Below, one piece after another: positions 1 to 64,000 of a stretch of 64,000 nucleotides of DNA. The stretch lies in IMG/VR virus record IMGVR_UViG_3300026274_000001; one strand, written 5' to 3'. The stretch's first letter is position 1, and every line of letters starts with the position of its first letter. Source of the DNA: a virus. Taxonomy: Duplodnaviria > Caudoviricetes. The notes below the pieces were generated by a model. It saw nothing but the letters and a program-made list of their open reading frames with translations, did not search any database and was not told the origin of the DNA. The translations under genes were made by a program, and so were the position numbers.

Positions 1-180
1 AATGTTGGTGATATGACTAGTGTAAAGGAAACTTACTATCTGACCCTTTGCCATACTATTCACTATCGTGGTGATGGTTGGCAAATTGAACCACCTGACA
101 GCACACGATTGGAGAAAGGCTATCGAGTTACCATAATCAATGATACGCTTGCTCTACAATTTAAATTAACATGGCTATAG
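1..180 (+). CDS. FKLxW-family protein (5' partial)
   Basis: Frame 1 open from base 1: NVGD...GDGW...DTLALQFKLTWL*. Confidence 0.8.
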   Translation, partial: NVGDMTSVKETYYLTLCHTIHYRGDGWQIEPPDSTRLEKGYRVTIINDTLALQFKLTWL

Positions 181-524
181 ACATAACGTACAAAATCCTT
201 GGTGAAGTGTTTCGAGGATCGAAATTGAGTGATGACGACACTAGCATAATTAAATGGCTAGTCAAGAACGTTGGACCTACTACAGAGCAGCCAGATATGG
301 AAGTAGTTCCTACTGGTACTGAACATCGTATCTATAATTGTGGCGTGGGTTGGGTGATTGACTATCAGAATATTAGGATTGATAATCCTTCCAAACGAGA
401 AGAACATAATGTTGGACTATGTGCACCCTTGGGGCCGTGGCAACCAACTATTACTATTTCACAATACCGCTTGCATATAGCGGATGAAACATTAGCAGTA
501 CAATTTAAACTTCGGTGGATGTAA
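171..524 (+). CDS. FKLxW-family protein
   Basis: WLVKNVGP, GVGW, DETLAVQFKLRW; ATG overlaps previous Trp codon. Confidence 0.85.
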   Translation: MAIDITYKILGEVFRGSKLSDDDTSIIKWLVKNVGPTTEQPDMEVVPTGTEHRIYNCGVGWVIDYQNIRIDNPSKREEHNVGLCAPLGPWQPTITISQYRLHIADETLAVQFKLRWM

Positions 525-778
525 TGAGTGACACAAAGACGGTAGTTGAGATCACGAAATATATTGTTCAAACTGATAATCAACTAAGTGCAATTCGAGA
601 TTGGCTATTAGAAAACGTTGGGCCTTCTGAGACGGCAGGTTCGCCAGTATGTCGTGAGGGTGAAGGATGGCGTATTGAATACAAGAGTGAGATGGTTGGG
701 GTCGCCTATACCTATCACATCTTGGTTGAATTTGCAAGAGCAGACGAAGCGGTGATGTTCAAGTTAATGTGGCCATGA
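524..778 (+). CDS. FKLxW-family protein
   Basis: WLLENVGP, GEGW, DEAVMFKLMW; TAATG overlap (GTG 515 alternative). Confidence 0.85.
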   Translation: MSDTKTVVEITKYIVQTDNQLSAIRDWLLENVGPSETAGSPVCREGEGWRIEYKSEMVGVAYTYHILVEFARADEAVMFKLMWP

Positions 779-1041
779 AAAAACAAACGCGATTCAACCT
801 TACCAAAAAGATTGCAATACACGATCCGATAGTAGAAGAAATTTATCAATGGTTGAATCAGCAAGTTGGCTTAGAAACAGCGAAACCCAGATTGTCAAGT
901 GGTTATGACTATGTGGGTTTAGGATGGAAGATATACATATCTCCACTAGCTCACGGTAGCTTTAAACCCCAATACTACCTAGTGTTTGATGATTCCAATC
1001 AAGCGCTAATGTTCAAATTACGATGGTCAGCGTTAATCTAA
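775..1041 (+). CDS. FKLxW-family protein
   Basis: WLNQQVG, GLGW, NQALMFKLRW; ATGA overlap. Confidence 0.85.
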   Translation: MKKQTRFNLTKKIAIHDPIVEEIYQWLNQQVGLETAKPRLSSGYDYVGLGWKIYISPLAHGSFKPQYYLVFDDSNQALMFKLRWSALI

Positions 1042-1274
1042 ATATTCTCTCGCGAGATGTCCCCCTACATAAACGAATAGAACATCGAAACGAGATGCGT
1101 GCTTGGCTGGCCATGAATGTGGGGCCGCGCGGGGTTACACCTTATGGACAGGATCTACACAATTCTGGTGCCGGTTGGCATATACGATGCGATCATGAAG
1201 TAACACCAATCACTTGGTATGCTGATATTGACGACGAGCAATTGGCATTAATGTTCAAACTATGTTTTTCTTGA
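1023..1274 (+). CDS. FKLxW-family protein
   Basis: WLAMNVGP, GAGW, EQLALMFKLCF. Confidence 0.85.
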   Translation: MVSVNLNILSRDVPLHKRIEHRNEMRAWLAMNVGPRGVTPYGQDLHNSGAGWHIRCDHEVTPITWYADIDDEQLALMFKLCFS

Positions 1275-1510
1275 TTATGATAGATCTCACACGTCACCTT
1301 AGCTGTGTCAACTTTTCCGAACGATTGTACAACGTCGTGAGCTGGCTCATTACCAATATTGGACCTATGAAGTTTGATAAGCTTGGGCACACGCAAGGTC
1401 ACGGATGGCTACTAATTAGTAAGACTGACACCGAGTATTCATATTACGAGTACAAGTTATATTTTGATGAACCAAATGATGAACTTATGTTTAAGCTAGC
1501 CTGCTTATGA
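1262..1510 (+). CDS. FKLxW-family protein
   Basis: WLITNIGP, GHGW, DELMFKLAC; start 1262 or 1277. Confidence 0.85.
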   Translation: MFFLIMIDLTRHLSCVNFSERLYNVVSWLITNIGPMKFDKLGHTQGHGWLLISKTDTEYSYYEYKLYFDEPNDELMFKLACL

Positions 1511-1767
1511 CATCATCCGTTTATCGACTTACTGATATCAATCAAATTATCAACCCTAGTCCAATGCTTTCATGGCTTGATGCCAATGTTGGCCCCCTTA
1601 CCTTCCAATACAAAACACTGCTGGATAACGATATTGCGGCTGAGGGTATCAATTGGCGCGTAGTGAAATTGTATCAACGTATTGGCGATGGTTCATATCA
1701 ATATTCAATATTCATTGAATTTCAAAACTCCACCGATCTTATTCACTTCAAACTTGTATGGGGATAA
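1507..1767 (+). CDS. FKLxW-family protein
   Basis: WLDANVGP, GINW, DLIHFKLVW. Confidence 0.85.
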   Translation: MTSSVYRLTDINQIINPSPMLSWLDANVGPLTFQYKTLLDNDIAAEGINWRVVKLYQRIGDGSYQYSIFIEFQNSTDLIHFKLVWG

Positions 1768-2045
1768 TCGATGTCACCAATATGTTTTATGATGGACTGT
1801 ACAGCCCCAAATACGATACGATGCTTGCATGGTTGGAAGAGTGTTGTGGTCCTAGAATATTCGGAAAACGAGAGCCAAATGCAAGTGGCATAATTCCAGT
1901 GTGCCAAAGTAGCAATTGGCGGCTATTTGCTATATCATACCCCTTACGTAGAGCATACCCCGATATACAATTTCGATCATCTGGATGGGTCATTGAGTTT
2001 GATAACGATAGTGACCTTCTGATGTTTACGCTTAGATGGAAATGA
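1758..2045 (+). CDS. FKLxW-family protein
   Basis: WLEECCGP, DLLMFTLRW. Confidence 0.85.
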   Translation: MGIIDVTNMFYDGLYSPKYDTMLAWLEECCGPRIFGKREPNASGIIPVCQSSNWRLFAISYPLRRAYPDIQFRSSGWVIEFDNDSDLLMFTLRWK

Positions 2046-2052
2046 TAGACGC

Positions 2053-2394
2053 ATGTACGCAATTGATGTTAGTGATAGGACTGATGGGCGAGCCGATGCA
2101 TTTATTAAAATGCTTGATTGGTTGAACGAGGTAGTCGGCCCTCTTATATCGGAAGATCAGAGAACGGCAGAAATTAACGACAATGGTTCAAAACGTTTTT
2201 TCAAAATTGAAGGTACCGGTTGGTATTATGAGTACTGTTCAATACGTATTGGCGCCAATGATACTCGTGAATTTAAACTTCCAAAATTCTTCCATGACGC
2301 TGGTCAACGTGCAGGTGGTAGCACCCTATATACATCTAAAGTCATGTACATAGAAGACCCTATTCATGCTGTGGCATTCAAATTGACATGGTAA
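2053..2394 (+). CDS. FKLxW-family protein
   Basis: WLNEVVGP, GTGW, HAVAFKLTW. Confidence 0.85.
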   Translation: MYAIDVSDRTDGRADAFIKMLDWLNEVVGPLISEDQRTAEINDNGSKRFFKIEGTGWYYEYCSIRIGANDTREFKLPKFFHDAGQRAGGSTLYTSKVMYIEDPIHAVAFKLTW

Positions 2395-2732
2395 GAATAG
2401 ATCTACATGGCATACGCACCCAGACTAGTCTTGAATGCTGGTTCGAGTGGCTAGATCATAATATTGCGCCGCGAACGGTCACCAATCATGATCCTAACGA
2501 GTCATTACCTAGCGATGTTGTCGATCATCATTTTTACACCGGTGGTCCTGGGTGGCAATTTCATTATGTAATGACGACATTGGCACCAGCAGATTGTGAT
2601 AGAAATCTTTATGAATGTGTTTTTGCTGCAGAGGAACGCGGACCAGCAGAATTACATTATGTTGCCATGTATTTTGAATTCGAAAATGATGCAGAAGCCG
2701 TTATGTTTAAACTAATAATGAACGAGATCTGA
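2388..2732 (+). CDS. FKLxW-family protein
   Basis: WLDHNIAP, GPGW, EAVMFKLI. Confidence 0.85.
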   Translation: MVRIDLHGIRTQTSLECWFEWLDHNIAPRTVTNHDPNESLPSDVVDHHFYTGGPGWQFHYVMTTLAPADCDRNLYECVFAAEERGPAELHYVAMYFEFENDAEAVMFKLIMNEI

Positions 2733-2734
2733 CC

Positions 2735-3064
2735 ATGCATGTCTTTAATGCATTCTTGCTTGGTGACGTAACAACTTTGTTTGATTGGCTTGAAAGTAAC
2801 GTAGGTGACTTTGAATATGAAAGCCCCAAACACCCACCAGAGCCGCATTCATACTACTTTGAACGTCGTGGTGCTGGATGGCGATTTAAGTACATTACCA
2901 CCTTGAATCATATGGACATTTACCCAGACGATTTTGCACATAAGCAATGGCATGTTGTGGGTGCCGAATCGTTTGATGTTCGCCATTATGCAGTAGTAGA
3001 ACTTGATAGTGATGCCGATGCAGTTATGTTTAAACTTCGGTGGACCGGCCATGCATCTATTTAA
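2735..3064 (+). CDS. FKLxW-family protein
   Basis: WLESNVG, GAGW, DAVMFKLRW. Confidence 0.85.
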   Translation: MHVFNAFLLGDVTTLFDWLESNVGDFEYESPKHPPEPHSYYFERRGAGWRFKYITTLNHMDIYPDDFAHKQWHVVGAESFDVRHYAVVELDSDADAVMFKLRWTGHASI

Positions 3065-3317
3065 TGTAACTAAATGGGCTAGAGAGTACGATTGGTTTAC
3101 GTTCGAGAATTGGCTAAACGATAATATTGGTCCTAGAACTGCTCTCACGATGCAAAGCAAGCGCCGCTTCATGACTTATATTGGCGACGGTTGGCAGATG
3201 AAAGTCGTTTATGGTACACGACCACAACGAGAACGATGGAATATAGTACAGGCTATTGTTAAAATAGGCGAAGAGTATGATGCGGCTGCTGTGATGTTTA
3301 AACTTCAATGGATGTGA
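3051..3317 (+). CDS. FKLxW-family protein
   Basis: WLNDNIGP, GDGW, AAVMFKLQW; ATG 3051 preferred over track start 3003. Confidence 0.85.
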   Translation: MHLFNVTKWAREYDWFTFENWLNDNIGPRTALTMQSKRRFMTYIGDGWQMKVVYGTRPQRERWNIVQAIVKIGEEYDAAAVMFKLQWM

Positions 3318-3318
3318 A

Positions 3319-3576
3319 ATGGCGACGTTTGAAAACTTCATTGATGGATGGGACATTGCAAAGGCCGAGATGGTCAAGGCATGGTTGATTCAAAACATTG
3401 GTCCGCAGCTTGAAAAAGTTAAAGGATATGAATCAGTTGGTGCTGGTTGGAGTTTGACTGCATCTTCTCCTGGGTTCGTGCATAATAACCATACCCTTGA
3501 CTTCGTTGCTCCATTGTGGATACTATCTATCGAAGATGATGTATTAGCATTGCAATTCAAGCTAACCTGGCTGTAA
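3319..3576 (+). CDS. FKLxW-family protein
   Basis: WLIQNIGP, GAGW, LALQFKLTW. Confidence 0.85.
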   Translation: MATFENFIDGWDIAKAEMVKAWLIQNIGPQLEKVKGYESVGAGWSLTASSPGFVHNNHTLDFVAPLWILSIEDDVLALQFKLTWL

Positions 3577-3591
3577 TTAGTTAGAAACAAG

Positions 3592-3616
3592 AAAGCCACC
3601 CGAAGGTGGCTTTTTT
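3592..3616. terminator. Intrinsic (bidirectional) terminator
   Basis: AAAGCCACC-CGAA-GGTGGCTTTTTT between convergent ORFs. Confidence 0.8.
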
Positions 3617-3630
3617 ACAACTAGACGGGT

Positions 3631-3756
3631 TTATTGACCCTTGTATACAGCAGCTGGTGTGTTTGTGTCTACTGGAGTAGCTTTAACGTGCACCATTACG
3701 TATACCAGACCGACCACCAAAACAGCAGCAACGATCATAGCGATTTTCTTCATCAT
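3631..3756 (-). CDS. Small single-TM/signal-peptide protein, 41 aa (below ORF-track cutoff)
   Basis: MMKKIAMIVAAVLVVGLVYVMVHVKATPVDTNTPAAVYKGQ; TAAATA motif upstream on minus strand. Confidence 0.55.
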   Translation of the reverse strand: MMKKIAMIVAAVLVVGLVYVMVHVKATPVDTNTPAAVYKGQ

Positions 3757-3854
3757 GATGAAATTCTTTTAGAAGTTTGAGGGCCAAAATTAGCTCTCCT
3801 TCTATTTAAGGTGAAAATCGAGTAGGTAAAATCATTATTTTATATTGTAACCAA

Positions 3855-4130
3855 ATGGCAACAATTGACATATCTGAGTTGGCGACATCAGATATACATA
3901 AGTACTACGATTTGCTAGATTGGCTTGAAACTGAAGTAGGTCAGCATGTAAAGAAGGGTAACAACCATGCTATTTGTATTTTTGAATCAAAAGACTATTC
4001 GATTCAAAGATCATTTGGTATTGGCTGGCATCTTGATTACATCGTTAACGAGGATATGACCCATCGTGTCCTAACGGTGTATGACGAATTGAAAGCATTG
4101 ATGGTTAAATTGATTTTTTGCGGCGCATGA
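3855..4130 (+). CDS. FKLxW-family protein
   Basis: WLETEVG, GIGW, KALMVKLIF. Confidence 0.8.
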   Translation: MATIDISELATSDIHKYYDLLDWLETEVGQHVKKGNNHAICIFESKDYSIQRSFGIGWHLDYIVNEDMTHRVLTVYDELKALMVKLIFCGA

Positions 4131-4414
4131 CTACTACTTTACCTATAAAGATAACAAATTCGATAGCATTAATTCCGTTCACTATGCATTGTGATAGGAA
4201 TAATCCTAATCGAGTAAACAAGTTTGGAAGAGAATTGCTTGAGGGTGGTTGGACTATTGTGCCGGCCCTTCGACACAATTTTCTGGTGTTAACTGATTGG
4301 TGTGCCGCCAATTTTGATCATGCTGACTTTGGTTACAATCTAGTAGTGCGAGCGTTCATCTTCAAGCATATAGCCGAGGCAGTCCAGTTCAAGCTTGCTT
4401 GCTTGGGGTCTTAG
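4127..4414 (+). CDS. FKLxW-family protein
   Basis: WCAANF...FIFKHIAEAVQFKLAC. Confidence 0.8.
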   Translation: MTTTLPIKITNSIALIPFTMHCDRNNPNRVNKFGRELLEGGWTIVPALRHNFLVLTDWCAANFDHADFGYNLVVRAFIFKHIAEAVQFKLACLGS

Positions 4415-4423
4415 TGCTATCAT

Positions 4424-4693
4424 ATGAGCATGGCACACCAAATAGATAATTTCATGAGTGACTGGCTAACTGATTTCATTACAAATCAGGGTGGAGTTCC
4501 AATTCATGCGGATATGGTTGAGGCTGGTTGGGTATCAGTTGAAGTTGCTGGTGGTATTCGATGTATTGAAGCAGAGGTACTTGCGGTTAGATTGTTTGGA
4601 ACTACTGGATTCATAATGTGTCGTATGACTCGACATTTTTGGTTTGATACTGATGCCGACGCATTGATGTTCACCTTAGCTTTTGGAAAGTAA
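4424..4693 (+). CDS. FKLxW-family protein
   Basis: FWFDTDADALMFTLAF. Confidence 0.8.
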   Translation: MSMAHQIDNFMSDWLTDFITNQGGVPIHADMVEAGWVSVEVAGGIRCIEAEVLAVRLFGTTGFIMCRMTRHFWFDTDADALMFTLAFGK

Positions 4694-4694
4694 C

Positions 4695-4934
4695 ATGACG
4701 GTTTCGATTACCGATTACTATTTGAGCAACGTAGGTGATCCGACTAAGGTGAGCACTGCTGGACTTAACGCGGCGGGCTATTCTTACTGTAAGCTTCCAC
4801 GTGATTTTGACTTTAGGCGCGCCTATGTGACTGCGCTGAATCTAGTTGGTAGTAAGAACTTTCTTACCATGGATGCAAATATGTTCTGGTTTGACACCGC
4901 AGCCCTTGCGGTTCAATTCAGGTTGATGCTGTGA
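4695..4934 (+). CDS. FKLxW-family protein
   Basis: FWFDTAALAVQFRLM; close paralog of 4424..4693. Confidence 0.8.
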   Translation: MTVSITDYYLSNVGDPTKVSTAGLNAAGYSYCKLPRDFDFRRAYVTALNLVGSKNFLTMDANMFWFDTAALAVQFRLML

Positions 4935-4953
4935 TGCACAGAAAAGACCAATT

Positions 4954-5256
4954 ATGTTTGTAGAACCAGCTATGCTGTGGGGACTCAGGAATATCGTCTT
5001 GAATGATTCAATTACTGAACAACGAGAACATTGGATCCAAGAGGCTGAGCGACATGGATATTTTCTGTGGGTGAATGAGTTTCCCGGCACTAGACTCGAT
5101 TATCAACGTCTTCAGTTGACGTATGATGTCCTGATTCAGATGTTTGACTCCGATCAATACCTAGTCGAAGTTAGAGATGACATGCAGTACGTATTATTTG
5201 ATTCAGCATCAAATGCGATCTTATTTCGCTTCGAGATGGCGGAGCAAACGGCGTAA
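4954..5256 (+). CDS. FKLxW-family protein (divergent)
   Basis: LFDSASNAILFRFEM. Confidence 0.7.
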   Translation: MFVEPAMLWGLRNIVLNDSITEQREHWIQEAERHGYFLWVNEFPGTRLDYQRLQLTYDVLIQMFDSDQYLVEVRDDMQYVLFDSASNAILFRFEMAEQTA

Positions 5257-5316
5257 CGGCAGTGTACAAAAGTGATCTCACGCGTGCTAAACTAGGCTGT
5301 ACGATATGAGGAACAT

Positions 5317-5514
5317 ATGAGCAAAGAACAGAGTAAAGCTGCCATTGTAGAAAGTTATGCAGAGCGAGGCGTGTTCACTGTAGCAAGACAGTGGATTATG
5401 CAAAGGGAATGCACATATAACGGAATAACAATAAGGGATTTCCTTAACGACAAGCTAGATATACACAGTTCTGTCGTTGAAATTAATGGTGAATTTTTTG
5501 CAACAGACGATTAA
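5317..5514 (+). CDS. Hypothetical protein
   Basis: GAGG RBS, 65 aa; no family motif. Confidence 0.6.
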   Translation: MSKEQSKAAIVESYAERGVFTVARQWIMQRECTYNGITIRDFLNDKLDIHSSVVEINGEFFATDD

Positions 5515-5779
5515 ACAGCCAGAAAATCTGTATTCTTGGATGCAAGAAATGGTCGAACGCAAGCCAGCTTCATTATCAGTAGAAGCTCAAGCCGTTGGTT
5601 TGTCCATTGTGGAAATTCCGATAGAACAAGTTGTGGATAAGTGGACGGCAATATACAACTGGTGTTGTGAACACGGCGTCCCTCAACAAGATTTCCAAAT
5701 GTATTGGCATGAACGAATCTTAACCGGATTTTTCAAGTCCGTACAGTTGGCACTCATGTACAAGTTGCGATGGGGATGA
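5477..5779 (+). CDS. FKLxW-family protein
   Basis: NWCCEHG...FFKSVQLALMYKLRW. Confidence 0.8.
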   Translation: MKLMVNFLQQTIKQPENLYSWMQEMVERKPASLSVEAQAVGLSIVEIPIEQVVDKWTAIYNWCCEHGVPQQDFQMYWHERILTGFFKSVQLALMYKLRWG

Positions 5780-5780
5780 T

Positions 5781-6041
5781 ATGAACGTTCGAGAGTACTT
5801 TAGGACTGAAGTGTATAGTGTCAGTGAAAGTAATAAAGAACGAAAGCGATTGATGGAAAATGCGGGGTTTGTTCAATTACCGTGCCCGCAAAAGGTTAGA
5901 GTATCAAGCATCGCCAAATGGTGCGACGAAGTAATAGGACATGCGAATTTTGTTATTTGTCAGAACCTAATATTCTTCCAAGATGTCGATTGCGCCTTAA
6001 AATATAAAATCATGTTTGAACTCAATAGTAATTTGCAATAA
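5781..6041 (+). CDS. FKLxW-family protein
   Basis: KWCDEVIG...FFQDVDCALKYKIMF. Confidence 0.8.
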   Translation: MNVREYFRTEVYSVSESNKERKRLMENAGFVQLPCPQKVRVSSIAKWCDEVIGHANFVICQNLIFFQDVDCALKYKIMFELNSNLQ

Positions 6042-6292
6042 TGACGTTAACTGAATTTTGCGTTCGACAAGGTCCATCCAAAGCAGGAAAAATGGTGTTG
6101 CCTGATTTGCAAGTTCAATTTCCAATTGAAATTCAGATACCACCAGCATTGCATAGCGAAGCTGTATATGAGGCCGCAGCAGCTTGGGCAGATAATGCGT
6201 TCGGCAGTACATGCTTTGTTGAAGTAGCGTACCGGTTCTTCTTTACGACTGATAGTAACGCAATGCAGTTCAAACTTGCTTGGTGTTTATGA
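6041..6292 (+). CDS. FKLxW-family protein
   Basis: WADNAFG...FFFTTDSNAMQFKLAW. Confidence 0.85.
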   Translation: MTLTEFCVRQGPSKAGKMVLPDLQVQFPIEIQIPPALHSEAVYEAAAAWADNAFGSTCFVEVAYRFFFTTDSNAMQFKLAWCL

Positions 6293-6531
6293 TGTATATA
6301 AGTGACGTCATGAAGATCAGTGATGGCAGTAATCATTTCGAATTCACGCTGCAACATTACAAATGGATGATTGACCTCAATAATCGTCCTGATCTCAGTA
6401 TGGATCATTTCCGTGATGCAGATCAATGGTGTGTCACAAATCTCCCAGACGATGATTTTGTAATTGCCCCACGCAAATTCTTCTTCCGTTATCTAACGGA
6501 TGCCACACTCTTCCGGTTAATATTCAGTTAG
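6289..6531 (+). CDS. FKLxW-family protein
   Basis: QWCVTNL...FFFRYLTDATLFRLIF. Confidence 0.8.
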   Translation: MMYISDVMKISDGSNHFEFTLQHYKWMIDLNNRPDLSMDHFRDADQWCVTNLPDDDFVIAPRKFFFRYLTDATLFRLIFS

Positions 6532-6593
6532 GCAAATTGTTCTGAATACCAAGTTGTTGTAGACTTGCCATATGCAATGTGGCAAGGAGACCT

Positions 6594-6866
6594 ATGACGA
6601 CACGCTTTTACCTTGATGTAGACTACAATGAAGCATTAGAAATTGAACGATGGCTAAATGTGAATATTGGCCCTCAAGTAAAAGAAGTCATCCCCAAGAA
6701 AAATATCAAAATAATGAATTGGGAATCAAGGTTTCAATTTAGTGCAGACTGGGAAACTAGACAATTGATGGTAGAAATACTTGATGACCGCGATGCGGTC
6801 GTATTCAAGTTGACTTGGACCGAACAGATTCTACGAAACAAAACGGTAAAGTTAGATTGGAAATGA
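6594..6866 (+). CDS. FKLxW-family protein
   Basis: AAGGAG RBS; WLNVNIGP, DRDAVVFKLTW. Confidence 0.85.
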   Translation: MTTRFYLDVDYNEALEIERWLNVNIGPQVKEVIPKKNIKIMNWESRFQFSADWETRQLMVEILDDRDAVVFKLTWTEQILRNKTVKLDWK

Positions 6867-7144
6867 ATAGAACAACAATAAATGACATTTCGTTCACAAG
6901 TAAACAATACGATAAAATTCGTATGTGGCTTCGTGATCATATCAGTCCACAAGATCTAGATATTCACCTAGAAGAACGATGGGATAGTTTTGGTCCAGCT
7001 TTTGATAATTCGGTGGTATTTGGTGGCATTGGCTGGCGACTTTATATATCAATCGATACCAATCACAAGACAGGAACTGCTACCGTTGATATCGAGGACG
7101 ACACTATGGCAGTAATGTTTGCCCTGATGGCTAGGGATTTGTGA
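6863..7144 (+). CDS. FKLxW-family protein
   Basis: WLRDHISP, GIGW, DTMAVMFALM. Confidence 0.8.
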   Translation: MNRTTINDISFTSKQYDKIRMWLRDHISPQDLDIHLEERWDSFGPAFDNSVVFGGIGWRLYISIDTNHKTGTATVDIEDDTMAVMFALMARDL

Positions 7145-7413
7145 TGGCGCATTTCACAGTAGTAAAAGATATGCTGGCTATCGATATTGTTGACTATCGC
7201 CGTAAAGTCTTAGAATGGCTAGCTGCTCGTGCAGGTAGTTATCTGAAACATGAGAATCAAGAGTTATTCAGTGAAACTTATACTGCTGACACCTGGTCTG
7301 TAGAAGTGCTTTCATTCCTTGGTAAGTTTCATAATTGGCGTATGGAATATGAAATTGAAATCGCCGATGATATCGTGGCTGTTGAGTTTGCACTGATAAA
7401 AGATTCGCTGTAA
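7141..7413 (+). CDS. FKLxW-family protein
   Basis: WLAARAG...DDIVAVEFALI. Confidence 0.75.
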   Translation: MMAHFTVVKDMLAIDIVDYRRKVLEWLAARAGSYLKHENQELFSETYTADTWSVEVLSFLGKFHNWRMEYEIEIADDIVAVEFALIKDSL

Positions 7414-7490
7414 CAAATTGGTAAAACATCTTTAGTAGTTGCCAGTCTTTGTTTATAATTGCTTCTGGCATTTAGAACTGGCGCCCATCG

Positions 7491-7757
7491 ATGAGTATAA
7501 TAAAAACACGCTTTACCGCAATCGAGCAGCGGAACGAAGCTTTCACATGGTTACGTCAGAAAGAAATTCATTACGCCGTCCATTCTATAAATTCTCAGAG
7601 AACACATTTGGCTCCCCATGCGGATGCCTACTTCACTATAAGTGATAAACTGGTTGCTCTGGAGTTCATGCTTAGATTCGACGGCGTTTTGGTGCCGGAA
7701 GATGAATACAACCACATATTGGCCGTCTTTCACGCCGGCGGCCTTATTTCACGCTAA
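7491..7757 (+). CDS. FKLxW-family protein
   Basis: WLRQKEI...DKLVALEFMLRF. Confidence 0.75.
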   Translation: MSIIKTRFTAIEQRNEAFTWLRQKEIHYAVHSINSQRTHLAPHADAYFTISDKLVALEFMLRFDGVLVPEDEYNHILAVFHAGGLISR

Positions 7758-7770
7758 AACTGGAGCTTAT

Positions 7771-8055
7771 ATGATTTATGAACGACAAGCTTTTCTTAGG
7801 AACTTTTCAGATGTATCGAAGGATATCTTATTGATTCCCGAGTATGATCCAGCTTTTGGCACTCCATGTAAGTGTCAATTTTTTACAAATAGATCCCCAT
7901 TAGAATGGGATGAACCTGGATTCAAGAGTCAATTCTGGGCTTGGGTGGATGCCAATATGCGCGGTGAAGTTCGAGTATTTTCTAGTGGTGACGAAGCCGA
8001 ATGGATTGGGTTCACCAATTACAAAGACGCTTTCGAATTTGTTTTATCGTGGTAA
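7771..8055 (+). CDS. FKLxW-family protein
   Basis: GGAG RBS; WVDANMRG...GFTNYKDAFEFVLSW. Confidence 0.75.
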   Translation: MIYERQAFLRNFSDVSKDILLIPEYDPAFGTPCKCQFFTNRSPLEWDEPGFKSQFWAWVDANMRGEVRVFSSGDEAEWIGFTNYKDAFEFVLSW

Positions 8056-8321
8056 CAAACAAGTTTCGTATTACTCATTTGGTAAAAGATCGTACCTTAC
8101 CAACAACCTCTATCATAAACGGTTGTGTGTACGTTAACCTGATGTCGACTGATGCTCAAATACTAGCCATTCAAGAATGGGTAGACGACAACGTTGAATA
8201 CGATAATATTACGGTGACGACTGATACTATCTATTCCACGACTGGTGGATGGATACAAAATTACTATGTGGAGTTTGACAATGATGTCGATGCTCTTATG
8301 TTTAAACTGAAATGGCTCTAA
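8049..8321 (+). CDS. FKLxW-family protein
   Basis: EWVDDNV...EFDNDVDALMFKLKW; GTG overlapping previous Trp codon. Confidence 0.8.
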   Translation: MVTNKFRITHLVKDRTLPTTSIINGCVYVNLMSTDAQILAIQEWVDDNVEYDNITVTTDTIYSTTGGWIQNYYVEFDNDVDALMFKLKWL

Positions 8322-8602
8322 AATTAAAATACGAATTCGAGTCAAATTCGTGGCATCGATATCCACATTTAGTTTCGTGGAGAGAAGCAGACTCCAAACC
8401 CAAACTAACTGATCCGAATGAAAATCTAGTGGGTGAAATGGCGGCATTCTTGCGCCATTCAAATATCGACCATAGTCGATTGATGTTGAATGAATACAAT
8501 ATTCATACTTACAAAATGCCATATAAGATTATGTCAGGTTTTCGTTTCTTAAATGAAAACGAAGCTATGATATTTTGGTTGAAATACCAAGGTATTGAAT
8601 AA
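8312..8602 (+). CDS. FKLxW-family protein
   Basis: GFRFLNENEAMIFWLKY. Confidence 0.8.
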   Translation: MALKLKYEFESNSWHRYPHLVSWREADSKPKLTDPNENLVGEMAAFLRHSNIDHSRLMLNEYNIHTYKMPYKIMSGFRFLNENEAMIFWLKYQGIE

Positions 8603-8904
8603 TGCCATTAGTACTCAGACATCTTAAAGAATGGCACCCAGAAGATCCATTTCCTTATCGAGTATATTGGGAAAAAAAGGATGAACGATTCCCATATGGT
8701 AATAGACCGCATACCATGTTATTAAATGAAATGGAAAATTTCATTAGGGATCAAGAATGGAAATTGGAATCTTATTGGGAATCAAAATCGAATGACTATT
8801 ATAAAAGTTGGAATACAACATTCCATAGTGGCTTTAGATTTAAATGTCAGGAAGATTCTATGTTGTTTTGGCTCCGATTCAATGGAGATGCAAACGACAA
8901 ATGA
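8602..8904 (+). CDS. FKLxW-family protein
   Basis: GFRFKCQEDSMLFWLRF; close paralog of 8312..8602. Confidence 0.8.
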   Translation: MPLVLRHLKEWHPEDPFPYRVYWEKKDERFPYGNRPHTMLLNEMENFIRDQEWKLESYWESKSNDYYKSWNTTFHSGFRFKCQEDSMLFWLRFNGDANDK

Positions 8905-9167
8905 TTGTACATAATGAACCACATTGGCATCACTCTCACAAATGGTGGGTGACCTGGAACAATCATAGTTCACATGGAACGCAACTAATTGCGTGCGCTC
9001 AGCTTTCTCTTAGTGTCGATTTTAGAGAATGGCTTGAAGCAGCGAAAATTAACTTTGTTGTAGATAATAACAAGCAAGGCAGAGCTGGATATGGTTTTAA
9101 AACTAGAGAAGATGCCTTACTCTTTTATCTGCGTTGGCAAGATGATGCCTTGGGTGTATTCTATTGA
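8901..9167 (+). CDS. FKLxW-family protein
   Basis: GFKTREDALLFYLRW. Confidence 0.8.
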   Translation: MIVHNEPHWHHSHKWWVTWNNHSSHGTQLIACAQLSLSVDFREWLEAAKINFVVDNNKQGRAGYGFKTREDALLFYLRWQDDALGVFY

Positions 9168-9406
9168 ACATAACGTATGATACCAACATCCCAGAATTCA
9201 ATTGGTGGGTAATTTGGCCTAACACTCATGCGTATTATGAGCAATACGAGTTCAATCGTAAAGTAAGAGCATGGGCCGAAGAACGTGAAATGCCATTTAG
9301 AGGGCGAAGCATTTACCATCTTGATACCACTAAGCGATACTTTGGATTCAAGACTGAATATGATGCATTAACTTTTATTTTGGTATGGTCGAGTGATTTG
9401 ATATGA
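9164..9406 (+). CDS. FKLxW-family protein
   Basis: GFKTEYDALTFILVW. Confidence 0.8.
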   Translation: MNITYDTNIPEFNWWVIWPNTHAYYEQYEFNRKVRAWAEEREMPFRGRSIYHLDTTKRYFGFKTEYDALTFILVWSSDLI

Positions 9407-9687
9407 GTTTAGAACTAGTAGAAACCCCCAACGAAGAATATTGGAAAGCTCGAGTATATTGGACACCTACGAAATATGATAGCTTCATGGCTGATAATGC
9501 CTATTCTACGTATTTGGCTAATCAAATACTTCTTCGAATGGAAGTGATTGATTGGTGTAAAGAACAAGAAGGCGATTCTATGATGTTACCAACCCTATGT
9601 GGTAATTCTGGCGTAGCGTTCACGAACATTGCTGATGCCACAGCATTTGCTTTGGTATGGTCAGCTAGAATATCAGAGACGGCGTAA
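9403..9687 (+). CDS. FKLxW-family protein
   Basis: DWCKEQ...AFTNIADATAFALVW. Confidence 0.8.
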   Translation: MSLELVETPNEEYWKARVYWTPTKYDSFMADNAYSTYLANQILLRMEVIDWCKEQEGDSMMLPTLCGNSGVAFTNIADATAFALVWSARISETA

Positions 9688-9770
9688 TAGCAGCAAAATT
9701 TACACCAGGTATTTGTTAAATTGGCAACATGCAGTAGAATATATTTCCACAAAAACAAAAAGAGACACAA

Positions 9771-9941
9771 ATGACGCAAGCATTAGCAGCAACTTTTTTC
9801 GATGAAATCTCCGGCGAATTGATGGTTGATGTGCCACAAGAGATCATGGACGAAGTGGGTATCACACCTGGTGATGTGATTGTTTGGAACATCGACGAAG
9901 ACGGTCGAGTTACTATTACGAAAAAGACCGAAGAAGAATAA
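9771..9941 (+). CDS. AbrB/MazE/SpoVT-like swapped-hairpin protein, 56 aa (below track cutoff)
   Basis: GELMVDVPQEIMDEVGITPGDVIVWNIDEDGRVTITK matches the AbrB pattern. Confidence 0.65.
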   Translation: MTQALAATFFDEISGELMVDVPQEIMDEVGITPGDVIVWNIDEDGRVTITKKTEEE

Positions 9942-9986
9942 AGTATGATGTTACCATATGAAATTATGGTAACCGGGGAGAACTGA

Positions 9987-10337
9987 ATGTTTAATCTGTT
10001 TCGCAAGAAGGAAGTACCGCAACCAGTCTTGAAGTCAAACTTTAAGAAGGGCGACTTCGTTTATGGCCCGGGTGACTATCCCCGTTTCCCAAAAATCGTG
10101 TACTCGATTATTACGAGTGGTCATGTTATGGCTGCCGAATTTATGGTCACACGTAATGCACAGCGTGGATTGAACGTTCAGTTTGTCAGAAATGTTTGCG
10201 AGGAACCTGATCGTTTGAGTATCAAGGAAAATGAAAAAGAGGTGGAAGACTTTCTCATTGCTTCGCAAAAGCATCACCTAGCAACTCATGAATTCATCGA
10301 AGACCTGCAGTTGCATGAATATGTAAACGCCGTATAA
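9987..10337 (+). CDS. Hypothetical protein
   Basis: GGGGAG RBS, 116 aa. Confidence 0.7.
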   Translation: MFNLFRKKEVPQPVLKSNFKKGDFVYGPGDYPRFPKIVYSIITSGHVMAAEFMVTRNAQRGLNVQFVRNVCEEPDRLSIKENEKEVEDFLIASQKHHLATHEFIEDLQLHEYVNAV

Positions 10338-10343
10338 AAACAA

Positions 10344-10372
10344 TTGACTAGCCGGTTGCCATTTAGTATATT
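10344..10372 (+). promoter_or_regulatory. sigma70-like promoter with TTGCCA box
   Basis: TTGACT-17nt-TATATT; TTGCCA in spacer, TGGCA twice downstream. Confidence 0.65.
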
Positions 10373-10402
10373 GGCATACTGGCAATTAGGGGAGGAGACA
10401 CC

Positions 10403-10594
10403 GTGGACCAAATTCTCGTAACGTGTGAACAGACGAAGAAGTCTCTCAAGGCGGACGTGCTTAGTAGTGGCAAGAACACTATGAAAGTGGCGATCGTGGG
10501 ATCAAACCTAGTGCTGGAGTTACACCGGCAGGGTAAAGTATTTGAAGGTCGAGCTGCCGGCCTGACCTTCGAGAGCAACGGGGATATTATTTAA
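10403..10594 (+). CDS. Hypothetical protein
   Basis: GGAGGAG RBS, GTG start, 63 aa. Confidence 0.7.
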   Translation: MDQILVTCEQTKKSLKADVLSSGKNTMKVAIVGSNLVLELHRQGKVFEGRAAGLTFESNGDII

Positions 10595-10766
10595 TACCCT
10601 TAGCCCCTTTGTTTCAATATGGCGTCGTTATATGAAAGCTGTTCGTGACACATTGATTTGTGTATTGATCATCTACGTGATGATTTGTTTAAGCGATCAG
10701 TTTACGATGGGCTTGAGTTACTTACAAATCAGTCTCGAAAACAATATTAATTGGTAAGGTTGTAAA

Positions 10767-11282
10767 ATGCAGAAACATGTTTTTTCAGATGGCGATGGGG
10801 TACTTGCAGACTTCGATACAGGTTTCGAGCAACGTTTCGGCGTCGGCATGAAAGGCCTCAAAGTAGAAGTCTGGCAAGACATGATTTTGCAAACTCAAGG
10901 TCAGTTCTTTGAAGAGCTGCCACTGATGCCCCAATGGGAATATTATTGGGGTTCGATCCTTCAGTATAAGCCACTTATACTGACGGGTTGTCCAAGAATC
11001 GGCTATGACTTGGCTGCTGAAGCCAAGTATGCTTATTACATGAAGCATTGTAACCCATCATATAGAGAGCTTCACGGCGAAGATATGACGATCATTACGT
11101 GTTTGAGTAAAGAGAAGCCAATTCACATGAAGGCACCGGGTGACATCCTGATTGACGATATGGTACATAACTTGAAAAAGTGGGAAAAGGCGGGTGGTAA
11201 AACCATCTACTTTAAGACTGCCAAACAAGCTATACATTTCTTCAAGCAGGCGATCGAAGAAGATCCGATCAAAGCTGCGTAA
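10767..11282 (+). CDS. HAD-superfamily 5'(3')-deoxyribonucleotidase-like protein
   Basis: DGDGVLADF motif I, ILIDD motif IV, WEKAGG. Confidence 0.8.
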   Translation: MQKHVFSDGDGVLADFDTGFEQRFGVGMKGLKVEVWQDMILQTQGQFFEELPLMPQWEYYWGSILQYKPLILTGCPRIGYDLAAEAKYAYYMKHCNPSYRELHGEDMTIITCLSKEKPIHMKAPGDILIDDMVHNLKKWEKAGGKTIYFKTAKQAIHFFKQAIEEDPIKAA

Positions 11283-11402
11283 ACCACATGCGCAAGCAAA
11301 TGAAGGGGAACGAAAGTTCCCCTTCACCATGAGTGGCAAGTAAATGTTGCAAATTGGCAAGCCATTCTGTATTCTGCTCCTATTAAGGAGTTTCCAGCAA
11401 TT

Positions 11403-12665
11403 ATGCAAATCATCCAAGAAGAAAAACTCGATTTCTCATCAGTGCTCATCCGTCCGGAAAGAAGTACTCTTGGTAGTCGAAAAGATGTGGTTCTCAGCCG
11501 CACATTCCAATTCAAACATACCAACGCCAAGTGGACCGGAGTGCCGATTATTGCGGCAAACATGGACACAACTGGCACTATTGAAATGTTTAAGGCATTG
11601 AGTCAACACACGATGTTGACTGCGCTACACAAGCATCACGATGCTCAGACTCTGGTCGATCATTATATGGCTGGTACAGACCCAGAAAAGGTTGTTCAAC
11701 ATTTTAATGAACAAGCCGAATGGGCGAATAAGTTTGGTGACGATGCTGATGGCAAAGCAGATCGAGAAGATGACGACGAGCGTGGTATCGAACGTCACGA
11801 ACCATATCTGCATGGGGTACAGCGCCAATTTATTCAAACATTGGCAAGTAAATTCAGCTTCTACAGTATGGGCATTACCAATACTGATATGGAGAAGTTC
11901 CGCAATCTATACACTCACCTAAGCAATCTTTGCTATAACTTTGATCCTTCTCACTCTCATGGCACAGCTCATCAGGCGCATCCTATTCGCATGGTTTGTG
12001 TTGATGTGGCAAATGGTTACACTGACACCTTCGACACGTTTATCAAACAACTGCGGAAAAACTACCCGCACTTGATTATTATGGCTGGTAATGTAGTTAC
12101 GGCCAACATGACTGAGCAATTGATCATGTCAGGTGCTGATATTGTCAAGGTTGGTATTGGTCCTGGTAGCGTGTGTACCACCCGTAAGATGACTGGCGTT
12201 GGCTATCCCCAACTGTCAGCAGTTATTGAATGTGCATCCGCTGCTCACGGCGTGGGTGGTTTGGTTTGTAGCGATGGTGGATGCACGGTTCCCGGTGACG
12301 TCGCCAAAGCTTTTGGCGGAGGTGCCGACTTTGTGATGCTAGGTGGTATGTTGGCAGGTACGACCGAAGCTGCAGGTGCCATAGTAACCGACGATGACGG
12401 CAATATGTTTAAAGAGTTCTATGGCATGAGTTCTGCTACTGCCATGGGGAAGTATGCTGGTGGTGTAGCGAAGTATCGTGCTAGTGAAGGAAAGACCGTA
12501 CAGATCCCCTACAAGGGTCCTGTAGACACTGTGGTGCAAGATGTATTGGGTGGATTGCGAAGCACCTGTACCTATGTGGGCGCAAGCAAGCTTAAAGAAC
12601 TAACAAAACGAACTACTTTCATTAAAGTAGCAAATCAAATTAACAATGTATTTGGCAAATCATGA
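11403..12665 (+). CDS. guaC: GMP reductase (with two insertions)
   Basis: [58 protein letters not shown]. Confidence 0.95.
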
Positions 12666-13159
12666 AATTAAAGAAAATTCTCAAACTGTTTGACTACCGA
12701 ATTAGTGAAGGTAGCGAATTCATGTGGAAGTGTTTTGGTCCAAATGCTCGCTATTTGGATTTCATCAGTCCTGACTCCATTCAAAATTCAGTTAGCGTGG
12801 TATATGATACCCTGACAACTAAGATCTATGCGATGGATTTCTGTTGTGAAACTGTCGATGGCGTCTATAGTTGGGTTGATCCCAAGTATGAAGTCGCTCA
12901 CGCTCGTGAATGCAAGGAACATAACGTTGATCGGAGAAATCAATGTTTCAGTAAGCAGTCGTTTTTGACCATGGCAGTTGATGCTTATGCAGGTCGAACA
13001 CCTGATGTTGATTTGGCTTTGGATGTTGATCTTGATTTGGAGCCTAGTGTTGTTCACCAACTACACTTGATGGCTGCTGCGAAAGGTATTACATTTGATG
13101 AATTAGTTAACCTAGCGATCTCTCAAGAACTTGCAATCCTACAAAATAAGAAAGAATGA
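12662..13159 (+). CDS. Conserved phage hypothetical protein
   Basis: [20 protein letters not shown]-terminus; C-terminal [14 protein letters not shown] helix. Confidence 0.75.
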
Positions 13160-13294
13160 ACAGAATCAAGTTACACGATGCGTTAATCGATGTATATGAA
13201 TATGCTCTGAATCATGACATGGAGTTTCAACTCCTTGTCTTAGTTACAGTGGTGTATGCTAGGTACTTCATCTAAGGCATCCCAAGTAGAAATG

Positions 13295-13323
13295 AAAAAA
13301 GCGACGCAATGCGTCGCTTTTTT
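13295..13323. terminator. Bidirectional intrinsic terminator
   Basis: AAAAAAGCGACGCA-A-TGCGTCGCTTTTTT between convergent genes. Confidence 0.8.
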
Positions 13324-13331
13324 GCCTAGAT

Positions 13332-13694
13332 TTAATGCTTCTTGAGATACACCACATAGCTGCCGCCGTTGCTTTGAACCCGAGAGTATCGAACATACTG
13401 GGACAATGCTGGGTTGTCTAACCAACCTTCAAATTCACGTCGGATCTGTCCGCTTTTGCCGGTGACGATCGTGATTGCATTTATGTGATAATTGAAAGCT
13501 CGAGCACACAGCTTGACGGTATGCTCAAATGCTTGTTGAACCGTCATACCATGTAAGTCGTAACCCAAGACTTCTTTTGGTGGGGAGGAATAGATGGGGC
13601 GATCTTTCATGGATATCGTTTGTTTGACATCCAGGGGCTGAACTCCCGCTACTGCTTGCTTCCACGCATCTTGATCTTCGTTGTTAGTGTCCAT
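13332..13694 (-). CDS. Smr-domain (SmrA/SmrB-like) endonuclease
   Basis: WKQAVAGVQPL N-terminus, DLHGMT, IVTGKSG, GGSYVVYLKK. Confidence 0.85.
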   Translation of the reverse strand: MDTNNEDQDAWKQAVAGVQPLDVKQTISMKDRPIYSSPPKEVLGYDLHGMTVQQAFEHTVKLCARAFNYHINAITIVTGKSGQIRREFEGWLDNPALSQYVRYSRVQSNGGSYVVYLKKH

Positions 13695-13864
13695 AATTTT
13701 TAGCCATAAAGAAAGCCCTATACTACAGGGCTTTCTCATTACTTGCTAATATCATCCATGGCTGCAGGTGTTGATGTCGTTAAAATATCACGCATTATAG
13801 ATGCAAACTTTGAACCAAAGTCAAACGTGCTATGAGCTTCGCCTGCTGCAATTATGACTATTGA

Positions 13865-14497
13865 TTATACTGTGATCGACTGGAATACTTGCGTGATAGC
13901 ACTGCCCGAGCTATCTTTAATAATAAAGCCTAAAGTATGGGTGCCAGAACTAAGTGTTAATGCAAAATTTGCTGGTGCACCATCCAGTACAGCGAAAGAT
14001 GTAATTGGTGTATTAATCACACTTCCATCAGTTACGTAACAAGTGTATTGTTTAGATGTGGTTGAACCAGAAACACTTATCAATGTTCCAGTATATTGGC
14101 CATTAGATAAATTGGTATTCGTAAGATACGCACCAGAGCTTGCGGTGAAAGTACTAGCAATGGAAGTTGCCGGATTATCCAGACTTAAAGTTACATTGAA
14201 CAGTTGACCAAGTGTTGGATAATAAGTATTTGGCAAAACCAATGTAACTTGACCGTCATTTACGTTGGTTTGTTGATATGTACCAACGCCATCTACGGAA
14301 AAAGTAAGAACACTAGCGTTAGTTCCAGTGTATTTTGAAAATTGTGCTGTAAAATTACCATTGAAATTCAAATATGGAACATTAATAGGTGGTGCAACTT
14401 CACCTACAATCGTAGTTAGCTTGACTACCATAGCTGCTAAGTCTTCAAGAGTAATGGATTGAGTGCTATTTGTTGGTATAACTGAAATATTAGCCAT
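13865..14497 (-). CDS. Putative virion (Ig-like) protein
   Basis: Ser/Thr/Asn-rich beta-strand pattern, LSSGTHTLGFIIKDSSG; adjacent to fibre-like gene. Confidence 0.6.
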   Translation of the reverse strand: MANISVIPTNSTQSITLEDLAAMVVKLTTIVGEVAPPINVPYLNFNGNFTAQFSKYTGTNASVLTFSVDGVGTYQQTNVNDGQVTLVLPNTYYPTLGQLFNVTLSLDNPATSIASTFTASSGAYLTNTNLSNGQYTGTLISVSGSTTSKQYTCYVTDGSVINTPITSFAVLDGAPANFALTLSSGTHTLGFIIKDSSGSAITQVFQSITV

Positions 14498-14580
14498 TTG
14501 TAATTTCCTGTATTAAATATTTTATTAATTTATGAAGGCATGGAAAGTGTTATGTTTTCCATGCCTTGTTTACTTACTAA

Positions 14581-15114
14581 TTACGTTGCTGACATCAAAC
14601 CCGCATTGATTAGCTTGGTCAACAATGCGTTGAAAGATCCTTGTGCTGATGCATCTGTCCAGCCTGAACCTTGTGACTGCAATGCTGCCATCTTAACAAC
14701 ACCTACTGTTGAAGTAGTTGCTGCTGGAGTTGCTGGAATAGCTGCGATAGCTGCTGCAACGAATGCTGTTGAAGCTGCGCCAGTTGTGCTGTTACCAAGA
14801 GTCAATGTTGGTACTGTTACTGTACCTGTGAATGTTGGTGATGCCAATGGTGCTGCACCAGTTACGTCAGCGATGGTCAGAACAACCGCACCTGAACGAC
14901 CAGCAACTGATGTAACACCAGATCCACCTGTTGGTGCTGTTGCTACGTATGCCAGTGATGCCCATGCTGTTGCGCCGTCACCAATCTTTGACTTGCCTGA
15001 GTCGGTTTCAACGCCGATTTCACCGTTTGCCAAAATTGTGTTTTCTGCTGTCCAATCTGCGGCTGTACCTGCACGACGCAGTGCTTGAACTCGATAAATG
15101 CCTGTAAGTGCCAT
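14581..15114 (-). CDS. Short tail-fibre-like virion protein (Mtd/hyaluronidase N-terminal-type motif)
   Basis: RRAGTAADWTAENTILANGEIGVETDSGKSKIGDGATAWASLAY; VTSVAGRSGAV; APLASPTFTG; GGAGA RBS. Confidence 0.75.
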   Translation of the reverse strand: MALTGIYRVQALRRAGTAADWTAENTILANGEIGVETDSGKSKIGDGATAWASLAYVATAPTGGSGVTSVAGRSGAVVLTIADVTGAAPLASPTFTGTVTVPTLTLGNSTTGAASTAFVAAAIAAIPATPAATTSTVGVVKMAALQSQGSGWTDASAQGSFNALLTKLINAGLMSAT

Positions 15115-15226
15115 TTTAAATCTCCGCATATTTGAGTAAAACCATTTTTACCCATACAATGCTTCTATTATTTACCTTTACTTAGCATATGGTAAAAAGA
15201 GGACTTTCCTCTGGTTTCAAAATACA

Positions 15227-15937
15227 ATGAAAACTAACGCATTTTTATATAAATGGACACAGCTTACCACTGGAAAATGGTATATAGGTTCAAGAACTAG
15301 AAAGGGTTGCCACCCAAATGATGGTTACTTGTGTTCTAGTAAAACAGTAAAACCGTTGATTGTATCCCATCCTGAAGAATGGAAAAGAGATATTCTGGTT
15401 GTTGGAAATCCGATTTATATTAGAGAAATAGAAACGACTTATTTGGTTAAGTTTGATGCGGCCAAGGATACTAATAGTTTTAATTTATCCAATTCTCATG
15501 GCAAATATTCTTTTACTGGACAAACTCATTCTGAAAAAACGAAATTAGCTATAAGTTTAGGTAATAAAGGAATAAAACGACCTGGTAGCGGTAATCGAAC
15601 CTCTAATAGAGGAAGTAGCGAAAATAGAGGAAATAAAAAATGTCACAAAGGCAAAAATAATCCTTGCTACGGTCGCACGGGCAAACTAAATCCGATGTTT
15701 AATAAAAAACATCCACCAGAAATGAAAAAGGTGCTATCCGATATCAAAATGGGTGGCAAGAATCCAAATTCTAAACGAGTACTAACACCCTTTGGCCATT
15801 ATGACACTCTGAAAGAAGCAGCACTTGCTTACAAAGTTTCGTCAAACACAATTAAGTATTGGATTACTACTAGTAGACTTGGATTCAGTTTTATAAATTT
15901 AGAAAAGAATAAAGAAGAACAGAGAAATGACAGATAA
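15227..15937 (+). CDS. Free-standing GIY-YIG homing endonuclease (Seg-like)
   Basis: FLYKW...WYIGSR, YLCSS; NUMOD3-like HSEKTKLAIS/GKNNP/NPMF repeats; C-terminal HTH. Confidence 0.85.
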   Translation: MKTNAFLYKWTQLTTGKWYIGSRTRKGCHPNDGYLCSSKTVKPLIVSHPEEWKRDILVVGNPIYIREIETTYLVKFDAAKDTNSFNLSNSHGKYSFTGQTHSEKTKLAISLGNKGIKRPGSGNRTSNRGSSENRGNKKCHKGKNNPCYGRTGKLNPMFNKKHPPEMKKVLSDIKMGGKNPNSKRVLTPFGHYDTLKEAALAYKVSSNTIKYWITTSRLGFSFINLEKNKEEQRNDR

Positions 15938-16697
15938 TACCAAGAAAACAGGTATGACAATTACAGTATCCGATGAATTGGTTGCTGACCTGAAGACCCT
16001 GCATGGCATTGATGCCGTTACCGAAATTGTTAATTCGGTAACATCAGAGCTTGAATTGGAATTAGAACAACCAAAAGAACCAGAACGTCGTGTGTTTTCT
16101 ATCGATGTTGGTAATATGACTCCTGAACAAGCCAAGGAAGCAATCACCGCAATTCAAAACAAATATGCCGCGCTTGATAGTGCATATAACCCCATGACTA
16201 TGGGCGAAGACTACTTTTTTGCACCTGCGCCAAAGAAGAAGTTTATGTCTACTAAGACATTTAATACTGATCGCGGATTGAGCTGCTGTTTCCGTCAATG
16301 GCGTGCCACCCATTCACATTGCTCAACACTGCACGGCTATTCAATCGGTGTGAAGTTTGTATTTGAATGTGAAGAACTGGACGAACGCAACTGGGTATTC
16401 GACTTTGGTGGTCTGAAGGATATTAAGAAATGGCTTGAGCATATGTTTGACCATACATGCTGTGTTGCAGAAGACGATCCATTGTTGGAACAATTTAAGG
16501 CATTTGCAGCAACTGGCGTTATGGACTTGCGGATTGTCCCAGGTGTAGGCTGTGAACGTTTTGCCGAAATGATTTTTGATCATGTCACTAAGGTGTTAGA
16601 TGATTCCCGCGATACTATGTTGAACAAGACTGCACGACTTAAGTCAGTCGAAGTCTTCGAACATGGTGCTAATTCGGCGATCGTTGAACGCGACTAA
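15927..16697 (+). CDS. queD: QueD (6-carboxy-tetrahydropterin synthase) with N-terminal capsid- and portal-like extension
   Basis: aa ~104-256: STKTF..RGLSCCFRQWRATHSHCSTLHGY, DFGGLK, FDH, GCERFAE, VFEHGANSA; aa 1-103 see findings. Confidence 0.85.
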   Translation: MTDNTKKTGMTITVSDELVADLKTLHGIDAVTEIVNSVTSELELELEQPKEPERRVFSIDVGNMTPEQAKEAITAIQNKYAALDSAYNPMTMGEDYFFAPAPKKKFMSTKTFNTDRGLSCCFRQWRATHSHCSTLHGYSIGVKFVFECEELDERNWVFDFGGLKDIKKWLEHMFDHTCCVAEDDPLLEQFKAFAATGVMDLRIVPGVGCERFAEMIFDHVTKVLDDSRDTMLNKTARLKSVEVFEHGANSAIVERD

Positions 16698-16710
16698 TTC
16701 CAAATAGTAC

Positions 16711-16743
16711 TTGACTGCCATACTAGATGAACCTAGTATGGCA
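16711..16743 (+). promoter_or_regulatory. sigma70-like promoter embedded in 11-bp inverted repeat
   Basis: TTGACT-17-TAGTAT; TGCCATACTAG-atgaac-CTAGTATGGCA. Confidence 0.7.
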
Positions 16744-16777
16744 TCGTTACACACAAACTAACTGAGGAGAAAACAAA

Positions 16778-17470
16778 ATGGGCTTTAGCCTTACTGCTTC
16801 ATCCGTAAACTCGGCAATGATCCGTGTTTACAACTATGTCTTTGCTGCTCTGGTTCTCACTGGTGCGGTTGCATTCGGCGTAGCAAGTCAGCCGGCGTTT
16901 CTGAAGGTGTTGATGACCGGCGCCGCACAGATCGGTCTGATCGTACTGACGTTTGTATTACTGTTCAGTATCTCGTCGGTCCGTGAGTCAGAAAACGCGG
17001 TTGCTGCGAAGGTGATGTTTGGTGCATTTGCTGTTGTATGGGGACTTTTGTTCTCTGGCATTTTCGCCGCATATACGACTGCAAGTATTTTCGCTGCTTT
17101 GTTCTCTGCTGCGGTATTATTCCTGACTATGTCCGGATACGGTTACTTCACCAAACGTGACATCACGTCGTTCGGTCAATACTTGTTTATTGGCTTGATT
17201 GCAATCATTATCGCAAGTGTCGTTAACTTGTTTGTCGGTAGCAATACTGCATCATTGGTGATTTCAGGTTTTACTATCCTGTTGTTTATCGGTATCACCG
17301 CATGGGATGCGCAAACGATTCGTGATTCTTTGATGGCAGCTGAATCGCAAGCCAATCTTGATTACGTTGTTGTCAACGGTGCGATGTCCCTGTACTTGGA
17401 CTTCTTGAACTTGTTCTTGAGTTTCCTGCGCTTTATGGGTGTTCCAGTTCCTTCGTCAAGTAACGATTGA
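16778..17470 (+). CDS. yccA: Bax inhibitor-1/YccA family membrane protein
   Basis: About 7 TM; YGYFTKRDITSFG, TAWDAQTIR, SLYLDFLNLFL; GAGGAG RBS. Confidence 0.9.
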   Translation: MGFSLTASSVNSAMIRVYNYVFAALVLTGAVAFGVASQPAFLKVLMTGAAQIGLIVLTFVLLFSISSVRESENAVAAKVMFGAFAVVWGLLFSGIFAAYTTASIFAALFSAAVLFLTMSGYGYFTKRDITSFGQYLFIGLIAIIIASVVNLFVGSNTASLVISGFTILLFIGITAWDAQTIRDSLMAAESQANLDYVVVNGAMSLYLDFLNLFLSFLRFMGVPVPSSSND

Positions 17471-17497
17471 TACAAAAGTAACACGGTAACAACTGGC

Positions 17498-17517
17498 ATG
17501 GCCCCCTAGGGGGCCAT
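17498..17517. terminator. Perfect 20-bp palindrome (probable terminator/processing hairpin)
   Basis: ATGGCCCCCTAGGGGGCCAT just after yccA; no clear U tract. Confidence 0.45.
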
Positions 17518-17750
17518 CATACCATTCAGCTACTGGGTACTGAACTAATATCACCAGAGTAACCATGAGGGTTTGCTGACTTCTAATATATTCCAATATG
17601 GCAACAAAAACTATTGCATAGTTGCCACATATCTGTAGAATACGATTTAAGGTGCAGACATGCACTAAGCAACTGGCAAGTAAGCGCTCCGCGGCCAAGT
17701 TGTATCCTAAAAAGTGAGCGTTAGCAGTAACTGAGTAATTTTTAAAACAA

Positions 17751-18038
17751 ATGGCAACAAAGCAATCTACCCGTAGTGATCTGGAAAACTTCCTGGCTGG
17801 TCTTGACCTCGCAAACAAGCCTGTCATCCATGTAAATGGTAAGGAACACCCAACCGCAGTAGTCGTAGTTGACTTCGGTTCACCCCTCACGCAAGTCAAA
17901 CTCTCCCCTGAGCAAAACCAAGAACTCGCAGGCAAGCTGCGCAAGTTCGCCCGTGAACTAGTCAACAAGGATGCAAACCTGCGCATCTCGTCGGACAACT
18001 ACTTGGGCTTGATCTTCTGGGCGTCATCAGCACACTAA
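17751..18038 (+). CDS. Hypothetical protein
   Basis: 95 aa, codon usage like highly expressed genes, followed by terminator-like hairpin at 18059-18082. Confidence 0.7.
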   Translation: MATKQSTRSDLENFLAGLDLANKPVIHVNGKEHPTAVVVVDFGSPLTQVKLSPEQNQELAGKLRKFARELVNKDANLRISSDNYLGLIFWASSAH

Positions 18039-18080
18039 GCTGAAGATAGCAACGATAAGAAACGCACTACGGTGCGTTTT

Positions 18081-18368
18081 TTAATGAGCCAATGAATCAC
18101 AAAAGGTGAGTTTGAACATGACAGCATAGCTGATGCTACGAAAGCGATATTCGATCTTGTTTTGATTTGATATAGATGTGATGACGTTACAGTCATCAGT
18201 GTGGACGGTGAACTTGTAATCCACCCATACGTCATACTTGCCTACGTTCTCGTCAATCCAATCAGCAATCGTAGCTTGAACTTCAGGCAGGTTAGTAACC
18301 GTGACTGAATGTCGCCATACGTGCTTGGCGACATAGTTGGCGAAACGATTGCTAGATTTGCGAATCAT
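18081..18368 (-). CDS. FKLxW-family protein
   Basis: DWIDENVG...SYAVMFKLTF. Confidence 0.8.
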   Translation of the reverse strand: MIRKSSNRFANYVAKHVWRHSVTVTNLPEVQATIADWIDENVGKYDVWVDYKFTVHTDDCNVITSISNQNKIEYRFRSISYAVMFKLTFCDSLAH

Positions 18369-18400
18369 CAGAGCGGATACACAATAATACTACAGTATAG

Positions 18401-18643
18401 TTACTTTTGATCAGACCATGACAGTCTAAACATCATACCGCTAGCATCGGACTCGAACTTAACGTAGAACTTCATTTCTTCAGGCTCAACGTCTACTTCA
18501 TAGTCGGTGATGTTGTGCTCACTAGCCCAGGTCTTGAACGTGTCATTGAGTATTACTGTAACATTCAACAGATCGCTTGCCTCTTCAACTGGATCCAATT
18601 GAATGCGATATAACGAATCGGGTATAAGAAATTTCATGACCAT
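18401..18643 (-). CDS. FKLxW-family protein
   Basis: TWASEHN...FESDASGMMFRLSW. Confidence 0.8.
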   Translation of the reverse strand: MVMKFLIPDSLYRIQLDPVEEASDLLNVTVILNDTFKTWASEHNITDYEVDVEPEEMKFYVKFESDASGMMFRLSWSDQK

Positions 18644-18891
18644 GTTAATTTGAACCTGATGGCTTCGGTTGCATCGTTAAAGTAAACATCTATAGCATGA
18701 CTCCCAGACTTCGATACTTCCCAGTCCCAGTCAACCCATTGTGCCCCAACAAGTTCTTCAAGCTCAGGCCTTATAATTTCATTTGGATCAGAAGTCACAA
18801 ATTCATTATCATTATCATCCTGTATTATACGCTCGCTTGGCCACGGCACGGTAACTGAATATGAATAGGCAGTAAATTCTTTTAATTTCAT
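18634..18891 (-). CDS. FKLxW-family protein
   Basis: YFNDATEAIRFKLTW. Confidence 0.8.
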   Translation of the reverse strand: MKLKEFTAYSYSVTVPWPSERIIQDDNDNEFVTSDPNEIIRPELEELVGAQWVDWDWEVSKSGSHAIDVYFNDATEAIRFKLTWS

Positions 18892-19553
18892 TGTATGATT
18901 GGCTTGACTCTTGCTCGATCGTTCCAAGCAAGCTTGAACATTAAAGCCTCGTTTTCACTCTCAAATTCCGCGGTGAGACCAACATGAAACGTATTTATGG
19001 CATATTTTGAATCTAGCCGTTCAGTACACCATTCTTTTATTTCTTTGACAAAGGCATCCCACTCAATCCGTTCATTTTTGGTATCGAATGGGTACATCAC
19101 CTCCATTTTTAATCCCCTGGGGGCAAACCACCAGATCCTGAACGCCTCGTAGTCTTCCAAGTCCACAAACGTTAGGGTCCAGCATGAGTTTACTTGAGTT
19201 TGGGCAAATACGACATTCTTGCATTCAGTCTCAAACCAGGTATCAAACTCAGCACGTCGCCATACTCGATAGCCTTCAATCTCGCTAATTTGAAATGTTA
19301 GCTGTCGATCGTAAAACGCTGTCCTTCCGTACCAAGCCATATGATCTATTAATGGATCATATATCGCATAATAATTATGCTGGTTATGGGTAATATTACC
19401 CATAACAGGAAGATGCACTCCGTCAGTAGACATTACGAATAAGTTTGACGGACTATGACTATATGACTTAATAGGAACATGCGAGCCATTAACCATAATG
19501 GCATCCTGAGAGAAGTGCAGTGACCCAGGAATGATAGTAAGCTTGCTTGCCAT
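18888..19553 (-). CDS. FKLxW-family protein with two tandem family domains
   Basis: Internal TFVDLEDYEAFRIWW plus terminal FESENEALMFKLAW. Confidence 0.8.
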   Translation of the reverse strand: MASKLTIIPGSLHFSQDAIMVNGSHVPIKSYSHSPSNLFVMSTDGVHLPVMGNITHNQHNYYAIYDPLIDHMAWYGRTAFYDRQLTFQISEIEGYRVWRRAEFDTWFETECKNVVFAQTQVNSCWTLTFVDLEDYEAFRIWWFAPRGLKMEVMYPFDTKNERIEWDAFVKEIKEWCTERLDSKYAINTFHVGLTAEFESENEALMFKLAWNDRARVKPIIQ

Positions 19554-19915
19554 TATCCGTGCGTCAATTTAAATTTGATAGCATCCGTATCATCCATAAT
19601 CAGTCGATGAGATGACATCTGGAAAGGAATCTTACCATCCGTGATCCAATTCGGATCATCACCAATAGCCCTAACTCCCTTTTGGTATTGCAGTGAAGGA
19701 TATTCTTCCTTCAATTCTGCATAGACTGGGGCGGTCCAATCGAATGTTTCAGTAGTCATGTTGCGTGGATATGGCCGAATGATCCAAACCGTGAACGGAT
19801 CAATATCAACTTGCACGAAGTGATGAAGGCGATCACCCAAATAGTAATTCTTGTTTTGATGGTAGTCGTTTTCATTTTTGTAGACAACCAACTCATATTC
19901 TCTAATCAGTTTCAT
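19553..19915 (-). CDS. FKLxW-family protein
   Basis: MDDTDAIKFKLTH; start moved to MKLIREY to avoid a 155-nt overlap. Confidence 0.7.
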   Translation of the reverse strand: MKLIREYELVVYKNENDYHQNKNYYLGDRLHHFVQVDIDPFTVWIIRPYPRNMTTETFDWTAPVYAELKEEYPSLQYQKGVRAIGDDPNWITDGKIPFQMSSHRLIMDDTDAIKFKLTHG

Positions 19916-20315
19916 AATTGGTATTGGATAAAAGGAATTGAACTTGTTCGGCCTCGTCATGAATTTCCACATGAAGATATTCACCGTCGTATGCATATTC
20001 AACACTGGTGTAATGACCGAACAGTAGTTTGCATATTTCACTATTCTCAAAGTCATGACATTTTTTCCATAGAGTCTTGTTGCGTATGACTTCTACTTTG
20101 GAATGCTTGATCACTTGGAACCGCAGTGGCGCACCATCAAGATGCGGGCAAACTTGAATAACTGTTGGAGTTGCCTCGATTTCCCAAGCAGGTATACCAC
20201 GAAATAGATAGCTATAGCTGGAACCTTGATGCATGGGAACATACGGATGCATTATCAGCAGACTGTGATGCTCTGGGAAACTTATTATTTTTCTTTTCAT
20301 ATCATAACGATGCAC
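19902..20315 (-). CDS. FKLxW-family protein
   Basis: EIHDEAEQVQFLLS. Confidence 0.65.
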   Translation of the reverse strand: MHRYDMKRKIISFPEHHSLLIMHPYVPMHQGSSYSYLFRGIPAWEIEATPTVIQVCPHLDGAPLRFQVIKHSKVEVIRNKTLWKKCHDFENSEICKLLFGHYTSVEYAYDGEYLHVEIHDEAEQVQFLLSNTNYETD

Positions 20316-20364
20316 GTTTGTACCATTATGACATAGATGGCAAGTAATGTCTAGCCAGTTGTGA

Positions 20365-20721
20365 CTAGCAATACTTTAATTTGAAGTGAAGCGCCTCGGT
20401 ATCATCTTTGAATACCAAGTAATCATTGACTTCGCCCTCTAAGTAGGGAGCGTCTGGGTACAGATGCCGTTCTATTGTGATGCTAGGGAAATCTTCTTTG
20501 AAAAATGCAATGAGGGAAGATTCATTAATTGGTTGATATCTGGATTTGACCACAATCAACCGAAATTCAATCTGCTCCTCAAGCCGCAACACCAGTTCGG
20601 CATGATTCATCATTGCTCGCGAAATTGGTTCCACTTCTGACATTATCAGAACCGAATTGCCAAATTCCCTAAACATATGCAGCATGTCAGCTCCATCGTA
20701 ATCGAAACAATACTGCTTCAT
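20365..20721 (-). CDS. FKLxW-family protein
   Basis: VFKDDTEALHFKLKY. Confidence 0.8.
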   Translation of the reverse strand: MKQYCFDYDGADMLHMFREFGNSVLIMSEVEPISRAMMNHAELVLRLEEQIEFRLIVVKSRYQPINESSLIAFFKEDFPSITIERHLYPDAPYLEGEVNDYLVFKDDTEALHFKLKYC

Positions 20722-20938
20722 TTTCCTGTGGTAGCTCTATGCGGATCCGTATAGAGCCGATAATTGCGAATGGATTCACGTACTCAAAAAGAATGCGATA
20801 TTCAATCGCATTCTCCTGTAACCACTGGTGAACTAATGGGAATTTATCCAATAGCCATGAATCACCAGGGTCACCTTTGTACGATCTATCCCAAAACGCG
20901 TCTTCATCTACGGTTGCTAGGATAAAGTTATTGCTCAT
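20687..20938 (-). CDS. FKLxW-family protein
   Basis: QWLQENA...ENEAVLFRLRW. Confidence 0.8.
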   Translation of the reverse strand: MSNNFILATVDEDAFWDRSYKGDPGDSWLLDKFPLVHQWLQENAIEYRILFEYVNPFAIIGSIRIRIELPQENEAVLFRLRWS

Positions 20939-22300
20939 TTACTTAATTTTCTTCAAGTCGTCTAATTCAGTCTTGTAGATTTCACGCAAACGCGCAGGAG
21001 ACTTCAAGATCGCTTTGTGTTCCTTGATATTACCTTGCAAGCGAGCAATGTTTTCCTTTGTAACACCAAGGAAGTCAGTAGCCCATTTGAAAGTTGGCAA
21101 ACTCACAATCTTATCAATCTGTGATGCATCAAGACCAATCTTCGATGTCAACATATCAACATCACTTTCCACTTCAGCCTTGTTTGCTTTCTTGCTCAAC
21201 CGTTCTGGTAGCTTACCATCAAAGCAAGCCTTGATACCTTGCCAATACTTGAGTTCGTAGCTGTCATCGTCCAACATCTTTGCATAACGGGTCGTGTACC
21301 ACTTCAGACGCCATTCCACAAATTCTTTGACTAGCGTTTCTGCACTGGTGTATTGACGAATACTTGTGCCATTCCAATCAATAACCACTATACGCTCAGT
21401 TGCACGTTGGCGCAACTTAAAGAATTCAATTACGTCCTGTTCCGTCCAGCCCTTCAACTCGCCACGCTTGAATGTGATTCGAATATCAATAACTTTGGTA
21501 CTGTCATCCACGAAAGTAACAATCTTATCCTCTTCTTCCATCTTGACTAGACGCTTACGGAAAGCTTCTAGGGCTAAGTTTGGAGGAAGTTCCGTAATCT
21601 TAACCAATGACGTGTTGACAATCTCAACCTTACCAGTAAACTCCCAGACATTTGGCTCGAGGTTCTTGACTGATACGTCCAAGTAATCGAAACTTGGTTC
21701 CAAACCCTTTGGTTCCTTACCATCAAGTGCTTGCTGTGTGGCTGCAACCAATTTCTTGAGGTTACGGGGTAGAATATCAGTAGACCAACCCACAGCAATA
21801 CCACTAACGCCGTTCAACAGAACTAACGGGATGAGTGGCAGAAAGTGTTCTGGCTGTTTCGTTGAACCGTCATAGTTGTCCTTTACTGGGACAATATCCA
21901 AGTCCTTGTAAAGCAACATGTCACTTGACTTGTTCTTCTTTACATAGGTATAACGTGGGGCACCGATGCCTTCCACTGGAGCAACACGCGTACCAAATGC
22001 ACCAATGCCATCAAGCAGTGTTACATTGTTGACGTATGGTGCAGCCAACATACTGATGGCCATTGCAGCTGAAGTGTCACCAGCCAGATATAGACCACCG
22101 GAAATCATTTCACCAGCTAGTGAAATTGTCTTAATCTTTTCTGATTTATTTCTAATAGTCCAAAGTGCCTTTCTTTGACTGTCTTTTAGACCGTCAGATA
22201 CGTTTGGAATGGCGCGCTGTTCGCACACATAGATAGAATAATCTCTTGAAGTGTCTTTGATGTAGTCACTAGTGGTAGGGATTTTTATTTTAGTTGTCAT
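20939..22300 (-). CDS. gyrA: Type IIA topoisomerase, breakage-reunion subunit (GyrA/ParC/T4 gp52-like, no C-terminal pinwheel)
   Basis: RAIPNVSDGLKDSQRK, GIGAFGTR, GAPRYT (catalytic Tyr), PLVLLNGVSGIAVGWST. Confidence 0.93.
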   Translation of the reverse strand: MTTKIKIPTTSDYIKDTSRDYSIYVCEQRAIPNVSDGLKDSQRKALWTIRNKSEKIKTISLAGEMISGGLYLAGDTSAAMAISMLAAPYVNNVTLLDGIGAFGTRVAPVEGIGAPRYTYVKKNKSSDMLLYKDLDIVPVKDNYDGSTKQPEHFLPLIPLVLLNGVSGIAVGWSTDILPRNLKKLVAATQQALDGKEPKGLEPSFDYLDVSVKNLEPNVWEFTGKVEIVNTSLVKITELPPNLALEAFRKRLVKMEEEDKIVTFVDDSTKVIDIRITFKRGELKGWTEQDVIEFFKLRQRATERIVVIDWNGTSIRQYTSAETLVKEFVEWRLKWYTTRYAKMLDDDSYELKYWQGIKACFDGKLPERLSKKANKAEVESDVDMLTSKIGLDASQIDKIVSLPTFKWATDFLGVTKENIARLQGNIKEHKAILKSPARLREIYKTELDDLKKIK

Positions 22301-22328
22301 AATACCTATTATAATTGTTTTATTTTGG

Positions 22329-22709
22329 TTAACAGTACTTTAATTTGAACATTATTGCGTCTTCTACATTCTGAAATGACCAATAGCGATTCAATAAATT
22401 ACCTTGAATCTTGGTTGCGATATGACCTGGAAAATTGGCATTCATCCAATAACCAGAACAATGTTCAGCACACCAAGCGCTGAACTCTCTAGTCATATTT
22501 CCCAGCTCTAACAGATTGTTATTCTTAATTCCTCGATTGGACACATCTATAATACAAAGATGCGGACAGACCTCGAAAAAGGCTTTACATATCGTCTCAT
22601 AACCTAAAGTGGCATAAAGCTTATTATCAACCGCGTAACGAGAAGATAGACGAAATTTCAGATACTTGTCTTCAAACAGACTGGCATCAAATGTTACGAT
22701 GTTGCTCAT
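22329..22709 (-). CDS. FKLxW-family protein
   Basis: AWCAEHCSG...WSFQNVEDAIMFKLKY. Confidence 0.8.
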   Translation of the reverse strand: MSNIVTFDASLFEDKYLKFRLSSRYAVDNKLYATLGYETICKAFFEVCPHLCIIDVSNRGIKNNNLLELGNMTREFSAWCAEHCSGYWMNANFPGHIATKIQGNLLNRYWSFQNVEDAIMFKLKYC

Positions 22710-23095
22710 AATGAGATTATTGGTGGTAACTTGTCATATGTAAGTGCGGTTAAAACGGCATCAATGTCATTATCGCAATGTACGATAATTGATATTTGAT
22801 TCTTTGCTGGAGTCATGGGTACAGAAACTACAGTTACCCAAGCTGGTTCTTGCAATGAGCGCTTAACCCATAGATTGATGTCATGTACGGCGGCAACTAA
22901 TTCCAATACGATGTCACCAATACGACTCATTGAAGTTGACCAATATGAAACACCATAACGTGCCACGGTAAAAGCGTGTTTACCGGTGCGTTCTGGCGTT
23001 CCAGTGTTAATGTCAACCAAACAATTACTGATCATTACGTCGTAAAGCATATCTAAGTCCATGTTTACACCCAATCTGTTAAGAGGAGTTGTCAC
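22706..23095 (-). CDS. FKLxW-family-like protein (divergent)
   Basis: LWVKRSL...HCDNDIDAVLTALTY. Confidence 0.6.
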   Translation of the reverse strand: MTTPLNRLGVNMDLDMLYDVMISNCLVDINTGTPERTGKHAFTVARYGVSYWSTSMSRIGDIVLELVAAVHDINLWVKRSLQEPAWVTVVSVPMTPAKNQISIIVHCDNDIDAVLTALTYDKLPPIISL

Positions 23096-23145
23096 TCCTC
23101 TTACTTACACAGCCAAATTCTGGAATATCTGGTGACGATCTTCAA

Positions 23146-23631
23146 TCAGAGTTCATATACTTTGTGACTATTCGATTGCATACCATTTAGCTTCATATAC
23201 ATGCCAATCATATCCAAATCATCCTGTGTATCAACATGAATTGAGAGAGTTAATTCGTAAGGAGTAACTTGTGTTTTCTGATCAATCTCAAAAAACAAAT
23301 GGAATTTACCCATTACGTTCCCTTCTGCTATTTCCCATATTGGCATACAATCTTGCAGCAATTCAATATCCACAGCGTCATAGTCAATGTCGCCATAGGG
23401 ATTGTTTATGTTAAACGCTGACATCGAATCCACCGATGCAGTTAAGAACACAAGCGAAAATTTACGAACTACCGTGAATGTTGTGAACTTGTGCAATCTA
23501 GGGAATGGATGTTTACCCTGTTGCACCAGCTTTCGATTTTGTTCTTGTGATTGAATAGTCAGATAATACTTTTCTGCCGCACTTTTACGCCATTGTTCTT
23601 CGAAAAATGCGTCTTGCGCCGCTCTATCCAT
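23146..23631 (-). CDS. Hypothetical protein, possibly divergent FKLxW member
   Basis: C-terminal VDTQDDLDMIGMYMKL. Confidence 0.6.
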   Translation of the reverse strand: MDRAAQDAFFEEQWRKSAAEKYYLTIQSQEQNRKLVQQGKHPFPRLHKFTTFTVVRKFSLVFLTASVDSMSAFNINNPYGDIDYDAVDIELLQDCMPIWEIAEGNVMGKFHLFFEIDQKTQVTPYELTLSIHVDTQDDLDMIGMYMKLNGMQSNSHKVYEL

Positions 23632-23632
23632 C

Positions 23633-25513
23633 TTACAATCCGATCCAAGCTTTACGATCATCTGATCTCTTGGAATTAAAAATCAAATCCAATGTTTCTT
23701 TCATATCGCCGTTTTCATCAGTCAACGCCATAAGCTTTGGTTCAGCAAGAGAATATGACCAGTCATCTTCAGTCAATGTTCCCAATCCCTTAGCTCGGGT
23801 AATACCCCAGCCCTTGTATTGCTCTGAATCGAAATCCAAGTGGTTATCACTGTACCAATACTTTCTAGTCTTACCCTTTTCAGCAATAATAAACGGAGTC
23901 ATAAAAATATGAACTACCGGTTCCTGCTTGGGGTCGTACAATTCTGGCCAGTACGTGAAGAAAAAGTTATTCAATAACGCACCAATATTCAGACCGTCTG
24001 GATCCATGTCATGAGCGATATAAATCTTACCAAAGCGCAGATTTTCACGCTTTGCTTTCTGACCTGGAATCAGACCAACCGCATTCATGATATCCTTCAA
24101 TGCGCCATCTTCCAGAACGTCCTTGATTGCTGCTCCATGAACATTCATAACTTTACCCTTCAATCCCAAGCCCCCGTGGATCTTTGGATCGCGTACCGAT
24201 GCCATACCACTGATAGCTGACAATCCTTCGGCCAGGAACAAGATGCACTTTGTACGATCGGTACCGCTTGCATCCATCAGACCAGCTACCTTGCTGCGCA
24301 GAACTTGCTTAACTAGCTTATTGGTATCAGCCGCATCTTTCTTCATCGTGCGTTCAGCACAGCGAGCATAGATTGCGTCTATCCAATCGCCATACTTCTT
24401 GATAATGTTCTTGAAGAAGTCAGGATCCTCTAATGCTTTACGCACGTGAGTGGAAGTTTCTTCGTTATTCAGTCGAGTCTTGGCTTGAGAGTTAAAGTTT
24501 GGCGCATCCATGGTTGTGATGTTATACATCAAGAGACCATCGGCTAAGTCACTTCGGTTTGGTTGCAACTTACGCTTCTTGCTTTCACGCTCTAAGGCAG
24601 ATAACAACCCGGAGAAGAAGTAACGCTTGAAAGTGTCCATGTGGACACCACCGTCAAATGCTGGAATGGAGTTGACTAGTGAATGTTGATGCTCACCATC
24701 TTCAAAGAAATGTGGGATCAACCAAAAGTCACTAGTGAAAGAACCTTCCTGTACACCAATATGAATTGGCTTAAAGCCTGGGAACAAATTCTTTTCAAGA
24801 CCTGGCTTAACTTTAACCTTAGTGCCGTTATAGTAAATGCTGATTTTTGGATTACACAGAGCGGCTTCGTAGATACGAGCTTGCAAGAATTCTTCAGGCA
24901 ATGTCATATCTGGGAATACTTTTGATGACAGTTTAAATGTCACCATAGTGCCTGTTGCTTTGGCAGTATTCTTTTTCTTGATTACTGGGGCCTCGACGAT
25001 TAGATCTGAATCTAATTCGGCACCTTCAGTAAATTCTTGACGGAAATGTTGATTATCGCGTTCTACATCTAGATGAAACCACTCTGAACAGAAGTTCACC
25101 ACAGACGCACCAATGCCGTTTGTGCCTCGAAGCTGTCCACGTTCACCGAAGTTACGACCAGCCCTGGCATGGCTCAATGCCAGCGTCGCAGCATGTACGC
25201 CGTGCTCTTCGTTAAAGTCGATTGGAATACCACGACCATTATCAGCAACGCTGAAGATCATAGTGGTTGGATCATATGTGATATCAATTCGATCGCCATG
25301 ACCATGACCTGCAACTTCGTCAAGCGAATTATCTAAGATTTCACGGAATGCAACGAATACTGACGGAATCCACGTTTGTTCGGTGGCGTAGGGTGCACCA
25401 TTTTCATACTGTAGAACTATTTGTGTATGAGGATCACGAGAACCCAAATACATCTCAGTTCGAACCCGTGCGTGTCCTGCTTCTGTTAGCTTAACAATTG
25501 TGTCGTTTGCCAT
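23633..25513 (-). CDS. gyrB: Type IIA topoisomerase, ATPase/TOPRIM subunit (GyrB/ParE/T4 gp39+60-like)
   Basis: EILDNSLDE, DNGRGIP, GTNGIGASVVN, AEGLSA, DMDPDG, RAKGLG. Confidence 0.95.
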   Translation of the reverse strand: MANDTIVKLTEAGHARVRTEMYLGSRDPHTQIVLQYENGAPYATEQTWIPSVFVAFREILDNSLDEVAGHGHGDRIDITYDPTTMIFSVADNGRGIPIDFNEEHGVHAATLALSHARAGRNFGERGQLRGTNGIGASVVNFCSEWFHLDVERDNQHFRQEFTEGAELDSDLIVEAPVIKKKNTAKATGTMVTFKLSSKVFPDMTLPEEFLQARIYEAALCNPKISIYYNGTKVKVKPGLEKNLFPGFKPIHIGVQEGSFTSDFWLIPHFFEDGEHQHSLVNSIPAFDGGVHMDTFKRYFFSGLLSALERESKKRKLQPNRSDLADGLLMYNITTMDAPNFNSQAKTRLNNEETSTHVRKALEDPDFFKNIIKKYGDWIDAIYARCAERTMKKDAADTNKLVKQVLRSKVAGLMDASGTDRTKCILFLAEGLSAISGMASVRDPKIHGGLGLKGKVMNVHGAAIKDVLEDGALKDIMNAVGLIPGQKAKRENLRFGKIYIAHDMDPDGLNIGALLNNFFFTYWPELYDPKQEPVVHIFMTPFIIAEKGKTRKYWYSDNHLDFDSEQYKGWGITRAKGLGTLTEDDWSYSLAEPKLMALTDENGDMKETLDLIFNSKRSDDRKAWIGL

Positions 25514-25684
25514 ATTTGCTCTCAATTAAAGGTTGTATTTGTAACATTGATTAGTTAAAGGTGTCAAAATGCCATTTAGGCATGGCTAATATTACTTTTC
25601 ACCATTCCATTTATACCGCGGCATAATATTATTTACTTTGGCGCTTTAGTCATAAATAATCTGATTACGGATTAGGAGTCCTAT

Positions 25685-26242
25685 ATGCAAACAATTTACA
25701 ATGTATCAATTGCGGCCTTTACTGGTATGTCAACTCAGGCTACGCTGGGATTTGTTGACAACACTACGGTTGCACAATATTTGGCATTAAGTCCTGCCCC
25801 AACCAATTTTACTCTGGGACAATCAGAAGCTAAAACGCAAGGCAACTGGCGCTGGAAATATATTCTGCAATCGCTAGCTCTAATGGCAAACCCATATGTG
25901 ATGAATATGATCGCTACTGGTGGTGCAGCGAACACAGATCCAACGAACTTTAGTTTTGACGTTTATTTCGAACGCGATTCAGCTGTTACTACGGTTGACA
26001 ATAATGGCAATATTTTGGTTGGTGCCCCAGCGGTGCAATTTGTGGTGGCTAGCGCATTATCTGTTACGCAATCACCAGTCCTTGAATATTATGACCCAAC
26101 ATTGTCAACTACCGTACAAGATGACTTAACTACTGGCCCTTGGGATTATGATGATCAACGTGTTGGTACCTTGGTTATCGGTGCCCTTGCTGCCAATGCT
26201 GCTGCGGCATTGTCAAATATTACAGTTACTGTGATCGCGTGA
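25685..26242 (+). CDS. Putative virion/late protein
   Basis: CATAAATA at 25651, GGAG RBS, Ala/Thr/Asn-rich. Confidence 0.65.
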   Translation: MQTIYNVSIAAFTGMSTQATLGFVDNTTVAQYLALSPAPTNFTLGQSEAKTQGNWRWKYILQSLALMANPYVMNMIATGGAANTDPTNFSFDVYFERDSAVTTVDNNGNILVGAPAVQFVVASALSVTQSPVLEYYDPTLSTTVQDDLTTGPWDYDDQRVGTLVIGALAANAAAALSNITVTVIA

Positions 26243-26406
26243 AGACCTTTCATACACTCACGAAGATTTACGAAGTCGCAAAAGAATTATTCGAACGCGG
26301 CATCATTGATCGAGACAAATTACGTGAGTTTTATGAATTGGTTTATCTAAATCAACTTAACGTCGTCCGCGAAGCTTATAAGGCCAAGCGTGACGCACGT
26401 AAGTAA
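26239..26406 (+). CDS. 55-aa protein resembling the N-terminal segment of HigA-type antitoxins (below track cutoff)
   Basis: GTGA overlap; IYEVAKELFERGIIDRDKLREFYELVYL. Confidence 0.5.
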   Translation: MKTFHTLTKIYEVAKELFERGIIDRDKLREFYELVYLNQLNVVREAYKAKRDARK

Positions 26407-26496
26407 CCAAATTGCCAGTTTCAGCTACGATAAATATTTTATGCTGGTGCACACACTCGCTTTATACTCTATCTAAACTAAAACAAGAACAAAATA

Positions 26497-27945
26497 ATGA
26501 AACTCTTTTCTGGCATAATTACAATACTTTTTGCATTACTCATATCGGCAACTGCCGCATGGTTTTCCGTAGCTGGTCTTATTGCTTTGTTTGCAGCGAC
26601 CGCTATTCCGGTTATGATCATGGGTACCGTTCTCGAGACTAGTAAGCTCGTAGCCGCAGGCTGGCTACACGCTAATTGGAAAAACCGTAATGTCAATTTT
26701 CTACACAAGTCATATCTAACATTGGCCGTACTTGCTTTGATGTTAATTACATCTATTGGTATATATGGCTTTCTGTCAAAGGGTCACTTGGAACAATCTG
26801 CTCCAGTTGCTGGTATTGAACTACAAGTCAATGCAAAGCAACAACAGATACAAATGTTGACCGATACAAATGCACGATTGACTACTGAGCTTAAACAGCT
26901 TGATGCAAGCGTTGATTTGTTCCTTCAAAGTGGCAAAGCTACCGCTGGGCTTCGTGCCCGTAAAACCCAAACATCAGAACGTGCTGACATTCAGAAACAG
27001 ATGAATGACAACAATGATCAGATCTCAAAACTGAGTGCCGATATACTGCCACTCAAGCAACAGACTGCAGAAGTCGAAGCTAAGTTGGGTCCAGTCAAGT
27101 ACGTTGCACAGTTGTTTGGATGGCAGGATACCGACAAGGCAGTCCGTTTGGTTATTATGGTCATTATGTTCGCATTTGACCCATTAGCCGTTATTTTACT
27201 TTTGAGTGCCACAATTTCTTTTGCTGAATATGTAGAAGAGAAAGCGGCAAAGAGAGAAAAAATGGCCAAGGAGCCCTTGCCATCAAACGAAGACATGCGA
27301 GTGGTATCACCAAGTATGGCGTATTCATCAGAATATCGATTGTCAAAAGGTCAACTTATTGATCCAGTCCTTAACAGTAACAGTGTTACTGTAACAGAAC
27401 CTGGTTTTGATATTACTGGCAATCAAGCAATCACACCTGATCCGAGTTCTCAGGATGAGGTGGCAACAAACGAAAACAATGTTGAAGTAAAGAACGCAAG
27501 TGAAAATACTATAACATCAATTCGTCACGACCTAGAAGATTTACAAGGTCGTATTGAACCCACTTTCGGTACTCCTACAACAGTAGTTGATACCGAAGAG
27601 CCAGTCTTCCAACAAGAAGAACCAGCGCAAATTCACGAAGATAAGCTCGCGGAATTGCGTGCGACTGACCAAATGTCTCCAGAAGTTGGAACTATTGACG
27701 AGGTTGCCCCAGAGACTGCGCCAGAAGCTCACCAAGAGCCCACTGTCGTATTCACTACTCCTGTTGTTGAACTGGCACCTAATGATAAGGAACGTCTTAT
27801 CGAGATCCTCGAGAAACGTCCTGAAATTCTCCAAGACTTAATTGACGTGATTAGTTCACATCGTCAACAAGAAGAAACAACGGTTGCGAAAGCTCCAGTT
27901 GTTAATGCTCCAGTGGTTAATCAGCCAAAGCCTTGGATTAGCTAA
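26497..27945 (+). CDS. Conserved phage multi-TM coiled-coil membrane protein with acidic disordered C-terminus
   Basis: AWFSVAGL, LETSKLV, ITSIGIYGFLSKGH, GPVKYVA, FDPLAVILLL. Confidence 0.8.
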   Translation: MKLFSGIITILFALLISATAAWFSVAGLIALFAATAIPVMIMGTVLETSKLVAAGWLHANWKNRNVNFLHKSYLTLAVLALMLITSIGIYGFLSKGHLEQSAPVAGIELQVNAKQQQIQMLTDTNARLTTELKQLDASVDLFLQSGKATAGLRARKTQTSERADIQKQMNDNNDQISKLSADILPLKQQTAEVEAKLGPVKYVAQLFGWQDTDKAVRLVIMVIMFAFDPLAVILLLSATISFAEYVEEKAAKREKMAKEPLPSNEDMRVVSPSMAYSSEYRLSKGQLIDPVLNSNSVTVTEPGFDITGNQAITPDPSSQDEVATNENNVEVKNASENTITSIRHDLEDLQGRIEPTFGTPTTVVDTEEPVFQQEEPAQIHEDKLAELRATDQMSPEVGTIDEVAPETAPEAHQEPTVVFTTPVVELAPNDKERLIEILEKRPEILQDLIDVISSHRQQEETTVAKAPVVNAPVVNQPKPWIS

Positions 27946-27993
27946 TCGTTAGGACTACATAAATACCTTTACAGGACTTTTAAGGGAATTTTG

Positions 27994-29256
27994 ATGTCAG
28001 ACGTCGACCAAAATCTACATTGCTCTTTTTGTAAAAAAGGAGCCCAAGAAGTAAAGAAGCTTATCGCTGGCCCAGAGTCAGTTCACATTTGTGACGAATG
28101 CGTATCATTGTGCTACAGTATTCTTAATGATACAGAACAGGCCTCATCTAAGCCAGCAGAAACGAAAACAGATTTGGGCGATATTCCAAGTCCGGCAAAA
28201 ATCAAAGGGTTCCTTGACCAATATGTTATTGGTCAAGATTACGCTAAGATGGTTATTTCAGTTGCCGTTCATAATCATTATATGCGTCTCCAAAACCCCA
28301 TCATTGATGAGGTTGAAATCGAGAAGAGTAATATCCTGGTGCTTGGTCCGACCGGGTCAGGTAAGACATTACTTGCGCAGTCAATTGCTCGTTGTTTGAG
28401 CGTTCCGTTTGCTATCGCGGACTCAACTGGCCTCACAGAAGCTGGTTATGTTGGTGATGACGTGGAAAGTATTGTCAGTCGTTTGTTACAGAACGCTGGT
28501 GGTGATGTGAAGAAAGCTGAACAGGGTATCATTTACCTTGACGAAATCGACAAGAAGAGCAAGAAGGATTCAGCTTCTGGCTCACGTGACGTTTCCGGCG
28601 AAGGGGTACAGCAAGCACTGCTGAAGATTATTGAAGGTTCTGATATTATGGTATCGGCGGGTGGCAAGAAAGGGCCAAATGCTGAACAAGTTAAAATCAA
28701 TACTAGAAATATTTTGTTTATCGTTGGTGGTGCATTCGTGGGTGTTGAGAAGGTAGTTGAGAAAGCTTTGAACAAAAACAAGGGTCTTGGATTTGGTGCA
28801 AACTTGAACGACCAGAAGATTGACATAAATGATTTACTGCGTAAAGTTGAACCATCACATTTGATGAACTACGGTATAATTCCTGAACTTATTGGCCGTT
28901 TGCCAGTTATTGCTCCTTTGCAAGAATTGTCAACAGATCAAATGGTTCGTGTATTGACTGAACCCAAAAATGCAATTGTCAAACAATTTGCAAAAATGTT
29001 TAAACTTGAAGGCGTCGAACTTGAAATCACACCAGAGGCCCTGGCTGAGATATCAGAAATCGCAATCAAGCGCAAGACTGGTGCTCGTGGATTACGTTCC
29101 ATCCTCGAAAATAACCTGATTGCAACACAATTTAAGTTGCCAGATCTAGTTGCTGCGGGCGCGACTAAAATTCTAGTAACTCTTGAAACAATCCGTGAAG
29201 GGAAAGAGCCGCAAATCCTTTATGGCAATGATAACAAATCAATTGCGACTCAATAA
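27994..29256 (+). CDS. clpX: ClpX AAA+ unfoldase
   Basis: C4 zinc finger CSFC..CDEC, GPTGSGKT, GYVG, DEIDK, RDVSGEGVQ, LGF loop, GARGLR. Confidence 0.97.
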   Translation: MSDVDQNLHCSFCKKGAQEVKKLIAGPESVHICDECVSLCYSILNDTEQASSKPAETKTDLGDIPSPAKIKGFLDQYVIGQDYAKMVISVAVHNHYMRLQNPIIDEVEIEKSNILVLGPTGSGKTLLAQSIARCLSVPFAIADSTGLTEAGYVGDDVESIVSRLLQNAGGDVKKAEQGIIYLDEIDKKSKKDSASGSRDVSGEGVQQALLKIIEGSDIMVSAGGKKGPNAEQVKINTRNILFIVGGAFVGVEKVVEKALNKNKGLGFGANLNDQKIDINDLLRKVEPSHLMNYGIIPELIGRLPVIAPLQELSTDQMVRVLTEPKNAIVKQFAKMFKLEGVELEITPEALAEISEIAIKRKTGARGLRSILENNLIATQFKLPDLVAAGATKILVTLETIREGKEPQILYGNDNKSIATQ

Positions 29257-29266
29257 CGAGGAAATA

Positions 29267-29803
29267 GTGACACCAAAATTGGAAATGAACGAGCGAATCA
29301 CAAGTCAAAAGGTTCGCTTGATTGACGCACAAGGCGTTCAAAAGGGCGTAGTCAGCATTCGAGACGCCCTGTATCAAGCACGACAAGCTAATCTGGATCT
29401 GGTGAAGATTGCAGAAGCAAACCCGCCCGTTTGTAAGATTGTCGACGCTGGTAAATACGTCTATGAGCAAGACAAGGCAAAGAAAGAACTTGCGAAGAAG
29501 CAGCGTGCAAATGCTGTGGAACTCAAAGAGGTTCAGTTGCGTCCAACCACCGACCTGAATGACATCAAAATCAAGGCACGTAAAGCACGTGAATTTTTGG
29601 AAGATGGCGATAAGGTGAAAGTTGTCATGCGTTTCCGTGGTCGAGAAATCACCCACAAAGAAGTTGGCCAAGCAGTCATCAACCAATTCATCAAAGAACT
29701 TGGTGAAGTGCGTATGGAGCAGCCTGTCACCCAGCAGGGCAACCAAATTACGGCGCTAATCGCCCCGGCAAAGAAAGAAGCCAAACAGGAAAAGGCAGCT
29801 TAA
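29267..29803 (+). CDS. infC: Translation initiation factor IF-3
   Basis: NERITSQKVRLID, PPVCKIVDAGKY, KEVQLRP..DLND..IK, GDKVKVVMRFRGRE; GAGGA then GTG. Confidence 0.95.
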   Translation: MTPKLEMNERITSQKVRLIDAQGVQKGVVSIRDALYQARQANLDLVKIAEANPPVCKIVDAGKYVYEQDKAKKELAKKQRANAVELKEVQLRPTTDLNDIKIKARKAREFLEDGDKVKVVMRFRGREITHKEVGQAVINQFIKELGEVRMEQPVTQQGNQITALIAPAKKEAKQEKAA

Positions 29804-29939
29804 CCAACTTTTAGCTGTACAAACAACCTGGAATTGCTTACCGTTAACTCTGTAGGTATTTCCAGGTTGTTTTCATTTGTGGCTTTACTTCTAGACTAGA
29901 TGAACATATCATCTAGTATCATTGCATAGGGAGTGAGTT

Positions 29940-30308
29940 ATGGTTGTTAAAATGATCATTAAGGAAATCGAGAAACGCGACGTGCTGGAACTAGCACCTG
30001 ATGAACTATCTGACGCGTTCGCTAACCGTTATGTGAATGATTTGTATAACGGTCGACATCTGAGAATCACATGTGAGGAAGCTGTCGATACCTTCATCTA
30101 TGTTTCCGAAACCGCCCACCCGAAAAGCAGAAATTCAATCTCCGACGACCACCGTCTGAAACTCATTTACGATCTCGAGAGCAACCTCAAATCTGGGCTG
30201 CTCAGCAACGGAATCGAAGGAGCAAGCAATTCAATCTATCATACAATTTCAATGGTCGCTCGCGCGGTCTTGTCAACCGAACGCAAATTGAAGGTAGTTA
30301 GGCGCTGA
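29940..30308 (+). CDS. Hypothetical protein
   Basis: GGGAG RBS, 122 aa; C-terminus LKVVRR. Confidence 0.7.
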   Translation: MVVKMIIKEIEKRDVLELAPDELSDAFANRYVNDLYNGRHLRITCEEAVDTFIYVSETAHPKSRNSISDDHRLKLIYDLESNLKSGLLSNGIEGASNSIYHTISMVARAVLSTERKLKVVRR

Positions 30309-30310
30309 AT

Positions 30311-30691
30311 ATGACCATCCCGTTCACCCACAAAGCTTTCGAGGATCTCCTTATGGAAGATTCCGAACGAGGTATGAAGGCCGTGGGTAGAGCATTGATA
30401 GCGCTGACCGAACTGCAAACTGAATACGAACGACGAACCAATCAATCGGTTAATCACAACCATAAAGGGTTCAATGCAGTTGACGCTAGGATAGGGATGG
30501 ACAATGCAGATCACTTCAGACGCTTTGGTTTCCTGCAACCCGTGCAACTTCGGTACTGGCGAAAACAAGATAAATTCGGAAATGTAAGAATTTGTAAATA
30601 CATTGAACAGCTCATAATAATCGCAAAAAGAAAAGCTGGCTATGTGGAAAAGCAGGAACCACAGGCTGTTCAATTGAGCTTACCGTTGTAA
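30311..30691 (+). CDS. Conserved phage hypothetical protein
   Basis: RALIALTELQTEYE..NHKGFNAVDA pattern. Confidence 0.7.
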   Translation: MTIPFTHKAFEDLLMEDSERGMKAVGRALIALTELQTEYERRTNQSVNHNHKGFNAVDARIGMDNADHFRRFGFLQPVQLRYWRKQDKFGNVRICKYIEQLIIIAKRKAGYVEKQEPQAVQLSLPL

Positions 30692-30715
30692 CCAGACATA
30701 CTACCGGGGACTATA

Positions 30716-30916
30716 ATGACAACAGTACAGAAAAGCCTTGACTCAAGTGAAGATTCATCTTACATTGACTACATGGCAGCAGAAATTTACGGTGATGCAA
30801 GCTTGTTAGGAAGAGCAGACATCATCTACAGTAACGGACATGCAACAGAACAGCTTGATATGCGCGAACGTGTTGATATTTTTGCAACACCACACGACAA
30901 TCTCAAGAATCTTTAA
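30716..30916 (+). CDS. Hypothetical protein (doubtful; overlaps promoter-like sequence)
   Basis: 66-aa ORF, weak RBS. Confidence 0.35.
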   Translation: MTTVQKSLDSSEDSSYIDYMAAEIYGDASLLGRADIIYSNGHATEQLDMRERVDIFATPHDNLKNL

Positions 30917-30940
30917 TTCCGAAAGGAGCAGCAAACGGAG

Positions 30941-31402
30941 GTGCGTATCATGGGTGAACGATTGGGTGCGGAAATTGCAGGTGGTGTGGTCGGCGGCGCC
31001 GTGTTCTTCGCTGGATGGGGCCTGGCAAAACTGCTTACCGCTCCCTTCCGTCATTCCCATAACGCAATGAAGAACGAAATCCACGCTAGTCAAGAACGAG
31101 TGTCCCAAACTCGAACAGTGACGAAGACATGTTTCTTCTTCCAAGCAACGCAAAACACCCAAGAGTACGACGAATACGATATCGGTAATATGATCGAAGC
31201 AGATCAGAAATGGAAAGCTGATGCACCCCGTCGTCAAGCAGATGCAGAACTCAACATGGTGTTCGCCCATGCAAGAGAACAACAAATCCAAGCAGAAGGC
31301 GGATACCCGTGGCAACGTCAAGCAGCTTGGGATGCTGAAAAGGCAAGAAAACAAGCAATCAGGAAAGAAAAAGGCTGGATCGTAGCACTGTTCGCAAAGT
31401 AA
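30941..31402 (+). CDS. Hypothetical protein with N-terminal TM helix
   Basis: GGAGG RBS; hydrophobic aa 11-35. Confidence 0.65.
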   Translation: MRIMGERLGAEIAGGVVGGAVFFAGWGLAKLLTAPFRHSHNAMKNEIHASQERVSQTRTVTKTCFFFQATQNTQEYDEYDIGNMIEADQKWKADAPRRQADAELNMVFAHAREQQIQAEGGYPWQRQAAWDAEKARKQAIRKEKGWIVALFAK

Positions 31403-31652
31403 TTCGTAGCATCGAAGACCTCCTAGCTTCCGGACCATTACGGATTACTCAGGAGGTCTTCACCATTCAATCCACCCTCACTAAAATCTTTCACGAATCC
31501 TTCAGGAACATTCATGGAGGTTAATGATAGCTCTCTTTACTATGACGAAACCCAGGGAGAACTATCAATTCTGGTCGACATAAACTATGTGTTCTCTCAT
31601 ACGCCATAAGCCATAAATATCCGTTGGGAGATTGTAACCCTCAGGAGAACAT

Positions 31653-32009
31653 ATGGAAGCAGGAACTACACTAGACAACCTCGTTGCCACCGAAGTATTT
31701 GGCTATGTGGTTGTTATCGATACCCAAAGTGGCGAGAATTATATCATGGGAAAAGATCACGTCAAGATTGATCTGCCCAAGTACAGTGAAGATATTGAAC
31801 AGGCTTATAAGATAACTGAACATCTTTATAAGTCTGGTTGGAATCTAAGTGTTAAGAACGAAATCATAGAAGGCCACAATCGCTGGCTAACAGCCTTCGT
31901 GAAGCAAGATGGTCGCCAGTACTTGCCCAGCTTGGCAGACAGCCTAGCAGTCGCCATATGCAAGGCAGGGGTAGCCGCAGCGATAGGACAGAACATTCGT
32001 AAAAGCTAA
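31653..32009 (+). CDS. Phage ABA-sandwich (BC1872-like) domain protein
   Basis: LDNLVATEVFGY...PKYSEDIEQAYKI..L...W...AICKA; AGGAG RBS. Confidence 0.7.
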   Translation: MEAGTTLDNLVATEVFGYVVVIDTQSGENYIMGKDHVKIDLPKYSEDIEQAYKITEHLYKSGWNLSVKNEIIEGHNRWLTAFVKQDGRQYLPSLADSLAVAICKAGVAAAIGQNIRKS

Positions 32010-32016
32010 GTCATAG

Positions 32017-32046
32017 AAAGAGCGAGACCATGGTCTCGCTCTTTTC
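32017..32046. terminator. Bidirectional terminator (28-bp perfect palindrome)
   Basis: AAAGAGCGAGACCATGGTCTCGCTCTTT between convergent genes. Confidence 0.8.
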
Positions 32047-32514
32047 TTATTCAGCGTCGTCTATGTCATCCCCACAACACAGCCGCTCGATCAGAAGATA
32101 ATTCTCATATGCTTCCTTGAGTGCCGGATAGTGTTCATGTTTGTCTAGTGCTGGTTCCAATATACACATACGGCGTTTCATGATCTTCATGAATTCAACC
32201 GCATCCACGACTTCATCTACCGAAACCTTTTTCGTCCCAGCAGCATTATTGAATGTAATTTGGCCACTCATGGCATTATTGACATATTGAGTAGTAGCAA
32301 TTTGCGTACCAGTAAAAACAGGATTTGCGAGATATGAGCCACTCGATGCCAGTGGTACCCATCTGGTTCCATCCCATACTTCTTGATTGCCATTATTGTA
32401 ATAGATGTCACCCGCTCGTGGATTAGATGATCGAGCACTTGTTGATGCTCCTGATCCAGCCATTCCTGAGAAACCACCTTGAGTCATTGGATTAATATTA
32501 TAGTTTGTCGACAT
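32047..32514 (-). CDS. Hypothetical protein with fibre-like peptides and C-terminal helical domain
   Basis: GDIYYN..VWDGTRW, LANPVFTG, TQIATTQYV; RRMCILEP..YPALKEAYENY. Confidence 0.7.
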   Translation of the reverse strand: MSTNYNINPMTQGGFSGMAGSGASTSARSSNPRAGDIYYNNGNQEVWDGTRWVPLASSGSYLANPVFTGTQIATTQYVNNAMSGQITFNNAAGTKKVSVDEVVDAVEFMKIMKRRMCILEPALDKHEHYPALKEAYENYLLIERLCCGDDIDDAE

Positions 32515-32627
32515 ATTTTGCCTTCCTTGTTGATAATGTTATTGTACACATCATAAGCAGAAAGCAGTAATTGTGGCGCCGTATAAATCAGGTGACTAAC
32601 AATAAGAATAAAAACAAAGATAGCTCA

Positions 32628-33140
32628 ATGAATACAACAATCATTTCCAGTAGCCTGAGAAAGACATCAAGCTCGAACAAACTGGCATTCTATATAAACT
32701 TACGTGGTGAGCATATTGAAGCTCTAAATCTCAAAGAGAACAGAAACGTAGAAGTAACTAAAAATGGCGACCGATATAAGGTACGATTTCTAGCAAAGCC
32801 AACAGCACGATCTAGGGCACTACAATTCAAGACCGACCAGGGTGCATCTGTATATTTTGCACCAGAACTGTTCAAACTTAATCACACTGAGCAAGTGGCT
32901 GCCTTCCGTATGGAAGCAGAATATGTGGAGAACAGTATTGAATTTTTATTTGATCAAGAAGAATTCTTTAAACCACGAGCCACAGTTGCCGAGACTAAAA
33001 AGATTACTACTCCAGAAGAGAAAGCAGCCGCAACCTTTAAGGTGGATACAGCTTGGGCGGTAAAGGTGCAAGCTGAAATTGACGAGAAGATCGATGCATT
33101 AATTGCCAGTTCAATGAAGAAGAAATTTGAAGGTCGTTAA
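32628..33140 (+). CDS. Hypothetical protein
   Basis: 170 aa, TAATG coupling to next gene. Confidence 0.65.
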   Translation: MNTTIISSSLRKTSSSNKLAFYINLRGEHIEALNLKENRNVEVTKNGDRYKVRFLAKPTARSRALQFKTDQGASVYFAPELFKLNHTEQVAAFRMEAEYVENSIEFLFDQEEFFKPRATVAETKKITTPEEKAAATFKVDTAWAVKVQAEIDEKIDALIASSMKKKFEGR

Positions 33141-33856
33141 TGCCATCATCAGAACAACTTCAATCTATCGCTCAACAAGTAGCAGTACATGCCAAGTACA
33201 TCACCGACTTCCAACGCACGTTTGATTACGGTGAAGTTAAATTATATTCCGAGACTGCTGGTAAATTAGTAAGTCCTCCTGATAAGCTTCGAAGACTTAA
33301 CGATTTCCTTGCCGCCGCGTATGCCCACGCAATCGCCATATATGCAGATAGTGGTGACGATTGTATCGATCAATTTGGCAATGCAATCGAATTGAAACTC
33401 GCCTTTATCAAGGGTAAGGACATGCGAATGGGTAACAGTGGTAAAGCAATTGTTACCGGAGCGGGATCAGTCAGCTTCACTCATGCAGTCAATGCCAAAT
33501 TTCGAGTCTACAGTGGTACCGACAAGCAACATCATAACAAAGACACCGCACTGGTGTTGATGAGCTTAGACCATAATTGTTTCATCTCTGGGTTTATGCT
33601 TCCTGGTGAAGTCATTACTGACTTAGTTCATAGTGACACGAAAAATACGGTGCAACGTGATGTCTCTCTCAATTCTTTCATAAAATATGGTTATGAATTT
33701 GCCAGTAGTGTTCCCCATATTGGTTGGGGTGAATACTATGAAGCACTGCGCAACTTTATCAATGCGAAAGAAAAGAGATCACCAGAAGATGAGTGGGCCG
33801 CTGCCTATGCGAAATGGGTTAGTTTTGCGGACGAACGTAATTTGAAGCGTTTGTGA
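33140..33856 (+). CDS. Putative PD-(D/E)xK nuclease-fold protein
   Basis: GDDCIDQFGNAIELK resembles D-x(n)-E-x-K active site. Confidence 0.5.
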   Translation: MPSSEQLQSIAQQVAVHAKYITDFQRTFDYGEVKLYSETAGKLVSPPDKLRRLNDFLAAAYAHAIAIYADSGDDCIDQFGNAIELKLAFIKGKDMRMGNSGKAIVTGAGSVSFTHAVNAKFRVYSGTDKQHHNKDTALVLMSLDHNCFISGFMLPGEVITDLVHSDTKNTVQRDVSLNSFIKYGYEFASSVPHIGWGEYYEALRNFINAKEKRSPEDEWAAAYAKWVSFADERNLKRL

Positions 33857-33877
33857 CTCTGTGTTATAAATAGATTT

Positions 33878-33967
33878 GTAGGCGCTCACGATGAGTCCTA
33901 CAACTGGCAGCCCAATGTGGTGCCAAATTTAACATAATAAAACTCGCTTAATTAAGGAGCATATATG
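33878..33967 (+). promoter_or_regulatory. ROSE-like RNA thermometer in hsp20 5' UTR
   Basis: Two upstream hairpins plus CTCGCTT-aatt-AAGGAG hairpin with bulged G opposite the SD. Confidence 0.65.
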
Positions 33968-34372
33968 CCTTCAGATCTATTCGATCGTCTTTTCCGTTCA
34001 ACTATTGGTTTTGATTCATTAACCAACTTCGTCTCAACTCTCGACGTCTCCAACTATCCTCCGTACAACATTGAAAAGGTTGATGACCAACCGTTGTATG
34101 TAGTCACTATGGCAGTAGCAGGCTTTAGTAAGACTGAACTAGAGGTATCACTAGTTGATAATTTGCTAGTGATCAAGGGTGAAAAGAAAGCAACGCCGGA
34201 AGTAAAAAAAGAAATGCTACATCACGGATTGGCTTTCCGTAATTTCAAACGTGAATGGCAACTTGGTAAGAACGTCGAAGTAGAAAACGTATCACTTGTT
34301 GATGGCTTACTGGTAGTCGTCATCAAAGAGAACGAACCTGAGTACAAAACGAAGAAATTCGATATCAATTAA
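33965..34372 (+). CDS. hsp20: Small heat-shock protein (Hsp20/IbpA-like)
   Basis: YPPYNIEK, MAVAGFSKTEL, LHHGLAFRNFKREWQL, LVDGLL. Confidence 0.95.
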   Translation: MPSDLFDRLFRSTIGFDSLTNFVSTLDVSNYPPYNIEKVDDQPLYVVTMAVAGFSKTELEVSLVDNLLVIKGEKKATPEVKKEMLHHGLAFRNFKREWQLGKNVEVENVSLVDGLLVVVIKENEPEYKTKKFDIN

Positions 34373-34388
34373 TTGATAGTTTGACTCA

Positions 34389-34420
34389 AAAGAAACCCCG
34401 GTCTTTACTGGGGTTTCGTT
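34389..34420 (+). terminator. Intrinsic terminator
   Basis: GAAACCCCGG-tcttt-ACTGGGGTTTC then T-rich. Confidence 0.6.
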
Positions 34421-34485
34421 ATTTCTACGATACTTATTGCGATATGGCAATGCCATAGTTAGACTTGGCATAGGAGATTTTAACT

Positions 34486-35058
34486 ATGCATCGCATCTGT
34501 TTTATTGGCAACGCGGGTTCTGGCAAGACTACCCTAACTGCTGATGTATTCGTAGCACTGAAAAAGCAACATAAGAACGCTGAACAAGTTCCTGAATTCA
34601 TTCGATCAGACATTCAAAAGAATGGTCCTATGCGTAGCATTTGGGAACAGTATCGAACACGTAGCAAGCAAAAAGAGCTTGAGGACAACACGCCAGAAGT
34701 TGACTTCATGGTTACTGATAGTGGCATTCTGACGCCATACTTCTACGCTTGTCTGTATTCAGATAAGGCTGATCCACGTTCACGTCTTGTATTGTGCGAC
34801 ATGCACAATTATCTGCTGGAAGATTTGTACAACCGCAGATATTCCCATATCTTCTATTTGCCAATGGCAGAAACCTATGCCAAGAATCCAAAGATTCTGC
34901 AGGATGGTACTCGCTATCAAACAGTAGAAGAAATTCAAGCACTTGAGGCACACTTCAGCCTTGTATTCACTCAACACCACAACCTTGACAACATCTATGT
35001 TCTTGACTGTCCCTTGGAAGACAGACTGAACACAGTACTGGAAATAATCACAAAATGA
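34486..35058 (+). CDS. NadR-like P-loop ATPase/kinase (AAA_28-type)
   Basis: ICFIGNAGSGKTT, VPEFIR, VTDSG, DGTRYQ. Confidence 0.75.
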   Translation: MHRICFIGNAGSGKTTLTADVFVALKKQHKNAEQVPEFIRSDIQKNGPMRSIWEQYRTRSKQKELEDNTPEVDFMVTDSGILTPYFYACLYSDKADPRSRLVLCDMHNYLLEDLYNRRYSHIFYLPMAETYAKNPKILQDGTRYQTVEEIQALEAHFSLVFTQHHNLDNIYVLDCPLEDRLNTVLEIITK

Positions 35059-35384
35059 GTTACAACCTTTTCATCGACCCAACCAAAGAACCACAACGCG
35101 ACGGCAAAAAGTGGCAAACGGCTCGAAGCACAATTGCTGCTGAAAATATTATGAAGCAACTGGGTGCCCCACTGGCAATCTCAGTCAACTACGATCTTGG
35201 TAAGAACGAACCATATGGTGCTGAAATTGCTCGTTGGTTGGTACAACTGGATCTAAATTACAGCATTCTTAGCCATGATCTTGATATTGAAATTCATGGT
35301 GGTAGCGTAGTTGACGCAACGAATATGAAGACCATTCTGCGCAACTACTTGAAGTTTAAGTTCAAGGAAAAAGTAACTGCTTGA
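35055..35384 (+). CDS. Hypothetical protein
   Basis: ATGA-coupled, 109 aa. Confidence 0.7.
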   Translation: MSYNLFIDPTKEPQRDGKKWQTARSTIAAENIMKQLGAPLAISVNYDLGKNEPYGAEIARWLVQLDLNYSILSHDLDIEIHGGSVVDATNMKTILRNYLKFKFKEKVTA

Positions 35385-35409
35385 CAGGTTGCCATATAGG
35401 CAATAAACT
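35381..35409 (+). promoter_or_regulatory. sigma70-like promoter with TTGCCA box
   Basis: TTGACA-17-TAAACT; TTGCCA in spacer. Confidence 0.7.
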
Positions 35410-35435
35410 GGCGACTTTAGTACACCAAATTCAAT

Positions 35436-35729
35436 ATGACTACAGCAACGAAAACCACAACCAAGACTCGTTTCAAAGAGATTTCAATGTTCCAAGTGCT
35501 ATTGCACAATGATGACTATACTCCTATGGAGTTCGTGTCTGAGGTGCTGATGCAATTCTTTGGCAAGAACAAAGATGATGCTGATGCGATCATGCTTACG
35601 ATCCATGAAAAAGGTATGGGTGTTGCTGGTGTGTACACGAAGGAGATTGCAATGCAGAAAGCAACCGAGACAATGAAGACTGCAAAAATGTATGGCCACC
35701 CGTTGAAGGCTTCCGTTAAAGAAGCTTAA
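35436..35729 (+). CDS. clpS: N-degron adaptor ClpS
   Basis: VLLHNDDYTPMEFV, MLTIHEKGMGVAGVYTKEIA, HPL. Confidence 0.95.
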   Translation: MTTATKTTTKTRFKEISMFQVLLHNDDYTPMEFVSEVLMQFFGKNKDDADAIMLTIHEKGMGVAGVYTKEIAMQKATETMKTAKMYGHPLKASVKEA

Positions 35730-35746
35730 ACAAATCGAGCCTAAAT

Positions 35747-35780
35747 AAAAGAGCTGAATATTTAGTTATTCAGCTCTTTT
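35747..35780 (+). terminator. Intrinsic terminator
   Basis: AAAAGAGCTGAATA...TATTCAGCTCTTTT. Confidence 0.7.
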
Positions 35781-35843
35781 ACATTTTGCGTATTAAACGG
35801 GATACGACTATAATAAAGAAATTACCGTTGGATAATAAAAATA

Positions 35844-37352
35844 ATGATAAAACACCCGAAAGGATATGCCGCGTTTACTCCGAGCATATCCCAGATGTAT
35901 GTATTGGCGCATGCTAAAGAATGGCCCCGTCAACCCCTACCTTTTGGTCCCTTGGATTTCCTAGATCCGAAAAATGCCGATCTCTTTCACCATCAGTTTG
36001 CTCTTTATTCTGCTGGCCACGCTTATTTGGATCCAGCAAAAAGCGATGAGAAAGAACCTATGGTGCAATTGCGCGACCGTTCAAAGACCGTAATGGTCGG
36101 TGATTCGGGTGGGTTCCAGGCAGCAACTGGCGTTCTAGACTTTGATTGGAAAAATCCACTCGGTGAGAAAGCAAATGAGCAGCGTCTCGCATTGATGAAT
36201 TGGCTTGAGCATACAGCTGATTACAGTATGATTCTAGACTGGCCAGCATGGGCGATTACTGCTGGTAAGGCACTATTGCCTGAACAATTATTCCACTTTG
36301 ACCCCTCGACTGGTGAACCAAGTCAAGACGTGTTCAGGAACTGTCTGAATGGTACAGTATGGAATAATGAATTCTTCATGAAGCATAGAACACCAGGTAA
36401 GACAAAGTTCCTGAATGTTTTGCAAGGTCGCAGCATTGAGGAAACTAATATTTGGTTTGATGCTGTTACACCATTCAGTGACACCAAGAAGTACGGCGAT
36501 CGCGCATTCGAGGGCTGGGCACTTGGAGGTTCAACGGGAGGCGATCCAGCGGTCACCATGCGTCTGCTGATTAAGTTGCGGGATAAGGGACTACTTGACG
36601 GTGACGATCGCTGGATTCACGTCCTAGGGCGTTCACGTCTTACAACTGCTGCTTACTTGACTTCAGTCAATCGCGCACTGACGGAATTTGTCAATCCAAA
36701 TATTCAAGTAAGTTATGATGCAGCCAGTGCATTTTTGTATGCAGTGAATGGCAATTATGTTGTAGATTGGCAAGTCAATGATAAGAGCTTGAATCTTATC
36801 AGTACTGAATTCCCAATGCATGAGAAATATATTGGTAGCGATACTCCATTCATCTATAACGGCGTGAAGTCAGATCGATTGCATTCAGCAGAACACTATA
36901 AGAGTCCAATCAGCAAGCAATTGAAGATGGGTGATTTTATTCTTCAAGCAGAACCTGATGCAAAGAAGAAATATCGTATGGATACTGCCAGCTATTTTTA
37001 CATCATGGCGCACAATGTTCAAATGCAAATTGCCGCTATCAATGATGTATCGGAAAAGATGGCTAGTCCTGATGCAGCAAATCACGTACCGACAATCTTT
37101 ATTGAATTTGATGAATTTGTACGTGAGTTGTTTGTGACCGAAAAGCCATTCGAATTAATTGATAAGCATGCAAATAAATTCAGTAACTTGATTTCTGGTG
37201 AGCGTCCTGGCGTTAGCGCAATGGAAGACCCTATTTTGTTCCCTAAAGAACTAAAGACCATGGAAGAGATTGAAGATCGAGTTCGACGCAAGAAACCAGT
37301 TAAGGTAGTTCCAAAGAAGATGGAAAGTTTGTTGAGTAACATTCTCAAGTAA
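35844..37352 (+). CDS. TGT/DpdA-fold guanine transglycosylase-like protein
   Basis: GDSGGFQ, LDWP, NVLQG, GWALGG, WIHVLG, SYDAAS, AHN; no CxCxxC zinc motif. Confidence 0.8.
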   Translation: MIKHPKGYAAFTPSISQMYVLAHAKEWPRQPLPFGPLDFLDPKNADLFHHQFALYSAGHAYLDPAKSDEKEPMVQLRDRSKTVMVGDSGGFQAATGVLDFDWKNPLGEKANEQRLALMNWLEHTADYSMILDWPAWAITAGKALLPEQLFHFDPSTGEPSQDVFRNCLNGTVWNNEFFMKHRTPGKTKFLNVLQGRSIEETNIWFDAVTPFSDTKKYGDRAFEGWALGGSTGGDPAVTMRLLIKLRDKGLLDGDDRWIHVLGRSRLTTAAYLTSVNRALTEFVNPNIQVSYDAASAFLYAVNGNYVVDWQVNDKSLNLISTEFPMHEKYIGSDTPFIYNGVKSDRLHSAEHYKSPISKQLKMGDFILQAEPDAKKKYRMDTASYFYIMAHNVQMQIAAINDVSEKMASPDAANHVPTIFIEFDEFVRELFVTEKPFELIDKHANKFSNLISGERPGVSAMEDPILFPKELKTMEEIEDRVRRKKPVKVVPKKMESLLSNILK

Positions 37353-37684
37353 TGTTCAAATTCAACATTACGAGCAAGGAGACAAACTACGGTGAATTAT
37401 CGTCGTGGTTTGCCGCCAGAGACGCCAAATATGAATTTGCTTTTATTGATGTCAATGATTGGATGCATCATAAAAGCTATCAGCTTTATGATATTGCCAT
37501 TTATGATGAGCATGTGGCAGTTGAATTTAGGCTCACGTTTGGTGCTAATGTGGGCGAATCTCACAGACATCGAGCACTTGATTTGGAAGCCGAAATGACT
37601 GCTGCACTTTCAGTTGACCTTGCTAACGCAATTGATGAAGAAATTTATCAAGAATTACTGGCTGCTTGTGCAAAGAAACAGTAA
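37352..37684 (+). CDS. FKLxW-family protein with C-terminal capsid-like helix
   Basis: DEHVAVEFRLTF followed by LDLEAEMTAALSVDLANAIDEEIYQEL. Confidence 0.8.
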   Translation: MFKFNITSKETNYGELSSWFAARDAKYEFAFIDVNDWMHHKSYQLYDIAIYDEHVAVEFRLTFGANVGESHRHRALDLEAEMTAALSVDLANAIDEEIYQELLAACAKKQ

Positions 37685-37929
37685 TGGCTGAATTTTTTAT
37701 TGCCAAAGCCAATTACGACAATACCGCCATTGTTACTTGGTTGGAAGAGCAAGGATGTTCCCACTATGCTCTATTGTTGGAAGCGACCTGGGCAACGGAG
37801 AGTACAGTTTACGGCTTTAATTCATACAGCTTGAGATCGGGGGTGGTGGTCGGTATTTACGACCCCACGATAGCGATGATGTTCAAGCTGAGATTTGATG
37901 CCAAAGAAAGAGCATCATTAAACAATTAA
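37684..37929 (+). CDS. FKLxW-family protein
   Basis: TWLEEQG...DPTIAMMFKLRF. Confidence 0.8.
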   Translation: MAEFFIAKANYDNTAIVTWLEEQGCSHYALLLEATWATESTVYGFNSYSLRSGVVVGIYDPTIAMMFKLRFDAKERASLNN

Positions 37930-38207
37930 TGTGGCCAACACATATGATTTCTTTCTACTCCATCCCAGGTAGTAGATATGACGAATTTGGTATGTTTGCT
38001 TGGTTAAATGCAAACTGCGATAAGAAAGATTGGCAATGTTATGGCATGCAATTGCTTGGCATCTATCCGCAAGCTAGTGTGAACATACCCATTCATGCTT
38101 GGACTTTACACGATGACGATGTGGCATTGATGTTCAAGATCGTATTCAGTGCACTTCTGCATACCACACCTGAATCCATTCACGATGCATATGTGAATCA
38201 TTACTGA
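37929..38207 (+). CDS. FKLxW-family protein
   Basis: AWLNANC...DDDVALMFKIVF. Confidence 0.8.
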   Translation: MWPTHMISFYSIPGSRYDEFGMFAWLNANCDKKDWQCYGMQLLGIYPQASVNIPIHAWTLHDDDVALMFKIVFSALLHTTPESIHDAYVNHY

Positions 38208-38208
38208 T

Positions 38209-38487
38209 ATGAATAAATTTTACTGTATGGCGCGTGGCCAATCTCAAGTACTTGAGGACTGGTTGATTGACAATGGCACTGGTTATGATTGGAGTATTCA
38301 TCAAACTATGATATCGAATATTGTTGATGATTCTGACATTCCAAACAACTTTGCGAATGTGTATATGATAGCCGACGATCAATTTGCTATGATGTTCAAG
38401 ATCATGTTTGCTGATGTAGTGTATGACACTCCTAAAGCATTTGGTGACTTCATTGTGCAAAAACGGCTATTAATGAATATTGTATGA
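38209..38487 (+). CDS. FKLxW-family protein
   Basis: DWLIDNG...DDQFAMMFKIMF. Confidence 0.8.
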   Translation: MNKFYCMARGQSQVLEDWLIDNGTGYDWSIHQTMISNIVDDSDIPNNFANVYMIADDQFAMMFKIMFADVVYDTPKAFGDFIVQKRLLMNIV

Positions 38488-38729
38488 ACCGCGTAAACGT
38501 TTATACCCCTTTGACTGATGGTAAAGAACTTGCGATTGATCAATGGATGGCTGAGCGTCAATGTGTCAATTATATAATCACGTCCAAATTCGCTGGGTGG
38601 CATGGCTCGCGTACTGGAGTAATACTTGAATTATGGGTAGTAATGCCACCAGAACATGTGTTGGATTTCCTACTGACATTTGAATCTAGGTTGGCAACAC
38701 CAAAACGTCGTGATTTAGAAATTCTTTGA
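38484..38729 (+). CDS. FKLxW-family protein
   Basis: QWMAER...EHVLDFLLTF. Confidence 0.7.
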   Translation: MNRVNVYTPLTDGKELAIDQWMAERQCVNYIITSKFAGWHGSRTGVILELWVVMPPEHVLDFLLTFESRLATPKRRDLEIL

Positions 38730-38793
38730 CTATCAGTTAACAAATAGATTTTTGACCAATATCACTTATAATACGAACAACTAAGGAAAAGAA

Positions 38794-39057
38794 ATGGCAT
38801 TTATGTACAAAGGTGCACCAGGACAACAACAACATGTCAAACCTGGTGTTGAAATTCAAGCATTCGAATTGCACAAGCGCTACACTGAACTAGGGTGGCA
38901 AATCTTGGACAGTTCGTATTCAGCTGCTCGTCGAATCATGACTTTCTCGTTTGAAGGGAAAGAATTGGTACACATCACTGATGAAGACCAGAACAGTTTT
39001 ACCATGTTTACCTGGCCGGGTTGGTATCTCGTCGGCGCACCACACGCAACCAAGTAA
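38794..39057 (+). CDS. Hypothetical protein
   Basis: AAGGA RBS and own promoter-like site; no family motif. Confidence 0.65.
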   Translation: MAFMYKGAPGQQQHVKPGVEIQAFELHKRYTELGWQILDSSYSAARRIMTFSFEGKELVHITDEDQNSFTMFTWPGWYLVGAPHATK

Positions 39058-39061
39058 AGCT

Positions 39062-39328
39062 ATGGCTCCTTGGGAAGAAGGGCTGTATGTCATGCGACTG
39101 GATGCTGGTGAGACTCGCAACAGTAGGGCTCTGCATGCCTCTGTGGATCGGTGGTTTACTGATAATGAGGTGAATCAATGGTTTTTAACGGTAGTATCAA
39201 AACCCACTGATGCACCAAACTATTCACGCCATCGAGCATACGAATTGGAAGTATCAGTTTATTATGAAGAAGAAGCACTGAAATTTATGTTAGCCTTTGG
39301 TGCCAAATTACATAGGACGCCCCTGTGA
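39062..39328 (+). CDS. FKLxW-family protein
   Basis: RWFTDNEV...EEEALKFMLAF. Confidence 0.75.
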   Translation: MAPWEEGLYVMRLDAGETRNSRALHASVDRWFTDNEVNQWFLTVVSKPTDAPNYSRHRAYELEVSVYYEEEALKFMLAFGAKLHRTPL

Positions 39329-39585
39329 CCTCGTTCTTCACTCTCGATTTCAAGTTTGGTAAATTTGATAATGAATTTCAAGATAAGCTAACTGAGATTC
39401 GTGAATGGTTTGTAACCAGTAATATGCCCGAAACCATTTGGGGATATTCCACAGTACAGCATCCGGGTACTTTTTATATTCACTTACAAATTATAGTTGA
39501 TGCCGAACTTGCTGCTTTGCAGTTCAAGCTTGCTTGGGCTGATTATATATTACCAGATTTCATGAGAACTTCCAGTGATGCATAA
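39325..39585 (+). CDS. FKLxW-family protein
   Basis: EWFVTSN...ELAALQFKLAW. Confidence 0.85.
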   Translation: MTSFFTLDFKFGKFDNEFQDKLTEIREWFVTSNMPETIWGYSTVQHPGTFYIHLQIIVDAELAALQFKLAWADYILPDFMRTSSDA

Positions 39586-39808
39586 ATTCAGAATGCGACT
39601 TGATCCGGTCTATGATCAAGACTATGTTACTCGTAACGATCAAATCACCACTTGGTTTCGAGAGCGGAATGTGACTATTGATCAATGGCGTGGTGGAATG
39701 ATCGTTGATCCCAAGACATTCGCAGTAGTAATGACGGTCTTTATCAACGATGACTTACTGGCAATGCAATTCAAGCTTACTTGGTCTGAAGACCTAATTA
39801 CTGATTGA
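39575..39808 (+). CDS. FKLxW-family protein
   Basis: TWFRERN...DDLLAMQFKLTW. Confidence 0.85.
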   Translation: MMHKFRMRLDPVYDQDYVTRNDQITTWFRERNVTIDQWRGGMIVDPKTFAVVMTVFINDDLLAMQFKLTWSEDLITD

Positions 39809-40104
39809 TGCTACCTGCTGATATGACCGTGCTGTATTCACATAGGTTAATACGTCGACTTATGATAGTTGATTGGCTACTTGAACATGCTGATACAAAA
39901 TCGTGGGATTGGAACTCGGTCGCACTTATTGATGTCTATCCAGACAGTGTGCTCGAATCACGGATGATTTACGTTTGGTGTATTGACGACAATAATATTG
40001 CTATGCAAGTGAAACTTATCTTCAGCGACGAATTGTTCTCCCAACCAAAAAGTGTTCATGATCAACTAGTCAGTATCCGCAGAGCCGCTGGATTCCCTTG
40101 GTAA
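39805..40104 (+). CDS. FKLxW-family protein
   Basis: DWLLEHA...DNNIAMQVKLIF; paralog of 37929..38207. Confidence 0.8.
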   Translation: MMLPADMTVLYSHRLIRRLMIVDWLLEHADTKSWDWNSVALIDVYPDSVLESRMIYVWCIDDNNIAMQVKLIFSDELFSQPKSVHDQLVSIRRAAGFPW

Positions 40105-40108
40105 CATA

Positions 40109-40348
40109 ATGTCAAGTAAGTTCTATTTTGAACTAGAACACCAAGATTCTGGTTACCACGTAGTTACCGAAGTAAAAGATTGGATACTCGAACAGGTATG
40201 GGCTAAGTGGTATAGATGCGAACATCAATACAAATGCTATGATGGTTATTTGAGTTATTGGCAAAGCGTCGTATTATACGATGTAACACTGGCCGTACAT
40301 TTCAAATTGCGGTGGTCTGATAGCATAATTAAAGAATTTCATTCTTGA
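40109..40348 (+). CDS. FKLxW-family protein
   Basis: DWILEQV...DVTLAVHFKLRW. Confidence 0.85.
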   Translation: MSSKFYFELEHQDSGYHVVTEVKDWILEQVWAKWYRCEHQYKCYDGYLSYWQSVVLYDVTLAVHFKLRWSDSIIKEFHS

Positions 40349-40449
40349 GTAGCATTGATTCAAGAAATATCGAACATACGAGTCAACACATAGATTTTTG
40401 GTTGACATCGTTTACAATACAAAATCACTAACACATAGGAATACACAAA

Positions 40450-40968
40450 ATGGATCGCACACAACCAGTTCGTTTCTTCAAGGGTCTCGAAATTGAAGCA
40501 ACGAATCATTTTTTACAACCAACAATGATTGCACCTGGTCAATACGACTATGATGAATGCAAGCAAATGACACTTGATCATAAGTGTACCCACATCCTCA
40601 TCGGTTTTATGTACGACCCTGCTGGCAATCCACTCGATATGGATATTCCACGCGCATTCGAAACTGCAAACAAGCTTATGGCTGACGGTATCCGCGTTAC
40701 ACTGGAAATCCGCCCAGACCAACTGACTGACGAATTTGTGGCTGCTTGCCCAGATCCAGAAGGTGCATTTGGTAAGCTGTTCGTTATCCTTATTGGTACG
40801 CGCTTTCCAAACATGCCAAAGATTGGACCATACACAACACTGAAGCTCCACAGCGATTTCGACAACACAGAAAACGGTGGCGTTTGGTGTGTTAAGGCTG
40901 AAGAATTCAAGAAGGCTGGAATTTTTACTCCCTGGATTGCCTATCAAGAAGATATTCACCTAAAGTGA
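40450..40968 (+). CDS. Conserved phage hypothetical protein (family I recall next to TGT-like genes)
   Basis: VRFFKGLEIE...THILIG...DF.NT.N.GVWC...FTPWIAYQED. Confidence 0.7.
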   Translation: MDRTQPVRFFKGLEIEATNHFLQPTMIAPGQYDYDECKQMTLDHKCTHILIGFMYDPAGNPLDMDIPRAFETANKLMADGIRVTLEIRPDQLTDEFVAACPDPEGAFGKLFVILIGTRFPNMPKIGPYTTLKLHSDFDNTENGGVWCVKAEEFKKAGIFTPWIAYQEDIHLK

Positions 40969-40980
40969 AATTGACGATAT

Positions 40981-41014
40981 AATAAAGGGGAGCAATTGCT
41001 CCCCTTTTTCATTT
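40981..41014. repeat. Terminator hairpin, copy 1 of ~34-bp direct repeat
   Basis: AATAAAGGGGAGCAATTGCTCCCCTTTTTCATTT. Confidence 0.8.
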
Positions 41015-41293
41015 AAAAACAAACTTGATCATGCTGCACGATCCATCTTCATTGTTCAATTCATACTGATCAACAAAGCCCATAGCCTTCCAGAACAAAG
41101 TTGATTCTTGGCTCTTAGACCACAGCTCAACTCTTGTCACTGTATCAGGAAGCGATCCTTCCCATTCACGGTATTTTGCACTTCCGCGTCCTTTACGACG
41201 TTCTCCATGCACAACCAAGCGCAGTACTTTTGCGACATTGCCTTCGATTACAAAGGAGAACTCAATGCCGTCATCAGGAATAGGGGGAGTAAT
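41009..41293 (-). CDS. GNAT-family acetyltransferase, probable ATT start
   Basis: AKVLRLVVHGERRKGRGS (motif A), FWKAMGF; in-frame stop upstream, AAGGAG 9 nt before ATT. Confidence 0.65.
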   Translation of the reverse strand: MTPPIPDDGIEFSFVIEGNVAKVLRLVVHGERRKGRGSAKYREWEGSLPDTVTRVELWSKSQESTLFWKAMGFVDQYELNNEDGSCSMIKFVFK

Positions 41294-41322
41294 GAAGTCG
41301 TTCTCCTTGAATCAGTGATGCG

Positions 41323-41589
41323 TTAAGATTGATATTCTTTCGCTTTGCGACGAACAATTCCAGCCACCAGGTAATCGTCATCTTTCATATCATCAGGAAT
41401 ATCGATTACCAAATCGTACTCTTCGGTGTCATGGGGAATGCTCGTCCAGAATCCTAGCCAATCTTCAATTTCTCCGTCTTCTTCCTTTGTTAGTGACCCG
41501 GCACCATATCCGTCAGAGATTGATCGTGCACAGTCAATGATAGCATCATGCATCGATGCACCTTCACTCAACGTAATTGCAATTTTCAT
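41323..41589 (-). CDS. Hypothetical acidic protein
   Basis: 88 aa from MKIAITL. Confidence 0.65.
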   Translation of the reverse strand: MKIAITLSEGASMHDAIIDCARSISDGYGAGSLTKEEDGEIEDWLGFWTSIPHDTEEYDLVIDIPDDMKDDDYLVAGIVRRKAKEYQS

Positions 41590-41590
41590 T

Positions 41591-41845
41591 TTATTGATTG
41601 TGGGTGAGAACGATGAAGTCCGTGTAATCACCTGCATCGTACAGATCGTAATAGATGCAATGCGTGTGAATCTTTTCGGAAGTGATTTCGATGTTTTCCA
41701 GTGTAGCATCGGGCCACTTAATCTTTGCTAGAATCAACAACTCAGCAAGTGAATGACCATTACTTGAGTGAAGGTACATGACTGTTTCGGTATCATCAGG
41801 TGAGAAGTCGGTGATCTCAGTACCGGGTCGTTTCTTGTAGCCCAT
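41591..41845 (-). CDS. Hypothetical protein
   Basis: AGGAG RBS; TTGACC-17-CATACT promoter upstream; EKIHTHCIYYD. Confidence 0.7.
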   Translation of the reverse strand: MGYKKRPGTEITDFSPDDTETVMYLHSSNGHSLAELLILAKIKWPDATLENIEITSEKIHTHCIYYDLYDAGDYTDFIVLTHNQ

Positions 41846-41964
41846 GATGTTCTCCTGTTATTTGATGTATGTAGTATGTGTTCATTTGACTGTGAGGTCA
41901 AGTGTTGATGAATATATCAAACAAGTATATCATATGGCTACTGGTAAATTCAAACGGGGAAATA

Positions 41965-42717
41965 ATGGAAGACTTTGTTTCGATGCACAAGGATAATAAG
42001 ACCTATGGTCTTGACGGTATGGCATTCCAGGCGATGGATAGATTGCTTGATGAAGCGGTAAAAGCCCCTACCCCTCAGGAAGGTCGAGATGTTCTTAAGT
42101 ATATAGAAGACTGGAAAGTCCTAGATGCATTTACGGACAAGTATGGTACGCGAGAACGTATGCAAGCTGCCTTGGATGATTATCATATCTACTTGACCCC
42201 TGAAACGACCGATCAAATTGAGCGTTTGCAATTCCTCTGCGCGCACTATGGATTGACTGTTGAAGAAACGAAAGGCAACAGAAAAAAACGCGATCTGGTG
42301 ACTTGCGGTTACGACGATGTACCGTACAGCCTAGCTCTTTGGGATGGCCATGGTGGTATCAATCCTAGTAAGATTCGCCATAGCGTTCTACATTATCATC
42401 TCATGATCGAAAGACACCATACGCAAATCAAAGGCGTCTATGAGCACCTTGTGAAGAACCACGGCGACACCGTGGGTGATGTTTGGGTGATGTGCGGGGG
42501 TGGTGGTCAAATGCAAGCATTCTTTGGTAACCATACGGGGTACTTGGGTATCTTGTACTTGACCTTGGAAAATATGAAAGATCAAAAACGACTAACCGAA
42601 AACGGTTACTTGGCCGCTTGTGGCAACAAGCGCTTTACTCTGGTGGCAAATTGGGAAAAGAACAACCCGCTATTTGCTAACATGAAAGTAAAAGGTGTTA
42701 AGTTTCAAAAGAGCTGA
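41965..42717 (+). CDS. Hypothetical protein
   Basis: GGGGA RBS, 250 aa. Confidence 0.7.
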   Translation: MEDFVSMHKDNKTYGLDGMAFQAMDRLLDEAVKAPTPQEGRDVLKYIEDWKVLDAFTDKYGTRERMQAALDDYHIYLTPETTDQIERLQFLCAHYGLTVEETKGNRKKRDLVTCGYDDVPYSLALWDGHGGINPSKIRHSVLHYHLMIERHHTQIKGVYEHLVKNHGDTVGDVWVMCGGGGQMQAFFGNHTGYLGILYLTLENMKDQKRLTENGYLAACGNKRFTLVANWEKNNPLFANMKVKGVKFQKS

Positions 42718-42729
42718 TACCTTATATTG

Positions 42730-42765
42730 AATAAAAAGGGGAGCAGTTGCTCCCCTTTTTCATTT
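42730..42765. repeat. Terminator hairpin, copy 2 of ~34-bp direct repeat
   Basis: AATAAAAAGGGGAGCAGTTGCTCCCCTTTTTCATTT. Confidence 0.8.
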
Positions 42766-43422
42766 TGCTTTGGCTTGGAAGTAGATCCAATTCTTTTCAC
42801 CAGTAGACCATTCAAACTTTACACCAGGATATTGCTTGGAATAGTCATTAACTATACTCTGCAATTTGGCGCCGGACTCATCCGACAGTTCTTCCCAGTC
42901 ATAGTCCTCATAAGCTTCATCTGAAGGATCAGCATCGGCTGGAAGTTGCCATTTACCCCAGTTACGAATTTCAGCAGTCCATTCATTATTGCCTTGTTCT
43001 GGTCCACGGGCATCGTAACTTCCCCACATGTCCCGTGGTTTGATTGATGCCACATATCTAAGCAAATCACGCAATGCTTCTTGAACGTCAACTGCTCGAG
43101 GTGCTGGCTTAGGTGCGGCCTTTGGCAACACTACCGTTTTAGTGGACTTTTTCTTGAGACTCTTGATCATTTGATCATTTGTCATGACTCTAGAAAGCAG
43201 GAAGCTAGTCACATAATTGGAAGCAGTGTTCACTTCAGCATTGAGATCAAAACCAGGTTTGGTCGCTAGAAATGCCTTGATTGCCTGGTAATTGGCAACT
43301 CCACCCAATAGTGCAAGGGGTACTTCAAGTACCCCTGTGTAGCCCTGACCACGAAGGCGATCATTCAACCCGTTCTGGTAACTAGAATCACTTGCTTCGG
43401 TGACAAGTTCGTTGTATCTCAT
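42760..43422 (-). CDS. Putative internal head protein
   Basis: MRYNELVTEA N-terminus; GAGG RBS; TAAATA upstream. Confidence 0.6.
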   Translation of the reverse strand: MRYNELVTEASDSSYQNGLNDRLRGQGYTGVLEVPLALLGGVANYQAIKAFLATKPGFDLNAEVNTASNYVTSFLLSRVMTNDQMIKSLKKKSTKTVVLPKAAPKPAPRAVDVQEALRDLLRYVASIKPRDMWGSYDARGPEQGNNEWTAEIRNWGKWQLPADADPSDEAYEDYDWEELSDESGAKLQSIVNDYSKQYPGVKFEWSTGEKNWIYFQAKAK

Positions 43423-43531
43423 TTGGAAACCTCAAATAGTATATGTTTATTTAACAAATAAGAAGTGGCTTTTTATTTGGCTATAAGATTGCCAGTTGTG
43501 TTAGACTTAGTTTTTAATTGGAAACATTGGC

Positions 43532-43759
43532 ATGATTCATATCCGTTTTAATCAGATCAATTCACTTAGCAACAAAGATGAGGATACATTCATTATGCGT
43601 GGCAAGTGTGAATATGTACCTTCTATTGGTGAAGTTGTTAGTTTGAAAGGTGAGCCATATATCGTTCATGAGCGTTCATGGGCATTTGGTGATGAAGCAG
43701 AAGTTTTGAACCAGCACTGTTACATCAGAGTGCTACCGCGCCCCAGTACCCAACGATAG
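43532..43759 (+). CDS. Hypothetical protein (paralog of 48651..48875)
   Basis: VPSIGEVVSLKGEPYIVHERSW. Confidence 0.7.
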   Translation: MIHIRFNQINSLSNKDEDTFIMRGKCEYVPSIGEVVSLKGEPYIVHERSWAFGDEAEVLNQHCYIRVLPRPSTQR

Positions 43760-43777
43760 TATAACCAGAGCATAATA

Positions 43778-44083
43778 ATGGCACGAGTAAAAGCAGGTGA
43801 CTTGGCATATTTGGTCCGAGCAACCAACCCAGCAAATATCGGTAGAGTAGTTGAAGTACTATATCAAATTGATTTCATCTTGAGTGATGTGCCCGGTACT
43901 CATTGGAAAATTCGTTCAGCAGCACCAATGATGGGAACCCGTTCCTTTACTGGTTCTACAGTATATGCAATGGAATTTGATTGTCCTGAAAGCTGGTTAG
44001 TTCCAATCGCTGGTCCATCAATTGCTGAAATGATTGATGACGAAATTGATATCACGGATGTTCTACCCGCCGAAGTAGAGTAA
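43778..44083 (+). CDS. Phage hypothetical protein (SH3/KOW-like)
   Basis: VKAGDLAYLVR..NIGRVVEV..WLVPI. Confidence 0.7.
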   Translation: MARVKAGDLAYLVRATNPANIGRVVEVLYQIDFILSDVPGTHWKIRSAAPMMGTRSFTGSTVYAMEFDCPESWLVPIAGPSIAEMIDDEIDITDVLPAEVE

Positions 44084-44150
44084 GCCATTTGTTGATTGTG
44101 TTCATTATGAAAGCTATACTGAGTACCTCAATTATCAACAAGGATTAATT

Positions 44151-44543
44151 ATGATGAATATTCGTCAACGTTCAGTTAACGTAAAGCGTAGTGAATTGCT
44201 TACCGCATTGCGAGCAAATCTGGAGACACACAAGGAAGAATATAAGCAAGCGCTGATTGACTTCAAGCTGCGTCTGTTGGAAGACCTTCAAGCTGGTGTT
44301 GAAAAGGTGAATGCTTCTGAACCCAAGGATCTTGCAAAGTTCAATGTGCAAGTCATGTTCCCGCAGAACCATGAAAAGGACTTCATGGAAGTTATCGAGA
44401 TGCTTGATATGTCCGTTGATGACAACATCAATCTTGATGCGGAATCGTTCCGTGCGTACTTCAAGAATGAATGGTCATGGACCGTTGGCTTCCGGTCACT
44501 CACTGAAAGCTACAAGGCAGCTGGTTCATTCCTAAGTAACTAA
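44151..44543 (+). CDS. Conserved phage hypothetical protein
   Basis: VKRSELL..L..N..HK.EY; AAGGA RBS. Confidence 0.75.
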   Translation: MMNIRQRSVNVKRSELLTALRANLETHKEEYKQALIDFKLRLLEDLQAGVEKVNASEPKDLAKFNVQVMFPQNHEKDFMEVIEMLDMSVDDNINLDAESFRAYFKNEWSWTVGFRSLTESYKAAGSFLSN

Positions 44544-44548
44544 CCAAT

Positions 44549-44704
44549 ATGGCTACATTTTTAAATTGGTGGTTGGTTCCTTTCCACTGTGCATGTGTAG
44601 CCTTTGGCTTGATGATAGTATGTGGAATTGGTGCTATTATTCAAATGAATAAGATGGAAAAGAACTCCAAAGTGTTGCATAAGCTGCTCACTGAATCTAA
44701 GTAA
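44549..44704 (+). CDS. Small membrane protein, 51 aa
   Basis: Hydrophobic segment ACVAFGLMIVCGIGAII; terminator follows at 44709-44731. Confidence 0.45.
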   Translation: MATFLNWWLVPFHCACVAFGLMIVCGIGAIIQMNKMEKNSKVLHKLLTESK

Positions 44705-44803
44705 TTGAAAAAGCCACTTAGTGGCTTTTTCTACGTGTCACACAAACTGGCAATCTTCTGTTATACTGTGGATAGTAGCTAACTACCATAAAAAACTAAC
44801 CAC

Positions 44804-45046
44804 ATGTCAGACGACTATCTAAAAGCCCAACGCGAAAAGAGTCTTGCCGATTCTTCCAAAATTTCCGAAGCAGAACTGCATACCGATAATGATGGCATCA
44901 AGGATGGCTGGCAAGCTATTCAAGATATCCGTCGCAAGATTGCAACCGCAAAACAAGAAGCGATCAAGAAGGTCGATGCTGAATTCAAGGATGAATTGAA
45001 AGATGCTGAAGACAATTATGCTCTTCTTATAACGCTCACGAGATAA
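44804..45046 (+). CDS. Small helical protein, module copy 1 (paralog of 57236..57478)
   Basis: YLKA..EAEL..NDG.K..W..IQ.IR..NYALLI.L.R. Confidence 0.8.
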   Translation: MSDDYLKAQREKSLADSSKISEAELHTDNDGIKDGWQAIQDIRRKIATAKQEAIKKVDAEFKDELKDAEDNYALLITLTR

Positions 45047-45048
45047 TT

Positions 45049-46290
45049 ATGCTTTCAACAATTAAAATTCCAGAGAAGGTTTACGTTGGCTTCCAAGGTC
45101 GTCGTAGTGAAGATGAAGTACCGCTTGGCTTTATGACGCCATACACAACGGATCAGGCCGGAATCAAACGCCGGGCATCTGTTGATAAGTGGGCTAAGGG
45201 TTATTACAGTAACACTGAGAAGACGTTTAACAGCGTCATACTTGATAACAAGCCCATGATTGGCTTCAAGATTGGTCGTGACATCCGTCGCAGTGGTGGT
45301 TGGAATGGTAGCGGCGCCAGTTATGTTCGAGTAGCGGATCCGCGTGGATTTGAACTTGAGATCACGATCGAAAACCTAGTGATGTGTATGAGTGCGAATC
45401 TAGTCGATAATGGTGAAATCATTCAAGAATGTGTATGGGGTCGTGATGGCAATCGTAATATCCTGTTGCCAACCAATAGCGAACCATTCAAGGACTCTAT
45501 TCAGACTAAGGCCAAGCTTGATACCGTTATTTCATTGCGTCAAGTTAAGCCTGGTGATGAAATTGCATTGATTACTGGTGAGACTGGTATCTATTTTGGA
45601 TCGATGTTCTCGATCAACATTGATCGGTGGCGCCGTCCTAGAAAGTTTGCAGTTGGTGAAGACAAACGTTATGTGATCAAAATCACAGATCGAAATGGTA
45701 TCAGGTTTGAAGGCCTGCGAACCATGAAGGTCACCGAGATCATCAAGGCAGCAGAAAAGAAGATGACTCCCAATGAGATCGAACAAGAAATCATTGCTGG
45801 ACTTGCTATCAATCCAAATTGCTGTAACGATACCAAGGGTAGTTATTCGTTACGCACTTGCGCTTGGTTAACTGGTAATAGCTACACGGTCGTCAGCAAG
45901 GCTGAAAACAATCATACTGACTCGGAAATCAAGAGCAATCCTGATTACTTTGAGAACGTTGGTATATATGCAGAAGACGATAAGAACCAATTCTTGGAAT
46001 TGTCATATAACTTCCGTGAAAACTTTGTGTCTGATCGATATAGAACAGATCGGTATTATGATGATGGTTCGCAATCACGGTACCATTCAGGTTATAACTA
46101 CAATCAAAACTACAAGAACGCCTACGTGTATACGAGTGGTCTGATTGGTCAATCAGTAAGTATTGGTGATTATGTTACTAGCAATAGTGATAAAACCACG
46201 CACTTTGAAGAAGCCAATGTGAAGCGGTACTTCTCAATGGTGTTTGAATTGAAGACAAAGGCTGGTGAAATCATGAAGTGTGCTCTGTGA
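45049..46290 (+). CDS. Conserved jumbo-phage protein, module copy 1 (paralog of 57480..58724)
   Basis: YVGFQ..PLG.MTP..VD.W..DPRGFEL.I..CVWGRDG..LLP.NSEP. Confidence 0.8.
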   Translation: MLSTIKIPEKVYVGFQGRRSEDEVPLGFMTPYTTDQAGIKRRASVDKWAKGYYSNTEKTFNSVILDNKPMIGFKIGRDIRRSGGWNGSGASYVRVADPRGFELEITIENLVMCMSANLVDNGEIIQECVWGRDGNRNILLPTNSEPFKDSIQTKAKLDTVISLRQVKPGDEIALITGETGIYFGSMFSINIDRWRRPRKFAVGEDKRYVIKITDRNGIRFEGLRTMKVTEIIKAAEKKMTPNEIEQEIIAGLAINPNCCNDTKGSYSLRTCAWLTGNSYTVVSKAENNHTDSEIKSNPDYFENVGIYAEDDKNQFLELSYNFRENFVSDRYRTDRYYDDGSQSRYHSGYNYNQNYKNAYVYTSGLIGQSVSIGDYVTSNSDKTTHFEEANVKRYFSMVFELKTKAGEIMKCAL

Positions 46291-46310
46291 TCACAGAAGC
46301 ATCGTAATAA

Positions 46311-46334
46311 AAAAGCCATCGAAAGGTGGCTTTT
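46311..46334 (+). terminator. Intrinsic terminator
   Basis: AAAAGCCATC-GAAA-GGTGGCTTTT. Confidence 0.75.
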
Positions 46335-46413
46335 CGTTGACTAGCATATTGCCATATGTGTTAAACTGCGGTTCTGCAATATTCCTTCAACATTCATTCT
46401 AGTAGAGATCAAA

Positions 46414-46644
46414 ATGAGCAAGACACTTGTGTATTACTTCATTGAAGATGGTCAAGACGGTTCCGCCTCCCTCGAACTGTTTGCTTCCAAGGAAGCACGT
46501 GATATGGCAATGGAGCTGTCGATGGACAAGTATGGAATTAGCGAACTTGCTTCTGGTCTTATTGATCAAGATGACCTTGACAACGCCACAACACTTGACG
46601 AAGTTCAAGCTGAACGTACTGCTTATGATGAAGAAAACGCTTAG
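46414..46644 (+). CDS. Hypothetical acidic protein
   Basis: 76 aa, downstream of TTGACT promoter-like site. Confidence 0.7.
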   Translation: MSKTLVYYFIEDGQDGSASLELFASKEARDMAMELSMDKYGISELASGLIDQDDLDNATTLDEVQAERTAYDEENA

Positions 46645-46652
46645 GACGAATA

Positions 46653-46907
46653 ATGAAAAGAACAACGGTTGTTTCTCCGCACGAGCTTTGTGAATTTGCT
46701 GAAGAACACTATGGTATCAGCAATATGAAAGCAGATCGTTTGGTTAGTTGGGTCCGCCCGGAATGCGAAGTCAAGACCTACGATTATGAATTGGTATATT
46801 TGGAAGATCCTGAGGACGATTCATACACCGATCACGTGGAAGCTCGGCAACTGCTTATCGACTTCATGAAGCATAACAAGTTGAAAAAATTTACGCTCAC
46901 ACAATGA
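46653..46907 (+). CDS. Hypothetical protein (tandem paralog of 46935..47210)
   Basis: MKR..V..A..GI..KA..L..P..EV.T..FM..KLK.FTL. Confidence 0.75.
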   Translation: MKRTTVVSPHELCEFAEEHYGISNMKADRLVSWVRPECEVKTYDYELVYLEDPEDDSYTDHVEARQLLIDFMKHNKLKKFTLTQ

Positions 46908-46934
46908 CTGTGATAGCCTAACGGAGAAATAATT

Positions 46935-47210
46935 ATGAGACGTTCTGTAGTTTTGGTAGAATTTTCAGACCTTCTTGGTTATGCTCAGAAAATTGGAATT
47001 CCGTGGAATAAAGCTCATGATATTTTGGTGAAGGATGATGTTCCACCAATGTATGAAGTCAATACCCGAGAGTTTTACTTCAGTGAGTTAGTGTCAAACG
47101 ACGCAACGGATCGTGCCGATCCATACGGGTTCACGGATGATACTGTTCGTATTCTGGTGGGCTTTATGGTCAAAGAAAAGCTTAAAGAATTTACTTTGGT
47201 AAATGATTGA
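46935..47210 (+). CDS. Hypothetical protein (tandem paralog of 46653..46907)
   Basis: Same pattern; GGAGA RBS. Confidence 0.75.
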   Translation: MRRSVVLVEFSDLLGYAQKIGIPWNKAHDILVKDDVPPMYEVNTREFYFSELVSNDATDRADPYGFTDDTVRILVGFMVKEKLKEFTLVND

Positions 47211-47435
47211 TGCCTTGGGAAATAAAAGTAATGCTTGGTCTAGTGATCTTGCAGTGGGGTGCATCAATTGGCTTTATTTGGTGTATACGGGGTGACTTGA
47301 AAGCGATTTGGAAGGCCCGCAAAGCTAGAAAACAAGCTAATTCATAGTTGGGATTGAATGACAAAAGGCTGCTTCGGTGGCCTTTGTTTTGAACCTAGAA
47401 TTCATTTGGTGCTTGACTTACTGGCTACCTGTTCG

Positions 47436-47475
47436 TATCATCTGAATATGGTGAACTAACAGGGAGAACAAAATG
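47436..47475 (+). promoter_or_regulatory. Repeated promoter/leader module, copy 1
   Basis: TATCAT-ctgaat-ATGGTGAAC..GGAGAACAAAATG; also at 48902 and 50181. Confidence 0.7.
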
Positions 47476-47748
47476 CAAACAACAGCCGCGGTTCTGAAAA
47501 CGTTGCAAATCAAAGAAATCGCAGTATTGATCGAAACTGATTGGGTGAAGATGAGCCCCCACGCGTCTCCGTTTGTTGATGCAATGTTTTCCCTTGCAAC
47601 GATCAACGATAAGTTCTATGCGGATTCTGGTATGTATGTGGTGTCGTATTTCCTGTCCAATGCTGGAACGTGGAAAGGCGAAACTGCAAAGCTGGTGAAA
47701 GCAGAATTGAAAGCACGCTGCGTCGCATACGAAAAGGCACGCAAGTAA
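47473..47748 (+). CDS. Conserved phage hypothetical protein
   Basis: ASPFVDAM..L.TI.D.FYADSG..VV.YFL.NA.TWKGETA..VKAELK. Confidence 0.75.
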   Translation: MQTTAAVLKTLQIKEIAVLIETDWVKMSPHASPFVDAMFSLATINDKFYADSGMYVVSYFLSNAGTWKGETAKLVKAELKARCVAYEKARK

Positions 47749-47758
47749 GGAGAATGGA

Positions 47759-47980
47759 ATGAAATTTAAAACAGTTACTCTTCTTATTGTGGGGATTTGC
47801 ACCCCGTTGTCATTGATCAGTATCTACCATGCGCAACATGCTGAAAATGTGTGTATGATGCATGGTTATCCTGAAGTCAGAATGAATGACAATTTCACCT
47901 TGAACCCACCCCGCTTTTGCTACAAACAAGTTTTGGGTAGTGATGTTCTTGTCCCACTAGCTCAAGTGGAAAAGGAGTAA
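47759..47980 (+). CDS. Small exported/membrane protein
   Basis: AAGGAG RBS, N-terminal hydrophobic helix, C..HGYP. Confidence 0.65.
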   Translation: MKFKTVTLLIVGICTPLSLISIYHAQHAENVCMMHGYPEVRMNDNFTLNPPRFCYKQVLGSDVLVPLAQVEKE

Positions 47981-47983
47981 AAA

Positions 47984-48289
47984 ATGGCACGCAAAAAAGT
48001 TTGGAAAGAAGTTTCGACTCGTTCGGTTGGGAACTATACGTACTCGCAGCTTGATGACATGATTGCTGACTTGCAAAAACTGTCGAAGCAATATCCTGGT
48101 GCTCGTGTAGTTGAACGCTGTGAAGACTACTCTGAATACAAGGTGATTTCGATCCAAGTCGAACGTGACGAAACGGATGCAGAGATGCAAACGCGTGAAG
48201 CGCAAGAAGCGGTGCAGGAAGAGCGTAACAAAGCTCACCGTCTTGCACAGTTTCAAGCACTGCAAAAGGAATTCGGTGATAAGTCATGA
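47984..48289 (+). CDS. Hypothetical protein
   Basis: AAGGAG RBS; ERDETDAEM coiled coil. Confidence 0.75.
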   Translation: MARKKVWKEVSTRSVGNYTYSQLDDMIADLQKLSKQYPGARVVERCEDYSEYKVISIQVERDETDAEMQTREAQEAVQEERNKAHRLAQFQALQKEFGDKS

Positions 48290-48642
48290 TCACTGCAAAG
48301 GAAGCCCGAGAACGTGCTCAAAACTCTCAGGAAGCAGTCGTACAGTTTCTTGAGGTTTTGGGCAAGAAGATCGAAGAAGCTGTAGACAAGGGCTTGTTCT
48401 CGTATACTTACTCGGGTGGTTTGCCTGGTGATCCGGCCGATCATAACAAGCTTTCAGTTGAAGCATATATGCGTTTCGAAGTCCCGCAGTTTTGGGGGCT
48501 GGTTATGGCTGCTCTTAGCGCCTACCCGAACAACTTCCATGTGGCGATCGAAAAATCCGCACCCTACATACCACGTGGCTTGATGGATGATCATGATCAA
48601 GGCCCCGAGTATGTCAGCTACTCGATGAAAATTACCTGGTAG
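48286..48642 (+). CDS. Hypothetical protein
   Basis: MITAKEARE...I.W pattern; ATGA overlap. Confidence 0.75.
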   Translation: MITAKEARERAQNSQEAVVQFLEVLGKKIEEAVDKGLFSYTYSGGLPGDPADHNKLSVEAYMRFEVPQFWGLVMAALSAYPNNFHVAIEKSAPYIPRGLMDDHDQGPEYVSYSMKITW

Positions 48643-48650
48643 GAGAAATT

Positions 48651-48875
48651 ATGATCCAAGTAACGTTTGTGACAAAAGATCGAAAGACCTATGAGCCAGT
48701 CGTGCTTGGTACTGCATCGATGCCAGAGCTACCAAGTAAAAATGAGTACGTAGTGCTTGATGGGTTGCGTTACGTGGTGTCACACCGAGAATGGAAGATT
48801 AATACCGTGGAACGACGTGGTGAACGAGCCGAAAACATTGCGGCCACTGTTCACTTGATGCAAGCAACTGAATAA
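48651..48875 (+). CDS. Hypothetical protein (paralog of 43532..43759)
   Basis: LPSKNEYVVLDGLRYVVSHREW; AGGAG RBS. Confidence 0.7.
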   Translation: MIQVTFVTKDRKTYEPVVLGTASMPELPSKNEYVVLDGLRYVVSHREWKINTVERRGERAENIAATVHLMQATE

Positions 48876-48937
48876 CGCTTGATTGACTCACCATGTGAAT
48901 GTATCATTTGGTTATGGTGAACAACAAGGAGAATCAA

Positions 48938-49279
48938 ATGAACGTTGAACGCAAAGAACATTTCAATATTGTATGTGTATGGCCGGGCACCGTAGTTGAC
49001 GGTAGGGCCGATGACTTTACCAAGTTTATGATGGATGAACTTGGCGTCCGCGTACAATATCTCGAAGAGATCAAAACCAACCCAGACAAGAAAAACGGTG
49101 TGATCGTTCCCGGTACTGGTGATCGCAACGACATATTCTTTGCGATTCACTCTGAAGATGTGGCCAAGTTTGCACTGCCCCGTTTCCAGTACGGTATCCG
49201 CTGGCTTGAAGACGTGATTGCTCCGTATAATCATGGTGCACACTTGTACCCCAAGCGGGTAAAAGAATACCTGAAGTAA
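48938..49279 (+). CDS. Conserved phage hypothetical protein
   Basis: VCVWPGT..GTGDRND.FF..H.ED..RF..GIRWLEDV; preceded by repeated promoter module. Confidence 0.75.
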   Translation: MNVERKEHFNIVCVWPGTVVDGRADDFTKFMMDELGVRVQYLEEIKTNPDKKNGVIVPGTGDRNDIFFAIHSEDVAKFALPRFQYGIRWLEDVIAPYNHGAHLYPKRVKEYLK

Positions 49280-49328
49280 TATTCATATGATGCTTGATTG
49301 TTCATTCAAATGAACGCATCATAGGAAC

Positions 49329-49859
49329 ATGGCAAACAAAACAGGAGAGCAAATTATGTCGCAACTGCAACAGATCCTCGAAAACGTGAACGGTGCTTCG
49401 TTTATCTCGATCGACACGCTCACGTCAGTAACACTTCTGGGCGGTAAAGCAAATCCGTTCCAAGGTCGTGTTACCAAGCGTATGACCAAGGCCAGTGTTA
49501 TGGTGTTCCAGAACAAGAAGTCGAACGCTTACGAAAACATGGTCGAGCGGCGCTTGGCTGCTGAAGGCAAGGATCCGAAAGCATTCGTTCTCGGTGAACG
49601 TCGGTGGGGAACGCGTATTCCGGAAACCCCGTTCATCACGCACAAGGGTTTGCTGTACTTGGAAGTGATCTTCCTGAAGCCTGGTGAAACGGAAATCCTG
49701 GTTGACGGTAAACCGTACAACGGTGAAATCCCCGGTCTCGAGAAAGAAGAAAAGGAACCGACGGGCCAGGGTGGACTTGAAAATCAAGTGATCATCCGCA
49801 CGTTCAAGGCTGACAGCATTGTTCGTATTCGCGTTGATAAGCAAGAATACGTGCTGTAA
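49329..49859 (+). CDS. Conserved phage hypothetical protein
   Basis: NPFQGRVTK..YENMVERRL..WGTR..HKG..YL. Confidence 0.75.
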   Translation: MANKTGEQIMSQLQQILENVNGASFISIDTLTSVTLLGGKANPFQGRVTKRMTKASVMVFQNKKSNAYENMVERRLAAEGKDPKAFVLGERRWGTRIPETPFITHKGLLYLEVIFLKPGETEILVDGKPYNGEIPGLEKEEKEPTGQGGLENQVIIRTFKADSIVRIRVDKQEYVL

Positions 49860-49904
49860 TGTTCAACGGGGGTGTTGGTAGCCCCCACTTACTTGGAGAA
49901 CATT

Positions 49905-50105
49905 ATGAACGCATTTGATGATAAGTGGAGCCCGTTATTCCAGGGAGCAATTTCAAACAATGGAGCTTGCTGGGCACGCAAAGCAGACAATTACTCCTTC
50001 AGTGTGCGGGAATACGAGGACGGGATTTACACGTTGGTCGGTGGCAAAGATTCGGTAGTCACGGTCACACAAGAGCAGCTTGGAGCGGATTTTCGTCCCA
50101 CGTAA
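49905..50105 (+). CDS. Hypothetical protein
   Basis: GGAG RBS; followed by terminator 50121-50147. Confidence 0.6.
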   Translation: MNAFDDKWSPLFQGAISNNGACWARKADNYSFSVREYEDGIYTLVGGKDSVVTVTQEQLGADFRPT

Positions 50106-50214
50106 TACAACTGATCAGTTAAAAGGAGCCCCACTGGGGCTCTTTTGCGTTCTATGCTTTACAGTTCATATGAATTACTTTATCATATGAATATGGTGAA
50201 CACAGGAGAACAAA

Positions 50215-50454
50215 ATGAGCTATGAAGTACCCCGCAAGTCGAAATTGAAGATCGACGTACAAAGCAAAGTGATCGGCGACCCATCAGGCGGGAAGCTGTA
50301 TAAGGCTGGCAAAAGCTGCACGACCCAACGCAGTCCGGCAAACCCTGGTGAATTCATTATCTGGTTTGGTAAGAAGGAATTTGCCAAGGTGCAAGCCCTC
50401 GATCTACGCAATACTATCGAATACATGGACGGTCGCCCTGAGGGCCACCAATGA
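50215..50454 (+). CDS. Hypothetical protein
   Basis: Preceded by repeated promoter module and AGGAG. Confidence 0.7.
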   Translation: MSYEVPRKSKLKIDVQSKVIGDPSGGKLYKAGKSCTTQRSPANPGEFIIWFGKKEFAKVQALDLRNTIEYMDGRPEGHQ

Positions 50455-51050
50455 TCATCTATGTAGACGGTGGGGCTAAGGAAGTCCCAGGTACGCGATC
50501 GTTCAATATCTCGTGGGGCTTAGTGGTTCACCACAACGATCAAACTGAAGAACGATACGGTGGCTATAAGCAAGTTGATCGGTATTTTTGTGCTCATCAT
50601 GAGCTAGTGGCATTTGCTTCGGCGGTGTTGCATGCTAAAAAAACTGGTGTTGCTTACGAGGATATTTCCTTTTACTGTGACGACTTCCACGTCTGTAATG
50701 CCGGCTCATGGTTTCACAAAGACAACTGGGTTGCGACTAGCGATGTTGACACGCTAAAGAAGCGGCTGCTTGAAACCTGCGTGCAATTCTTTACACCAGA
50801 ACTGTACGATGACTTGCTTGACTGCTTGATCAAAGCACGCTTCACAAAGGTAAAGGGGCACAGCGACGTGATCTATAACCTGCGTGTGGATTACTTGTCC
50901 GACTATGCCCGAGGGCTACTCAGCGGTGCTCCAATACAGTGGATTAATTTTGAAGCTTGGTTAGCTAAGGGCTTTTTAGTGTATAGGTCCCCAAGGGAAG
51001 CCTATACTTGGTACGCCCCATTTAGTGAACTGTCGCTAAATCAAACTTAA
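50451..51050 (+). CDS. rnhA: Ribonuclease HI
   Basis: IYVDGG (D), HHELVA (E), FYCDD (D), KVKGHS (H), NLRVDYL (D). Confidence 0.85.
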   Translation: MIIYVDGGAKEVPGTRSFNISWGLVVHHNDQTEERYGGYKQVDRYFCAHHELVAFASAVLHAKKTGVAYEDISFYCDDFHVCNAGSWFHKDNWVATSDVDTLKKRLLETCVQFFTPELYDDLLDCLIKARFTKVKGHSDVIYNLRVDYLSDYARGLLSGAPIQWINFEAWLAKGFLVYRSPREAYTWYAPFSELSLNQT

Positions 51051-51387
51051 TCGAAAGCTGACGCATGTACAGATGGCGAGTATCATAGCTATCTGTCATC
51101 AAACGTAGAGCAATCAAATGCTGTGGATGATCAGTCCACCGCAAAAAGCCGTGATCTCGTTCTAAACACCCGATTTTGAGTGCAATGTTGATTGCATAAT
51201 GAGCATAGCATTCATCAACATCCAGCAAGTGTAAAAATAGTCGAACATGCCCCAACAGTACATTTTTAGGAATACCTGTTGGGTGATTGCCATCTTGACA
51301 AAGGTCCTTCGCTTTGTCAACCACCAATTTGAAAACCTGAATTCTAGTCAAGTATTCACTTTCATCAGCTTGGCGTGATGCATTCAT
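51022..51387 (-). CDS. Hypothetical protein (possible winged helix)
   Basis: 121 aa, follows 51389..51874. Confidence 0.55.
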   Translation of the reverse strand: MNASRQADESEYLTRIQVFKLVVDKAKDLCQDGNHPTGIPKNVLLGHVRLFLHLLDVDECYAHYAINIALKIGCLERDHGFLRWTDHPQHLIALRLMTDSYDTRHLYMRQLSIKFDLATVH

Positions 51388-51388
51388 G

Positions 51389-51874
51389 TTAAGCCTTTAT
51401 ATTGATTTCAATCGACTCAGTTGTGACTTTATATTTCTTGGCGATAACTTTCTTGATATCGGCAATTGAAAGCTGCTCAAGCTTTTCAAATAACGCAATC
51501 AATGTTCCGTTTTCATCCCGTAATGGAATTGAGCCGACTTTCTGCCAAACAAGTGCTTCAAAGTCAATACCCATATCGTCTGAATTGACATAAGTGAATG
51601 GCTTGCGATTGCCAGGCCAAGCATTCGGAACATCAATTTCAGCATATTCCTCAAATGTGAACATCACGCGATTCTCATTTGGGTGACGATTCACACCCTT
51701 CACTTTGATGACAAACTTAGCAGCTCCATTATCGATGCCGCCTCGATGAGCAACCACGACATACATTACTTTCTGTGCTTGTTTGAAACTCGCGGCCATC
51801 CAACCAACCCCTGCACGTTCAATACAGTCAAGCAGCGTGTTTTCAGTAATAGTAAGAATCGTATCGTATTGCAT
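51389..51874 (-). CDS. Hypothetical protein with C-terminal putative DNA-binding helix-turn-strand
   Basis: C-terminus LSIADIKKVIAKKYKVTTESIEINIKA; AWPGNRKPFTY. Confidence 0.7.
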   Translation of the reverse strand: MQYDTILTITENTLLDCIERAGVGWMAASFKQAQKVMYVVVAHRGGIDNGAAKFVIKVKGVNRHPNENRVMFTFEEYAEIDVPNAWPGNRKPFTYVNSDDMGIDFEALVWQKVGSIPLRDENGTLIALFEKLEQLSIADIKKVIAKKYKVTTESIEINIKA

Positions 51875-51910
51875 AAGTCACCTATGTGTTTGAAGTTATT
51901 TGCTACAGTC

Positions 51911-51977
51911 ATAAGGTTATAGTGTGTTTATAGTTAACGCAAGCATAACCTTGATATAACCTTGATATAACCTTGCA
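51911..51977. repeat. Iteron-like 11-bp repeats
   Basis: ATAACCTTGAT x2 + ATAACCTTGCA (51945-51977) and inverted ATAAGGTTAT (51911-51920). Confidence 0.8.
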
Positions 51978-52001
51978 TTGCAATGAAGTCTTAGAATGAA
52001 T

Positions 52002-52027
52002 GAAAGCCCCTCATTTGAGGGGCTTTC
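52002..52027 (-). terminator. Intrinsic terminator after cca
   Basis: GAAAGCCCC-tcatttga-GGGGCTTTC. Confidence 0.7.
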
Positions 52028-52037
52028 ACCTTACTGC

Positions 52038-53258
52038 TTACTGCTTTTGATCCAATATCATCTTGCAAGCATCAAGCATGAATGCGTGATCACTAAAATG
52101 ACCGTCATACATACCGCTGTTGAACCAAGCGTACTTCATAGACAACAGCATGGTGCCCATTTCCTTGCCAGGCTGCATACCAAGCTCCTTCAAGTCATCA
52201 CCAGTAATAGGAAACACTGGGACGTCCCATTGCTTGATTTGATCTGCAACTGCAACTCGGCCAAGCATCAATGCTGCTTCCACTGCATAGTCAACTGAAG
52301 CACCTTGCATAACGATGCTTTCTTTGAGACGTTGAACAAGAACAGCATCATCCTTAGACTTGTAGTCCCTGAACTTCACCAAGTATTGCATCAAACGCGT
52401 GTCCTTGGTGCTGATCTTCAACCGCTTACCAAAGTCTGCGACTTGTTCCGTAGTTTTGAACAACGTGGTAAACACCGTTGCTGCATTCTTCGTATGTGCA
52501 ACAGCAACCTTCATTGCTGCCAAACGTGTATCAGTGGGTTGTGGCAAGTCGCTGGGCATCAATACATTGCACTGTGACATTACTTCATAAACGGCAGGGG
52601 CGGACGGGTGCGTCATCATCTTACTGACTTCCTGCCACACACGCTCACTAGATACTTGCCTCAAGCCTTCAGCATATTTTGTGATAGCTGCAATCTGCGT
52701 GACATCGTATGCACCTTTGCTGAAACGACCTGAAAATCTAAAGAACCGCAAAATGCGCAAGTAGTCTTCTTGAATGCGCAAAGCAGGGTCACCAACAAAG
52801 CGCACAACTCCAGCCACCAAATCCTTCTGGCCTTCGTACGGATCGTCCAACACGCCGTCAAATGTCATCGACATCGCATTGATAGTCAAGTCACGCCGAG
52901 CCAAATCCTCGTACCACAAACGCGTGAATGTGACCTTTGCATGACGACCATCCGTCTCCGTATCGTAGCGCAAGCTGGTGATTTCGTATGTTTCACCATT
53001 GATGATTACCGAAATAGTACCGTGATCAATTCCGGTTGGCTCGAACCGAATGCCAGCCTTAGTATAGATACGAATAGCTTCATCAGGAAATGCGTCAGTG
53101 CAGAGGTCGATATCCTTGGGTGTTTGATCGCAGAGAATATCACGAACAGCACCACCTACGATTCGAATATCGAATCCGTCGGCCTGAAACAAGGCGCGTA
53201 ATGCGAGCAAATCAGCATTAACTACTTGATCAAGTATTTTGGTATGCATTGTGTTCAT
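52038..53258 (-). CDS. cca: Class II CCA-adding tRNA nucleotidyltransferase
   Basis: VGGAVRD, KDIDL, GIDHGT, EITSLR, DGRHA, DLARRDLTINAM, EDYLRILR, SERVWQE. Confidence 0.92.
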   Translation of the reverse strand: MNTMHTKILDQVVNADLLALRALFQADGFDIRIVGGAVRDILCDQTPKDIDLCTDAFPDEAIRIYTKAGIRFEPTGIDHGTISVIINGETYEITSLRYDTETDGRHAKVTFTRLWYEDLARRDLTINAMSMTFDGVLDDPYEGQKDLVAGVVRFVGDPALRIQEDYLRILRFFRFSGRFSKGAYDVTQIAAITKYAEGLRQVSSERVWQEVSKMMTHPSAPAVYEVMSQCNVLMPSDLPQPTDTRLAAMKVAVAHTKNAATVFTTLFKTTEQVADFGKRLKISTKDTRLMQYLVKFRDYKSKDDAVLVQRLKESIVMQGASVDYAVEAALMLGRVAVADQIKQWDVPVFPITGDDLKELGMQPGKEMGTMLLSMKYAWFNSGMYDGHFSDHAFMLDACKMILDQKQ

Positions 53259-53334
53259 TAATTCTCCTTGGAATATTGACGTGTTTATCAGTTACTGCCA
53301 ATATACACTATAATAACAGGATTAGTCAAGCCAT

Positions 53335-54120
53335 ATGAATACACCAAATACAATAAACTCTGTGGCTGGACCTGCTCCCGCGACTACGCCTTGGTCTGGT
53401 GTTACACAGCAACATCAAGGACAGTTACCGCTAGGTAGTCCACAATATGGGGCTAACTATCAGCAGCCCTCGGTGGGTGGGGTATTGATTGGTAATGCAA
53501 TACAGCTCTCGGCGAACGGGAACGTATCAATAAATACTAACGTATCAATAAATCAATCAGCATACATGTTCTATAAATGGAACCTGGGGTATGATTTTCC
53601 CAAAGAATTATTAATATCTGGCGTTCCATTAGTTCCAGCACTTTATATAGATAATGCTTGCACTATGATGTTTCATATTAGCGTATGGATAGAAGTATGC
53701 AAACCCAATACTGCTGATTTTGGTGTGATGTGGGATGGCAAGGCAACCAAGTATTCGTCGTTGAGTGGGGCATTAAATACTACTGAAGAATTTGAAGGTG
53801 TACTTATGATCAAGCAAGGTGTCACGTTCGATACCTTTAATGTTTGGTGGGATGAGTACACATCACGATTTGATGGTGATAGCTGGAAGTTTGAGCAGTT
53901 ACCATTGGTCAAAGAAGGTAAGGAAATTTCTGGCTGTCCCATTGCGCATGGTGAGAAAGTAAGCTATACTGGCAAACAAATTATGGCAACCGATAAGCTA
54001 TTTGATCGTTGGTGCTGGATTGTTGAACGGACTAGTCAGCCAGTATGGTTTAGTAATGACTTTTGGTTTTTCAACAACACATCAGAAATGCTGATGTACA
54101 AATTGATCGATGAAAAATAA
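53335..54120 (+). CDS. Large FKLxW-family protein, triplet member 1
   Basis: FHISVW..WWDEY..RWCWIVERT..FFNNTSEMLMYKL. Confidence 0.8.
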   Translation: MNTPNTINSVAGPAPATTPWSGVTQQHQGQLPLGSPQYGANYQQPSVGGVLIGNAIQLSANGNVSINTNVSINQSAYMFYKWNLGYDFPKELLISGVPLVPALYIDNACTMMFHISVWIEVCKPNTADFGVMWDGKATKYSSLSGALNTTEEFEGVLMIKQGVTFDTFNVWWDEYTSRFDGDSWKFEQLPLVKEGKEISGCPIAHGEKVSYTGKQIMATDKLFDRWCWIVERTSQPVWFSNDFWFFNNTSEMLMYKLIDEK

Positions 54121-54895
54121 AAAAAATATATTTGTCCGTATTTGGCGTGCAATCGTATGTGCTGATTTCGTAGAAGAACGACTCGTTGCAATGAAAGCGC
54201 AAGAACTGGATGCACAAGCTAGTCTTGCTGCCGGTTATGACGATCCTATGGAAGATTCAAGGCAAGTGCTAAGTCCTTCTGATGACGATACGGCTAGGGT
54301 ACTGGGTGGTAGTGGTCATTTTATTTGGCGATTATATGATGAATGGCCCTTAGAAGTAATTGACGGCGAAAATAAACCCAAGATAGCATTGAAAATGGAT
54401 GCAAGGGCTTTTATGTTTCATGTGAGTACTTGGGCACTAGTAACTGGGCGTAAACAACGTAATTTGTGTGTGTCAATTAGAAATATGCGCGATGAAAATT
54501 TCCAATCACATCACACTGGTATTTTGCTTCTACCAGAAGGTGAAGAATATGATTCTTTCCAAATTTGGTGGAAAGCATATGTGGAACGATTTAGCTTACG
54601 ATATTTAAATGGCGCCAAAACGATTGACAAATATGGCAACTCTGAAGTTCATATATTCCCAGAGATACCTGATAGTTATTCTATAGAAGGCACTACCTTC
54701 ATCCATGAAGGTATGGAATACATGTCTAAATCGGATTTTTGGAATCCCAGTAATGACTTATTTAAGCAGTGGTGCTGGATTGTTGAAAATTGTACAGGTA
54801 ATGTTTGGGTCACTCATAAGCATTTCATATTCGAAGAATCATCAGACGCAGTATTATTCAAATTAGTAAATCCAGAAGACAAATTAGAAGAATAA
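54110..54895 (+). CDS. Large FKLxW-family protein, triplet member 2
   Basis: FHVSTW..WWKAY..QWCWIVENC..FEESSDAVLFKL. Confidence 0.8.
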   Translation: MKNKKNIFVRIWRAIVCADFVEERLVAMKAQELDAQASLAAGYDDPMEDSRQVLSPSDDDTARVLGGSGHFIWRLYDEWPLEVIDGENKPKIALKMDARAFMFHVSTWALVTGRKQRNLCVSIRNMRDENFQSHHTGILLLPEGEEYDSFQIWWKAYVERFSLRYLNGAKTIDKYGNSEVHIFPEIPDSYSIEGTTFIHEGMEYMSKSDFWNPSNDLFKQWCWIVENCTGNVWVTHKHFIFEESSDAVLFKLVNPEDKLEE

Positions 54896-54898
54896 AAA

Positions 54899-55561
54899 AT
54901 GAGACAAAACGTATTTCAAAGAACTAAGCGACGTATTTCCGATTGGTACTTCGGTATTGACTACGAAGATGGACGAATTACAGCAAACAGTCATGATGAT
55001 GATGATGACTGTTGCGCGGTGGGTGGTAATTCATTCTCACTATATGCAATGTTAGGTACTGAGCCTGATTGGGCCGAAACCGTTCTTACTGGCACTAATA
55101 AATTTAAGGTTGGTGATAAGATAACTGCGGTACTTAAAACTGACGAAGCTCTTGGTTCATTTTTCCATATGGCTGCATTTATCCAGATGACTGGCGTCAA
55201 TCATGGTTATCATATTTCAGTCAATAAGTATGAAGACAAGCAGAATGATGATCATTTTCCATCAGTGGTATTGATTAGTGATGAAATCAAACCACAATAT
55301 GACGAATGGATGGAAACTTATAGCAAGCGTGTTTGTGATTTCGAACGAGCACTACCAGTTATTCAAGAAGGCGACGAAGTAACCGGTACTGCAATCTCGT
55401 TCAAGGGTAGAATACGTCGTGAAAGCTGCCCTGATGACACCCTATTCAACGAATGGATATGGATCATGGAAAACTGCGATGGTCGCGTGGTTGCATCCAA
55501 TAAGTGTTGGATATTTGAAGATACTACCGACGCAGTAAAGTACAAATTGGCTAGATTCTAA
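54899..55561 (+). CDS. Large FKLxW-family protein, triplet member 3
   Basis: FHMAAF..WMETY..EWIWIMENC..FEDTTDAVKYKL. Confidence 0.8.
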   Translation: MRQNVFQRTKRRISDWYFGIDYEDGRITANSHDDDDDCCAVGGNSFSLYAMLGTEPDWAETVLTGTNKFKVGDKITAVLKTDEALGSFFHMAAFIQMTGVNHGYHISVNKYEDKQNDDHFPSVVLISDEIKPQYDEWMETYSKRVCDFERALPVIQEGDEVTGTAISFKGRIRRESCPDDTLFNEWIWIMENCDGRVVASNKCWIFEDTTDAVKYKLARF

Positions 55562-55575
55562 GTTAGTCAGTCAAG

Positions 55576-55603
55576 AAAAAGCCCAGCAATGCTGGGCTTT
55601 TTC
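55576..55603. terminator. Bidirectional terminator
   Basis: AAAAAGCCCAGC-aat-GCTGGGCTTTTT between convergent genes. Confidence 0.8.
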
Positions 55604-56896
55604 TTATTTCGTGTTATTCAATCTGCGCAACTTGCGTACCGCATCGACAACTCCCGTTGTCGTTTGTTCCTTCACCCCTCGATGACGAATCGTTGCTTCA
55701 AAGTTCGCCATTTCCTTGTCACCAATAATGACAACGGCTGGAACACTTTTACCCAAGAAACCTTTCATTCGTTTGTTGAAGTGCGACGGATCTGAGTTGA
55801 TCTCAACTCGTATGCCTTCACCTTCCAATTGCTCAAGTACATTCTTGGCAAAGCGTAAATGATCCGCACCAACAGGAACAATACCCACTTGCAAGGGGCA
55901 CAACCAGAATGGTAGTTTCCCTTCATGATGTTCTAATAGAATGCCCATAAAGCGTTCCACAGAGCCTAGGATCGCCCGGTGCAGCATAACTGGATGCGCG
56001 CTTGTACCTTCCGTCGTGATGTATTGGGCCCCCAACCGTTCAGGTAGAACTAGATCGAGTTGCAGCGTTCCACATTGCCATTGACGCCCACGTTTATCCG
56101 TTAGGGTGAATTCAAGCTTGGGACCATAGAATGCACCTTCGCCTGGTTGCAGTTCAACTACCAAGCCGGCGGCGATCGCAGCATCAGCTAACCCCTTTTC
56201 AGCTAGATCCCAAGTTGCATCGGTGCCTGCTCGCTTTTCTGGTCGTGTTGACAGCTTAACTGATACGTCATGGAAGCCGAAGTCTCGGTAAACATCCAAC
56301 AGCAGCTTGCAGAACTTCACACTTTCTTCATTGATTTGTTCTTCAGTACAGAAAATATGAGCGTCGTCTTGTGTGAAGGCACGCACCCGCATTAAGCCTA
56401 GAAGGGAACCTGATGGTTCATTACGGTGACACGCACCGAATTCAGCTAAGCGCATGGGAAGCTGCTTATATGATACTAAGCCATGATTGAAAATCTGCAC
56501 ATGGCCGGGGCAATTCATTGGCTTGAGCGCTAGGTACTTTACATCTGATGCGCCACAGTTGCAATCAAGGCTGCTTTGCGATTCCCAGGAAAAACAATTT
56601 TCCTTATGATTGTGATCTGCATCTTGTTCAGTGACAAACATGTTTTCACGATACTTGTCCCAATGGCCAGACTTTTCCCACAATGAACGATCCATCAGCT
56701 GGGGAGTTTTTACTTCCTGGTAGCCATCTTTACGAACTTTGTCTCGAATATATTCTTCAATAGTACGGAACAACGTGTAGCCGTTTGGATGCCAAAATAC
56801 GCTCCCAATTGCTTCTTCCTGTATATGAAAGAGATCCAAGTCTTTGCCAATCTGGCGGTGATCTCCCGCTTCTAAATCATTCACATTAGTCTCCAT
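55604..56896 (-). CDS. thrS: Threonyl-tRNA synthetase lacking N-terminal TGS/editing domains
   Basis: DHRQIGK, SGHWDKY, KPMNCPGH, GLMRVRAFTQDDAH, GAFYGPK, WQCGTLQLD, MLHRAILGS. Confidence 0.96.
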   Translation of the reverse strand: METNVNDLEAGDHRQIGKDLDLFHIQEEAIGSVFWHPNGYTLFRTIEEYIRDKVRKDGYQEVKTPQLMDRSLWEKSGHWDKYRENMFVTEQDADHNHKENCFSWESQSSLDCNCGASDVKYLALKPMNCPGHVQIFNHGLVSYKQLPMRLAEFGACHRNEPSGSLLGLMRVRAFTQDDAHIFCTEEQINEESVKFCKLLLDVYRDFGFHDVSVKLSTRPEKRAGTDATWDLAEKGLADAAIAAGLVVELQPGEGAFYGPKLEFTLTDKRGRQWQCGTLQLDLVLPERLGAQYITTEGTSAHPVMLHRAILGSVERFMGILLEHHEGKLPFWLCPLQVGIVPVGADHLRFAKNVLEQLEGEGIRVEINSDPSHFNKRMKGFLGKSVPAVVIIGDKEMANFEATIRHRGVKEQTTTGVVDAVRKLRRLNNTK

Positions 56897-57235
56897 GAAA
56901 TTAATTGTATGATTTTATAGGAAAATAATGTTTGGTGCTATATAAGCCCACGAATGAATGAAAATAGTAAGACCCTTTGTTTAACCAGGCGGTCCATGAT
57001 TACGGAAATCCTTACGGGCCGTACATCAATTACTTTCCTGTCGCGTGTGGTCGGATCACTTGCTCATAGCTTTGGTCCGGGGTTTCCAAAGCCGTTTTTA
57101 CTGCACCTACCGATCGTGCCTATAGTATATCAGAGTGTCGGGTGACATACGTCATTATATAAATTGGCTATTATATATCAAAATAATTATTTCTATTTTG
57201 CATCCTATGTGAAATGGCACCACAATGCATTCACT

Positions 57236-57478
57236 ATGACAGCAGAATATCTTAAAGCTGCCCGGCTTAATGGGCAACGTATTGACACTACAGTTACTGA
57301 GGCAGAACTGTTGATCGCTAATGATGGAGTGAAGAGCGCTTGGGAGGATATCCAACGCATTCGTGCAGTAATAGCAGAAGAACAGGTAGCCGCCGTAAAT
57401 GCAATCAAGGACAAGTATGAACACGAACTACAAGATGCGTACACCAACTACGCATTATTAATATCGCTGAGTCGGTAA
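57236..57478 (+). CDS. Small helical protein, module copy 2
   Basis: 80 aa from MTAEYLKA, same length and motifs as 44804..45046. Confidence 0.8.
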   Translation: MTAEYLKAARLNGQRIDTTVTEAELLIANDGVKSAWEDIQRIRAVIAEEQVAAVNAIKDKYEHELQDAYTNYALLISLSR

Positions 57479-57479
57479 T

Positions 57480-58724
57480 ATGGCAAATTTAGTTATAAAG
57501 TTGTTTGACAAGATGTATGTGGGTTTCCAAAAACGTAATACCGAAAGTGGTTCACCGTTGGGATCATTGACCCCTTGGGGCGAAGATGCGGTATCTAGAA
57601 AAAAGATGACGCAAGTTGATAATTGGTGTAAAGACAAACTAAAAGCCGTTATATTGGACAACGTACCAGTATCTGGTTTCCGTGTTAGTGACAGCGCTCG
57701 TCAAAGCAGTTGGAGTGGAGAGAATACTTTTATTCAAATTGAAGATCCTCGAGGTTTTGAATTGTTTATCTCTGTTGACAACATGGTTCAAATCATGAAC
57801 GGCAATACTATTGTTGATGGTGAAATCAAGATTCCATGTGTATGGGGACGTGACGGTAGTATTAATATATTGTTACCAATCAATAGCGAACCATACAAAA
57901 ATGCAATTGAAAATACTGAACGTGTAAAACAAACGTTCAATATGCGTGGTGTAAAACACGGCAACAAAATCGAATTAAAAGATGGGCGCATCGGTATCTA
58001 CTACGGGGCGTATTATCAAGTTATACGTGAACAGCATAATGAAGATATTAAATCTCCATGTGGTACTATGACTTTAGACCGTCAATTTGAAAAGGTTGCC
58101 ATTAATCAGCAAAAATTACATATCACTCATATTGTTGAAAACAAAGCACAGCCAGATTTTAAGCCTCACTTTGATATCACAAAGACTATACGGGTGTCTA
58201 GGCAAATTAACCCAGACTCGATTACAGCAGCTGAAGCTGAACAGTATGTAAATGATCACTTGAAGGATCGTAATACTTACCGTGCTTGTATTGGATATAC
58301 CGCATCACTTGATCTGGATTTTAAGTTCGAGATCACTACTGAGGTCACCACTTCTGACGCTTTGCGACAGCAGCAAGGGGCCAAGAACAGTTGGTCAACT
58401 GGAAAGACTATATTTATTGCTAAACACGAAGCTGATGATGTTTATCTATTGTGTGACGGAAGTATTCTTATTGATATGACACGGCCGAATAGATATGTTT
58501 ACGGTATGGGTCATGTGACCAACGATGCCCGTGTTTATGGCAGACAAATTGACATGGAACAATTTTTAACTGGTGAGTTTGATATTCTCCAGCGATTCAA
58601 AACTGGTGATTTGAAAACAGACAATAAAATCAAAGCATATGATGAAGCTGATTTGGTATATCTGCAACCATATGTGATTTACACTAGTTCCAAGACTGGT
58701 GTTGAATATAAGATGCCCTACTAA
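57480..58724 (+). CDS. Conserved jumbo-phage protein, module copy 2
   Basis: YVGFQ..PLG..DPRGFEL..CVWGRDG..LLP.NSEP. Confidence 0.8.
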   Translation: MANLVIKLFDKMYVGFQKRNTESGSPLGSLTPWGEDAVSRKKMTQVDNWCKDKLKAVILDNVPVSGFRVSDSARQSSWSGENTFIQIEDPRGFELFISVDNMVQIMNGNTIVDGEIKIPCVWGRDGSINILLPINSEPYKNAIENTERVKQTFNMRGVKHGNKIELKDGRIGIYYGAYYQVIREQHNEDIKSPCGTMTLDRQFEKVAINQQKLHITHIVENKAQPDFKPHFDITKTIRVSRQINPDSITAAEAEQYVNDHLKDRNTYRACIGYTASLDLDFKFEITTEVTTSDALRQQQGAKNSWSTGKTIFIAKHEADDVYLLCDGSILIDMTRPNRYVYGMGHVTNDARVYGRQIDMEQFLTGEFDILQRFKTGDLKTDNKIKAYDEADLVYLQPYVIYTSSKTGVEYKMPY

Positions 58725-58766
58725 CGGACACGACGTTTCACGTAAATAGTGGAACGGAGTTCAATA

Positions 58767-59378
58767 ATGACAACCATTCTGTACATTCACGGTGCGTTCG
58801 CGACACCAAGTAGCTTTAATCGTATTAAAGAAAACCTTCCAAATCACGAAGCCATTATGCTAGAATATAATGTTGGTGATAATATCAACAATGTTATATC
58901 CGATTGCACAAAAAAATTAAAAGAAAATGGCAATCGAGTGTCCATTGTGGCACATAGTTTGGGTGGCGTATTAGCCGCCATCATTGCACAAAAATGTCCC
59001 CTTGTGGACAAGACTGTAACAATGAGCACACCCTTTGGTGGCAGCAAAGCAGCAGATATGATGAAGTGGTTTAATCCACATCCTATGTTTGAAACTATTA
59101 GTTCACAAAGTTCATTACTTCGGAATTTGTATCAATCCAAAGCTGGCTGTCCAACACTAAGTCTCGTTACCACTAAGGGTCAAAACCCTATGATTAGCGA
59201 AGATAATGACGGAGTGGTCTCGGTTAAAAGCCAGACTGCTTGGCTTTCGCCAGAATACATCAGCGTGCCGTACAATCACTTTGAAGTGTTGTTGGCTGAT
59301 GAAACAATAATAAAAATAAAAGAGTTTCTGTTTGATGAAAGATTTGATAATGATGATCGGAGCAGCGGGCTCCGGTAA
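58767..59378 (+). CDS. Alpha/beta hydrolase (lipase/esterase, PGAP1-like)
   Basis: IHGA oxyanion, AHSLGG nucleophile, STPFGGS, NDGVV, terminal HF. Confidence 0.85.
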   Translation: MTTILYIHGAFATPSSFNRIKENLPNHEAIMLEYNVGDNINNVISDCTKKLKENGNRVSIVAHSLGGVLAAIIAQKCPLVDKTVTMSTPFGGSKAADMMKWFNPHPMFETISSQSSLLRNLYQSKAGCPTLSLVTTKGQNPMISEDNDGVVSVKSQTAWLSPEYISVPYNHFEVLLADETIIKIKEFLFDERFDNDDRSSGLR

Positions 59379-59823
59379 GAGCACTTGGACCAAAAAGTTT
59401 CTTGCCACCACGGATAAACAATATGTAGTTCTGGGTACTGACGCCATCTTCGTAGAATGGGGCAATGCGATTGGAAAGAATTATTCTGAAGCATTTGCGC
59501 ATTTTAAATACAAGGATGTAGAAAATGAATTCAATCTACGTTTGGGCTCGGCAATTGCGGCAGGTAAGAACATAATTTGGGATCAAACCAATTTGACATT
59601 GAAGTCCCGTTCTGCAAAATTGGCACAAGTACCAAAAGCATATAAGAAACGAGCAGTCGTTTTCAACTTGCCAAAGTCAGTTGTTATGGAACGTGCTCGC
59701 AATGAAGATCGCATCGCTGAGGGTAAGAAGATCCCAACGATGGTTATTCATAGTATGTTTAAACAATTTGAAATGCCGGATCAGTTTGAATTTGATGAAA
59801 TCATCGAAGTGATTACGGCATAA
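59335..59823 (+). CDS. P-loop kinase (polynucleotide kinase/AAA_33-like)
   Basis: IGAAGSGKSTW, GTD, IIWDQTN..R, IP..VI.SM. Confidence 0.8.
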   Translation: MKDLIMMIGAAGSGKSTWTKKFLATTDKQYVVLGTDAIFVEWGNAIGKNYSEAFAHFKYKDVENEFNLRLGSAIAAGKNIIWDQTNLTLKSRSAKLAQVPKAYKKRAVVFNLPKSVVMERARNEDRIAEGKKIPTMVIHSMFKQFEMPDQFEFDEIIEVITA

Positions 59824-59894
59824 AGTTGTTGCAATCAACAAGCCAGTTGTGCATATAATTGGCACATTAGCTTTCAACCTCAACAAGAAATATT

Positions 59895-60215
59895 ATGGCA
59901 GACGATAAGAAAGATATCTTTGAAACCGCAGAAGATGAACTTGAAGCACTTGGGTTTTCAGCTGATGAAATTGAATCTATAAAGCAGAAAGTGATTGCGG
60001 TACTCCAAGATCCAGATCTGGCTGATGCATTGGAAAAGGGTGAAATCAATATTGCCCTTACTTTCGAGGATTTTGCAGATAATTTGGTATCAGATCGAAA
60101 TGACGGTGTTTGGTACGATGAAGACGAAGAATTCAATTGGGAAGCAATGACGCCAGAAATTCGTGCGGCAATGGAAGAATTGTACTATAGTGATGAACCG
60201 CCCACTCTTCATTGA
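59895..60215 (+). CDS. Highly acidic hypothetical protein
   Basis: 106 aa, D/E-rich. Confidence 0.7.
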   Translation: MADDKKDIFETAEDELEALGFSADEIESIKQKVIAVLQDPDLADALEKGEINIALTFEDFADNLVSDRNDGVWYDEDEEFNWEAMTPEIRAAMEELYYSDEPPTLH

Positions 60216-60218
60216 ATA

Positions 60219-60392
60219 ATGACATATACGATTCCAAAAGATGTTGAGATCAATACTGAGGTTATTCGTCAGTTGGAATTGATATGTGCCACTTCACAGC
60301 AAGTGCAGGACCAGATCGATAATATCGTTGAATGGGCTTACGATATGGCTTATGGCGGTTACGGTAGAGATACCAGCACGCCTAACAGCTAA
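60219..60392 (+). CDS. Small hypothetical protein, 57 aa
   Basis: MTYTIPKDVEIN...; 3 nt after previous stop. Confidence 0.45.
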   Translation: MTYTIPKDVEINTEVIRQLELICATSQQVQDQIDNIVEWAYDMAYGGYGRDTSTPNS

Positions 60393-60456
60393 CGTTCATA
60401 ACTTCCCCTAGGAAGACCGTACATCAGTTGATGTTCATAAAGCTAAATATAATATC

Positions 60457-60684
60457 ATGAACATCAACGACTTTACTCCCTTCAAATCCCGTTTGGACGA
60501 ACTTGGTACAATCGTACCAGGAGTCAACACGACTTGTGATGTCGGTGTTGATGAAACTCCCCAACAAGCCAAGAAATTTGGCAATAAAGTATCCCAAGGT
60601 GGCATCCCACCAACTCTCAGAACTGACGGTAAGTTGTCAGAAACTCGCAGATCAATCTCCTCCCACATTGCAACTGGCAAATAA
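60457..60684 (+). CDS. Putative late/head-associated small protein
   Basis: TAAATA upstream; GVNTT.DVG.DE..QAKKFGNKV..G.PP.L pattern. Confidence 0.6.
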   Translation: MNINDFTPFKSRLDELGTIVPGVNTTCDVGVDETPQQAKKFGNKVSQGGIPPTLRTDGKLSETRRSISSHIATGK

Positions 60685-60748
60685 TTGTTGCAATCAATTG
60701 CCATATTGTTAAAATAGCGTTTGTTGTGCAGCAATGCACGAAAACAAT

Positions 60749-60825
60749 GCGGCGTTAGCTCAGACGGATAGAGCACGAGCCTTCTAAGCTCGGGGTCACT
60801 GGTTCGAATCCAGTACGCCGTACCA
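60749..60825 (+). tRNA. tRNA-Arg (anticodon TCT), CCA encoded
   Basis: Acceptor GCGGCGT/ACGCCGT, D-loop GGATA, anticodon arm CGAGC-CTTCTAA-GCTCG, GGTTCGAATCC, ACCA. Confidence 0.95.
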
Positions 60826-60881
60826 AAACTGACAATTGTGGCAATCGTAAATAGACGAACGTTTATGATGTCGGAGAAACA

Positions 60882-61301
60882 ATGAAGTATCTTTCAAAAC
60901 AAGATTTGTTTGACCATGCGGTCAAGCACCTTTTCACACAAACGAAAGCAGGTTTGTTGAAGGGTGGTGGTGGTGCATATCGTGGCCAGGGTGGCGGACG
61001 CTGCCCAATTGGTAGCCTTATCGCATCAGTTGATCATTGTACGGCAATGGAAGGTGTTCCCATCCGTTACATTTGTCGAACCAATAAGATTGGTATCCCA
61101 CATTCTATGGATGTTGGTATTGCTGCACTCGAACGAGCTTTGCGTAATGCAAGGGTCGATATTGACGAGCCTGGAATGCCAGACTTTCTCAGTAAGTTAC
61201 AAAATGTTCATGACATTTTTGGTACTTGGGAATGGAAAGATCGATTTGGTTCAATCGCCCGTGAGTACAGTCTCAATATAGATGCAATCAATCTATACTG
61301 A
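60882..61301 (+). CDS. Phage hypothetical protein (tandem paralog of 61310..61690)
   Basis: QDLFD.AVKHL.TQ..C.IG.LI..LQ..HD. Confidence 0.75.
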   Translation: MKYLSKQDLFDHAVKHLFTQTKAGLLKGGGGAYRGQGGGRCPIGSLIASVDHCTAMEGVPIRYICRTNKIGIPHSMDVGIAALERALRNARVDIDEPGMPDFLSKLQNVHDIFGTWEWKDRFGSIAREYSLNIDAINLY

Positions 61302-61309
61302 GGTGTCAA

Positions 61310-61690
61310 GTGTTTGTGGCACAAGAAATATTCAATATAGTCAGTCATCATTTACTGACACAGAATGACAAGTCATTTGATGAAAATGATAGCCCAAGAT
61401 ACTTTGGGCCTTGGGGTAAAAAATGCGCAATAGGTTGTTTAATCCCACCTGAGCATTATGACCCGAAAATAGAAAGTTATGGTGTAAGTCTCATAAGGTT
61501 TCACCGCCCTGGGACAGTTGAGCGTATTTTAGCAACAGCACTATTCAAATCTGGCGTGGATGTTGATAATGATTACATACTTGAAATCTTAATTGATTTA
61601 CAAGAGTGTCATGACATTATACCCACTGACCGATGGTATTGTGAATTGGACGCCATTGCCCGCAAGCATGGCTTAGCATTTCTGCTCTAA
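61310..61690 (+). CDS. Phage hypothetical protein (tandem paralog of 60882..61301)
   Basis: QEIFN.V.HHLLTQ..CAIGCLIP..LQ.CHD; GAGG RBS, GTG. Confidence 0.75.
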   Translation: MFVAQEIFNIVSHHLLTQNDKSFDENDSPRYFGPWGKKCAIGCLIPPEHYDPKIESYGVSLIRFHRPGTVERILATALFKSGVDVDNDYILEILIDLQECHDIIPTDRWYCELDAIARKHGLAFLL

Positions 61691-61839
61691 GTCCAGTTTC
61701 GCCGACAATATGGTACCGCATCGAGTAATAACGCTTAAAGGGCGGTTTTACTCATCGCAAGAGTACCATAAATAATTATATCGGGTCTGCCATCTCACGG
61801 TGTCAGGCCCTTTATTTTTTCGGAAGGAAGGAGAGAGCA

Positions 61840-62484
61840 TTGAGAATAAGACATTTCTTATCAATGTTATCATTCTTCGCTGTTGCCCTTGTTTGCATAC
61901 CTAGTTTTGCAGATCGAGGAGCATCGATAGTACCACCCGTGGCACCGTTACCTATGGAAGTAGTGACGATGCCAAAGATGGTATTAACGCCGCAACAGCA
62001 AGTTGATAACGCAAGGAATATTGTAAAATTAGACCAAAGCTATGTTTTAAATTTGAAGCAAAGTGATCCAACGATGTACTGTCTAGCACAGAACGCATTC
62101 TTTGAAGCACGCGCCGAAAGTTTAGAAAACAAAGTTGCGGTCACCGAGGTAGTTAAAAACCGCTTAGACAGCGGTAAATATGCTGGCACTCTGTGTGCCG
62201 TTGTTCGTCAACGGAATTCAGGTATATGTCAGTTTAGTTGGGTGTGTCAGCGTTTGGGGAACGTTCCACTTCGTAATGGTGATGGTACTTTACGTCCTGA
62301 AATTTACCAGCAATGGTATGACAGCGTTCTCGCTGCTTATATCGTTACTAACAAAATAGTCGACCCTGTAGTACCGGGTGCTTTGAACTTTTATGCACAA
62401 CATACAGTTCATCCAGCTTGGGCCTACAAATTTAAACGAATAGCTATCATAGGTGGCCATACGTTTATGAAACCTCGGGACTAA
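61840..62484 (+). CDS. SleB-family (Hydrolase_2) cell wall hydrolase with signal peptide
   Basis: CLAQNAFFEARAE, VVKNR, CQFSWVC, GALNFYA, PAWA, IGGHTF. Confidence 0.9.
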   Translation: MRIRHFLSMLSFFAVALVCIPSFADRGASIVPPVAPLPMEVVTMPKMVLTPQQQVDNARNIVKLDQSYVLNLKQSDPTMYCLAQNAFFEARAESLENKVAVTEVVKNRLDSGKYAGTLCAVVRQRNSGICQFSWVCQRLGNVPLRNGDGTLRPEIYQQWYDSVLAAYIVTNKIVDPVVPGALNFYAQHTVHPAWAYKFKRIAIIGGHTFMKPRD

Positions 62485-62543
62485 AAATCCTTGGATGTGA
62501 AAGCCCGCTAAATATAGCGGGCTTTCCTTTTAACCAACATACA

Positions 62544-63026
62544 ATGTCAAACTGCCATCCACCAAAACCACCACTGCTACCCATCCCACCTGCTCCTCCA
62601 TTACCAAGTTGGTTCCATGGGATTCAAAAAATATGGGATGACCTCTCCTGCGAAGAAGATGGATATTTTTGCATTGAAGCTCAGCGAGTTGGTTGCTTCC
62701 AAATCGATATAGCTGCTGATAGCTATGTTATGGTGGGTATAGTTCAAACTATGCCTACACAAGACTGGTCCATGCGATGCTGGTTTAGCACCGTGCAATA
62801 TGGATCTAGTATCACATTTCAAAATGATGCCGTTTCAGGTTGGAATCCAAACAGAACAAAGCTTTCTGTAATTTGCCTGTATACTGGCGATAAAATTGGC
62901 CTCGACCCCGATGGTGCTAGAGTCTACCCATTCAAAGTAACACCAGGTACGTACTTTCTTAACGTTCAAAATCTGTTCAATGGACGAAATGGCGGCTATC
63001 TTCTGTTGACTAATTGCACCGTTTAG
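62544..63026 (+). CDS. Putative virion protein
   Basis: TAAATA upstream; Pro-rich N-terminus, PGTYFLNVQNL beta-sandwich-like. Confidence 0.6.
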   Translation: MSNCHPPKPPLLPIPPAPPLPSWFHGIQKIWDDLSCEEDGYFCIEAQRVGCFQIDIAADSYVMVGIVQTMPTQDWSMRCWFSTVQYGSSITFQNDAVSGWNPNRTKLSVICLYTGDKIGLDPDGARVYPFKVTPGTYFLNVQNLFNGRNGGYLLLTNCTV

Positions 63027-63062
63027 CTAGAATGTTAGCACTAGTCAACAGAGGAGTGCTCT

Positions 63063-63719
63063 ATGCTTTACGGATACCGCAAGGACAAAACCACGCTAGT
63101 GGTTACTGCCATTGCTAACAACAATGTCGCAACGTATGAAGAATGGTTTACTACCGTGGAAGGCGATGAATTGGTAGCTGATGTACGTCAAACATCATTC
63201 ATGGATCACTTCAGTGATGAGTTTGCACGTTGTCAAACTGGCGTCTATATCTTCGAATTCGCAAACGAAGAAAATCTCGATGCATTCGCTGCAAAACACG
63301 AAATTACAATTCTTAAGAAAGAAATGTCCCTCGATCGCCATGCTGATATGGTGAATTACGATGCTCCTGATTTTTACGATGTGAGCGAAACCCGCACAAT
63401 CGAAGAAATCGAAGGCCTCGATCAACACGATCCATATGATCGTCGTACTGATGATGAAAAGGCTGAAGACTCAGCATACCGAGCTAAGGTTGAAGAGTTG
63501 AAGAAGTCCGGTCAACTGAGTGGCGACGGTAGCTTCTCACCACGTAAGCCCAAGGACGGTGATTCAGCTGCACACGTAACTGACATTCGCACTACGCGTA
63601 ATGCAGACGGTACTGTGTCTATTGACAATGTGCTGGCAGTAAAAGACTACAGCAATCTCAAGAAGACGCTTGCTGATTCAGACAAGACGGATGATGGGAA
63701 AAGTACCCCTAATACCTGA
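63063..63719 (+). CDS. Hypothetical protein
   Basis: GAGGAG RBS, 218 aa. Confidence 0.7.
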   Translation: MLYGYRKDKTTLVVTAIANNNVATYEEWFTTVEGDELVADVRQTSFMDHFSDEFARCQTGVYIFEFANEENLDAFAAKHEITILKKEMSLDRHADMVNYDAPDFYDVSETRTIEEIEGLDQHDPYDRRTDDEKAEDSAYRAKVEELKKSGQLSGDGSFSPRKPKDGDSAAHVTDIRTTRNADGTVSIDNVLAVKDYSNLKKTLADSDKTDDGKSTPNT

Positions 63720-64000
63720 TAACGCACTGTTCCGCACATTCATTAAGTCAATTGAAGAGCCTGGTAACACAAGCCCTACTATTTCCTTTGTGAGTTTGCG
63801 GTTCATGCGACCTGAATTCCAAATTTGGGTCGACAGTTCTATGTTACGCGATGCGGCAAAGTCAGCACTTAATGCTGACTTGCAATATCTTAGATACAGT
63901 ATTGATAACATGGGATGGCGAAGTTTACTACCCAGGGTCAGAAAGCAACTAAAGAATCTAGCAAGTATTCGTGATCAACTCTTTGCTGATTACGAATTCC
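63691..64000 (+). CDS. Hypothetical protein (3' partial)
   Basis: MMGKVPLIPDNALFRTFIK... open to window end. Confidence 0.6.
   Translation, partial: MMGKVPLIPDNALFRTFIKSIEEPGNTSPTISFVSLRFMRPEFQIWVDSSMLRDAAKSALNADLQYLRYSIDNMGWRSLLPRVRKQLKNLASIRDQLFADYEF

Follow-up and report, generated by a model that had tools for sequence, protein, structure and literature searches.

The window, as we call the whole 64,000-nucleotide stretch of viral DNA analyzed here (Caudoviricetes; IMG/VR record IMGVR_UViG_3300026274_000001), encodes on its minus strand a threonyl-tRNA synthetase (ThrRS) from which the editing domains are missing and which carries a His/Cys-containing insert ahead of its catalytic core. 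The gene and the features around it are as follows.

52038..53258, minus strand: CCA-adding tRNA nucleotidyltransferase (PF01743 and PF12627)
55573..55605, no strand assigned: perfect 15-bp hairpin between convergent genes, candidate bidirectional terminator (hairpin search)
55604..56896, minus strand: editing-less threonyl-tRNA synthetase, 430 aa (open reading frame with ATG start; TIGR00418, PDB and Foldseek matches)
55622..55891, minus strand: anticodon-binding domain, aa 336-425 (PF03129, HGTP_anticodon, E 2.1e-13)
55925..56536, minus strand: class II catalytic core, aa 121-324, downstream of the insert (PF00587, tRNA-synt_2b, E 3.4e-49)
56540..56620, minus strand: 26-aa acidic insert, aa 93-119, in the beta4-beta5 hairpin (alignment break relative to E. 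coli ThrRS)
57154..57181, minus strand: sigma-70-like promoter candidate upstream of ThrRS (TTGATA-16-TATAAT, 11/12 matches)
60749..60825, plus strand: tRNA-Arg(TCT) (ARAGORN)

The CCA-adding enzyme, which scores 195 bits against NF009814 and thus falls under the cut-off of that model, shares with ThrRS its strand and a tRNA-related neighborhood. Its position is conserved in the relative genome described below, where tRNA-Arg(TCT) lies approximately 4 kb from ThrRS. The ThrRS gene is on the strand opposite to its immediate neighbors and, because it also has a promoter-like site upstream and a hairpin downstream, it has the appearance of a separate transcription unit, though the promoter candidate is a consensus match only and sites of this kind are no more frequent in the region than in shuffled sequences. 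Weak matches to the Rfam Thr_leader family proved to be the candidate terminator hairpin at 55573..55605. The 267-nt region upstream of ThrRS matches no Rfam family and folds no better than its shuffles (z = 0.07), and on these grounds a mimic of the thrS operator, or a regulatory leader, was rejected as a candidate; likewise, the suggestion in the first-pass annotation that the enzyme might bypass host thrS autoregulation or defense found nothing in its support.

On the basis of its sequence, the phage protein belongs to the ThrRS family. It scores 474.6 bits against the NCBIfam thrS equivalog TIGR00418, above the cut-off of 383.65, in a match that spans model positions 170-562 of 565 only. 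Pfam finds a class II core followed by an HGTP anticodon-binding domain, as expected of a ThrRS. The best solved relatives are N-terminally truncated constructs of the E. coli and Salmonella ThrRS (E ~1e-128), and Foldseek comparison with 1evk and 6l2p gives TM values of 0.83-0.89. Among the hallmarks considered, the only one missing from the phage protein is the canonical bacterial architecture with N-terminal TGS and N2 editing domains: neither TGS (PF02824) nor tRNA_SAD (PF07973) is detected by Pfam in the 430 residues, in which PF00587 and PF03129 are the only domains. This agrees with the original description of an editing-less ThrRS that starts at the catalytic core. Residue 10 aligns to the second residue, that is the start, of the E. 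coli deltaN construct, which places the N terminus of the phage protein within the helix that normally links editing domain and core. In relatives the reading frame is closed no more than 8 codons upstream of the ThrRS start, and nothing suggests that the gene is a pseudogene. Taken at the level of sequence, an active editing-less ThrRS is very likely. The GenBank phage collection contains no near-identical phage, the best protein matches there being at most 52% identical.

The prediction of activity draws on the conservation of the active site, including the three ligands of the catalytic zinc, all of them invariant in ThrRS alignments.

56510..56512, minus strand: catalytic zinc ligand C129 (E. 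coli C334)
56357-56359, minus strand: catalytic zinc ligand H180 (E. coli H385)
55979-55981, minus strand: catalytic zinc ligand H306 (E. coli H511)

These residues, found in the segments MNCP, DDAH and MLHR that had been proposed to retain the zinc site, are invariant across 48 aligned ThrRS and present the expected Cys/His/His triad. The same invariance in the 48 sequences holds for the motif 2/3 and substrate-binding residues R158, D178, Y257, K260, Q274, Q279 and R315, where numbering downstream of the insert follows phage ThrRS = E. coli - 205, an offset obtained from the alignment and from the register of a published structural study. The E. coli counterparts R363, D383, Y462, K465, Q479, Q484 and R520 are the motif 2/3 and threonine/ATP-binding positions.

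The insert is delimited by alignment to the E. coli enzyme, in which phage residue 92 corresponds to E. coli 323 and residue 120 to E. coli 325. Because the alignment breaks between these two E. coli positions, the insert is assigned to aa 93-119, with 26 extra residues. It sits in the hairpin just before the KPMNC strand, which carries the zinc ligand C129. The peptide originally pointed out, HNHKENCFSWESQSSLDCNCG, is present exactly as quoted, at aa 95-115 (56552-56614); the length of 21-25 residues given with it had to be revised to 26. With this adjustment, the overall observation is confirmed: the ThrRS is editing-less, its catalytic zinc ligands are intact, and a His/Cys insert precedes KPMNC. 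When loop length is measured as the spacing from GHW to KPMNC, the phage ThrRS has a value of 48, against 22-23 in 197 of 217 full-length ThrRS and a maximum of 38 among the latter. The His/Cys insert is absent from these 217 full-length enzymes, cellular ones among them, so that it is not a common feature of cellular ThrRS in this sample, and it is confined to the closest clade of ThrRS. A protein search restricted to the insert region retrieved P0001 and P0002 and nothing else, and a metagenome scan for further clade members yielded, among the matches listed, only ThrRS of about 50% identity, nearly all of them full-length. As to its origin, a local duplication was considered and rejected as there are no direct repeats at the DNA level, and the likeness of CNCG in the insert to MNCPG was too weak to count as a trace of duplication.

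Conservation within the closest clade is what sets four residues of the insert apart.

56606-56608, minus strand: putative metal ligand H97 (invariant insert column)
56594-56596, minus strand: putative metal ligand C101 (invariant insert column)
56561-56563, minus strand: putative metal ligand C112 (invariant insert column)
56555-56557, minus strand: putative metal ligand C114 (invariant insert column; the four ligands span 56555..56608)

This clade was defined as six 90%-identity clusters and their members, 75-100% identical to the window ThrRS and 419-434 aa long, and was sampled as 17 distinct proteins with 13 distinct insert sequences. Across the 17 proteins only 4 of 27 insert columns are invariant, namely H97, C101, C112 and C114, as compared with 272 of 403 columns outside it; in the clade the majority residue has a mean frequency of 0.56 within the insert and 0.91 elsewhere. 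The probability that four randomly chosen positions of the 27 would all be Cys or His is approximately 3e-4. The clade motif reads H-x3-C-x7-15-C-x-C, with the indels falling between the two ligand pairs, and the insert accordingly varies from 23 to 30 extra residues. The histidine content that had been remarked upon is borne out in part, since of the two insert histidines only H97 is kept and H95 is replaced by Y, V or E in relatives. The arrangement has the signature of a zinc knuckle, with four conserved Cys/His ligands in two close pairs (H97-x3-C101 and C112-x-C114), and it is from these two pairs, joined by a variable, indel-tolerant linker, that we read the insert as a structural metal site. 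A second metal site, one of the possibilities raised by the first-pass annotation, thus gains support from four invariant residues in an otherwise drifting insert, and we consider it probable that the His-Cys3 insert forms such a putative site, most likely for zinc. In a Pfam comparison the insert peptide matched no zinc-finger or zinc-binding family at E<=10 beyond one chance match. AlphaFold was run on 22 and on 48 sequences, and both times aa 92-119 stayed below pLDDT 50; the models therefore lend no structural support to the metal site. C114 and the catalytic ligand C129 lie 15 residues apart.

A maximum-likelihood tree of 138 ThrRS core sequences (FastTree) places 47 editing-less phage ThrRS in one clade, with support of 0.94, beside full-length cellular ThrRS, of which the best matches to the phage enzyme are alphaproteobacterial. 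The proteins with the His/Cys motif form a subclade of 25 tips with support of 0.999, whose sister is the P0007-P0010 group with a short, Cys-free loop. Other editing-less phage branches bear unrelated inserts at the same spot, among them an STGD...TH type and, in L074, one of 72 aa, and a separate group of giant-virus ThrRS also lacks the editing domain and has modest loop expansions. Overall, the GHW-to-KPMNC spacing in editing-less viral ThrRS ranges from 25 to 94, and the canonical loop is found in only about 9 of 61 short forms, versus the 197 of 217 full-length enzymes given above. Loop expansion is thus associated with editing-less viral ThrRS, though the association is suggestive only, because the short forms stem from a small number of independent lineages and 6-16 extra residues occur at the same loop in some full-length ThrRS.

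The loss of the editing domain raises the matter of whether editing is supplied by another gene. An IMG/VR relative of 523,836 bp, with direct terminal repeats and rated 100% complete, has a ThrRS that is 75% identical to that of the window. Over its entire length the window is collinear with the 200-256 kb stretch of this genome, and the shared block includes the CCA-adding enzyme, three tandem paralogs, ThrRS and tRNA-Arg(TCT). Searches of the relative at E<=1 for the editing domains PF07973, PF08915 and PF04073 (tRNA_SAD, archaeal Thr-ED and YbaK-type, respectively) found none, while the controls matched, and in the window itself tblastn and profile searches with the N-terminal 250 aa of 101 full-length ThrRS gave no match. 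A separate gene for a Ser-tRNA(Thr) deacylase, as in a split ThrRS-cat/ThrRS-ed system, was thus found neither in the window nor in the complete collinear relative, which is the outcome anticipated if the phage carries no editing subunit; for the phage genome as a whole, the lack of an editing gene is extrapolated from this relative. PF00587 identifies a single gene in the relative, ThrRS, and PF00133, PF00152, PF00579 and PF00749 are absent from it. As these five family models gave only one gene, ThrRS is the only aminoacyl-tRNA synthetase found there. There are also 59 tRNA genes in this genome, with Thr(tgt), Thr(cgt) and Thr(ggt) among them. All three of these tRNA-Thr carry G1-C72 and C2-G71, which are the standard acceptor identity pairs of E. 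coli tRNA-Thr.

A possible location of the insert relative to bound tRNA can be derived from MST1, the yeast mitochondrial ThrRS. Residue Ser166 of MST1 is equivalent to E. coli Ser367 (PMC4756836), which sets the registers as MST1 = E. coli - 201 and phage ThrRS = E. coli - 205, and through these registers MST1 Lys123 falls at the insert's C-terminal edge, to within one or two residues. Lys123 belongs to the flexible beta4-beta5 loop, which in the non-catalytic monomer touches the 5'-phosphate, along with the A66/U67 backbone, of the tRNA bound to the other monomer, shifts by ~3.6 Å from the dimer interface toward the tRNA upon tRNA binding, and comes near the lid of the partner's active site (PMC4756836). 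In the phage clade, K120 at the base of the loop, beside the equivalent of MST1 Lys123, is K or R in 16 of 17 sequences. By analogy, the phage insert may be an expansion of a cross-subunit element close to the acceptor end, a placement that is a transfer of sequence register from a 33%-identical yeast enzyme, made with no superposition.

We consider it reasonably likely that the window encodes a working, naturally editing-less ThrRS of a huge phage of ~0.5 Mb, with an insert that is held by a His-Cys3 metal site. Such an enzyme would charge tRNA-Thr, both the host's and the phage's own, during infection. Discrimination against serine would be left to the active site and to pre-transfer hydrolysis of the kind seen in MST1, which hydrolyzes Ser-AMP without an editing domain by tRNA-dependent pre-transfer editing (PMC4267643), and the full-length ThrRS of the host possibly adds editing in trans. 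The 26-aa insert would form an acidic surface excursion of the beta4-beta5 hairpin that is kept in shape by H97, C101, C112 and C114, most likely as a structural zinc knuckle separate from the catalytic zinc. If the analogy with MST1 holds, the knuckle would lie at the dimer interface, by the 5'-phosphate and acceptor stem of the partner's tRNA and by the active-site lid. As this is where the MST1 hairpin sits, the knuckle would be placed to stiffen or tune the inter-subunit and acceptor-end geometry, and not to grip RNA directly. That the insert has some measurable functional role is possible, though on balance doubtful, and we regard it as quite improbable that the knuckle arose as a functional module in a phage ThrRS already deprived of its editing domain and ties aminoacylation or the rejection of serine to metal or redox state or to a docking partner. 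The His/Cys motif is missing from the sister clade (P0007-P0010) and from several more editing-less ThrRS of phages, and an editing-less ThrRS therefore does not require it.

The manner in which these loops vary also bears on whether the insert has an adaptive role at all. A permissive loop could gain insertions once the N-terminal domains are lost, with His-Cys3 kept for harmless folding, and the many unrelated inserts at this place in editing-less viral ThrRS (spacing 25-94), the 6-16 extra residues there in some full-length enzymes, the fast drift and indels at the non-ligand positions, and a sister clade that manages without the motif are all in keeping with such a history. However, the four ligands are retained without exception in a clade whose members have drifted apart to 75% identity and whose loop has changed in length, and the adjoining basic residue, which in MST1 contacts the 5'-phosphate, is retained as well; we therefore view the absence of any adaptive role as unlikely, while noting that this explanation overlaps with the one we favor, as it is compatible with a structural zinc site. 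Charge bears on a different proposal, in which the insert would replace the missing N2 domain as an acceptor-stem clamp that binds the partner subunit's tRNA directly. In MST1, itself editing-less, it is this loop that extends across the dimer to the acceptor stem, and loop expansion is far commoner in editing-less enzymes, as reflected in the counts of canonical loops given above; but the short forms belong mostly to one clade, so the association amounts to few independent events, and the insert carries a net charge of -5, which is the wrong sign for an RNA backbone. All 47 distinct expanded loops collected from viral and full-length ThrRS are likewise net acidic (-1 to -9). Direct gripping of the RNA backbone is unlikely for this reason, and the RNA clamp, which we downgraded accordingly, appears very unlikely; more plausibly, to go by the MST1 analogy, the knuckle stiffens or tunes the interface or is a tolerated decoration.

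The composition of the site admits a regulatory interpretation, since a set of three Cys and one His is able to bind either zinc or an Fe-S cluster. The His-Cys3 site might in that case be a redox- or metal-sensing switch, operating by thiol oxidation or an Fe-S cluster, that tunes ThrRS to the state of the infected cell. Its closeness to C129, at a distance of 15 residues, fits such a switch, as do reports that ThrRS activity in other systems responds to zinc supply and to thiol modification (PMC4787780, PMC7337905). Nevertheless, the insert has no sequence match to any Fe-S or redox motif, a short knuckle of C-x-C and H-x3-C is more typical of structural zinc, and no accessory redox genes lie beside ThrRS, which together make the switch highly improbable. 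A ThrRS-derived factor without a part in translation, acting as a decoy for the host thrS operator or as a supplier of Thr-tRNA to a non-ribosomal reaction, would be consistent with ThrRS being the only aminoacyl-tRNA synthetase found in a phage lineage with ~59 tRNAs, and phages do have tRNA-dependent non-translational chemistry, for example Mom with Gly-tRNA (PMC13219725). Against this, the catalytic and zinc residues are all invariant, the thrS equivalog cut-off is passed, no structured leader or operator is detectable, and no threonine-transfer enzyme is seen nearby, and we judge such a role to be exceedingly unlikely. The preferred reading is thus that of a working minimal ThrRS whose insert is probably organized by structural zinc.

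Editing-less ThrRS represent rare natural experiments in translational fidelity, and here a whole clade of huge-phage ThrRS has no editing domain, with no replacement gene in one complete relative genome. Editing-less viral ThrRS repeatedly remodel the hairpin that mediates cross-subunit tRNA contact in MST1, the only minimal ThrRS to have been studied structurally in this respect. The His-Cys3 site offers a four-residue, mutable handle on dimer communication, acceptor-end handling and serine rejection, and it also bears on whether phages tolerate or exploit Thr-to-Ser mistranslation. If the insert were a functional module, it would represent a novel means by which a minimal ThrRS controls its fidelity or activity; if it is only structural zinc on a permissive loop, the outcome is a minor refinement of annotation.

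Minimal ThrRS are already known from MST1, the crenarchaeal catalytic subunit and the engineered E. coli deltaN, and it is the His-Cys3 insert that is the new feature. Our literature search found no paper on phage ThrRS without editing domains, nor on the His-Cys3 insert; that huge phages carry aminoacyl-tRNA synthetase genes has been described in a general way (PMC7162821). The editing-less ThrRS encoded by further huge phages and by giant viruses (on IMG/VR contigs of 190-608 kb and in GVMAG bins) share the truncated architecture of the phage enzyme and often have an expanded, acidic loop at the same place, but these loops are unrelated in sequence and lack H-x3-C...C-x-C. MST1 (PDB 3UGQ, 4YYE; Foldseek TM 0.82) is editing-less like the phage ThrRS, and its tRNA-reaching beta4-beta5 loop is the loop that bears the insert in the phage enzyme. 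Unlike the latter, MST1 is a eukaryotic, organellar enzyme adapted to an unusual tRNA, is only 33% identical to it, and has a short loop of ~4 extra residues and a lysine with no Cys/His motif. The catalytic ThrRS-1 of the split crenarchaeal system (PDB 3A31; TM 0.74) is also without an editing domain, although there editing comes from a separate gene, whereas the relative phage genome has no PF08915 or PF07973. Short Cys/His knuckles in loops or inserted modules near the acceptor end occur elsewhere among the synthetases, as in the C-x-C...C-x-H of E. coli GluRS and the zinc knuckles of MetRS. Those sites differ from the phage insert in synthetase class, position and ligand spacing, with no detectable homology. 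E. coli ThrRS (full-length, 1QF6; deltaN, residues 242-642, PDB 1EVK/1EVL) is 48% identical to the phage enzyme over the core and anticodon domain and has the same zinc triad and substrate-binding residues, but in its natural form it possesses TGS and N2 editing domains and has one residue where the phage ThrRS has 27. Dock-Bregeon et al. are said to have found in 2000 that truncation of the E. coli enzyme leads to mischarging of serine. The phage ThrRS starts ~9 residues ahead of the engineered deltaN truncation point, and the truncated form that is artificial in E. coli is a natural one in the phage.

The ThrRS (editing-less threonyl-tRNA synthetases) of other huge-phage loci also carry insertions in the beta4-beta5 hairpin that bears the insert of the window enzyme. 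In L074, L002, L007, L008 and L075 these inserts are much larger or different, and none of these loci encodes a ThrRS with the H-x3-C...C-x-C motif found at aa 93-119 of the window ThrRS. The ThrRS of L074 (L074:10001-11317; IMGVR_UViG_3300046665_000548, 607,744 bp) has 72 extra residues in this hairpin; L074 aside, an STGD...TH-type insert is common to several of the others. In the window, the stretch from the promoter-like site to the ThrRS start codon (56897-57153) spans ~260 nt, unusually long for a 5' region, and showed neither an Rfam match nor excess folding energy.

The genes surrounding ThrRS include the following:
45049-46290, plus strand, ~413-aa paralog
53335-54120, plus strand, tandem paralog 1, 261 aa
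54110-54895, plus strand, tandem paralog 2, 261 aa
54899-55561, plus strand, tandem paralog 3, 220 aa
57480-58724, plus strand, ~413-aa paralog
58749-59378, plus strand, alpha/beta-hydrolase-like ORF, overlapping the next
59332-59823, plus strand, AAA_33 P-loop kinase, 163 aa
60749-60825, plus strand, tRNA-Arg(TCT), downstream of the kinase ORF

The hydrolase-like ORF, the kinase (weakly similar to Ser-tRNA(Sec) kinase and Pnkp), tRNA-Arg(TCT), the CCA-adding enzyme and ThrRS collectively look like a tRNA maintenance neighbourhood. Between the CCA-adding enzyme and ThrRS lie the three tandem paralogs, which share ~25% pairwise identity (E ~1e-17) and a C-terminal W(C)WI(V/M)E motif, have no match in Pfam or PHROG, and are all kept in the complete 524-kb relative genome G001. 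Both ~413-aa paralogs hit one shared set of PHROGs whose function is unknown (phrog_6266, 2475, 30990 and 14061), and one of the pair adjoins ThrRS directly upstream.

G001 carries 59 tRNA genes, and its translation RNAs include:
182959-183462, permuted (two-piece) tmRNA, tag ANDNVFAMAA
190515-190591, tRNA with anticodon UCA, possibly a TGA reader
388999-389083, tRNA-Thr(UGU), 85 nt, unusual for a tRNA-Thr in its long variable arm

ThrRS has alphaproteobacterial affinity; taken with the permuted tmRNA, this hints at a host among the Alphaproteobacteria.

Elsewhere, the window holds a typical huge-phage core and auxiliary set:
11403-12665, IMPDH/GMP-reductase homolog
20939-22300 and 23633-25525, T4-type topoisomerase II, both subunits
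27991-29256, ClpX-like AAA+ protein, C4 zinc finger present
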